Notes under the pieces: generated by a model
Told to the model about the DNA's origin: nothing
The model's database searches: none
What the model saw: the letters and a program-made list of their open reading frames with translations, nothing else
From: a virus
Lineage: Duplodnaviria > Caudoviricetes
Virus record (IMG/VR): IMGVR_UViG_3300005805_000008
Location: 1 to 37,897 of that record
Reading direction: 5' to 3' (one strand)
Length of the DNA: 37,897 nt
Made by a program: the position numbers and the translations under genes
Shown here: one piece after another, positions 1 to 37,897 of the stretch
How the letters are laid out: each line of letters opens with the position of its first letter
Position numbering within the stretch: the first letter of the stretch is position 1

Positions 1-74
1 AATACGCAACGAAGCCAACCATCATGTATTTGATGAGTCGTTTTTTAATGGCGCAGTATGGGCAAGAGGGAAAA
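1..74. repeat. Terminal direct repeat copy 1 (circular assembly overlap)
   Basis: 1-74 is identical to 37824-37897; the ORF from 37597 continues across the junction to TGA at 95-97. Confidence 0.95.
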
Positions 75-89
75 TAAAGGAGAAGAACC

Positions 90-275
90 GTGGATGAGAG
101 CAAGCCAGAAGTAAGATCGGACATTGACCAGATATGTTCGGCAGTTATGGCAGACACCGAAGCGGTAGAGGAAGCTGAGAGGCTTCGCTGGATGCTGGTA
201 GCGGCTCAGGCAAGGATTGATGTATTTAGGACGTTAGAGGCTTCTAATCGGAATATAGACAGGAATACACAATGA
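90..275 (+). CDS. Hypothetical protein; 5'-truncated paralogue of 36759-37100
   Basis: GTG start after AAGGAG; C-terminal AVEEAERLRWMLVAAQARIDVFRTLEASNRNIDRNTQ closely matches the end of 36759-37100. Confidence 0.6.
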   Translation: MDESKPEVRSDIDQICSAVMADTEAVEEAERLRWMLVAAQARIDVFRTLEASNRNIDRNTQ

Positions 276-454
276 ACGAGATAGACGACTCAAATCTGGC
301 TGAATGTGAATATTGTGGTTTTGTTGATAATTGGAACGAAATCCCTACGGCTAATGATCCTTGGTGTTCTGACGGTACGGTAACGGTATGTCCTAAGTGC
401 AATGAAGGTGAGTCATTCCGTGACTATCAGCCGGAGAAAAAGAATGAAAGCTGA
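272..454 (+). CDS. Small Zn-ribbon-like protein; paralogue of 37110-37325
   Basis: CEYC...CPKC; ATGA overlap with upstream gene. Confidence 0.7.
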   Translation: MNEIDDSNLAECEYCGFVDNWNEIPTANDPWCSDGTVTVCPKCNEGESFRDYQPEKKNES

Positions 455-623
455 TATAAGGTCGATTACCCAGATCGGTGAGCGCAAGCCTGAGACTGAA
501 GGCGACAAGATTTTATTTACGTTAAAAATAAACAATGTTACTAGAAGGAATCGTATTGAAATAATTGGTGAGCTTACTCAGGATGAGAAGCAAAAACTGT
601 TTGAGTTGCTTGGAATTAAATGA
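444..623 (+). CDS. Hypothetical protein
   Basis: ATG 444 preceded by GGAG, in frame with track ORF 402-623; ATGA overlap with next gene. Confidence 0.6.
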   Translation: MKADIRSITQIGERKPETEGDKILFTLKINNVTRRNRIEIIGELTQDEKQKLFELLGIK

Positions 624-928
624 GAAAAAGAGAGAAAGAATACCTATCCAAAATAGCTGATATTGGCTGTATATTGTGCTATAAACTTGGTAATGCTGGC
701 ACTCCTGCTGAGATTCATCATATCAGGGGTATGGGCTTAGGGATGGGTGTTAGGAACTCTCATGACAATGCTATTCCTTTATGTCCTGAGCATCACAGGG
801 GTAACACTGGGTATCACGGTTTAGGCCGTAAGGCATTTGAGAAGCGATATTCTGTTACCGAATGGGAACTTAAAGACAAGCTGGAGCAAATATTAAATGA
901 AGAAAACCAAGATGGAGAAGAAGGTTAG
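620..928 (+). CDS. Ref-family (RecA-dependent)/DUF968-like HNH nuclease
   Basis: GCILC...PAEIHHIR...AIPLCPEHHRG motif. Confidence 0.75.
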   Translation: MRKREKEYLSKIADIGCILCYKLGNAGTPAEIHHIRGMGLGMGVRNSHDNAIPLCPEHHRGNTGYHGLGRKAFEKRYSVTEWELKDKLEQILNEENQDGEEG

Positions 929-1058
929 TAAGGTCATGTCAGAGTTCAAGGCTGGCACATTGCACTCAGGCAAAGGCGGTAAAGTTGTTAAGAATCCTAA
1001 ACAGGCGGTTGCTATTGCTATTTCGGAAGGCCGTAAGGCTGCTAAGGGGAAGAAATGA
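897..1058 (+). CDS. Small basic protein, DUF6496-like (53 aa, not in ORF track)
   Basis: Hand translation MKKTKMEKKVSKVMSEFKAGTLHSGKGGKVVKNPKQAVAIAISEGRKAAKGKK. Confidence 0.75.
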   Translation: MKKTKMEKKVSKVMSEFKAGTLHSGKGGKVVKNPKQAVAIAISEGRKAAKGKK

Positions 1059-1231
1059 AGACAGGTCTCTATAGCAATATTCATGCCAAACGTAAGCGTA
1101 TAGCTGAGGGTTCTGGCGAGAAGATGAACAAGCCGGGAACCAAGGGAGCGCCTACGAAGGCAGACTTTAAGCAAGCAGCTAAGACAGCGGTTCGGGGTTC
1201 TCGCACTGCAAAGAATAGGGCTAAGAAATAA
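1055..1231 (+). CDS. Small basic phage protein (58 aa, not in ORF track)
   Basis: MKTGLYSNIHAKRKRIAEGSGEKMNKPGTKGAPTKADFKQAAKTA...; ATGA and TAATG coupling on either side. Confidence 0.75.
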   Translation: MKTGLYSNIHAKRKRIAEGSGEKMNKPGTKGAPTKADFKQAAKTAVRGSRTAKNRAKK

Positions 1232-1536
1232 TGGCTAAGACTGCGGCATGGCAGAGGAAGGAAGGCCAGAGCAAGAAGGGGGGATTAAATGAAAAAGGGA
1301 GAAAGTCGTACGAAGCTCAAAATCCCGGCTCTGATCTTAAGTCTCCTGTTAAATCTGGTGATAATCCTCGCCGTGCTTCATTTTTAGCCCGTATGGGTAA
1401 TATGCCCGGTCCGGAGAAGAAACCAAATGGGGAGCCTAGTCGTTTGTTACTATCTTTACGAGCATGGGGAGCCTCAAGCAAGGCTGATGCCAAGAAGAAA
1501 GCCGCAGCCATATCTGCTAGAAACAAGAAAAAATGA
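1231..1536 (+). CDS. Basic phage protein, DUF6321-like
   Basis: AWQRKEG...GGLNEKGRKSY...RRASFLARM motif; coupled to neighbours. Confidence 0.7.
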   Translation: MAKTAAWQRKEGQSKKGGLNEKGRKSYEAQNPGSDLKSPVKSGDNPRRASFLARMGNMPGPEKKPNGEPSRLLLSLRAWGASSKADAKKKAAAISARNKKK

Positions 1537-2054
1537 TATTAAATCTAGGCTCTGGCAAGGACTGGAGAGAGGATTGTCTAAACTCCGACATACAGGCAAG
1601 GGTAAATCCTGACTGGTGTTGCGACATATCAAGGGTTAATTGGGGAGAGGTTATAGAGACCCGATTTGGCCCGATAACGATACAAACTAGGATGTTTGAG
1701 AAAATCGTCGCAAACGACGTTTTAGAGCATATTCCTGACTTAATTTCCGCCATGAAGAACTGCAAGGACTTGCTGGTATCTGGTGGCGAGTTCCATATTA
1801 ACGTGCCGTATGACCTGAGTTTAGGTGCTTGGCAAGATCCAACGCATGTTCGGGCATTTAACGAGAATAGCTGGCTGTACTACACGGAGTGGCATTGGTA
1901 CTTAGGTTGGGATGATGGCTTTAAGTTATCGGAGCTTCAGTTCAATTTGTCCGAAATGGGTACACAAATGTCTGACAAAGGCATTCCCGATCAGGAGATA
2001 CTAAGGACTCCGAGGGCGGTAGATTCCATGAAGGTAACTTTATGCAAGCCATAG
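1533..2054 (+). CDS. Class I SAM-dependent methyltransferase
   Basis: LNLGSG motif I, DVLEHIPD, LVSGGEFHINVP, AWQDPTHVR. Confidence 0.85.
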   Translation: MILNLGSGKDWREDCLNSDIQARVNPDWCCDISRVNWGEVIETRFGPITIQTRMFEKIVANDVLEHIPDLISAMKNCKDLLVSGGEFHINVPYDLSLGAWQDPTHVRAFNENSWLYYTEWHWYLGWDDGFKLSELQFNLSEMGTQMSDKGIPDQEILRTPRAVDSMKVTLCKP

Positions 2055-2755
2055 TTATATGTTCGGTAGGCAACCCCGGTGTAACCGTTTTATTAGAATC
2101 TATCCGTGTATATGCACCAGACCTTAGAATTTACTTATGCGCAAATAGTCTGGGACTTTGGGGAGAAATCCGTTCAAAAATGCCAGAGCTTGACATCATC
2201 TTCAGGCCAAATACTGCTACCAATTTCGGAGATGCGTATAATGAAGGCATCGATTACGCTTTCTCCCACGGGGGATATGATTCACTGATTCTGGCTAACG
2301 ATGACGTTGTTATAACACCTAGTACCATAGATTTGCTGGCTAAAGACACGAGAATTCTGGAATCAAACGCCGTAAATCTCGGAATCTTAGGGGCCAGATC
2401 GGACTATGTATTGCCGGACCAGAACATTAGGTTCCCGGTAGAGGAAGACCAGCCAATAGGATTAAGGTGGGCTAGTGAAGCCAAGATCAGAGAGACGGGA
2501 GTTATAGCGCCTATCTTTGCGACGATAAGTAAGAAGGCTTGGGATGTAGCCAAGTTCCCTAGCACCAATTGGTATTCCGATAATATAATATGTCATGACC
2601 TGCAACAAGCGGGGTTTCGGCATTTCGTCAGTCGTGCGTATGTGCATCATGCAGGAAGCCAGACGGTAGGTACTGACTTTGAAAAATGCCATGAGGAGCC
2701 ACGAGAGTGGATAAAGGCTAACAGGCCGGATATGTACAAAGTGTTTTACGCATGA
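2042..2755 (+). CDS. GT-A fold (family 2-like) glycosyltransferase
   Basis: NFGDAYNEG, ILANDDV (DxD-like), WYSDN, YVHHAGSQT. Confidence 0.8.
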   Translation: MQAIVICSVGNPGVTVLLESIRVYAPDLRIYLCANSLGLWGEIRSKMPELDIIFRPNTATNFGDAYNEGIDYAFSHGGYDSLILANDDVVITPSTIDLLAKDTRILESNAVNLGILGARSDYVLPDQNIRFPVEEDQPIGLRWASEAKIRETGVIAPIFATISKKAWDVAKFPSTNWYSDNIICHDLQQAGFRHFVSRAYVHHAGSQTVGTDFEKCHEEPREWIKANRPDMYKVFYA

Positions 2756-2776
2756 CACCTGAAAGGTAATGCAAAA

Positions 2777-3109
2777 ATGGAAACAACTGACAGTAAAGAG
2801 CAGCAGGTTACAGCCCATCCGGGACTAACTAATGCAGGTAAGGGTAGACCAGCAGGAGTACCTAATAAGAGTACGGCAGTAGTACGCAATGCTATTGCTA
2901 CTCTGCTAGAGAAGAACGTGCCTTACATGGACAGATGGCTCCAGAGGGTAGCTGAAGGCGATGAGGTACTAGGACTCAAGCCTGACCCAGCCAAGGCACT
3001 AGACCTAATGCAAAAGCTGAGTGAGTACCATATCCCTAAGCTGGCTAGGACAGAGGTAACGGGCGCTGATGGTGGTCCTCAAGAGCACGTGGTTACATGG
3101 CAGAAATAG
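2777..3109 (+). CDS. terS: Terminase small subunit (putative)
   Basis: GRPAGVPNKST N-terminal motif, TEVTGADGGP C-terminal motif, upstream of TerL. Confidence 0.7.
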   Translation: METTDSKEQQVTAHPGLTNAGKGRPAGVPNKSTAVVRNAIATLLEKNVPYMDRWLQRVAEGDEVLGLKPDPAKALDLMQKLSEYHIPKLARTEVTGADGGPQEHVVTWQK

Positions 3110-3113
3110 TACT

Positions 3114-3142
3114 TTGAATATTTATTAAATTAATATTATAAT
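3114..3142 (+). promoter_or_regulatory. Sigma70-like promoter for the endonuclease gene
   Basis: TTGAAT-17 nt-TATAAT in an AT-rich gap. Confidence 0.6.
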
Positions 3143-3161
3143 ATTGCCATTGGAGGTATCA

Positions 3162-3677
3162 ATGGACAGACAGGCTAGATTAAAAACAATTGATGGCGTT
3201 GAGCATCATCATTGTGGGAAATGCAAAGAATATAAGCTGCCAGAAGCATTTTATAAAAACATTAAGTCTTTAACTGGTAGGCAGTCTTATTGCAAGATTT
3301 GCGTTAAAGAATATGCCTCTGGCGAAGATTGGGTTGCTTGGCGCAAGGAACGGTATTACAAAAATCCAGAAAGAACTATTTGGATTGAAGCTAGGTCAAG
3401 GGCAAGCAAAGCCCAACTGCCATTTGATATAGAGCCGGAGGATTGCAAAATACCTGAGTTTTGCCCCGTCCTTGGCATTAAATTATCGCCAAAAGGAAAA
3501 GGCACTCACCAAGACTCTACGCCAACATTAGACAAAGTTAGCCCGCTCAAGGGTTATGTAAAAGGAAACGTCAATGTTATATCTTGGAAAGCTAATAGAT
3601 TGAAATCTAATTGCGATGATCCAGAAGTATTTGAGGCTATTGCTGCATATATCCGCAATAGTAAAGGCTTCGCATGA
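3162..3677 (+). CDS. Free-standing HNH/His-Me endonuclease with N-terminal Zn finger
   Basis: CGKC...CKIC; CPVLG...PTLDKV...GYVKGNVNVISWKANRLK; GGAGG SD before ATG 3162. Confidence 0.75.
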   Translation: MDRQARLKTIDGVEHHHCGKCKEYKLPEAFYKNIKSLTGRQSYCKICVKEYASGEDWVAWRKERYYKNPERTIWIEARSRASKAQLPFDIEPEDCKIPEFCPVLGIKLSPKGKGTHQDSTPTLDKVSPLKGYVKGNVNVISWKANRLKSNCDDPEVFEAIAAYIRNSKGFA

Positions 3678-4930
3678 ATGAAATAATTATCCCCTACAAG
3701 CCACGGGAGCATCAGTTAGCCTTGCACGAGGCTCTAGACAAGAATCGCTTTGTTGTCGGAGTCATGCACAGAAGGTTTGGGAAAACTGTTGCAGCTATTA
3801 ACCAGATCGTCAAACAGGCTGTTGAGTGCCAGTTAGAATCGCCTCGATATGCTTATGTTGCCCCAACATATACCCAAGCCAAGCGGATCGCCTTTGACTA
3901 TTTGGTCAAGTACACAAGGCCGCTAGGGGCCAGCGTAAACATAGCCGAACTTCGGGTTGACTTCTGGGGTCGCAGAATCTCACTTCATGGAGCTGATAAC
4001 GCAGATTCCTTGCGCGGTACTTACTACGATGGGGTGGTGCTAGACGAGGTTGGCGATATGAACCCTAAAGTCTGGAATGAGGTATTGCGTCCTGCTTTGG
4101 CTGACCGTCTTGGATGGGCTTTGTTTATTGGTACGCCTAAAGGGAACAATCACTTTAAGGAGCTAAGAGACAGGGCCGAGAAAACTGAAGACTGGTCGCT
4201 GGTTGAGTTCAAAGCCTCGCAAACCAATATTATCCCTGACAAGGAGCTATGGGCTGCTAGGCAGGAGATGGGCGAGGACAAGTACCAGCAGGAGTTCGAG
4301 TGTTCATTTAACGCAGCGGTGGAGGGCAGCTACTATGGTCAGATTATCAATGATCTCGAGGAAAAGGGCCGTATCACTACCGTTGACCGTGATGACCTTT
4401 GTAAGTCTTTTGTTGCTTGGGACCTTGGGATGGGCGACTCTACTTGTCTTTGGGTTGCTCAGTTGGCTGGCAAGGAAATTAGGATCATTGATTGCATGGA
4501 GAATCACGGAGTCGGTCTGGACTACTATGTATCATGGTTGCGAGACAACAACTATCAAGGGTTCACCCAGTACCTCCCCCATGACGTTGAAGTCCGAGAG
4601 CTGGGAACGGGAAGAAGCCGTAAGGAAGTGCTCGAAGAAGCGGGGCTATCTATAACGGTGGCTCCAAGGCTGTCCATTGCTGACGGCATTCAGGCTGTGC
4701 GTAGGATGCTGCCTAGATGCTGGTTTGACCACAAGGTTAAGCCGGGGCTTGATGCATTACGTAACTACCGGCGGGAGTATAACGAGAAGCAACAGGTGTT
4801 CTACGATAAGCCATTACACAACTGGGCCTCTCATTACTCGGATAGTTTTCGATACCTAGCAATAAGCCTTGACGAATCAGCGGATTCATGGTCAAGCGAG
4901 TTGCCTATCAAGACGAATTGGATTGTATAA
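3674..4930 (+). CDS. terL: Terminase large subunit
   Basis: Walker A HRRFGKT, Walker B VVLDE, GTPKG, RNase H-like WDLG and HYSDSFRY. Confidence 0.95.
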   Translation: MNEIIIPYKPREHQLALHEALDKNRFVVGVMHRRFGKTVAAINQIVKQAVECQLESPRYAYVAPTYTQAKRIAFDYLVKYTRPLGASVNIAELRVDFWGRRISLHGADNADSLRGTYYDGVVLDEVGDMNPKVWNEVLRPALADRLGWALFIGTPKGNNHFKELRDRAEKTEDWSLVEFKASQTNIIPDKELWAARQEMGEDKYQQEFECSFNAAVEGSYYGQIINDLEEKGRITTVDRDDLCKSFVAWDLGMGDSTCLWVAQLAGKEIRIIDCMENHGVGLDYYVSWLRDNNYQGFTQYLPHDVEVRELGTGRSRKEVLEEAGLSITVAPRLSIADGIQAVRRMLPRCWFDHKVKPGLDALRNYRREYNEKQQVFYDKPLHNWASHYSDSFRYLAISLDESADSWSSELPIKTNWIV

Positions 4931-4959
4931 TAAGCAAAATTGCCCGAAAGGTATTTGCT

Positions 4960-7077
4960 ATGAAGATGGACGAAGGCCAGATTAAAGGTATTCTCGAAGC
5001 CGAGATTGACAACAGTCTTGGTTATATTGATACAGAGACCACAGAAGCCCGTAGCAAGGCATTGGATTACTATCTACGCAATCCTTACGGGAATGAGGTT
5101 GAAGGACGTAGCCAGATTGTGACTGGCGAGGTTGCTGAAGCTATTGATGGTGCATTGCCGCAGCTTATCCGAGTGTTTACGACCACTGAGGATATTGTCT
5201 ACTTTGAACCTAAGACACCTGACGCTGAGGAGTCCGCCAAGCAAGCCACTGATTACTGCAACTGGGTGTTCTACCGTGAGAACGACGGTCTATTGATCCT
5301 GCATAACTGGTTTAAGGATGCTTTGCTTCAGAAGGTAGGCGTAGTCAAGACGTACTGGGATAAGCGGGAAGATGTTACGGTAGAGAAATACAAGAACCTA
5401 AGCGAGATGGAGCTATCGATGCTTCTGTCGGATGAGTCGCTAGAGGTTGTTGAGCAGGATGTAGAGTTTGACGATGGCGGCATGGACATGATGGGTCAGC
5501 CTATCGTGGTTCCTCGCTATGAGGTCAAAGTCAAGAGAATGAAGAAGTACGGCTGTGTCCGTATTGAAAACGTACCACCGGAAGAATTCCTAATTTCCAA
5601 AGCAGCTAGGGATATTGAGAGTTCTCCTTTTGTAGCTCATCGCAAGCTCATGCCGAGGTCAGATTTGATCGCTATGGGCTACGATGAAGACCTTGTCTTT
5701 CAGCTACCTTCTTATGATGATCTGTCGTTCTCTGAGGAACGGATTGCCCGTTACGACGCAGGAGAACAGCCAGACGAGCAGCAAAGCCTTGACCCTGCCA
5801 TGCAGACGGTTGAGGTTTATGAGTGCTATATCCGCATTGATGAGGATGATGACGGTATCGCAGAGTTGCGCCGTATTGTCTATTGCGGCAGTGAAATACT
5901 AGATGATGATGAGTGTGATTACATTCCGTTCCACTCTATCTGTCCTATCCCTATCCCGCACAAGTTCTTTGGTCAGTCGCTTGCTGACCGTACTGTTGAC
6001 CTGCAACTTATCAAGTCCACGATTGTCCGTCAGTCGCTCGATAACCTGTACCTGACTAACCATAACCGGGTGGGTGTGGTTGATGGTCAGGTGAACATTG
6101 ATGACTTGCTTAATGCTACGCCGGGCGGTGTGATTCGGATGAAGAACCCGAACGCTCTGGTTCCGTTATCTGTTGCGTCTACGTTTGGTCAGGCAATGCC
6201 GATGCTGCAATACTTGGATGAGGTCCAGACCAAGCGCACAGGAATTAGCGATGCACAACAAGGGCTTGACCCGGATGTATTGTCTAACGTGACTGCTGCT
6301 GCTGTTGCTGCGATGATGAAGTCCAACTCTGGCAAGATGGAGTTGATTGCTCGCATATTTGCTGAGACGGGCGTTAAGAGCCTGTTTAAGGGCGTATTGC
6401 ACTTGTTGGGCAAGTATCAGGATAAACCTAAGCTGGTCCGTATGCGTGGCAAGTATGTTGAGTATGATCCTCGCACTTGGCAGAATGAGTACGACGTGTC
6501 GGTTAACGTTGGCTTGGGTTCTGGAGACCGTGACCAGAAGATTGCTATGTTGCAGATGATCTTAGCCAAGCAGGAGCAGATTATTCAGCAGTATGGCCCT
6601 GCGAATCCGTTGGTTACGGTGGGTCAGTACCGCAATACATTGGCTAGGTTCATTGAGGCTGCTGGCTTTAAGGATGCCAACGTATTCATGAACGAGATTA
6701 CGCCGGAGCAAGATGCTCAGTTGTCGCAGCCAAAGCCACCGGAGCCAGATGCACAGGCAGAAATAGCCAAGATGCTAATGGATGTTGAGCGGGAGAAGAA
6801 CGAGGCTAAGTCACAAATTGATGCGGCGAAGCTGGATCTGGAGAAGCAGCAGTTGCAGGCAGAATATACCCGTAAAGGTATAGAAATGCAGATGAAGAAC
6901 CAGAAGGATCAGGCTGAGATTCGCATTAAAGAGGCGCAGTTAGCAGTTCAGCAACTTCAGGCTATTCTGGCAATGGATTTAGCTGATGAGGAAACCCGCA
7001 ATAAGCAGGCTGAGATTGTCCTTAAAACGATTAAAGAGCTAGGGAGTCTAAGTGGACAGAGCGCAATGGGCTATTAA
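4960..7077 (+). CDS. Portal protein (P22-like)
   Basis: ~700 aa after TerL with a C-terminal coiled coil; start probably ATG 4960 or 4966 rather than 4888. Confidence 0.9.
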   Translation: MKMDEGQIKGILEAEIDNSLGYIDTETTEARSKALDYYLRNPYGNEVEGRSQIVTGEVAEAIDGALPQLIRVFTTTEDIVYFEPKTPDAEESAKQATDYCNWVFYRENDGLLILHNWFKDALLQKVGVVKTYWDKREDVTVEKYKNLSEMELSMLLSDESLEVVEQDVEFDDGGMDMMGQPIVVPRYEVKVKRMKKYGCVRIENVPPEEFLISKAARDIESSPFVAHRKLMPRSDLIAMGYDEDLVFQLPSYDDLSFSEERIARYDAGEQPDEQQSLDPAMQTVEVYECYIRIDEDDDGIAELRRIVYCGSEILDDDECDYIPFHSICPIPIPHKFFGQSLADRTVDLQLIKSTIVRQSLDNLYLTNHNRVGVVDGQVNIDDLLNATPGGVIRMKNPNALVPLSVASTFGQAMPMLQYLDEVQTKRTGISDAQQGLDPDVLSNVTAAAVAAMMKSNSGKMELIARIFAETGVKSLFKGVLHLLGKYQDKPKLVRMRGKYVEYDPRTWQNEYDVSVNVGLGSGDRDQKIAMLQMILAKQEQIIQQYGPANPLVTVGQYRNTLARFIEAAGFKDANVFMNEITPEQDAQLSQPKPPEPDAQAEIAKMLMDVEREKNEAKSQIDAAKLDLEKQQLQAEYTRKGIEMQMKNQKDQAEIRIKEAQLAVQQLQAILAMDLADEETRNKQAEIVLKTIKELGSLSGQSAMGY

Positions 7078-7282
7078 CCTACTGAGGGACGATACGTTTC
7101 GTGAGGTTCTTGAGGAACTGCGGGGCGTAGAGATGAGCCGAATACTCATGAGCGACTATGATGAGGTTCATGACCGTGAGGATGCTTATACGCGTCTCAG
7201 GGTTCTGGAATCGATTGAGAACCACATAGAAGGCATGGCAGATCAGAAGAAGATTGATGCTAAAAGGCTAAAGATTTTGTAA
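7052..7282 (+). CDS. Small protein between portal and scaffold
   Basis: 76-aa ORF with GGAG SD, overlapping the portal stop; typical position. Confidence 0.75.
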   Translation: MDRAQWAINLLRDDTFREVLEELRGVEMSRILMSDYDEVHDREDAYTRLRVLESIENHIEGMADQKKIDAKRLKIL

Positions 7283-7322
7283 CCCGAGTCGGGCGGTTCC
7301 CGATATAATTTAGGAAACATAC

Positions 7323-8294
7323 ATGAGCGATACTCAGAACACGACTCCAGACGGAAGTGGTGAGTTGACGGTAGGTGGTGCAGCAGACGCTATTTTGGGT
7401 CTAATGGGTGGTGAAGACGGCTCCGAACAGGAACAACCAGAACGCCAAGCAGAGGCCAACGATAGCGATGCCGAATCTGATGAGTATGAAGACGAGTCAG
7501 AGGTAGAACAAGATGATGACGGTGAAGAAGCAGAGGAGCCTCAGACATTCCGTGTCAAAGCCGCTGGCGAAGAACGGGAGGTAACCCTAGATGAGCTTAT
7601 CAAGTCTTATCAACTTGGCACAGACTATACCAAGAAATCGCAAGCAGTCGCTGAAGAACGCAAGGTCGTAGAAGCAGAGCGCCAGCGTATCGATGAAGCG
7701 AGACAGCTCCGTGACCAGTATGCGGAGAGGTTGCAGATGATTGAGCAGATGCTGAATCAGCCGCAGCAAGAGGAAAATCTAGAGTATCTCAAGGAGACTG
7801 ATCCTATAGGTTACGCTGTCAAGGTAGCCGAGATGAGTCAACGAGAGAAGCAGATAATGCAGGTTCGGGCTGAGCGTGAGCGCATTACGCAACAGCAAGA
7901 ATACGACAGACAGACACGACTAAGGCAGACAATATCTGTTGAGTCCGAGAAGTTAGTTGCTGCGTTACCTGAGTTTGCAGATCCTGAGAAGGGCGAATTA
8001 ATCCGAAAGGATATTCGGACTTACGGTAAGCAGGCTGGATTTTCTGATGAAGAATTAGCGAATGTTTATGATTCGCGAGCAGTTCTGACGCTATGGAAGG
8101 CGATGCAGTACGACAAGTTGAATTCTGCAAAGTCTGGTATCACTAAGAAGGTTTCAGAGGCTCCCAAAGCGATTAAGCCGGGAGTATCTAGGCCAAGGGA
8201 TAGCAATAGCGAGGAACTGAAGAAACTTAAAGCGCGAGCTAAGAACTCTGGACGAGTTGCTGATGCCGCAAGTGTATTTGAACGATTCTTGTAA
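7323..8294 (+). CDS. Capsid scaffolding protein
   Basis: Acidic N-terminus, EVTLDELIKSYQLGTDYTKKSQ, coiled coil; precedes the capsid gene. Confidence 0.85.
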   Translation: MSDTQNTTPDGSGELTVGGAADAILGLMGGEDGSEQEQPERQAEANDSDAESDEYEDESEVEQDDDGEEAEEPQTFRVKAAGEEREVTLDELIKSYQLGTDYTKKSQAVAEERKVVEAERQRIDEARQLRDQYAERLQMIEQMLNQPQQEENLEYLKETDPIGYAVKVAEMSQREKQIMQVRAERERITQQQEYDRQTRLRQTISVESEKLVAALPEFADPEKGELIRKDIRTYGKQAGFSDEELANVYDSRAVLTLWKAMQYDKLNSAKSGITKKVSEAPKAIKPGVSRPRDSNSEELKKLKARAKNSGRVADAASVFERFL

Positions 8295-8305
8295 AGGATG
8301 TAATC

Positions 8306-8359
8306 ATGGCAACTTATACCGCACACAGCGCGATTGGTCAGCGCGAAGATTTGACGGAT
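8306..8359 (+). CDS. Major capsid protein, exon 1
   Basis: AAAGGA SD; MATYTAHSAIGQREDLTD then TAA; joins in frame to 9310. Confidence 0.9.
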
Positions 8360-9309
8360 TAAATTTAGTCTATTAGACTAAGCCAGTCCCCTTTAAGTTT
8401 GGAGGCTGGCAGATGGGAAAGTTAGCAGCAACAAAGGAAGAATTGCAGGAGTTGATAAAGTTCAATACCTGTGAGGAAATTGGTAAAAAGTTTAACTGTA
8501 GTGCTGAGCTTGTTAGGCGGCAAATACATAAACTAGGTCTATCAATAACTAGGAGAAAGTTTGATCCTCCTAAAGATGAACTAGAAAACTTATACCAATC
8601 AATGTCATGTTCTAAGATTGCAAAACATTACGGGGTAGGCGAGACTGTAGTGTGGAGCAGGATAAAAGAACATAATATTGAGCTAAGGGAATTTGTGAAT
8701 CATAGATTAAAGCCCGGAAGGGAGTTTTCTCTAAACCACAAAAAGAACTTAAGCAAATCTCACAAAGGTAAATGGGCTGGTGAATTAAACCCAAATTGGA
8801 AGGGTGGGGTTCATCAAAAACACCTTGCAATCCGTGCTACAGGCGAATACAAGCAATGGCGAGTATCAGCCTTGGCAGCAAAGGGAAACCGATGTGAGGA
8901 TTGTGGGGTTGAGCAAAACTCAATGTGCAATTGTTGTGGTGTAAGAATTAGGCTTCATGTGCATCATATAAAGTCTTTTTCAAAATACCCAGAGTTAAGG
9001 TTTGATCTTTTGAATGCTGAAGTTTTATGTCCCAGATGCCATACCGCCAGACATAATTGAATAACTGGGTGAATTGCTGGAAACCCCTTAGAGCCTTAAG
9101 TACCAAAGCGTAACAATCTTAAGGATTGGGCAATCAGCAGCCAAGCCGCAAATGTAAGGCGAAAGCCCTAGGGTTGCGGAAGGTTCAACGACTAGGAAGT
9201 GACGAAAGAATAATCTTCCCACGAGCGCCCAGCGCGAAAGCGATGATATAGTCTGGACTACCGTGAAAGCGGTAGAAGCAAGGATAAAGAGCCTTGCGAT
9301 AACAAATCG
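8360..9309 (+). ncRNA. Group I self-splicing intron (IA-like) in the major capsid gene
   Basis: P AATTGCTGGAAA 9072, Q AATCAGCAGCC 9132, R GTTCAACGACTA 9183, S ATGATATAGTCT 9243; P3 CTGGGT/GCCCAG; P7 GACTA/TAGTC; exon ends in U8359, intron ends in G9309. Confidence 0.93.
8413..9060 (+). CDS. Intron-encoded HNH homing endonuclease (HTH/NUMOD-like N-terminus)
   Basis: NPNWKGG, CEDCG, LHVHHIKSF...NAEVLCPRCH; lies inside the intron. Confidence 0.85.
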   Translation: MGKLAATKEELQELIKFNTCEEIGKKFNCSAELVRRQIHKLGLSITRRKFDPPKDELENLYQSMSCSKIAKHYGVGETVVWSRIKEHNIELREFVNHRLKPGREFSLNHKKNLSKSHKGKWAGELNPNWKGGVHQKHLAIRATGEYKQWRVSALAAKGNRCEDCGVEQNSMCNCCGVRIRLHVHHIKSFSKYPELRFDLLNAEVLCPRCHTARHN

Positions 9310-10200
9310 GTTATTTACGACATTTCGCCAACAGAAACACCGTTTATGTCATCTATCGGCAAGACTAAGGCTACTGCTGTTTACCACGAGTGGCAGACTG
9401 ACGGGCTGGCTGCTGCAACGACTGCTAACGCTGCTGTTGAAGGTGCTGACGCATCTGATGCGACTCTGGCTCCTACTACCCGTCTCGGTAACTACACCCA
9501 GATCCTGCAAAAGACCATCAAGGTCTCCGGCACTCTGGACACGGTTAATAAGGCTGGTCGTAAGTCTGAGAAGGCATATCAGATGGCTAAGGCTTCGCAA
9601 GAGCTGAAGCGTGACCTTGAGACAATTATGCTGTCGAATCAGGGCCGTTCTGCTGGCGATAGCTCGACTGCTCGCAAAATGGGTTCGCTGCTGTCATGGA
9701 TCAAGACCAATTCGTCTGCTCAGACTAACGGTGGCGATCCTACGACTATCGGCGTTTCGACCCGTACTGACGGTAACACCCGTACCTTTACCGAGGCTCT
9801 GCTGAAGGAAGTCGTTGCTGAGGTGTTTATTTCGGGTGGTTCGCCTAAAGTTCTGATGGTTGGCGCTGCTGGTAAGCAGAAGGTTTCGAGCTTTGCTGGT
9901 ATCGGTGAGACTCGCTTCAACGTTACTGGTGCTAAACCATCAACCATCATTGGCGCTGCTGACATTTACGTGTCTGACTTCGGCAATATGGCTGTCGTTC
10001 CTAACCGCTTCATGCGTACCCGTGATGCTCTGATCCTTGATCCTGAGTATGCAGCAGTAGCTTACCTGCGTCCGTTCCAGACAAACGAACTGGCAAAGGC
10101 TGGCGATGCTGACAAGACTCAGATTCTGGTGGAATGCACACTGGAAGTGAAGAACGAAGCAGCGCATGGAATCGTAGCCGATCTCAATATGAGCCTCTGA
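9310..10200 (+). CDS. Major capsid protein, exon 2 (DUF5309/SU10-like; spliced product 314 aa)
   Basis: VIYDISPTETPFMSSIGK...HEWQTD...GNYTQI...ELKRDLE; in frame with track ORF 9346-10200. Confidence 0.9.
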   Translation, partial: VIYDISPTETPFMSSIGKTKATAVYHEWQTDGLAAATTANAAVEGADASDATLAPTTRLGNYTQILQKTIKVSGTLDTVNKAGRKSEKAYQMAKASQELKRDLETIMLSNQGRSAGDSSTARKMGSLLSWIKTNSSAQTNGGDPTTIGVSTRTDGNTRTFTEALLKEVVAEVFISGGSPKVLMVGAAGKQKVSSFAGIGETRFNVTGAKPSTIIGAADIYVSDFGNMAVVPNRFMRTRDALILDPEYAAVAYLRPFQTNELAKAGDADKTQILVECTLEVKNEAAHGIVADLNMSL

Positions 10201-10201
10201 T

Positions 10202-10230
10202 TTGACATGTGTACGTGATTGAAGTAAGAT
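10202..10230 (+). promoter_or_regulatory. Sigma70-like promoter for the downstream HNH gene
   Basis: TTGACA-17 nt-TAAGAT immediately after the capsid stop. Confidence 0.65.
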
Positions 10231-10258
10231 GCCTCTGTATTTACTACGGAGGTGTCTT

Positions 10259-10846
10259 ATGGAATGCAAGTATGATGGTTGTCAAAACAATGCTGTAGGT
10301 TGGGGATACTGCCAGAAACATTACCGCAGGTATATGAAGTATGGCAGTCCCGAATCAACTAAATATACGCAAGAGCCACTTGAAATAAGATTTTGGCGAT
10401 TTGTTGATAAAAGGTCAGACGATGAATGTTGGCCTTGGACTGGCAACAAAAACCTGAAAGGATATGGAAGGTTTGGCGTAGGAAAGAAAACCCAAGGTTC
10501 TGAGGGTGCGCACAGGGTTAGTTGGAAATTGCACAACAATCAGGATATACCGCATAAAATGCACATAATGCACAAATGTGATAACCCAGTGTGTGTAAAT
10601 CCAAGCCACTTAGTTTTAGGAACTGCAAAAGAAAACACGCATGACATGATTGCCAAAGGCAGGAAGCGGACAGTTGCTCCTGTTGGCGATTTAAATGGCA
10701 AGGCAATTCTTGATGCAGAAAAAGTAAGGTTTATTAGATCAAGTAAGCTAAATCACGCTGCACTTGGTAGACATCTAGGAGTTTCGCCTAGCTGCATTCG
10801 AGGTGTTAGAAGTGGTAGAACTTGGTCTCATATCGAGGATTTATGA
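10259..10846 (+). CDS. Free-standing HNH endonuclease
   Basis: CWPWTG, AHRVSW, MHKCDNPVCVNPSHLVLGTAKEN, C-terminal HTH; GGAGGT SD before ATG 10259. Confidence 0.88.
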   Translation: MECKYDGCQNNAVGWGYCQKHYRRYMKYGSPESTKYTQEPLEIRFWRFVDKRSDDECWPWTGNKNLKGYGRFGVGKKTQGSEGAHRVSWKLHNNQDIPHKMHIMHKCDNPVCVNPSHLVLGTAKENTHDMIAKGRKRTVAPVGDLNGKAILDAEKVRFIRSSKLNHAALGRHLGVSPSCIRGVRSGRTWSHIEDL

Positions 10847-11154
10847 CACCTTTTAGAGAATCAGTAGTTCACGCGGACGATGACGGTGGGATTGTCATTG
10901 AGACAACACAGGACGTATCAGAGATTATTGAGGCTAACAAGGCTCAATTAGAGTTTGATAAGCAGAGGACTGGACATCTTAACGAACTGCATCATGTTGC
11001 CAGAATCCCGTTTACGGTCATTGATGACTTAAACAAGATGGGCATCATGAAGGGTTTTAATATCGTTGATGAATCAGCATTTGCTTGTTGGCTCAATGCC
11101 CCTGATAATGCGATGTGGAAAACTTATCGTGGAACTATTTCTAAGGGGAACTAA
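10843..11154 (+). CDS. Phage protein downstream of capsid
   Basis: GAGG SD, ATGA overlap; QDVSEIIEANK...HVARIP. Confidence 0.75.
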   Translation: MTPFRESVVHADDDGGIVIETTQDVSEIIEANKAQLEFDKQRTGHLNELHHVARIPFTVIDDLNKMGIMKGFNIVDESAFACWLNAPDNAMWKTYRGTISKGN

Positions 11155-11834
11155 TGATCGTCGGCGTATGTGTACCAGCAAGGGATGAAGTTCATACGGG
11201 TTTTGCGTTTGACTTCGCTAAGATGGTGGGTAGGGATTCTAAGCATCGTTGCTCTAAAGAGGGTAATGGCTTAAAGCTCTACACGATGGCTGGAACGCTG
11301 ATATTTGATCAGAGGGAAAAGCTGGTTGATTCTGCATTAGCTGACGGTTGCGATGTTATTTTGTTCATAGACTCAGACATGAGATTCCCGTCTGACACTA
11401 TTGACATATTGCTAAGTCGTGATGTTCCCATTATTGGGGTTAATGCTGTAACCAGACGCAAGCCGACTTTACCGACTGCTTTGAATTTGCAGTTAGAGAA
11501 AGACGATAATGGCAAGATTATCAGCCATGCTTGGCACAAGGTAGACTCAAGCGGTAAAGAGGGTGTTGAGCCTGTTACTGCGGTTGGTGGTGGTGTGGTG
11601 ATGATTCGCAAGGAAGTATTCGCGGCGATCAAAAAGCCTTGGTTTGACGTAGGCTGGGGTTCTAAGGGCATCATTGGTGAAGATGTGCATTTCTGCATTA
11701 AAGCCTTGGACAGTGGATTTCAGACGTATGTAGACCACAGTTTGTCTAAGCATATCGGACACATTGGAACTTACGAGTACCGATGGGAAGATGTAGAGGA
11801 CGGTGCTGTTGAGAGGCACAATAACGGGAAATAG
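11154..11834 (+). CDS. GT-A fold glycosyltransferase-like protein
   Basis: LFIDSDMRF (DxD), GGGVVMIRKEVF, GEDVHFC, IGHIG. Confidence 0.8.
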   Translation: MIVGVCVPARDEVHTGFAFDFAKMVGRDSKHRCSKEGNGLKLYTMAGTLIFDQREKLVDSALADGCDVILFIDSDMRFPSDTIDILLSRDVPIIGVNAVTRRKPTLPTALNLQLEKDDNGKIISHAWHKVDSSGKEGVEPVTAVGGGVVMIRKEVFAAIKKPWFDVGWGSKGIIGEDVHFCIKALDSGFQTYVDHSLSKHIGHIGTYEYRWEDVEDGAVERHNNGK

Positions 11835-11836
11835 TT

Positions 11837-12457
11837 ATGGCTTTAAGCTCATACACAGAACTAAAAACTACGGTGGCAAATTACTTGGCCCGTAGCGATC
11901 TTACTGATGTGATACCGGATTTTATTAGGTTAGCTGAGGAAAGATTGCGTAGGGACTTGCGTATCCGTCAGATGTTAGTTGTAGCTACAGCATTGACAAC
12001 GGGCGGTGATTCAACGGTTGGTTTGCCTTCCGACTTTCTGGAAATGCGCGACATTCACGTTGACCTTGATCCTATAGTTCAATTGTCGTACAAGGCTCCG
12101 AATGCCTTCTACGCATCAGGCAAGTCTACATTGTCTGGTAGGCCAACGACTTACACTGTATTGGCTTCTGAGTTCCAGTTAGCACCCATCCCTGATTCTG
12201 CGTATACATTGCAGATGCTTTACTACGCAAAACCCCCGCTACTAAGCGATACCAACCCAAGTAATATTTTCCTTGCTAATTGCCCAGACGCCCTGCTTTA
12301 TGCTTCTTTAGGCGAGGCTGAGCCGTATATAATGAACGATGCAAGGCTACAGACTTGGGCTGCTTTATATGATCGCTCGGTAACAGCAATATCCAACTCT
12401 GACCAATCGAGTGAGTATGGTGGTCAGCCTATGTCTATGTCCTATAACGTGAGGTGA
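11837..12457 (+). CDS. Head-to-tail adaptor / tail tubular protein
   Basis: YTELKTTVANYLARSDLT...IPDFIRLAE, LPSDFLEMR, PDALLY; position. Confidence 0.75.
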   Translation: MALSSYTELKTTVANYLARSDLTDVIPDFIRLAEERLRRDLRIRQMLVVATALTTGGDSTVGLPSDFLEMRDIHVDLDPIVQLSYKAPNAFYASGKSTLSGRPTTYTVLASEFQLAPIPDSAYTLQMLYYAKPPLLSDTNPSNIFLANCPDALLYASLGEAEPYIMNDARLQTWAALYDRSVTAISNSDQSSEYGGQPMSMSYNVR

Positions 12458-12461
12458 AATC

Positions 12462-12848
12462 ATGGCAGAAATGTCGAATTATCTTGAAAATGCGTTGATT
12501 AACGCAACACTTAGAAACACAGGCTACACAAGCCCTACGACCTGTTTTGTGGCTCTGTATACCACTGATCCTACTGATGCTGATACCGGCACAGAGGTCT
12601 CAGGTGGTTCGTATGCTCGGACTGCGGTTACGTTTGGTGCGCCTTCTAACGGTGTGGCTACGAACAGCGCTTCGGTGACATTCCCGACTGCAACGGGTAA
12701 CTGGGGAACCATTGCTTACATCGGTATTCGTGATGCTGCAAGCTCTGGAAACCTGCTGTACCACACTGCTTTGGATGCTTCTAAAGCGATTAATACTGGT
12801 GACGTGTTCACCATTTCTAGCGGCAACCTTTCCGTTACTCTGGAGTAA
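12462..12848 (+). CDS. Virion structural (tail-associated) protein
   Basis: MSNYLEN...EVSGGSYAR...ITFP-like beta-rich motif. Confidence 0.7.
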   Translation: MAEMSNYLENALINATLRNTGYTSPTTCFVALYTTDPTDADTGTEVSGGSYARTAVTFGAPSNGVATNSASVTFPTATGNWGTIAYIGIRDAASSGNLLYHTALDASKAINTGDVFTISSGNLSVTLE

Positions 12849-12851
12849 ACA

Positions 12852-13688
12852 ATGGCTCTAGTTATTGCTGACCGTGTAAGGGAAACGTCCACCACTACCG
12901 GCACTGGCACTTTGACACTGGACGGTGCTGTTAGTGGGTATCAGACATTTAGCTCTGCTATCGGCAATAGCAATACTTGTTACTACACGATAACACTTGG
13001 TGTAGATTGGGAGATAGGCATTGGAACGGTAAGTGCTGGCACATTGGCTAGGACTACTGTTTTAAAGTCTAGTAATGCTGGCTCTGCTGTCAACTTTGGT
13101 GCTGGCACTAAGGATGTATTTGCTACTTATCCCGGCGATAAGGCAGTAGATACGGACTTGGTTCAAACGCTTACCAACAAGACCATTAGTACGGATAGCA
13201 ATACCATTAACGGCATAGCTGCATCGTCGTTTGTTTTGTCTAATGCTAGTGGTGTAATAGACGGCGCTGCTGCTCAGAAGGCTATTCCCTCTGGTACGGT
13301 GGTAGGCACTAGCGATACGCAGACGCTGACCAACAAAACCCTGACCGACCCTGCAATCATCGGCACGATCCTTGAAGACGTGTTCACGATCACGGACGGC
13401 GCTGCCTTTGAAGTCGATCCCGGCAACGGCTCGATCCAGCTAATTACGCTTGGTGCGAACAGAACTCCGAAGGCGACGAACTTTGCCGCTGGTGAGGCTG
13501 TAACGCTGATGGTGGACGACGGCACGGCCTACACGCTGACGTGGACTGATTCAACGTGGGGCGGTTCTGGCGTGGTGTGGAAGACGGACTCAGGTTCTGC
13601 CCCGACACTGAACACGACAGGCTATACGGTGATTGTTCTGTGGAAGGTCAGCACACAGGTGTACGGCGCTCGCGTGGGGAATAACTGA
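12852..13688 (+). CDS. Tail fiber-like structural protein
   Basis: ADRVRETSTTTGTGTLTL N-terminus; QTLTNKT repeated twice. Confidence 0.7.
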   Translation: MALVIADRVRETSTTTGTGTLTLDGAVSGYQTFSSAIGNSNTCYYTITLGVDWEIGIGTVSAGTLARTTVLKSSNAGSAVNFGAGTKDVFATYPGDKAVDTDLVQTLTNKTISTDSNTINGIAASSFVLSNASGVIDGAAAQKAIPSGTVVGTSDTQTLTNKTLTDPAIIGTILEDVFTITDGAAFEVDPGNGSIQLITLGANRTPKATNFAAGEAVTLMVDDGTAYTLTWTDSTWGGSGVVWKTDSGSAPTLNTTGYTVIVLWKVSTQVYGARVGNN

Positions 13689-14311
13689 TGGGGCGCTTTC
13701 GTGATTTAGTGGGAGAGCGTTTCGGCAGACTTCTGGTGCTGCAAAGAAACGGATACAACAAACACAGTCAATTGCTTTGGCTGTGCGAGTGCGAATGCGG
13801 AAACACTAAGTCGGTGCTCGGGTTTTTGCTTAATCGTGGAGAAACTCAGTCTTGCGGATGTTTGCACAAAGAAAGCATTGCAAGCGTTAATTACAAACAT
13901 GGGAAGGCGCAAACATCAATCTACCGGATTTGGCGCTCAATGATGCAACGTTGCTACGACAAGAACTCTCATGCTTACGACAGGTATGGCGGTCGAGGAA
14001 TAAACGTATGCGACCGCTGGCAAGATTTTGAAAGTTTTTATGCTGACATGGGAGACAAGCCAAAAGGAATGTCTCTGGAGCGCAAAGACGTAAACGGAGA
14101 CTACTCGCCGGAAAATGTTGTGTGGGCTGACGCAAAGACGCAAGCCAACAACAGGCGCAGCAATGTGGTTCTTGAGCACGACGGACGAAAGCAGACTATG
14201 CAGCAATGGTGCGATGAGCTTGGATTAAGGATCGGTACGGTATGGGCAAGAATTAACCGTGGCTGGCCTGTTGATAAAGCATTGCTGAAAGAGGTGCGTC
14301 ATGTTGGCTAA
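13688..14311 (+). CDS. Free-standing HNH-type endonuclease
   Basis: DLVGERFGRL, WLCECECG, SCGC, YGGRGINVCDRW, SLERKDVNGDYSPENVVWA...QANN. Confidence 0.85.
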   Translation: MGRFRDLVGERFGRLLVLQRNGYNKHSQLLWLCECECGNTKSVLGFLLNRGETQSCGCLHKESIASVNYKHGKAQTSIYRIWRSMMQRCYDKNSHAYDRYGGRGINVCDRWQDFESFYADMGDKPKGMSLERKDVNGDYSPENVVWADAKTQANNRRSNVVLEHDGRKQTMQQWCDELGLRIGTVWARINRGWPVDKALLKEVRHVG

Positions 14312-16247
14312 GCAATTGCAGGGTTCTGCCCTTGCCACACAACCAGTTTTTATCGAAGACACGTTTTCCACCCACTTGTACACGGGCAACGGCTCGACGC
14401 AGACGATCACGAACGGGATTGATCTGGCGGGTGAGGGTGGAATGGTTTGGATTAAATCTCGCTCTGCGGCTACAAACAATTTTTTGTTTGACACGGCGCG
14501 TGGCACTACCGATGAACTTAATAGCAACACGACAGATGCTGAAGCTTCTTTAGCTAATAGCCTTACTGCGTTTAATGCAGATGGGTTTTCTATAGGCAGC
14601 GCAACAGGCATTGGAGTTAATGCTGCTACCTACGCCTCATGGACATTCCGCAAGCAGCCTAAGTTCTTTGATGTGGTGACGTATACGGGGGATGGTGTTG
14701 CTGGACGTACTGTGGCGCACAATCTTGGCTCAGTGCCGGGCGTGCTTATTGTAAAGCGCGTAGATTCAGCAGGGCAATGGATGGTGTATCACCGTTCACT
14801 TGGCAACACCAAGTATTTAGGCCTTAATGTCACAGATGCAGAAACAACCAGCGCAAGTGCATGGAACAACACCACCCCAACATCAACCGTTTTTACTCTT
14901 GGTGATTATACAAACACAAACAACGCGGGCACTCTTTACGTTGCCTACCTCTTCGCCCATGACGCTGGCGGCTTTGGGCTGACGGGTACGGACAATGTGA
15001 TTTCGTGTGGGTCTGCTGCTACTGATGGCAGCGGCAACTGGACTACAACGCTTGGGTATGAGCCTCAATGGGTATTGTGGAAAGCAGCTTCCACTTCTGG
15101 CCTTTGGGAAATTATTGACAACATGCGTAACTTTTCTGTTACGGATAATTTGCGCTTGTTTCCAAACAATTCAAATGCAGAAGCAAGTGCAGGTGGCCCC
15201 TACTTATCTCCCAACGCTACGGGCTTTAGAATGGTCGGCGGTGGCGGCCCTGTAAGCGGAACAATTATCTACATAGCCATACGTCGCGGCCCTATGAGAA
15301 CGCCGACGAGTGGGACGAGTGTGTTTGGTTTGTCTGCCAGAACTGGAACAGGCGCAAATGCCACGGTTACGGGATCGGCTGGAGTTTCCGATGCCGTGTT
15401 AGTCAAGAACCGCGGTTCAGCAGTAGCTTCTTTATTTTCCTCAAGACTTACTGGCACAGGCTATCTTGTGACCTCAACCACAGCGGCAGAAGTGGCGGCA
15501 GCAACAACGATCCTGCAAGCTAACCCTTGGGATGTAATGGATGGCGTAAAAGTTGGAACTACGTCAACAATTACAAATGCTAGTGCTAACACGTATATTA
15601 ACTACTTGTTTGACCGCGCCCCCGGCTTCTTTGATGTGGTGTGCTATACGGGGACGGGAGTAACAAACAGAACTGTGACCCACAACTTAACTACTGCACC
15701 GCAGTTACTATTTGTAAAAGCAAGAAATAACGTTCAGAACTGGAGTGCGTTGTGCACTTTAAACAGCGGATTGCAAGGTAGGTTAAACACCACTGACGCA
15801 TTAAGTGCTCCGTCTGCTGCTGTTTGGGGGAATGGAAGTTCTTATGTTGCGCCAACATCATCCGTGTTTACTGTTGGCACGGACAACGAAACCAACGCAT
15901 CTACTTGGACATACGTCGCTTACCTATTCGCCACTGTCGCAGGCGTATCCAAGGTATTTTCTTTTACAGGAAATGGAAGTTCACAAACAATTAATTGCGG
16001 TTTCACTGCCGGTGCAAGGCTAGTTCTCATAAAACGCACAGATAGCACGGGAGATTGGTATATTTGGGATAGTTCACGGGGCATAGTTTCAGGTAACGAT
16101 CCACATCTTAGCCTTAATACTACGGCGGCTGAAGTTACAACTGACGACAGCGTAGATGCAGATTCAACTGGTTTTATAGTCAATCAACTATCTGCAACCA
16201 ATGTTAATGTAAATAATGCAACTTATATAGGGCTTGCTATTGCGTAA
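14301..16247 (+). CDS. Tail fiber / receptor-binding-like protein with internal repeats
   Basis: Repeated YTGNG / FFDVVxYTG / VAYLFA units; Thr/Gly/Ser-rich. Confidence 0.75.
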   Translation: MLAKQLQGSALATQPVFIEDTFSTHLYTGNGSTQTITNGIDLAGEGGMVWIKSRSAATNNFLFDTARGTTDELNSNTTDAEASLANSLTAFNADGFSIGSATGIGVNAATYASWTFRKQPKFFDVVTYTGDGVAGRTVAHNLGSVPGVLIVKRVDSAGQWMVYHRSLGNTKYLGLNVTDAETTSASAWNNTTPTSTVFTLGDYTNTNNAGTLYVAYLFAHDAGGFGLTGTDNVISCGSAATDGSGNWTTTLGYEPQWVLWKAASTSGLWEIIDNMRNFSVTDNLRLFPNNSNAEASAGGPYLSPNATGFRMVGGGGPVSGTIIYIAIRRGPMRTPTSGTSVFGLSARTGTGANATVTGSAGVSDAVLVKNRGSAVASLFSSRLTGTGYLVTSTTAAEVAAATTILQANPWDVMDGVKVGTTSTITNASANTYINYLFDRAPGFFDVVCYTGTGVTNRTVTHNLTTAPQLLFVKARNNVQNWSALCTLNSGLQGRLNTTDALSAPSAAVWGNGSSYVAPTSSVFTVGTDNETNASTWTYVAYLFATVAGVSKVFSFTGNGSSQTINCGFTAGARLVLIKRTDSTGDWYIWDSSRGIVSGNDPHLSLNTTAAEVTTDDSVDADSTGFIVNQLSATNVNVNNATYIGLAIA

Positions 16248-17047
16248 TGGAATACATATACGTCATTGAAAATAAGATTTCAGAAAAGTTTTACATTGGT
16301 AGGACGAACAATCCTGCTGCAAGAAAACGCGGTCATTTTTCTGAATTGCGTAGAGGCATCCATAACAACCCAAGATTGCAAGCATCATTTAACAAACATG
16401 GTAAACAAGCATTTGAGTTTAGAGTTGTTGATTCTGCTACGTCTGACGTTATTAAAATAAAAGAAGCTGAATGGTTTGCGGCTTTTGATGAAAACAAATC
16501 ATATCTTTACAATTGTCATTTTGAAACATTTGGTGGCCCAAAAATTTGTAAACCACATACACAAGAACGTGCTGCAAAAATTTCTAAAGCAATTAAAAAC
16601 GGAACTAGAAAATATATATTTAACATTCTTGATGAGCGATATGCCGGTGCTTCTTTAAAAAGTCTGGCAAAAAAACATGGTGTTGGCATTAACACTTTAA
16701 TAAGTTACACCTTGGAATGGGAGCAACTTCGTGGTTTAAAAATGCCAAAAAGCGTTCAACAAGAATCTGCGCGTCAAAAAGTTGCTGAATTTGCTCGCAT
16801 ATTTAAAATTATTGGTGATACTGCTGTGAGAGAACTTAAAACATTTAAAGTATCGCGCAAATCTCTTATTAAATATTTGCCAGAATTTGGTTTATCAATT
16901 GAAGATTTAAGAATTGACGGTTGGAAACAAGAGGCGAAACAAAAAGCATTAGCGGCAATACAAATGGTTAAAGAAACTAAATGTACTGCACAACATGCAG
17001 TTAAAGTTTGCGGAGCAACTTCCGTTACTTTTTATAAATACGCTTGA
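16247..17047 (+). CDS. Free-standing GIY-YIG endonuclease
   Basis: YIYVIEN...FYIGRT...R...H...HNNPRLQASFNKHG, conserved E, YN; visibly AT-rich. Confidence 0.85.
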   Translation: MEYIYVIENKISEKFYIGRTNNPAARKRGHFSELRRGIHNNPRLQASFNKHGKQAFEFRVVDSATSDVIKIKEAEWFAAFDENKSYLYNCHFETFGGPKICKPHTQERAAKISKAIKNGTRKYIFNILDERYAGASLKSLAKKHGVGINTLISYTLEWEQLRGLKMPKSVQQESARQKVAEFARIFKIIGDTAVRELKTFKVSRKSLIKYLPEFGLSIEDLRIDGWKQEAKQKALAAIQMVKETKCTAQHAVKVCGATSVTFYKYA

Positions 17048-17054
17048 GGTAACT

Positions 17055-17540
17055 ATGGAAATCAGACTTAGAACAGGGCAGGTGATGACGGAAAGCGAGT
17101 TCCGCGCTGCCCATCCGAACACCAGTTTCCCGCAGCAATTGACTGTTGAGTTGCTGGATGGCTTTGACGCTGACGTAGTGATGAACGGGGCGCAGCCTAG
17201 TGCAGGTCGCTACCAAATTACATACCGCGATGGCGTGGAAGAGATCGGCGGCAAGTGGTTCACCAAGTATTCGCTCGGCCCGGTGTTCACAGACACCGTA
17301 GTTGAGGGCGTGACCACCACAGCCGCAGAGCATGAGGCTGCTTACAAAGCCATGAAGGATGCTGAACAGGCTACTTCAGTGCGTACTGATAGGAATAAGC
17401 GGCTGACTGACTCTGACTGGACGCAGGTGCTGGATGCGCCGGTGGACCAGCAGGCGTGGGCAGAGTACCGTCAGGCTTTAAGAGAATTACCGGATCAAGA
17501 GGGTTTTCCTTGGGATGTTGACTGGCCTGTGGAGCCATAA
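17055..17540 (+). CDS. Tail fiber assembly chaperone
   Basis: VRTDRNKRLTDSDWTQ...WAEYRQALRELP...WP; GAGG SD. Confidence 0.85.
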   Translation: MEIRLRTGQVMTESEFRAAHPNTSFPQQLTVELLDGFDADVVMNGAQPSAGRYQITYRDGVEEIGGKWFTKYSLGPVFTDTVVEGVTTTAAEHEAAYKAMKDAEQATSVRTDRNKRLTDSDWTQVLDAPVDQQAWAEYRQALRELPDQEGFPWDVDWPVEP

Positions 17541-18073
17541 TGCTTGGATTTATTCCATTATCTGCTGCTGCTTTATCTGATGATGCGATAAGCACGATTA
17601 TTGCGGCTAACGCTGCGGTCAGTGGTAATGCTGTCGTTGTTGCGTCTGGCACTAGACAGGCAAATGCTAGTGCTGCGGTGCTTGGCAAGGCTATTGTAAC
17701 GGCGTATGAGGGCGCTATACAGGGCAATGCTTCTGTTACTGGCAGGGCTGTAGTTACTGCCTTGGGCGGTTACATAAGAAGTGCAGACGCTGCGATTACT
17801 GGTCAGGCTGTTGTTACGGCAGACGGCGCTAGGTTGGTTCTGGCTGACGCTAGTGTTATCTGTGTTTCTACGGTAACTGCTGCGGCTAGTAATGTTATCC
17901 TTGGTGATGCTGCGTTTACTGGTAAGGCTACTGTTACGGCGGCAGGTAAACTTACGACAAATAGCGTTGCTACGATCAACAGTAAATTCACGGTTACTGC
18001 TAAAGGCATGATTTACGGTGAGGAATGGGTAAAGTTGACCCCACAGGATGATATATGGCTACGACAAGAATAG
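17540..18073 (+). CDS. Ala/Val/Thr-rich virion protein
   Basis: MLGFIPLS start, periodic A-x-x-x-G-x-A-x-V-T-A repeats. Confidence 0.7.
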   Translation: MLGFIPLSAAALSDDAISTIIAANAAVSGNAVVVASGTRQANASAAVLGKAIVTAYEGAIQGNASVTGRAVVTALGGYIRSADAAITGQAVVTADGARLVLADASVICVSTVTAAASNVILGDAAFTGKATVTAAGKLTTNSVATINSKFTVTAKGMIYGEEWVKLTPQDDIWLRQE

Positions 18074-19716
18074 CATTTGGTGAGTGGACTCCAGACCAGC
18101 CGGGAATCCTGAGTGGCGTTACCGATGCTGTCAATTGCTATCCTGTTGCTAATGGATATGCGCCTATACCGAACATCGAACCTTACCCTAACGAGGAGAC
18201 ACAGGCTAGTGAAGTATTGCTGACTTGTTTTGGTGGTAAGTTCGGTGGTCAGAATAATCTGTTTGCAGCTAGTGCATCAAAGATATACAAGTTTGATTCA
18301 GGCAACAACAACTTTGCAGACGTTAGCAAGGCGGGTGGATACACTGCTGCTGCTTGGGATATTACTCAGTTTGGTCCGGTAATGATTGCGGCTGATGGGG
18401 TAAACAAGCTCCAATCTTATGATTTAAGCAGCAGTTCATTATTTGGTGATTTATCTGCTGATGCGCCTATTGCAAAGTATGTAACGGTTGTCCGTGATTT
18501 TGTGGTTGCGGCTAGTGAGGCTGGTGCTGAGAGTACGGTTTACTGGTCTGACATAAACAACGAGACGAACTGGACCGCATCATCTTCGAGTCAGGCTGAT
18601 TCTCAGGTGCTTCCTGATGGTGGTGATATTACGGGTTTGTCTGGCGGGGAATATGGTCTTGTATTCCTTGAGAGAGCTATTTACCGGATGACGTATGCTG
18701 GTAGCCCGTTCTTCTTCCAGTTTGACGCTATTTCTAGGTCCTTGGGCTGCATTTCTAACGGTTCCATTGCTCAGCTATCAGGCACTACTTATTTCCTCGC
18801 TGATGACGGTTTCTACGCTTGTAACGGGCAGTCTGTTACGCCTATAGGGTCAGAGAAAGTTAATCGCTGGTTCTTTGAGAACGTAGCAATTAGCAAAATA
18901 ACAACAGAAATGAGTGCAGCAGTTGATCCTGTTCGTTCCTTGGTTATTTGGGTTATGCCTACAGCGTCAGGAAAACAATTGCTTATTTATAGTACAAAAA
19001 TTAATCGTTGGTCATATTCAACCATTGAAGTAAATGCAATTTCTTATGTTTTATCATCATCTTTTACGTTAGAGCAATTAGACAAAAGATCAATTACTGA
19101 AGGATTTAATACATTATCTGCAACGTATACACGTTCTGGCACGACGGTAACTGTTTCAGCAACGGATCATAAGCTACAGACCAATGCGTTTGTTTATTTT
19201 GATGCCACATCGGGTGGTGCTGTTGACGGGTTTTATCAAATAACTAGAGTCAATGACAACAGCTTTACTTTTGCGACGGTTGCATCTGGCACAATTTCGA
19301 CAAGTAACTGCATACTATCTATGCCATCAATAGCTCAGCTTAATACATCGTTTGATGATCGTAGTTATGCTGGTGGCAAATGGTTTTTGGCTGCCGTTTC
19401 TGGTCAGAAAGTGTACGGATTCACTGGTGATCCCATCGAGGCTTATGTATCAAGCGCGGATATTGACATTGGTAGAAGTTTGGTCACGCTGGCAAAGCCT
19501 ATTGTTGACAATGGTAGCGGTGATGTTGCGGTGTCTAGCCGTGTTTTGATGAGTAACGTACCGCAGTTTGGCGGTTATTCTTCACCTGATTCGATAAACC
19601 GGGTGTCCTTGAGGTCTAGCGGCAATTATCATAGGCTAAGAGTTAAGCCTACGGGGGATAACTGGCGAACACTTGTTGGCGTTGACGTTGAGATAACGAA
19701 AGCTGGCGACAGATGA
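18055..19716 (+). CDS. P22 gp10-like tail hub / packaged DNA stabilization protein
   Basis: FGEWTPDQP, VYWSDIN, GCISNGSI, IGSEKVNRWF; size and position. Confidence 0.75.
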   Translation: MATTRIAFGEWTPDQPGILSGVTDAVNCYPVANGYAPIPNIEPYPNEETQASEVLLTCFGGKFGGQNNLFAASASKIYKFDSGNNNFADVSKAGGYTAAAWDITQFGPVMIAADGVNKLQSYDLSSSSLFGDLSADAPIAKYVTVVRDFVVAASEAGAESTVYWSDINNETNWTASSSSQADSQVLPDGGDITGLSGGEYGLVFLERAIYRMTYAGSPFFFQFDAISRSLGCISNGSIAQLSGTTYFLADDGFYACNGQSVTPIGSEKVNRWFFENVAISKITTEMSAAVDPVRSLVIWVMPTASGKQLLIYSTKINRWSYSTIEVNAISYVLSSSFTLEQLDKRSITEGFNTLSATYTRSGTTVTVSATDHKLQTNAFVYFDATSGGAVDGFYQITRVNDNSFTFATVASGTISTSNCILSMPSIAQLNTSFDDRSYAGGKWFLAAVSGQKVYGFTGDPIEAYVSSADIDIGRSLVTLAKPIVDNGSGDVAVSSRVLMSNVPQFGGYSSPDSINRVSLRSSGNYHRLRVKPTGDNWRTLVGVDVEITKAGDR

Positions 19717-20024
19717 CCCGTCAATTTCGCACGTTACCTGTATTTGGTGCTTCAGAGCGAGACGTTTCTGAGGTTGTTCGCGGGATTATGGACGGGAAGA
19801 CCAATAATTCTGGTTATTTTACGACTGGAACTTCAGCAACTCAGACAACGTTGAATGACCCTAGAATAGGTTATGATTCTGCAATTATATTTACGCCGAT
19901 GAACGATGATGCGGCAAAAGAAATGGCTAAATTGTGGGTAGGTACAAGGTCACAGGGCAGTGCGGTGATTAATCATGCCAGCAATGCTCACGTTTGTAAT
20001 TTTATGTATATCGTGGTTGGTTAA
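19713..20024 (+). CDS. Small virion protein
   Basis: Coupled ORF in the tail module. Confidence 0.7.
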   Translation: MTRQFRTLPVFGASERDVSEVVRGIMDGKTNNSGYFTTGTSATQTTLNDPRIGYDSAIIFTPMNDDAAKEMAKLWVGTRSQGSAVINHASNAHVCNFMYIVVG

Positions 20025-20422
20025 TGGAATATAAATACATTGAACCAAAGGAATTAAGGAAGTGGTGGGCTACGATTAAGCCACCATTAGAGAAGATTAA
20101 TAGCAGGGGAAATGACGGTTGGATACTTGAGGACGTTTATACGGACTGTTTTAACCAGAAAAGCCTGTTATTTGTAGGCATAGAGAATAACCGTTATCAG
20201 GGCTTCTTTATCCTTCAGCCATTAGGTGAGATTTTGCACGTTTGGGCTGCCTATTCGTTAGAAAATGATTATGATATTGTCAAAAATGCTTTAGAATTCA
20301 TAAAGAGCATGGCTAGACAAGCTAATGCAAAAAACATAACATTTTCTAGTTATAGGCGGGGGTGGGATAAGAGGGCGGTGTCATACGGTTTCCGTCCTAA
20401 AAGCTGGATATGTGAGGTGTAA
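20024..20422 (+). CDS. Hypothetical protein, possibly GNAT-like (P22 gp14 position)
   Basis: Coupled ORF; LHVWAAY...RRGWDKR...GF; precedes ejection proteins. Confidence 0.6.
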   Translation: MEYKYIEPKELRKWWATIKPPLEKINSRGNDGWILEDVYTDCFNQKSLLFVGIENNRYQGFFILQPLGEILHVWAAYSLENDYDIVKNALEFIKSMARQANAKNITFSSYRRGWDKRAVSYGFRPKSWICEV

Positions 20423-20424
20423 TT

Positions 20425-21450
20425 ATGGGCGGTGGCGGCGGAACGACTACGTCAAAAACAACGATTGATCCGGCGATTAGGCCGTATGTTGATTTTGCTT
20501 TAAAAGAAGGTCAAAGACTTTATCAAGGTACTTCGCCTCAATTTTTCCCGGGGCAGACTTATGTAAGCCCGTCTCAGCAAACGCAAACAGCTTTGGATCT
20601 TGCTGAAGCTAGAGCAACCCGTGGGTCTCCGCTAATTGGTCAGGCTCAAGACGTTATTTCTCAGCAGATGAGTTATTCAAGCCCGTATGCCAAGAAGATT
20701 GAAGACCTTGGCATGACTGCGGCTGACCCTAGTTCAGAATTCTACCGTTCAATGATGCAAGGCCAGCCAGAGAGCGAGGCTATGGGTATGGCTCGCAGGA
20801 CTGCATCAGGCGCTTATCTGGAGGGCAATCCTTTCTTGGAGGGTGCGCTATCTAGGTCTAATCGTCTGGCTACTGAGTCCTATCAAGAGGGTTTGCGTGG
20901 CTTGCAGTCTCAGGCTGCTGCTGCTGGTCGATATGGTTCTGGTGCTGCTGGACAGCAGATTGCTAAAGGTCAGGACGTATTTGCTCGGGCTTTGACTGAA
21001 CAGAATCAACAGGCTTATCTCCAGAACTATGCTAACGAACGTGCTGCTCAAGAAGCGGCTATTGGTCGTTTAGGCACAATGGAACAGCAGGGTGTTGCTA
21101 ACCGTTTTGCTGGTGCAGGTGGTTTAACGTCTGGTCAGCAACAAGCATTGCAGACTCAGCTAAGCTCATTGGGTGCTGCTCAGGGGATTACTTCAGCAGA
21201 CTTGGCTAGACAGTATCAGGCTGCTGGTGCGGCTCCGCAGATGGCTGCTCAGGACTATGCTGATATTCAGCGGTTGTTGACGGTTGGCGGTGCTAGAGAA
21301 GGTCAGTCAGCGGCAGAGCTTCAGGACGCGATGAGTAGATTTAATTACGAACAAAACTTGCCATACATGAAACTTAATCAATTTGCTAATTTGTTTAGCG
21401 GTGTTCCTCAAGGTCAGGAAACCACAGCTACGCCATCGGGGGGTAAATAA
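20425..21450 (+). CDS. Internal virion / DNA ejection protein
   Basis: MGGGGGTTTS start, Gln/Ala/Gly-rich helical sequence. Confidence 0.7.
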   Translation: MGGGGGTTTSKTTIDPAIRPYVDFALKEGQRLYQGTSPQFFPGQTYVSPSQQTQTALDLAEARATRGSPLIGQAQDVISQQMSYSSPYAKKIEDLGMTAADPSSEFYRSMMQGQPESEAMGMARRTASGAYLEGNPFLEGALSRSNRLATESYQEGLRGLQSQAAAAGRYGSGAAGQQIAKGQDVFARALTEQNQQAYLQNYANERAAQEAAIGRLGTMEQQGVANRFAGAGGLTSGQQQALQTQLSSLGAAQGITSADLARQYQAAGAAPQMAAQDYADIQRLLTVGGAREGQSAAELQDAMSRFNYEQNLPYMKLNQFANLFSGVPQGQETTATPSGGK

Positions 21451-22025
21451 TGGGGGCTTCAATCTTTCCATCAATTACTGGCGCCTTAATGAATGGAATT
21501 GCTACTAATATAGCTGCTGGCGGTGACACAAAGAAGGGGCTGCTTATGAATGCTGCTCTTTTAGCTGGTAGTCAAGGTATGCCCGGTGTTTTTTCTAATG
21601 CCGGTGCAACTGCATTTCCATCAACTGCCGCGAATACTGCATTTGCGATACCTTCTGGCGTTAACTCTGTTGCAGCTAGTCAGTCTGCAAATTTGTTGGC
21701 TCCGAGTGCAGTTGATTTTAGCAGTGGCATAGGTAGCGCAGTTTACCAAGCTCCATCACTAGGTGGTGGGCCTAGCACTGGGATGATTCCATCTTCATTA
21801 GCTACGCCACCGGGGTTTCTTGACCAAATTGGCAAGTACGCACAGCAAAACCCTGTTTTAACAAATATGGCAATGCAATCTGCACAGCAAATGATGCAAC
21901 AGCCTGAAATGCAAGTGCAGTCAGGTAGTGTCAGCAGAGGTCAAATTGCCCCAGTTGATTTTATGAGTTTACTGAATCCGCAGCAGTCAACGGTAATCCG
22001 TCCTGCTATGCCTTCGCTTCTATAG
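21450..22025 (+). CDS. Internal virion / ejection protein
   Basis: Low-complexity Ala/Gly/Ser/Gln; coupled. Confidence 0.6.
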   Translation: MGASIFPSITGALMNGIATNIAAGGDTKKGLLMNAALLAGSQGMPGVFSNAGATAFPSTAANTAFAIPSGVNSVAASQSANLLAPSAVDFSSGIGSAVYQAPSLGGGPSTGMIPSSLATPPGFLDQIGKYAQQNPVLTNMAMQSAQQMMQQPEMQVQSGSVSRGQIAPVDFMSLLNPQQSTVIRPAMPSLL

Positions 22026-22032
22026 GTGATGT

Positions 22033-23895
22033 ATGGCAATTGAAGATTATATTCCTAATGTATTTGGTGGCGTTGCTCCTAGCTACCTGCCGGGTCTATT
22101 AGGTGCTGAGGAGACTCAGAATCTACAAAATAGAGCCAAGGTACAAGGCTTGCTTGGTGCTGGTCTGGCATTGGCTCAGGGTATGTCACGCACTGGTCCT
22201 AGACGCTCTGCGGCTGAGAATATCTTTGGTGCATTGGCAGGTGGATTGGGTGCTTCTGGTGGTGCTTATGAACAGGGCGTTAAAAACTACATGACGCAGC
22301 AGCAGATTGCACAGACTCAGCTTGCACAGCAAAAGGCATTGCTTGAGCGTCAGCAGACCATAGCGCAGCAAGCAGCTATAGAGAACCTGTTGAAGTCTCC
22401 TGAGATTGCTAGTGATCCGCTTAAAGTGGCTTACATTCGGGCCAATCCTAACGAAGCATTAAAGTTGTATTCAGAATTGTTGCCATTGCAGAGAGCGCTT
22501 ACTGGCGGTCAAGTTCAGGCGGCTCCACAAGCGGCTCCACAAGCTGCTGCAAACGTACCTACTGGCACAGAAAAAGTAATGCCAGAGGTTTCGGTTACTG
22601 CTGCTCCCGGTCCTGCTGCACTGCTCCAGCAAGACAAAGACAGGCTTATTAAAGAAAACCGCAGAATTGCAGGTTTGACAAGTGAACAAGCACAGAAGCG
22701 TAGAAAAGAAAACTTGGATCAGATTGCTGCGATAGATAAGCAACTAGACCGCTTTGCTGTGTCTGGATACAACTTTGACACAATCAAAAAATCTCTGCCT
22801 GAGAAATTTAAGCCACAAATTGATGCAATTAAGCAGCTTGCTGAAACTCAAGCATTGGGTGCGGATCAGGTTCGTATTGCTGTCCAAGAGGTTTACAAGC
22901 AGGTTCAAGAATCTGAGAAGGGTCAAAAGATTGAGAATCTTCCGGGTGATTATGCTCAAATGCGTTTTGGGACAACAGATCGGACAAAACTAAATCCTGA
23001 GCAATTGGCTGAAGTATTGCGGTTTGCTAACGCTCCGACTGCTGACCAATATGCTCAACTTGCCAGAGAATCCCAAAGACTGCAATTTGAGACTGGTAGG
23101 GGTTCTGCTGTTCCTGTTAGTCGTGAGGCGCTTATCAGTGGTCAAAGGTCAGCTGCTCAACCTACGGTTAGTCAAACTCAAGTTCTCCCACAGCCTGCTC
23201 CGCAAGTTGTGCCACAAACTGCTCCACAACCTGCTCCAGCGGCTCCTGTTTCTCAACAACCAACTAGGGTCTCAACTGTAATTGATCCAAAGGTTTATCA
23301 GAACCCGCTTATCAGTCAACCTGATAGCAAGGTTCCACCAAAGAAAAAGCAAGAACTTCTTCAAGCACAGCCGGGTTTAATTAGTGCCTCTAATTACACG
23401 TTAAAGAATATTGTTGACGCTCGCAATGCTGCTCAGTCTTTGCTTGATAACCCTGCATACATTGATTCACTTTCAGGAAGAACCGCTCCGCTTAGAACTC
23501 AAACCATAGGTGGCGTTGTTCTTGACCAGCAAGCATATACAGCTAACGAGATATTAAATAACATTCTTGGCAGATCGTTTATTAGCGAAATTCAAGAAAT
23601 GAGAGCAAATAGCCCGACTGGTGGCGCTGTTGGTAACGTAGCCGTTGCTGAGATGGAAAGCCTTTCAAAGATTAGGGGTGCTTTTAAAGTTGGTATGGAC
23701 AAAGCTGAATTGAAAAAACAGCTTGAGTCATACATCAACAATGCCAATCGAGCGCTAAAAACTATTCCTAACGATTACGCTAGAACCTACGGCTATAACG
23801 GCGAGTTTGATGATTTGATCTCTAGCGAAGTAGTTATTCCCCAGCCTACAACAAATAAACTTCCTCCGGGCGTTAAAGTGCGGAGGAAACCATAA
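22033..23895 (+). CDS. Internal virion / DNA transfer protein
   Basis: 620 aa, Gly-rich hydrophobic N-terminus, Pro/Gln linkers, SPTGGAVGNV motif. Confidence 0.65.
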   Translation: MAIEDYIPNVFGGVAPSYLPGLLGAEETQNLQNRAKVQGLLGAGLALAQGMSRTGPRRSAAENIFGALAGGLGASGGAYEQGVKNYMTQQQIAQTQLAQQKALLERQQTIAQQAAIENLLKSPEIASDPLKVAYIRANPNEALKLYSELLPLQRALTGGQVQAAPQAAPQAAANVPTGTEKVMPEVSVTAAPGPAALLQQDKDRLIKENRRIAGLTSEQAQKRRKENLDQIAAIDKQLDRFAVSGYNFDTIKKSLPEKFKPQIDAIKQLAETQALGADQVRIAVQEVYKQVQESEKGQKIENLPGDYAQMRFGTTDRTKLNPEQLAEVLRFANAPTADQYAQLARESQRLQFETGRGSAVPVSREALISGQRSAAQPTVSQTQVLPQPAPQVVPQTAPQPAPAAPVSQQPTRVSTVIDPKVYQNPLISQPDSKVPPKKKQELLQAQPGLISASNYTLKNIVDARNAAQSLLDNPAYIDSLSGRTAPLRTQTIGGVVLDQQAYTANEILNNILGRSFISEIQEMRANSPTGGAVGNVAVAEMESLSKIRGAFKVGMDKAELKKQLESYINNANRALKTIPNDYARTYGYNGEFDDLISSEVVIPQPTTNKLPPGVKVRRKP

Positions 23896-25439
23896 TGGCT
23901 AAGTTTAGTTACGAAGTTGATATTCCCGGCGTTGGCACTCAAGTTGTTGAGTCTGACCAAAAACTTACAGATATTCAGGCATATGAATATGCTTTACAAG
24001 GCGCTCAACCTAGAACTGCTGGTCAAGAATTTACTAGAGGCGCGGGGTTGGCTGGTAGGGGTGCTACTCCTGTTGCTGCTGGCGCTGGTATTGGTTTTAT
24101 GCTTGGTGGCCCACCGGGTGCTTTAGCTGGCACACTTGCTTTGCCATTGGCTGAGGTAGGAACACAAGGCTTAAATTTAGTATTGCCAGAAAAATATCAA
24201 ATACCCTCTCCCGTTGCTGGCGTTGAGGGTCTTTTGACGCGCATGGGATTCCCTGTGCCGGAGACAACTGGCGAGCGAGTTATTCAGGCGGCTGGTGGTG
24301 CTTTATCTGGTACGGCTGGACAATTAGCTACTTTGCCAACAGTGACAAAAACAGCGACTACTGAACTTGGTAGAAACATTTCTGCCGAGATGTCTAAGGC
24401 TCCCGGTAGACAATTAGCTGCTGCTGCTCCTTCTGCGTCTGCTGCTCAATACGCTGCTGAGGCTACAGGAAGCCCGATTGCTGGCATGGTTGCGGGTATG
24501 GCTACTGGCGCTCCGTTTGCGGCAGGAACTCGCCCTACAGGGCCATCTAGAGAGGCTCTTGCGGCTCAGTCAACTGCTGCATTTGAAGCAGCTAAGAATT
24601 CAGGCATTGCATTTAACCCGTCAAGATTTAGCACAAGCATGAGTAAAGTTGCTGCTGATCTTCGTCAAGAAGGTTATACGCCGAGAGCATACCCAAAGAT
24701 TGAGGCTGTAGTCAGGGAATTGACTGACGTTAATATGCCTAAAGACTTTACTGAGCTTCAAGCATTGCGGAAGATGATTCAAGGTGCTCAAGCTAGTATA
24801 GATCGAGAAGAACGAAGATTGGCATCTATCCTTAAAGATAGATTTGATGATTATGTCGTTAATGCGGATAAAACTGACATTGTTGGCGCAGGAAACAAAA
24901 CTGGCGTAGCTGCTTGGAATCAAGCTAGAAACACTTATTCCCGCATGATGAAGGCTGATGTTTTTGATGAGATGCTGGCTAATGCTCAATTAGATCAAAG
25001 TAAATTTACTCAGTCTGGCGCTGAAAACTCTATGGCTCAACAGCTTAGAACTTTGGCTAAGAACAAAAACAAGATGCGATTGTTTACTCCTGCTGAACAG
25101 AAAGAAATTATTGCTGCCGCTAAAGGATCAAGCACACAAAACTTGCTTAAATTCTTTGGTAGGTTTGCCCCTACTGGCCCCGTTAGCAGTATTTTGCCCG
25201 GCGGTGCTATTGTTGCTAATCCTTATGTTGGTGTGCCTTTGGCTCTTGGTGCTACTGGCGCAAGAATGGGCGCTACAAGCCTTCGTAGGCAATCTGTTGA
25301 AAATCTTGCAGACATAATGCGAACAGGTGGATTGCATCCTAGACAAACATCTGCTACCAGAGCATTGGCTACTAGAGGTCTTATATCTCCGCAGCAGCCT
25401 GTAACAGAGGAAGAAATTAACCTATTGATGGGTAGATAA
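23895..25439 (+). CDS. Internal virion / DNA transfer protein
   Basis: 514 aa with Gly/Ala hydrophobic segments; position. Confidence 0.65.
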   Translation: MAKFSYEVDIPGVGTQVVESDQKLTDIQAYEYALQGAQPRTAGQEFTRGAGLAGRGATPVAAGAGIGFMLGGPPGALAGTLALPLAEVGTQGLNLVLPEKYQIPSPVAGVEGLLTRMGFPVPETTGERVIQAAGGALSGTAGQLATLPTVTKTATTELGRNISAEMSKAPGRQLAAAAPSASAAQYAAEATGSPIAGMVAGMATGAPFAAGTRPTGPSREALAAQSTAAFEAAKNSGIAFNPSRFSTSMSKVAADLRQEGYTPRAYPKIEAVVRELTDVNMPKDFTELQALRKMIQGAQASIDREERRLASILKDRFDDYVVNADKTDIVGAGNKTGVAAWNQARNTYSRMMKADVFDEMLANAQLDQSKFTQSGAENSMAQQLRTLAKNKNKMRLFTPAEQKEIIAAAKGSSTQNLLKFFGRFAPTGPVSSILPGGAIVANPYVGVPLALGATGARMGATSLRRQSVENLADIMRTGGLHPRQTSATRALATRGLISPQQPVTEEEINLLMGR

Positions 25440-25441
25440 TC

Positions 25442-26509
25442 ATGGCAAAGAACAAGATTAGCGAGTTTAGCTCTACGCCGTCCAATAACACGGACATCGG
25501 CGGGATCAATATTGCAGAGGGTACTGCACCTAGCAATATAAACAATGCTATCCGCGAGTTAATGGCGCAGCTTAAAGACCAGCAAGCTGGCACAGATGGC
25601 GATAACTTTACGGTAGGCGGTGGGTTTACTTGTTCTGGCGCTGCTGTATTTAGTTCAACGGTTGCTATTGGTACGCCTCTTGCAGTTACCAGCGGTGGTA
25701 CTGGATTGGCTTCAGTGGCTGCTGGTGATCTGTTGTATGCCAGTGGAACGAATACGTTAGCAAAACTTGCATCAGCGGCTACAACAACAAGTGTTTTGCT
25801 ATCCGGCAATACGGCTCCTTCATGGGGGAAGGTAGCATTAGCATCTGCGGTATCTGGAACATTGCCTATTGCTAACGGTGGCACAGGCCAGACAACTGCA
25901 AGCGGCGCTATTAATGCGCTGGTTCCTAGTCAAACAGGCAATTCTGGTAAATACCTAAAGACTGATGGATCTTCGGTTTCTTGGGACACTGTTGCTGGCG
26001 GTGGTGGTACAGTAACTTCTATTGCTTCTGGTGCTGGTATGAACTTCAGCACGATTACTGCAACCGGAACTGTTACGATGGGTACGCCTAGTACCTTGAC
26101 CTCTTCAACAACAAATTCTGCTTCTGGCACTACGCATACTCACGCAGTTACGTTCCCAGTTACGTCGCTTAAAGGTCAATCGTCTGATACGGCATTGACT
26201 GGGGCTTTGTTGCTGACAAGTCTAGAATCTTTTGGTAAGTCATTAAACAGTAACGGTTATCAAAAGTTACCGGGTGGGTTAATTATTCAGTGGGGCTATG
26301 CTGCAATTTCTGCGTCAACCACAGCAATTTCATTTCCGACAGCATTTGCTAGTGCTTGTTATTGCGTTGTTGCTACAAATTATTTGAGTGGAGATTTAAG
26401 TGGTACTGAGTTGGCAGTGACCCTTAGGTCGGTCCCGACAACCACTGGTGCAGATTTTGGTACATCATTAACCCTTGACGGGTTTTACTGGATTGCTATA
26501 GGCCAGTAA
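25442..26509 (+). CDS. Tail fiber/spike with gp53-like C-terminal domain
   Basis: NNAIRELMAQLK N-terminus, LPIANGGTG repeats, NGYQKLPGGLIIQWG...FPTAF. Confidence 0.8.
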   Translation: MAKNKISEFSSTPSNNTDIGGINIAEGTAPSNINNAIRELMAQLKDQQAGTDGDNFTVGGGFTCSGAAVFSSTVAIGTPLAVTSGGTGLASVAAGDLLYASGTNTLAKLASAATTTSVLLSGNTAPSWGKVALASAVSGTLPIANGGTGQTTASGAINALVPSQTGNSGKYLKTDGSSVSWDTVAGGGGTVTSIASGAGMNFSTITATGTVTMGTPSTLTSSTTNSASGTTHTHAVTFPVTSLKGQSSDTALTGALLLTSLESFGKSLNSNGYQKLPGGLIIQWGYAAISASTTAISFPTAFASACYCVVATNYLSGDLSGTELAVTLRSVPTTTGADFGTSLTLDGFYWIAIGQ

Positions 26510-26553
26510 GATTGTAATTAATTTGGGGTTTTATTTATTGGTAAGAGTGAATC

Positions 26554-26745
26554 ATGATAGACGCAACTAAAGCCGCTTCTGCGGCAACATACGGCGGCTC
26601 TGCTACAGCCGTTTTTTTTGGGCTAACAGCAAATGAATTTGCGGCTTTAGGCGGTCTTTTTATTGCTGTAGTTGGTCTTCTAATAAATATCTGGTTTAAA
26701 CACCAGCACCTGAAGATCGCCAAAAAACAGATTGACGATGAGTAG
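26554..26745 (+). CDS. Holin (small, possibly pinholin)
   Basis: 63 aa, hydrophobic segments, charged C-terminus, directly before the lysozyme. Confidence 0.75.
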   Translation: MIDATKAASAATYGGSATAVFFGLTANEFAALGGLFIAVVGLLINIWFKHQHLKIAKKQIDDE

Positions 26746-27202
26746 CCAGAGAACGCTTATTGCCAGCTTAACGTTGTCCGCTGCTGCATTAGTTGGCATT
26801 GCGGTCCATGAGGGTTACAAGGAATCTGCTTATATTCCTGTTCCCGGTGATGTTCCTACGATTGGTTTCGGGGATACTCATGGAGTCAAGCCGGGGGATA
26901 AGACTGACCCTATCCGAGCTTTAATCAAGCTATCTCAGCACACAGAGAACTTTCAGCGTGATTTGAAGCGTTGTATTGGCGATGTTCCAATGTATCAGTA
27001 TGAGTGGGATGCGATTGTTTCTTGGTCTTACAACATTGGTACTGGCGCTGCTTGCAAGTCTACTCTGGTCAAGAAGCTAAAGATGCGTGATTATTCAGGC
27101 GCTTGCACTGAGCTTTTAAAGTGGGATAAGTTTAACGGTAAGTCGTTACCCGGTCTGACTAAGAGGCGCCAGCAGGAGTATAAGCAATGTATTGGAGATT
27201 AG
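26738..27202 (+). CDS. GH24 lysozyme / SAR endolysin
   Basis: Hydrophobic N-terminus then HEG...GDVPTIGFG, YNIG, GLTKRRQQE. Confidence 0.9.
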   Translation: MSSQRTLIASLTLSAAALVGIAVHEGYKESAYIPVPGDVPTIGFGDTHGVKPGDKTDPIRALIKLSQHTENFQRDLKRCIGDVPMYQYEWDAIVSWSYNIGTGAACKSTLVKKLKMRDYSGACTELLKWDKFNGKSLPGLTKRRQQEYKQCIGD

Positions 27203-27663
27203 CGGTAGTTGCGGTTATTTCGATTATATTGGCTGGTGCTGGCTGGAAGTGTTACGTTGTGGGTAAGCAGACTATCCAGCGGGAATGGGATGCTGAGAGG
27301 GCTGCAAATGCCATAGCTGCGGCAGAAGCGGCTAGAAAGCAACAAGAGGTAGCGGACTCTGTAGCCGTGAAGGTAGTAGAGTCTGCTAGAAAAGATAAGG
27401 TTGTTTACCGGACCATTATCAAAGAGGTTGACCGTGTATCGAATGATTGCCCTATTAGTGCTGCTTTCGGGATGCTCCACGATGCAGCCGCAACAGCCAC
27501 CTTGCCGGATAGCAGTACCGCCGGAGCTGATGGTCCCACCATTGCCGCTAAAGACGTTGCCGAAACCGTAGTGGATAATTACGAGTCCTGTCAGGATTCG
27601 ATTAGGCGATTAGAGGCGTTACAGACCATTATCAGGAGTTATAACGGAAGGGTAGCGCCATGA
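27187..27663 (+). CDS. Rz-like inner-membrane spanin
   Basis: N-terminal TM helix, coiled coil, follows the endolysin, contains an embedded lipoprotein ORF. Confidence 0.75.
   Translation: MYWRLAVVAVISIILAGAGWKCYVVGKQTIQREWDAERAANAIAAAEAARKQQEVADSVAVKVVESARKDKVVYRTIIKEVDRVSNDCPISAAFGMLHDAAATATLPDSSTAGADGPTIAAKDVAETVVDNYESCQDSIRRLEALQTIIRSYNGRVAP
27434..27571 (+). CDS. Rz1-like outer-membrane spanin lipoprotein (embedded, +1 frame)
   Basis: GAGG then GTG; MYRMIALLVLLSGC lipobox; Pro-rich mature part; 45 aa. Confidence 0.8.
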   Translation: MYRMIALLVLLSGCSTMQPQQPPCRIAVPPELMVPPLPLKTLPKP

Positions 27664-27968
27664 AATACCTTGCTGCTGTTGTATTGTTGCTAATAACTTG
27701 TTATAGTTTTGCAGATGATTCACAAGCAGCAGGATTTGAGAATAATGCGGGTGGCTGGACGGTTATAACGACTCGAGACCATTATTGCAGCGCCAAAGAT
27801 ATGCACGACGGTTATGCTTTTGGGATTAGTTCGTATATGAGGTTTTGCTGGACTAGACGCTCTAACGCCATACTGGTGGTTTTTGAGAGCGGTGAAACGG
27901 GTACATGGCACGTTGACTCCTTTAGCCTGTTAAAGGATGAGCCAGAGTACAAGGGTAATAAATTTTAA
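27660..27968 (+). CDS. Putative secreted protein
   Basis: Signal peptide MKYLAAVVLLLITCYSFA. Confidence 0.7.
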   Translation: MKYLAAVVLLLITCYSFADDSQAAGFENNAGGWTVITTRDHYCSAKDMHDGYAFGISSYMRFCWTRRSNAILVVFESGETGTWHVDSFSLLKDEPEYKGNKF

Positions 27969-28168
27969 TGCCAAAAAAGATACCTGATGACTGTATGCCA
28001 GCTTGTCAGCAATGTTCGTTTTTTTTAGCAGAGCCTAAAGAAGAATTGGGGTATTGCAGACGCTATCCGCCAATGATTATTACTGTTGGTGATGATAATT
28101 ACGACACGACTTTTCCTGTGGTTGCTAGGGATGAGTGGTGCGGAGAATTCCATCGTTTTGTAAACTGA
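27968..28168 (+). CDS. Small Cys-rich (metal/Fe-S binding?) protein
   Basis: CQQC...GYCRRYPP...WCGEF. Confidence 0.7.
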   Translation: MPKKIPDDCMPACQQCSFFLAEPKEELGYCRRYPPMIITVGDDNYDTTFPVVARDEWCGEFHRFVN

Positions 28169-28171
28169 ATC

Positions 28172-29134
28172 ATGTCAAATAAGAAATTATCTGATCAAGA
28201 GTTTGTTGATCTATGGAACAAGTTGGGGTCTGTTGCTGAAATAGCAAAATTAATGCAAATGGACTACCGCAGTGTTTTCCGTAGGCGCAGAAAAATCGAA
28301 AACAAACTAGGTATAAATTTACTTTCCTTAGATCAGAATAGTCCTAATCTTAGGGTTTTTTACTCCCATAACAATGTTAGAACAAATGTAGAGTTAGAAA
28401 ACGGAGTTATTGTTATAGCCTCAGATTGCCACTACTGGCCCGGCATTATCTCTACAGGTCATCGTGCATTCCTAAAGATCATCAAAGACTTAAAGCCTCA
28501 GATGGTCGTTATGAATGGTGATGTGTTTGATGGGGCTAGTATCTCCAGACACCCGGTTTCAGGGTGGGACGCTCTGCCTAACGTAAAACAAGAACTAGAA
28601 GCCTGTCAGGAGCGCTTAAATGAGGTCGAGAAGGCTGCAAAAGGTGCTGCCTTGCACTGGACTTGGGGTAATCACGATATGCGCTTTAACGCCCGTTTAG
28701 CGTCTCAGGTAGGGGAAACATTTAAGGGTGTTATCGGCATGAACCTGACAGACCATTTCCCGATGTGGAAGTTCTCTATCAGCTTAATGGTTAACGATCA
28801 TACAATGATTAAGCATCGTTATCATAATGGCATTCATGCTGCTTACAACAATGCTCTAAAAGCTGGCACTTCTATCGTTACCGGGCATTTGCATTCGCTT
28901 AAGGTTACGCCTTGGTCTGATTACGGTGGAAGCAGGTACGGTGTGGACACTGGGACTTTATGCAATATTGATGGAGACCAGTTCGGCTATGCTGAAGATA
29001 ATCCAAGAAATCACAGGTCTGGCTTTGCTGTACTGACATTCCACGAAGGTAAGCTAATGCCGCCAGAACTCTGTGAGGTTATCGACGAGGACGAAGGACT
29101 AGCTTACTTTAGGGGCGAAGTAATAAAGGTATAA
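28172..29134 (+). CDS. Calcineurin-like metallophosphoesterase with N-terminal HTH
   Basis: SDCH, GDVFD, GNHD, GHLH motifs. Confidence 0.88.
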   Translation: MSNKKLSDQEFVDLWNKLGSVAEIAKLMQMDYRSVFRRRRKIENKLGINLLSLDQNSPNLRVFYSHNNVRTNVELENGVIVIASDCHYWPGIISTGHRAFLKIIKDLKPQMVVMNGDVFDGASISRHPVSGWDALPNVKQELEACQERLNEVEKAAKGAALHWTWGNHDMRFNARLASQVGETFKGVIGMNLTDHFPMWKFSISLMVNDHTMIKHRYHNGIHAAYNNALKAGTSIVTGHLHSLKVTPWSDYGGSRYGVDTGTLCNIDGDQFGYAEDNPRNHRSGFAVLTFHEGKLMPPELCEVIDEDEGLAYFRGEVIKV

Positions 29135-29173
29135 ACTGTAGGCACTTGTTCAGAAGTACCGACATTTTGCCAC

Positions 29174-29338
29174 TTATCCATTAGATTCCTCATTTATTAT
29201 TAGTTTAAATTTAGACCTAAGTACGTCAGGCAAAATTTCACGCATATAATGCGGCATTAGCCATTTAGCTTCATTTATATCCATAAACTCTGTCATATCA
29301 GCAACAAAATTAATTAAATTTTTTTCTTCTTTATTCAT
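29174..29338 (-). CDS. Hypothetical protein (54 aa, not in track)
   Basis: MNKEEKNLINFVADMTEF...; TAATG coupling to the upstream minus-strand ORF. Confidence 0.5.
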   Translation of the reverse strand: MNKEEKNLINFVADMTEFMDINEAKWLMPHYMREILPDVLRSKFKLIINEESNG

Positions 29339-29511
29339 TAGATTGCGCCTATTTTTTCTGCTATAACTTCCTGCAATCGTTCAATTTCAGACCTTAGATA
29401 ATTAATTTCCCTTTGTCTGGATTCGTAACCAGCCATCCATGTCCTAAAATCATCTAAGGTTGCATCGGGCTTATTATCGTTAGCCCATGCGTCAAACAGA
29501 GTTCTTCTCAC
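29338..29511 (-). CDS. Hypothetical protein (57 aa, not in track)
   Basis: GTG start overlapping the MazG stop (GTGA), GGAG SD; MRRTLFDAWANDNK... Confidence 0.6.
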   Translation of the reverse strand: MRRTLFDAWANDNKPDATLDDFRTWMAGYESRQREINYLRSEIERLQEVIAEKIGAI

Positions 29512-29819
29512 GTTGTATTCTCCCTGATAAATGCTCCGTCTTTATTAAGGTAGCCTTTACGGTCCTTAATTTCGTTATACGCAGATTTAAGGCACTTTGT
29601 CAGGTCTAGATTCTCTAAAGCCCCGATGTTAATAAGACATACAAGCACATCGCCAAGACCGTCAACAATAGCAGGTCTGTCCCGTTTAATGATAGCATCT
29701 GCAAGTTCTCCCATCTCTGATACAGCTTTTAACATCTGCGTTTTAGAATCTGAATTAGCTATGATTCCTCTGGCTTCTGACCATCGGATTACATCTAACT
29801 CTACGATATTCCAGCTCAT
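29508..29819 (-). CDS. MazG-like nucleotide pyrophosphohydrolase
   Basis: WSEARGI, SEMGELA, DGLGDVLV, AYNEIKDRKG. Confidence 0.85.
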   Translation of the reverse strand: MSWNIVELDVIRWSEARGIIANSDSKTQMLKAVSEMGELADAIIKRDRPAIVDGLGDVLVCLINIGALENLDLTKCLKSAYNEIKDRKGYLNKDGAFIRENTT

Positions 29820-30007
29820 TTAGCCATTTCCTCAATTTCAACGATAGGCAAGCCAAATGCTTTGTGGATTGCAATTATCATTTCAGCAGAGACCTTTGCC
29901 TTATTGTTTCGTATGCGGCTAATCGTTGGTGCGCCGACTTTCAGTTTGAGAGAAAGCTGACGGTCATTTTTAAGGTCAAAGCGTTTTTGCAGTTCATCAA
30001 GAATCAC
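29816..30007 (-). CDS. Small HTH (Cro/XRE-like) DNA-binding protein
   Basis: NDRQLSLKLKVGAPTISRIRN; AGGAG SD. Confidence 0.75.
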   Translation of the reverse strand: MILDELQKRFDLKNDRQLSLKLKVGAPTISRIRNNKAKVSAEMIIAIHKAFGLPIVEIEEMAK

Positions 30008-30027
30008 GTATTTCTCCTGTTATGGTT

Positions 30028-30331
30028 ACCAACATGGAAGGGTAGGTTGCATTCCCTTGCTGGCTGTGTGCGTTATGCCACTATCGCCCTATGGCCTACC
30101 CTTTCATCTTGGTGCAAGGTCACTAGCGGAAGGAGGTCTAAGAGACTGCTAGCCCTTGCTGCCGGTGTTACACGCCACTACCGGCTTGGCGTATTGGGTG
30201 AGCCTACTCGCTGCGTCTGTATTGGTGCTGATCTCCAATGTTTTTGGGCCTCCAGCTCTAGAAACCTTTGGGACATCCAGTAGCAATTCAGCTTTTGCCT
30301 CTAACAATTTACAGTATCCGCTTTTGGCTCA
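30028..30331. ncRNA. Candidate structured RNA array
   Basis: Contiguous stems 30028-30113, 30114-30159, pseudoknot 30161-30193, stem 30199-30331; no credible ORF. Confidence 0.6.
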
Positions 30332-30335
30332 TAGA

Positions 30336-30587
30336 CTAAAAAGGAATATCCTGATTCATATCATCGTCAATCGGCTCGTAAACTTTCTCTTTATGAGGGC
30401 GAGCTTCTTTAGGCTTTACTGACAGGCTAAAGAACTTCTCCCCCGTCTCCTTATTCGTCTTGAGCCAGCCATTGAGCCAGTACTGTTTGCCCTCTACCGT
30501 AATCTTTCCTGAGTAATCTGGGTGGTTCTCTTGAGTCTTGGCTTTGTTCTTACCAAGGTCTCCACTATTTTCTGGATCGTATGCCAT
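30336..30587 (-). CDS. Small SSB-like protein (DUF736-like)
   Basis: HPDYSGKITV...WLNGW...FSLSV; acidic DDDMNQDIPF tail. Confidence 0.75.
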   Translation of the reverse strand: MAYDPENSGDLGKNKAKTQENHPDYSGKITVEGKQYWLNGWLKTNKETGEKFFSLSVKPKEARPHKEKVYEPIDDDMNQDIPF

Positions 30588-30594
30588 ATATTCC

Positions 30595-31248
30595 CTATCG
30601 AGTTGTAAATTTCTTAATTGCTGCCCGTTGCTTACTATCTAACAAACTCCAAAGGGCTGTCTTGGAATCTGCGTCTAACTCTGATTGTTCAATAAACTGA
30701 ACAGCGCCTTCTACGTCATCTAAAGCCAGCAGGGATATAACGTTAACGCCAATGCTACGGATAGCCTCCTGTTCCTCGCTGGTCATATTGTCGAATACGT
30801 CTTTAGTAATAGGCTTAACGGACTTGGGAGCCTCTGATCCAGTCGTAGCGTCTAGTGCATCATGCTCGACAATCTCAAGGGCTGTAACGTAAAGGTAGCG
30901 TCTACTGTAGGTCTCTACCGCACCTAGATTTTGTATAGGATGGCAGCCCTTCAGGTTTGCGTCAGCCATCGGACTAGTAAATGTAATGCAGCCACCAGAC
31001 ACTATAGTTCCATTACTATCTACTACTGGGTTTGTATCAATTATGCGTAACTCAGCGTAATCTTTAGTAAAGCTAACAACTGAACAGAGTCCAAGTTCAT
31101 TGAATATCTGGTTAATGGTAGGCAGGAAATCGCCTAGTTCAAAGTACTGGTATCCAGCAAACTTATTGTGTCCCGACTTCTTTAGTGGCGCAGCTTGCAG
31201 CATCATCCGAGCCTTTTGCAGCTTTGCGTAGACTTGATATTCAGACAT
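30595..31248 (-). CDS. ERF-family single-strand annealing protein
   Basis: KKSGHNKFAGYQYFEL, QNLGAVETYSRRY; adjacent to the SSB-like gene. Confidence 0.85.
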   Translation of the reverse strand: MSEYQVYAKLQKARMMLQAAPLKKSGHNKFAGYQYFELGDFLPTINQIFNELGLCSVVSFTKDYAELRIIDTNPVVDSNGTIVSGGCITFTSPMADANLKGCHPIQNLGAVETYSRRYLYVTALEIVEHDALDATTGSEAPKSVKPITKDVFDNMTSEEQEAIRSIGVNVISLLALDDVEGAVQFIEQSELDADSKTALWSLLDSKQRAAIKKFTTR

Positions 31249-31251
31249 TAT

Positions 31252-31425
31252 TTAACCTTTGAATTTTTTATACTGCACGATATTGAGTTCCCGAACTTCC
31301 TGAACAGGCTGTACCTTATTAGCCTTAGCTTGCATTTCTTTGCGAGCCTTTGCAAAGGTCTTAGCAATGTTTGTATTGACGGAAGGGACATATTTAAAAT
31401 CAGGGTCTAGTATGGATTTACTCAT
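31252..31425 (-). CDS. Hypothetical protein (57 aa, not in track)
   Basis: MSKSILDPDFKYVPSVNTNIAKTFAKARK...; fills the operon gap. Confidence 0.65.
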   Translation of the reverse strand: MSKSILDPDFKYVPSVNTNIAKTFAKARKEMQAKANKVQPVQEVRELNIVQYKKFKG

Positions 31426-31520
31426 ATTGAACAGGCTAGAACATAAAGAATAACCATTAGGGCAACCAGCACTTTAGGGTGTCTAGCTAACCAGTCATCA
31501 GTCGAGAGAAGTTTGTTCAC
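31422..31520 (-). CDS. Small membrane peptide (32 aa, not in track)
   Basis: GTG start; MNKLLSTDDWLARHPKVLVALMVILYVLACSI; ATGA overlap with next gene. Confidence 0.5.
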   Translation of the reverse strand: MNKLLSTDDWLARHPKVLVALMVILYVLACSI

Positions 31521-31695
31521 GTTTCATCCTTTCCATTTCCATAATAATCATGTCTACGTATGCTAGAGCTTGACCGAATGATTCAATGTCTTTGCCGATA
31601 GACTTGCAGAGCATTTCACGAGCGATTCTCATGCCCTCTGCGATACCGTCTTTATACGCTCTGGTCCGAACGTCGCTGATAATTGGATTTTCCAT
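31498..31695 (-). CDS. Hypothetical protein
   Basis: Track ORF 31498-31713; probable ATG 31695 coupled by TAATG. Confidence 0.6.
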   Translation of the reverse strand: MENPIISDVRTRAYKDGIAEGMRIAREMLCKSIGKDIESFGQALAYVDMIIMEMERMKREQTSLD

Positions 31696-31994
31696 TAGAT
31701 TCTGTCTTTCCATGCTGAATACGCAGCATCCTCACGCTCACGGCGAATATCGTCTGCCGTAAGCTCAATCGGATCGGTTTTCATTGTTTCTGTAGCCCTG
31801 CAAACCATTGCTGCTATTTCGTTACTCATAGCCGTTTGTAGCTTGGCTGCATCTTTGCGGTTCTCAGACCAGACGAATAACAGTCTTGAGAATTCTTCAC
31901 GCACTTGATCTTCGTCAAGATTGACTAGAAAATCATCTGGGTAGCCAGTAGTAATTTCGTTAATTAGGTAGCTCTGCAATTCATGGATATTCAT
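31695..31994 (-). CDS. Hypothetical early protein (first gene of leftward operon)
   Basis: AGGAG SD, 99 aa. Confidence 0.7.
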   Translation of the reverse strand: MNIHELQSYLINEITTGYPDDFLVNLDEDQVREEFSRLLFVWSENRKDAAKLQTAMSNEIAAMVCRATETMKTDPIELTADDIRREREDAAYSAWKDRI

Positions 31995-32161
31995 ATTTAT
32001 CTCCTAGTAGCCGCGTGTTGCGGTAAGTGAATAATACATGGGAATGATGTTTGTGTGCAAAATATTTTCTATCGGTAATCTGTTGCTGATAGATAAAATC
32101 AATTGACAAATGTATTATCCTGCCGCAATATTCTTCGGCAGCTTAATTTAAGGAGGAAATT
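31995..32161. promoter_or_regulatory. Divergent promoter/operator region
   Basis: Leftward TTGCAC-18-TATTAT; rightward TTGACA (32103)-17-CAATAT; central imperfect palindrome CTATCGGTAA-N4-TTGCTGATAG. Confidence 0.65.
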
Positions 32162-32344
32162 ATGAAAGTTGCGGAAAAGGCAATATTAATATTTTGGTTT
32201 ATTTGTGGTGGGTTGGCTATTTACTGGGGCATTAAAGTACATAATATGCCGCCAAAGCTGCCCTGTGCGGTGGCTGAGATTAGCCCTGACTTTAGCCATG
32301 AGGATAGACAAAAATGCAGGATAATTCGGAGTCACAAATTATGA
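32162..32344 (+). CDS. Small membrane-anchored protein
   Basis: AAGGAGG SD, N-terminal TM helix, CAVAEISPDF...C. Confidence 0.7.
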   Translation: MKVAEKAILIFWFICGGLAIYWGIKVHNMPPKLPCAVAEISPDFSHEDRQKCRIIRSHKL

Positions 32345-32353
32345 GAGAAGATA

Positions 32354-32587
32354 ATGAGCCAGCACCCATCTTGCAGTGGAAACCCTTGCAAACCTTCTTG
32401 CCCAAATTGTCCCCTAGAGGTCAACCCATTGAGCAGCGATCATTTAAAACCTGCACAAGCAGAATCCCCGAAGCCAAGTTATTTTGGTACTAGGTTCTGC
32501 TACGGGTGCAAGAAAAGCAGGAGCAATAAACAGTTCCAAGATGGCAACGTCTGTAAGATTTGCACGTTGCGTGGCGTTAAGGTATAG
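32354..32587 (+). CDS. Cys-rich Zn-finger-like protein
   Basis: CPNC, CYGC, CKIC. Confidence 0.55.
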   Translation: MSQHPSCSGNPCKPSCPNCPLEVNPLSSDHLKPAQAESPKPSYFGTRFCYGCKKSRSNKQFQDGNVCKICTLRGVKV

Positions 32588-32588
32588 T
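32560..32588 (+). promoter_or_regulatory. Sigma70-like promoter of the replication operon
   Basis: TTGCAC-17 nt-TATAGT. Confidence 0.65.
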
Positions 32589-32596
32589 AGTTACGT

Positions 32597-32698
32597 GCTT
32601 GGCGGCGCGAATTAGGCAAGCCCTAGAAGGGACTCTGCTGGTAGCCTACCAGTCCGCCAACACCGTTATCGGTGAGAGTCTCTCCTAGGGCTTTTTTT
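32597..32698 (+). ncRNA. C4/P4-CI-like antisense-attenuator leader RNA
   Basis: TTGGCGG 32599 is complementary to unpaired CCGCCAA 32654 in a cloverleaf closed by stem 32618-32693 plus a U-run. Confidence 0.65.
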
Positions 32699-32711
32699 AT
32701 TGGAAAAAGCT

Positions 32712-33377
32712 ATGAATTACTACCAGTTTCATATAGGCGATTACATTAGCCATACGCATCATTTAAGCAACGAGGAAGATCTTACCTATCGTAGGATGCT
32801 TGATTTTTATTATCAATCTGAGAAACCTTTTAATGATGAAGATGTTGAGAAAATTGCAAAAAGAGTGAAGTCACATCCAGAAATTGTTACTCAAATTCTT
32901 GAGGAGTTTTTTGAATATGATGTAAGTGATTATTGTTGGCACAATAAAAGAGCAGATGCTGAAATAGCCAAATATCATCTGAAATCAGATAGCGCAAGAA
33001 AGGCAAATCAGAAACGATGGGGATCTGAAGATCATCTGAAATCAGATCTGAAATCAGATGCCGATCAGATCCTAACCAATAACCAAGAACCAATAACCAA
33101 TAACCATAAAAAAGAATATATTGATCGATTTGATATTTTCTGGAAGCAATATCCACGTAAGGTAGCAAAGCCTAATGCATTGAAGTCTTGGCTCAAGATT
33201 AAACCAGATGATGTTGTCTTAAAGAAAATGTTAGCTGCAATCAATCATCAAGGGCTTCCCAGTAGAGAAATTCAATTTGTTCCACACCCAGCATCATGGC
33301 TAAATGCTCAACGTTGGGAAGACGAAATAACAGCACCTGCGAATAACGGAATGACTATGGAGAGGCGCGTACTATGA
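32712..33377 (+). CDS. YdaU/DUF1376-family replication initiator
   Basis: MNYYQFHIGDY...LSNEEDLTYRRMLDFYY; C-terminal FWKQYPRK...HPASWLNAQRWEDE. Confidence 0.85.
   Translation: MNYYQFHIGDYISHTHHLSNEEDLTYRRMLDFYYQSEKPFNDEDVEKIAKRVKSHPEIVTQILEEFFEYDVSDYCWHNKRADAEIAKYHLKSDSARKANQKRWGSEDHLKSDLKSDADQILTNNQEPITNNHKKEYIDRFDIFWKQYPRKVAKPNALKSWLKIKPDDVVLKKMLAAINHQGLPSREIQFVPHPASWLNAQRWEDEITAPANNGMTMERRVL
32977..33112. repeat. Putative replication origin: iterons and A-rich heptamers
   Basis: ATCTGAAATCAGAT at 32977, 33034 and 33046; then TAACCAA-type repeats. Confidence 0.7.
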
Positions 33378-33802
33378 TCGGAAATCTACTCAATCGCCTA
33401 GAGAAGGTAAAAGGCTCTAAGGGTCGCTGGACTGCTTGCTGTCCTGCTCACGCTGACCGTAGTCCTAGCTTAGCAATCACGGCTCTTGACGATGGTCGCA
33501 TTCTGCTCAAGTGCTTTGCCGGATGTTCTGCTCAGGAAATAGTAACGTCAGTCGGTATGGACATCGGTGACCTGTTTCCTAAAGAAAACAAACTAGGGTA
33601 TTCCAGCGACAATCAGCGACAAAAACCTGAACGCCGACCATTTTATGCGACAGACCTGCTACGAATCATCCATTTTGAGGCACTTTTAACGTCACTGGCT
33701 GCGTTTGATTTGTCCGAGGGTAGGCAGGTATCAGATACCGATAGAAAACGGCTTAAAACGGCTTTTGAGCGGATCAACGAAGCGGCTAATTATATTAACT
33801 AG
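33374..33802 (+). CDS. Primase zinc-binding-domain protein
   Basis: WTACCPAHADRSPSL...LKCFAGC; no TOPRIM domain. Confidence 0.8.
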   Translation: MIGNLLNRLEKVKGSKGRWTACCPAHADRSPSLAITALDDGRILLKCFAGCSAQEIVTSVGMDIGDLFPKENKLGYSSDNQRQKPERRPFYATDLLRIIHFEALLTSLAAFDLSEGRQVSDTDRKRLKTAFERINEAANYIN

Positions 33803-33811
33803 GAGAAAAAT

Positions 33812-34033
33812 ATGAAGGCGTTTCCAATAAGCAAAGATAATGGTCATTCTGAAAATCAGGATGGTATGGATTTACGTGATTATTTTGCAGCTAAGGCGTT
33901 GTATGGAATGGTATCAAATGATGCTTGGTTTGGGAAAGATGAATCATGGGATTCTGTTGATTCGATGACAAAGGAGTATGCTGATGAGGCTTATAAATTT
34001 GCTGACGCAATGATGAAGGCAAGGAAAATATGA
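33812..34033 (+). CDS. Small phage protein
   Basis: GMDLRDYFAAKAL...AYKFADAMMKAR motif; GGAG SD. Confidence 0.75.
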   Translation: MKAFPISKDNGHSENQDGMDLRDYFAAKALYGMVSNDAWFGKDESWDSVDSMTKEYADEAYKFADAMMKARKI

Positions 34034-34455
34034 ATAGGCCAATTTACGAAACACAAAAAGATTTAACCCGTGAAAAATCAATCGGTGATGTTTTGGCTAG
34101 GGTTTGGAAAGCTGAGTTGCATAAATTGCCTCGGTCATATCATGTGGATTGGATGATTACTAAAAATAAACAAGTAAAAGCATTTGCTGAATTGAAGTGC
34201 CGAAATAATGCTAGTAATCAATATCCAAGTTTGATGTTGTCTTTGCACAAGTGGATGCACGGTAAGCAATTAGCTGCTGAGGTATCTGGAGATTTTTTGA
34301 TTATTGTTCAGTGGCAAGATGGGTTGTTTTATTTCAAAGAATCTGGATTTGATGTCACTTATAACTTTGGTGGAAGAAAAGATAGGGAAGACGATCAGGA
34401 TATGGAGCCGGTAGTACATATACCTGTTAATTATTTTAAACAAATTATTGGATAA
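34030..34455 (+). CDS. Putative PD-(D/E)XK nuclease-like protein
   Basis: VDW...AELKCR. Confidence 0.55.
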   Translation: MNRPIYETQKDLTREKSIGDVLARVWKAELHKLPRSYHVDWMITKNKQVKAFAELKCRNNASNQYPSLMLSLHKWMHGKQLAAEVSGDFLIIVQWQDGLFYFKESGFDVTYNFGGRKDREDDQDMEPVVHIPVNYFKQIIG

Positions 34456-34457
34456 AT

Positions 34458-35459
34458 ATGAGCCTTGAAGAACGAGCAATAGACCTAGACGAGGCTAGGA
34501 AAGCCCGACTCATCAAGTCTGAAGTCATTGATGTAGAGAAGTATCTACACGCTAACGACGTGACGATCAGGGTCAAACGGGCTACGGACTGGTCAGAGAC
34601 AATTAAGCGCAACTACCTAGCGGGTGATAAGGGTAATCAGATTGTTCTTCCTTGGCCTAAGACGCACTCCACTTTTGCGTTCCGTGAGGGAGAGGTAACG
34701 GTTTACGCTGGGGGTAACGGTGGCGGTAAGTCGCTGATTACGGGCCAGATTGCTTTGAATCTGATACGTCAGGGGCAGAAAGTCTGTATCGCTTCGTTTG
34801 AGATGAAACCTGAGAAGACCTTAGAGCGAATGTTGCGGCAGTTCTCTGGGGAATACATGGATAACCCGGTAACGAATAACCGTGAGAAATACATTACCGA
34901 CTTATTTGTCAGATTTAATGGGTATATTTCTGACAAATTGTATCTTTACGACCAGCAAGGCACGACTTCAGCGGATAAAGTTATCGCTATGGCAAGGTAT
35001 TGTGCTATGGAACTGGGGATTCAGCATATCTTCATTGACAGCTTGATGAAGTGCGTGAAGGGTGAGGATGACTTTAACGGTCAAAAGAACTTTATTGACG
35101 AGCTGACTGCTTTGGCTAGGGATCATTGTGTACACATTCACTTAGTCCACCACATTCGTAAGCTAGTTAACGAGGAGCAGCAGCCGAACAAGAACGACTT
35201 GAAGGGTTCGGGTTCTATCTCGGATCAGGTTGATAACGTGTTCTTGATGTGGCGCAATAAGAAGAAAGAGAACATGAGGCAGCGAGGTGAGGTGGTAGAC
35301 GAGACGCAGCCGGATGCTTACCTGATGTGTGAGAAACAGCGTAACGGGGAGGCTCAGGAATGGTATGGTCTTTGGTATCACGCAGCGAGCCAGCAGTTTG
35401 TTGAGAGCTTGGGGCTAATGCCGATGGACTTTGACAATAAAGGGCGGTTCAGTGGATGA
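34458..35459 (+). CDS. SF4 (DnaB/Twinkle-like) helicase
   Basis: GGNGGGKS, SFEM, IFIDSL, LVHH, DLKGSGSI, KQRNG. Confidence 0.9.
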   Translation: MSLEERAIDLDEARKARLIKSEVIDVEKYLHANDVTIRVKRATDWSETIKRNYLAGDKGNQIVLPWPKTHSTFAFREGEVTVYAGGNGGGKSLITGQIALNLIRQGQKVCIASFEMKPEKTLERMLRQFSGEYMDNPVTNNREKYITDLFVRFNGYISDKLYLYDQQGTTSADKVIAMARYCAMELGIQHIFIDSLMKCVKGEDDFNGQKNFIDELTALARDHCVHIHLVHHIRKLVNEEQQPNKNDLKGSGSISDQVDNVFLMWRNKKKENMRQRGEVVDETQPDAYLMCEKQRNGEAQEWYGLWYHAASQQFVESLGLMPMDFDNKGRFSG

Positions 35460-35673
35460 AGTTTCATTGAAAATTCATGCAACCGAGGATCATCGTCATA
35501 GGTGTGAGACAAGACAAGTATTACGGTGGAGAGCAGAGGACAGGAACAAGGCTATTCATTACTTAATGAAGGTCAGGAAAGCTAGGGGTGATGCCGCGGC
35601 AGACAAGCTGGCTCAGGATTGTAAAGATCAGTGGGCTAAAGGATCAAAAGGGATTGAGGGGGATTGGCGTTGA
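35452..35673 (+). CDS. Hypothetical protein
   Basis: HRHRCETRQVL...QWAKGSKG..GDWR; probable GTG start. Confidence 0.6.
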   Translation: MDEVSLKIHATEDHRHRCETRQVLRWRAEDRNKAIHYLMKVRKARGDAAADKLAQDCKDQWAKGSKGIEGDWR

Positions 35674-35954
35674 GAGCTTATAGGGTAGATGCAAACCAGC
35701 GGGAGATTGTTGCTGCACTGCGGGAAAAGGGGTTTACCGTCCAGCACTTGCATAAAGTGGGTGAAGGCTGTCCGGACATAATCGTCGGGCATAGTTACGG
35801 CGGCAGACCTTACAACGTACTGCTAGAGATTAAAGAGGGTGACGGAAAACTGACACCCCAGCAAGTTATCTGGCATGCAGGTTGGCGAGGTCAGTGTGCT
35901 GTTGTCAAGAGTGCATCAGAAGCTATACAGGCTGTATACAATGCCAGCAAATAA
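35664..35954 (+). CDS. VRR-NUC-like nuclease / resolvase
   Basis: RVDANQREIV, GCPDIIV, LLEIK, LTPQQ..WH. Confidence 0.8.
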   Translation: MALRAYRVDANQREIVAALREKGFTVQHLHKVGEGCPDIIVGHSYGGRPYNVLLEIKEGDGKLTPQQVIWHAGWRGQCAVVKSASEAIQAVYNASK

Positions 35955-36366
35955 GAAGCCTAGAAAACCTAAGAAGTACATCCCTAGAATGCTTCCGATG
36001 ACCATTAGGCACAATGACGAAGCTGAGCGGTCTTTGCAGCTAACGCCGCATTCCGAGTTGCTGAAGCTGCGAGAGGGCTATGGGGATGAGGGTAGCTGGA
36101 ACACTATCGTCGCTAGGCTTAATGTGGGGTTAGTGGCTGCTAACGCTGATGGCAAGCCGGATCAAGCCAAGCAGATTAGGGTAGGACTAGATGCGATGCT
36201 CAAGGTGCAGGCTAGGTTTGATAAAACTGGCAAGTGGGGGTTATCTGGCAGCGACTTAAAGGAAGTGGGGGATGGGTTGGTATTGACTGATAACTTACAG
36301 CTATCGTTAACTAGAAAGCAATTTGCACAAGCTATCAATTATGTATTCCAGCAAGTAGCAAAATAG
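35941..36366 (+). CDS. Hypothetical protein
   Basis: MPANKKPRKPKKY basic start; probable ATG 35941. Confidence 0.65.
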   Translation: MPANKKPRKPKKYIPRMLPMTIRHNDEAERSLQLTPHSELLKLREGYGDEGSWNTIVARLNVGLVAANADGKPDQAKQIRVGLDAMLKVQARFDKTGKWGLSGSDLKEVGDGLVLTDNLQLSLTRKQFAQAINYVFQQVAK

Positions 36367-36386
36367 GTTTATAATTATCCCGTCTA

Positions 36387-36492
36387 TGTGTGGGCATGGA
36401 TAAAATTACTGAAGCCCTTAAAGCTTTGGTTCTCGCCTGAAAAGGTAAAACGTGCCCACACACGCTGAGAACCAAGACTTTAGGGGCTTTTT
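36387..36492 (+). ncRNA. Second antisense-attenuator-like leader
   Basis: TATAAT 36370; TGTGTGGGCA 36387 is complementary to TGCCCACACA 36453 inside stem 36412-36489 plus a U-run. Confidence 0.6.
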
Positions 36493-36500
36493 GCGTTTTA

Positions 36501-36741
36501 GACCGTACTGGTCACGTTAGTAATGAACCCACGTTCGGGGTTGCTGCCAAGAAAACCGAGTGCGCTATATTAACAGGGCGGCGCAGCAGACTTGCTACAG
36601 GTACTTGCATAAACAAGGTAGAACGGTTGATGAACGGTTGGGCCACGATACGGTCACCTTGGAAGATGAATGTAGCCACGAGAGTGAACAGCTAGTTCTC
36701 TATAGCTGGAAAGGTGTTAAATATCAACCCCTCGCCCTGTT
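36501..36741 (+). ncRNA. Candidate large pseudoknotted ncRNA
   Basis: About ten complementary segment pairs, several crossing; GNRA hairpin; no credible ORF. Confidence 0.6.
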
Positions 36742-36758
36742 CTATTGTCTAAAGGAAT

Positions 36759-37100
36759 ATGATTACTAATATGAATCAAATAGACCCACACGAAGCAATT
36801 AACTACATGATTCGGCACTCTGCTGAATATGCTCAGGCCAAGGCTCAGGTAACGTACCTTGAGGAATTCCGGAAAAGCAAGAAAGCCATGCTGTTCTCTA
36901 GCGCAATTGGGAATACTATTGCCGACAAAGACAATTTTGCTTATAGTCATCCAGAGTATTTAGCGATGCTGGATGGCCTTAAAGCGGCTGTAGAGAAGGC
37001 AGAAACACTCAGGTGGATGTTGGTAGCGGCACAGGCTAGGATCGACGTATGGCGCTCACAAGAGGCCAGTAATCGGAATATAGATAGATCAACTCAATAG
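36759..37100 (+). CDS. Helical phage protein
   Basis: AAAGGA upstream; start at 36759 or 36771; paralogous tail at 90-275. Confidence 0.75.
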   Translation: MITNMNQIDPHEAINYMIRHSAEYAQAKAQVTYLEEFRKSKKAMLFSSAIGNTIADKDNFAYSHPEYLAMLDGLKAAVEKAETLRWMLVAAQARIDVWRSQEASNRNIDRSTQ

Positions 37101-37109
37101 GAGGATAAT

Positions 37110-37325
37110 ATGATTGATGATTCAAATCTGGCGCAATGCGAGTTTTGTGGTTACGTAACAGACTGGGATGATGTACCTACGGCTAACGATCCTTGGTCTG
37201 ACGGAACTGTAACTTGTTGTCCTGAATGCAACGAGGGGGAGTCTTTTTCTAGCTATGACCCGGCAGCGGCAATTGTTCGAGAGCAGCGAATTGCCCATCA
37301 GTCTGCGGAAGCTAACCGAGCCTGA
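37110..37325 (+). CDS. Small Zn-ribbon-like protein
   Basis: AGGAGG SD; CEFC...CPEC. Confidence 0.7.
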   Translation: MIDDSNLAQCEFCGYVTDWDDVPTANDPWSDGTVTCCPECNEGESFSSYDPAAAIVREQRIAHQSAEANRA

Positions 37326-37434
37326 GATAGAGCATCTCGGCATCAAACATTTCGGAAACATCTACTACTACTATCCGGACCAGATTAAGTCTTTGGTTCT
37401 GGATATTTACAAAAAATACCAAAAAAACAAATGA
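37255..37434 (+). CDS. Hypothetical protein (59 aa, not in track)
   Basis: MTRQRQLFESSELPISLRKLTEPEIEHLG...; overlaps the upstream gene. Confidence 0.45.
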   Translation: MTRQRQLFESSELPISLRKLTEPEIEHLGIKHFGNIYYYYPDQIKSLVLDIYKKYQKNK

Positions 37435-37465
37435 TTAACCAAAAGCTATTGTTATGGGCTAGATC

Positions 37466-37600
37466 ATGAATGACAAGCAGCCAGAGTCTTTACGGTTAGC
37501 TGATGGTTTAGAGAAAATCTATGGTCTAAAGTCCGAGGCTTACGTGATGCTAACGCACGAATGGCGCAGGAACTTTACAGGGGAAAGGAAGCCGACATGA
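37466..37600 (+). CDS. Hypothetical protein (44 aa, not in track)
   Basis: MNDKQPESLRLADGLE...; ATGA overlap with next gene. Confidence 0.5.
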   Translation: MNDKQPESLRLADGLEKIYGLKSEAYVMLTHEWRRNFTGERKPT

Positions 37601-37897
37601 CAATCGACATGACAAAAATATGGTTTGTAGATGGACAAATCATTGAGGAACAAATACCGGAAGAAGCTATTTACGAGCCGAACTGGGGTATCGAATACTG
37701 TAAATCATACGCCGAGCAACTTAGAGATAAGACACGCGCAAACCGAGCAGAACATGCGGCAGAATGTATTGAGTATTTACTAAGTTTGGTTCAGAAAAAA
37801 TGGCAGGGGCTGACGGATGAGGAAATACGCAACGAAGCCAACCATCATGTATTTGATGAGTCGTTTTTTAATGGCGCAGTATGGGCAAGAGGGAAAA
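37597..37897 (+). CDS. Hypothetical protein spanning the circular junction (ends at 97)
   Basis: AAGGA SD; ...WQGLTDEEIRNEANHHVFDESFFNGAVWARGK|IKEKNRG-stop. Confidence 0.7.
   Translation, partial: MTIDMTKIWFVDGQIIEEQIPEEAIYEPNWGIEYCKSYAEQLRDKTRANRAEHAAECIEYLLSLVQKKWQGLTDEEIRNEANHHVFDESFFNGAVWARGK
37824..37897. repeat. Terminal direct repeat copy 2
   Basis: Identical to 1-74. Confidence 0.95.

Follow-up and report, generated by a model that had tools for sequence, protein, structure and literature searches.

A multi-pseudoknotted phage element in the slot before truncated replication initiators: a probable RNA and candidate replication origin

Introduction

Large bacterial and phage RNAs with several pseudoknots are, to our knowledge, rare, and most of them have no known job. 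Among the closest described systems, RNA II of plasmid ColE1 is a transcript that acts at the replication origin under the control of RNA I (PMC5043065), and ARRPOF is a structured motif that lies in a gene-free region on which Rep-independent plasmid replication depends (PMC5737381). Other RNAs act on transcription: the P4 CI RNA, a short leader RNA, stops the expression of replication genes by premature termination (PMC4825925), and put of phage HK022 is a cis-acting RNA near an early promoter with an antiterminator function (PMC9378689). RNAs such as raiA, GOLLD and ROOL are large, ornate and pseudoknotted, some occur in phages, and their function is unassigned (PMC5737381, PMC12286853, PMC12968392).

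Here we analyze a 37,897-nt stretch of DNA (the window; IMG/VR record IMGVR_UViG_3300005805_000008), which is a complete phage genome with terminal repeats. An earlier note, made from the letters alone, had put forward positions 36501..36741 as a pseudoknotted RNA candidate of no recognized family. The element resembles ColE1 RNA II in that a non-coding transcript would open the origin where a complete initiator protein is lacking, a short complementary RNA acting as the gate (PMC5043065). It differs in size (about 250 against 550 nt), in its multi-pseudoknot fold, in its occurrence in phages and in its usual association with a half-initiator protein. Its control RNA would be a same-strand attenuator product rather than a counter-transcript, there is no Rfam match to RNA I, and for the phage element a hybrid step like that of ColE1 is putative. 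ARRPOF is found in Fusobacterium plasmids, no subtype of the element gives a Rfam match to it, and a link to truncated initiators is not mentioned in the accessible part of its description (PMC5737381). With no model match, no counter-transcript and a different size and fold, the element is a member of neither ColE1 RNA II nor ARRPOF. It shares its large, ornate architecture with raiA, GOLLD and ROOL, gives no Rfam match to these either, and differs from them in that its association with a particular genomic partner gives a hint of its function.

Results

Genome setting

On the + strand the window carries, in order, an initiator, a primase zinc finger, a DnaB-like helicase, a resolvase-like nuclease and a 141-aa unknown protein, followed by a gene-free stretch (36367-36758) and then by small genes that continue round to the head genes. 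The initiator, helicase and zinc finger all lie 3-4 kb upstream of the element, and the initiator is complete:

32712..33377, + strand: replication initiator, intact and two-domain (DUF1376 N-terminus plus C-terminal domain), with PHROG primosomal/replication-initiation matches and Pfam DUF1376

The primase gene is cut to its zinc-finger part (33374-33802; the PHROG match covers 6-78 of 772), and the helicase gene follows it. Two flanking genes we take to be 'VRR-NUC' and 'UvsY-like'; PHROG assigned the former to a resolvase/endonuclease and gave no match for the latter. Elsewhere in the window, a group I intron (Rfam RF00028, 72.9 bits) splits the major capsid gene and contains an HNH endonuclease ORF (9001-9275 and 8413-9060), and the capsid match at 9346-10200 begins at profile position 39.

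Homologues and covariation

Folding of the lone window sequence was no better than that of shuffles (z 0.14 on the + strand, -1.5 on the - strand), and the structural evidence was therefore drawn from homologues. These were collected via neighboring proteins (15 loci among 98) and by motif scans of viral and metagenome contigs; a loose viral pattern gave mostly chance matches, and eight metagenome pattern matches were removed as chance before context was counted. The resulting alignment, A1, is made up of 58 distinct type A sequences of full length, 56-100% identical to the window, with an effective number of about 16. The refined model has the following parts:

36501..36560, + strand: 5' core common to subtypes A-D (P1a, P2, P3, pseudoknot and TAG), predicted from covariation and the covariance model R1
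36504-06/36514-16, + strand: P1a, from covariation
36509-12/36546-49, + strand: P2, from covariation
36523 and 36526-29/36539-42 and 36545, + strand: P3, from covariation
36534-38/36556-60, + strand: core pseudoknot, from covariation
36518-20/36742-44, + strand: TAG paired to the 3' end, from covariation
36561..36585, + strand: P4 hairpin, its loop (36572-80) paired to 36733-41; contains one side of the top covarying pair, 36578-36735
36586..36608, + strand: P5 hairpin (36586-92/36600-08), its loop 36594-99 paired to 36671-76 (helices 8 and 9)
36614..36661, + strand: P6 (36614-19/36656-61), enclosing 36625-31 and P7 (36641-44/36652-55) (helices 10-12)
36677..36708, + strand: GNRA hairpin P8 and a variable hairpin, differing in length and sequence among homologues
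36723..36747, + strand: 3' segment with long-range pairings to 36625-31, 36572-80 and 36518-20 (helices 3, 7 and 11)

The model comprises 13 helices and 67 pairs, and the crossing of several pairings that the earlier note had described is borne out by it and by covariation. In A1, 96.2% of 3799 cells are paired and 39 of the 67 pairs show two-sided change; covariation, a check that the earlier note had proposed, is strong. None of 500 shuffles reached this level; slid controls were 34-42% paired, a comparison biased in favor of the model because it was derived from A1 itself. Against a tree-based null, a G-test left 16 pairs at E<1, and 12 of these belong to helices. The other four (36585/86 x 36665/66; E 0.05-0.18) are non-canonical and join the P4/P5 junction to a purine-rich linker; this covariation may be a tertiary contact or a lineage effect. 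Taken together, the predicted multi-pseudoknot structure is real and conserved among relatives. In the 5' core two small helices cross, and the loop of a stacked hairpin is paired to the strand that follows an A-rich linker. Three hairpin domains come next; each of their loops pairs downstream, which ties the final 25 nt to three sites far away.

All the complementary segments listed in the earlier note exist at the positions it gave, but as conserved pairings about half of them do not hold. Three long-range pairings are strongly upheld: the loop 36572-80 with 36733-41 (8 of 9 pairs change on both sides), GCTACA 36594-99 with 36671-76 (6 of 6) and GGTTGAT 36625-31 with 36723-29 (5 of 7). Two local hairpins stand as well, TGCGC 36561-65/36581-85, which shows little covariation because it is nearly invariant, and CAC-GAGA-GTG, which is 83% paired and variable. 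The CAGCTA/TAGCTG hairpin (73%) is variable and not conserved. Five pairings fall away. GACCGTA/TACGGTC is 91% pairable yet not a conserved pairing; a change at 36652 is compensated by 36644, so that the local hairpin 36641-44/36652-55 is preferred. TAGTAA/TTGCTG (83% pairable) is unsupported as a conserved pairing, AACCG/CGGTT (84-86%) lacks compensation, the hairpin 36602-20 is 54% pairable, and ACCTT/AAGGT 36711 is 64% pairable, the true partner of ACCTT being CAAGGT 36614-19. The model also contains helices absent from that list, namely TGGT 36509-12/GCCA 36546-49, CGT 36504-06/ACG 36514-16, the hairpin 36523-29/36539-45 with its loop TTCGG 36534-38 pairing with CCGAG 36556-60, the stem 36586-92/36600-08, and TAG 36518-20/CTA 36742-44. 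Two further candidates were rejected: a closing helix TAGAC/GTCTA (42% pairable) and a GACCG/CGGTT pairing (unsupported in A1). A local hairpin competes with 36625-31/36723-29 and might be a switch or a hook of the ColE1 type; it is strong only in certain subgroups (z<-1 in 10 of 30), and cognate and non-cognate repeats measure 3.97 and 3.65 nt.

Codon-like conservation of the ORF 36560-36769 (69 codons), the alternative raised in the earlier note, is not seen: an in-frame stop interrupts it in 56 of 58 homologues, the frame is shifted in 31 of 58, and PHROG gave no match. The + strand carries GNRA and UUCG loops and many G-U type pairs. GNRA-capped hairpins number 104 on the + strand of the type A sequences, which are not independent of one another, against 44 in shuffles and 18 on the minus strand; this enrichment favors RNA over DNA without proving it. 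The 3' segment of type A is pyrimidine-rich and sequestered in pairings. An intrinsic terminator follows the element in 6 of 166 family loci and is absent in the window. Signals downstream are weak, with promoters in 25 of 166 loci against 14.7 in shuffles, an AT-rich tail (68% vs 55% for the whole locus, a comparison without an intergenic control) and no enrichment of DnaA boxes (0.114 vs 0.123 per kb). In seven RNA runs at most 16% of the words were present; contigs of relatives assembled from three runs and retrieved with this stretch, possibly DNA, overlap parts of 36499-36745 and do not count as evidence of expression.

Search for known families

The earlier note's remark that the family is unrecognized still holds. 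Rfam 15 reported nothing at 36.4-36.8 kb at the gathering threshold, and at E<=10 over 35.5-37.9 kb it gave two chance matches off the element, one on the leader. The element had no Rfam 15 match in 20 diverse family loci, and neither there nor in the window did it match a Rfam ribozyme; the families without a match on the element include group I/II introns, RNase P, tmRNA, HDV-like, raiA, ROOL, GOLLD, ARRPOF and HEARO. A blastn search of the window element against 50,697 GenBank phages gave no match. Queries with three further loci (L101, L544 and L541) returned nothing useful from phages, nor did L541 and L544 from plasmids, and a GTDB scan with one narrow pattern, the type A central motif, gave 11 matches, none of them true. 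The literature searched, largely outside subscription journals, holds no description of the RNA family or of an RNA/half-initiator link. Six motif strings are absent from four of the six listed supplements of Fremin 2023 (PMC10690425); an earlier listing in the remaining ones or in the Weinberg 2017 supplement is possible. The element is absent from the RNA catalogues searched and represents a new family of large pseudoknotted phage elements.

The leader is a two-state attenuator

The earlier note had suspected an attenuator-like leader in front of the element, and the computed folds agree. The predicted features are:

36370..36375, + strand: -10 box TATAAT of a predicted promoter (from sequence)
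36382..36401, + strand: leader 5' hairpin with variable segment X (36387-36398; fold)
36411..36492, + strand: long terminator hairpin and U-tract; X' (36451-36462), the complement of X, lies in the inner loop of the hairpin (fold)
32583..32698, + strand: second attenuator of the same design, directly before the initiator ATG (-10 32583-88, X 32599-605, X' 32654-60, U-tract 32692-98)

Two mutually exclusive folds were obtained: the full leader adopts the terminator fold (z -6.4), and the nascent 86-nt form the X:X' antiterminator (z -5.0). Homologues have a -10-like hexamer at the same place, some with TTGAC- at -35 spacing; a strict promoter scan of the window did not report TATAAT 36370..36375, and a scan of 36200-37000 gave no minus-strand promoter. 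X is hypervariable, with 28 distinct variants among 55 leaders. The cognate X:X' run is 9.75 bp long against 4.8 for non-cognate combinations, and the cognate segment outranks all other partners in 25 of 28. The window genome contains the 10-mer X a single time, with one target copy. By subtype, such a leader stands before 59 of 68 elements in A, 20 of 36 in B, 4 of 6 in C and 14 of 23 in D, against none of 23 control positions, and several unrelated leader sequences have the same X/X' design.

The leader, though not the element, resembles those of P4 CI/seqA-seqC, IsrK and the P1 c4 type, in which a short RNA can base-pair with a segment lying further upstream in the transcript it comes from; the short leader RNA predicted here has this complementarity. 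It differs from them in giving no Rfam C4 or IsrK match, in lacking a downstream seqC-like copy and in having an RNA rather than protein genes as cargo. The attenuator in front of the window's initiator folds similarly in its full form (z -3.7), and its nascent X:X' form reaches only z -1.35. Long terminators stand directly before 8 of 31 intact initiators, two of which pass the 8-bp X:X' threshold used for this control. In three loci (L011:1974-2390, L026 and L036) the same leader precedes a NUMOD4-HNH nuclease gene and the RNA is absent, and in L372 and L378 a tRNA-like structured stretch takes the attenuator's place about 150 nt upstream of the element.

A family of subtypes next to replication genes

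The element heads a predicted family of at least four subtypes (A-D) with a common 5' core and divergent 3' parts. The covariance model R1, built on type A alone, retrieves the other subtypes via this core, whose pairs covary across subtypes: the 06:14 pair of P1a is T-G in 45, T-A in 14, C-G in 6 and never C-A among 65 distinct sequences, and P2 flips from TGGT/ACCA to TCCA/TGGA. At 109 family loci the element lies on the same strand as, and adjoins, replication-module genes; a nuclease gene precedes it in 63, and Toprim primase and helicase genes in 11. Several loci have it between a Cro-like gene and a short gene that matches only the C-terminal part of initiator families. The genes downstream vary widely.

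A full class D element, 89% identical to that of L343, lies on the minus strand of a 15-kb Burkholderia plasmid (L676:2223-1945; NZ_CP029827.1). This copy has no leader, a promoter-like sequence, no annotated gene downstream and a perfect DnaA box at 1827, and the plasmid carries a separate Rep gene. A class B element in a GenBank phage (L637:1880-2147; MW202674.1), annotated there as tiny minus-strand ORFs, lies upstream of a 124-aa 'putative replication protein'. A palindromic motif of the TAGGG-N-CCTA type, possibly an operator, is found behind 14 of 41 elements of class B (L500, L503 and L514 among them) and behind none of 69 of class A.

The slot before stand-alone initiator domains

The association was also approached from the protein side, using the best 80 of 572 viral loci that encode the initiator C-terminal domain, which are related by descent. 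In 79 of these best 80 of 572 no more than 40 in-frame codons lie upstream, and the domains are therefore stand-alone. A large element lies upstream on the same strand in 71 of the 80, and in 70 of the 73 with at least 700 nt available upstream; among these best 80 of 572 loci none was found downstream or on the other strand. The 71 elements comprise 44 of this family (2 A, 37 B and 5 D), 19 of class E and 8 of classes F and G, again among the best 80 of 572. As 13 of the best 80 of 572 loci seeded the models, unmodeled classes beside intact initiators could be missed; the type-A-only model still finds 19. The three misses among the 73 are L481, with an unmodeled element behind a leader, L509, with an element tail at the locus edge, and L502, a true blank with nothing in 2.5 kb. 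L481 (130-480) shows a leader and then an unmodeled, gene-free and structured-looking stretch of ~330 nt between cro and the initiator domain.

Wherever cro is visible, in 36 loci, the element lies between it and the stand-alone domain (36 of 36). In the control set, by contrast, an element was found within 2.5 kb upstream of intact DUF1376 initiators in 0 of 34 cases and downstream in 1 of 28, and cultured Pseudomonas phages with full-length O-like genes have the order cro-cII-O-loader and no element match. On a quick, poorly resolved tree of 66 domains the element class changes 25 times, at least 8 of these being forced for class B, and classes swap among near-identical, even identical, stand-alone-domain proteins. 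There is thus a strong, controlled genomic link between the presence of an element and the loss of the initiator's DNA-binding domain.

Class E brings a described but orphan motif into this slot, as both full loci tested (L474 and L541) match Rfam Betaproteobacteria-1 (RF02932). The arrangement of cro, leader, RNA and stand-alone domain is the same in its 19 of the 71 loci (best 80 of 572), where it swaps with the present family. Sequence and fold are unrelated, however: the window and subtypes A-D have no RF02932 match, and R1 misses the class E locus L066. Judged by these models, the element is a slot-mate of Betaproteobacteria-1 and not a member. The Betaproteobacteria-1 elements at L474:1945-2133, L541:2278-2459 and L066:2173-2366 extend about 60 nt past the Rfam model, and visual inspection shows a possible pairing of their 3' end with an internal loop. 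Class F (L538:2128-2401, L544:2109-2362) is a GC-rich element of 250-270 nt before the stand-alone domain, without a Rfam match, and class G (L537:2304-2488, L532, L485, L498, L511, L513) a conserved gene-free element of ~200 nt in the cro-to-initiator slot, with no Rfam match for L537.

The stand-alone domains have a C-terminal helix-loop-helix extension (L184:1854-2216, residues 78-121) that is absent from the window's intact initiator. For the predicted fold (pLDDT 80, from a 7-row alignment) Foldseek gave no match; the best VIA hit reached Z 6.1, and residues 78-121 resemble SAP/LEM/Rho-N folds at Z 4-5, below trust level.

Carriers and relatives without the element

Two near-complete carriers (G024 and G026) have no helicase, primase, polymerase or initiator N-terminus by Pfam/PHROG, and in two others (G018 and G019) the C-terminal domain is missing too, with RecE/RecT, SSB and RusA behind the element. 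These scans covered 91 of 100 and 110 of 110 listed ORFs, leaving out six short ORFs, with ORFs under 55-75 aa unlisted. Helicase, primase, polymerase and initiator N-terminus were likewise not found among the 75 of 120 neighbor-cluster representatives scanned, and no N- or Q-like gene is annotated in the carriers scanned. A ColE1-type origin would have a promoter-driven non-coding transcript upstream; before the phage element a promoter-like -10 and an attenuator are conserved. Such an origin would also do without a self-encoded complete initiator, which, as far as Pfam/PHROG show, may hold for these four carriers but does not for the window or the plasmid.

Among related loci found via the downstream gene, 16 of 80 carry the cassette and 64 of 80 are without any modeled element; a whole-genome search of ten element-less relatives found no modeled element anywhere. 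As element-less relatives are common, the element is dispensable in phages that, like the window phage, keep an initiator in its complete form. No protein consistently replaces the RNA in the slot of these relatives, and a Q-like gene was not found in them.

Discussion

A candidate replication origin

The fold, the two-state attenuator, the family and the near-obligate place between cro and truncated initiator genes were all computed directly. By analogy with ColE1, we regard as evenly balanced the reading that the element, likely transcribed as RNA, likely serves in cis as a phage replication origin and replaces the origin-binding half of a lambda-O-like initiator. Since phages with truncated initiators nearly always carry an element in that spot, the RNA would likely start phage DNA copying instead of the protein. 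The slot is filled when the origin-binding half is lost, four unrelated folds stand beside the same protein and the gating is initiator-like; the simplest reading is that the transcript marks and opens the origin. The window's own initiator gene, gated by the same attenuator design, speaks for this, as do the carriers in which the element directly follows primase/helicase genes and the plasmid copy with its promoter-like sequence and no annotated downstream gene. Against it count the intact initiator, helicase and primase zinc finger of the window phage, the separate Rep gene of the plasmid, the lack of DnaA-box enrichment, the 64 of 80 relatives without the element and the blank at L502. Hybrid-forming tracts are G-rich, and the pyrimidine-rich, sequestered type A 3' segment counts against the reading too.

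Under the origin reading, no short terminated leader RNA would be present early in infection, X would pair with X' in cis, and polymerase would read through into the large RNA. Later, short leader RNAs would accumulate, pair with X in trans and force termination. Such a leader could act as a timer, or as a copy-number and incompatibility control with a sequence-specific code, following the logic of the P4 CI RNA. The folded RNA, with its 3' end knotted, might keep the transcription bubble open or leave a persistent RNA-DNA hybrid or primer just downstream, like ColE1 RNA II. Loading of the host helicase onto the exposed strand would then fall to the stand-alone C-terminal domain or, in carriers that lack it, to host restart proteins; as the same protein works with differing folds, it is likelier to recognize opened DNA than a specific RNA. 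For the window phage, whose initiator is intact and which also has the helicase and the primase zinc finger, the cassette would serve as an additional, optional origin.

The main competitor, which we consider possible but doubtful, is a trans-acting non-coding RNA or ribozyme made from an early transcript in a brief post-infection burst, whether an RNP scaffold, a GOLLD/ROOL/ARRPOF-like oligomer, an anti-defense decoy or a self-processing RNA, with the truncated-initiator link reflecting shared ancestry of one phage group. The fold, compact, tied at both ends and invariant in its multi-pseudoknot core, would suit such an RNA, and the element's optional nature (missing in 64 of 80 relatives) and the stand-alone copy on a plasmid with its own Rep are in keeping with it; the leader found before HNH genes (L011, L026, L036) suggests that it gates any timed cargo. 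This explanation fails to account for four interchanging folds and for a slot filled in 70 of 73 loci (best 80 of 572) against 0 of 34 intact initiators. Nor does a terminator set the 3' end (6 of 166), and the missing Rfam ribozyme match also weighs against it. Unlikely, in our view, is a put-like processive antiterminator or another cis-regulator of the downstream operon, that is, of early-right genes after cro or of late genes here. The place after cro (36 of 36) is promoter-proximal, where put and nut sites, putR among them, lie in lambdoid phages; no N- or Q-like gene is annotated in the carriers scanned, and folds of unrelated kinds could stand in for one another if their target were host polymerase. 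But put is a small element that binds polymerase, whereas the phage element is several times larger, lies behind rather than before the first terminator, and occurs without downstream genes, as in the plasmid copy, where none is annotated. Genes downstream vary widely, a coarse scan, blind to Rho sites, found no terminator-like site on the + strand from the RNA to position 8000, and element-less relatives have no consistent replacement protein in the slot. Antitermination also gives no reason for initiator truncation.

An element that works as single-stranded DNA, such as a primosome-assembly or single-strand initiation signal exposed by transcription, would explain the replication association equally well without acting as RNA. 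Covariation alone does not distinguish RNA from ssDNA, as work on other motifs illustrates (PMC5737381, PMC2864571). The many G-U type pairs and the GNRA and UUCG loops of the + strand, and a dedicated promoter and RNA attenuator in front (59 of 68 type A), make this quite improbable. Slightly less probable again is that the site is a hot spot targeted by a structured element, selfish and mobile, without any function for the phage: the patchy distribution, frequent swaps and the occasional HNH genes nearby would fit, and the idea conflicts with near-fixation beside truncated initiators and with the lack of a consistently linked mobility enzyme. Of the functions that the earlier note had offered, replication is thus the one favored by the comparative evidence, and packaging RNA and late antiterminator are disfavored because the element tracks replication modules rather than head genes and the plasmid copy has no annotated gene downstream.

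Conclusions

More tentatively than the origin reading itself, and somewhat short of an even chance, we suggest that a widespread group of tailed phages may have swapped the DNA-binding half of its initiator, and sometimes all its replication proteins, for interchangeable knotted RNAs that mark and open the origin co-transcriptionally and possibly cut their own primer, with timing and incompatibility governed by the sequence code of an attenuator. With the same reserve, these RNAs might comprise the present family, Betaproteobacteria-1 and at least two more unlisted classes. The novelty lies in the fold and in the pairing of an RNA with a half-initiator; a plain ColE1-style primer mechanism would be a fresh form of a known kind. 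Since plasmid NZ_CP029827.1 and phage MW202674.1 carry members, the idea is directly testable. That the element and three unrelated folds occupy the place of a lost protein domain is a sharp functional pointer. If the reading is true, these phages would have an RNA-run origin and the orphan Betaproteobacteria-1 motif a function, phage genomes seemingly without replication genes would be explained, and small replicons with programmable incompatibility would come into view.
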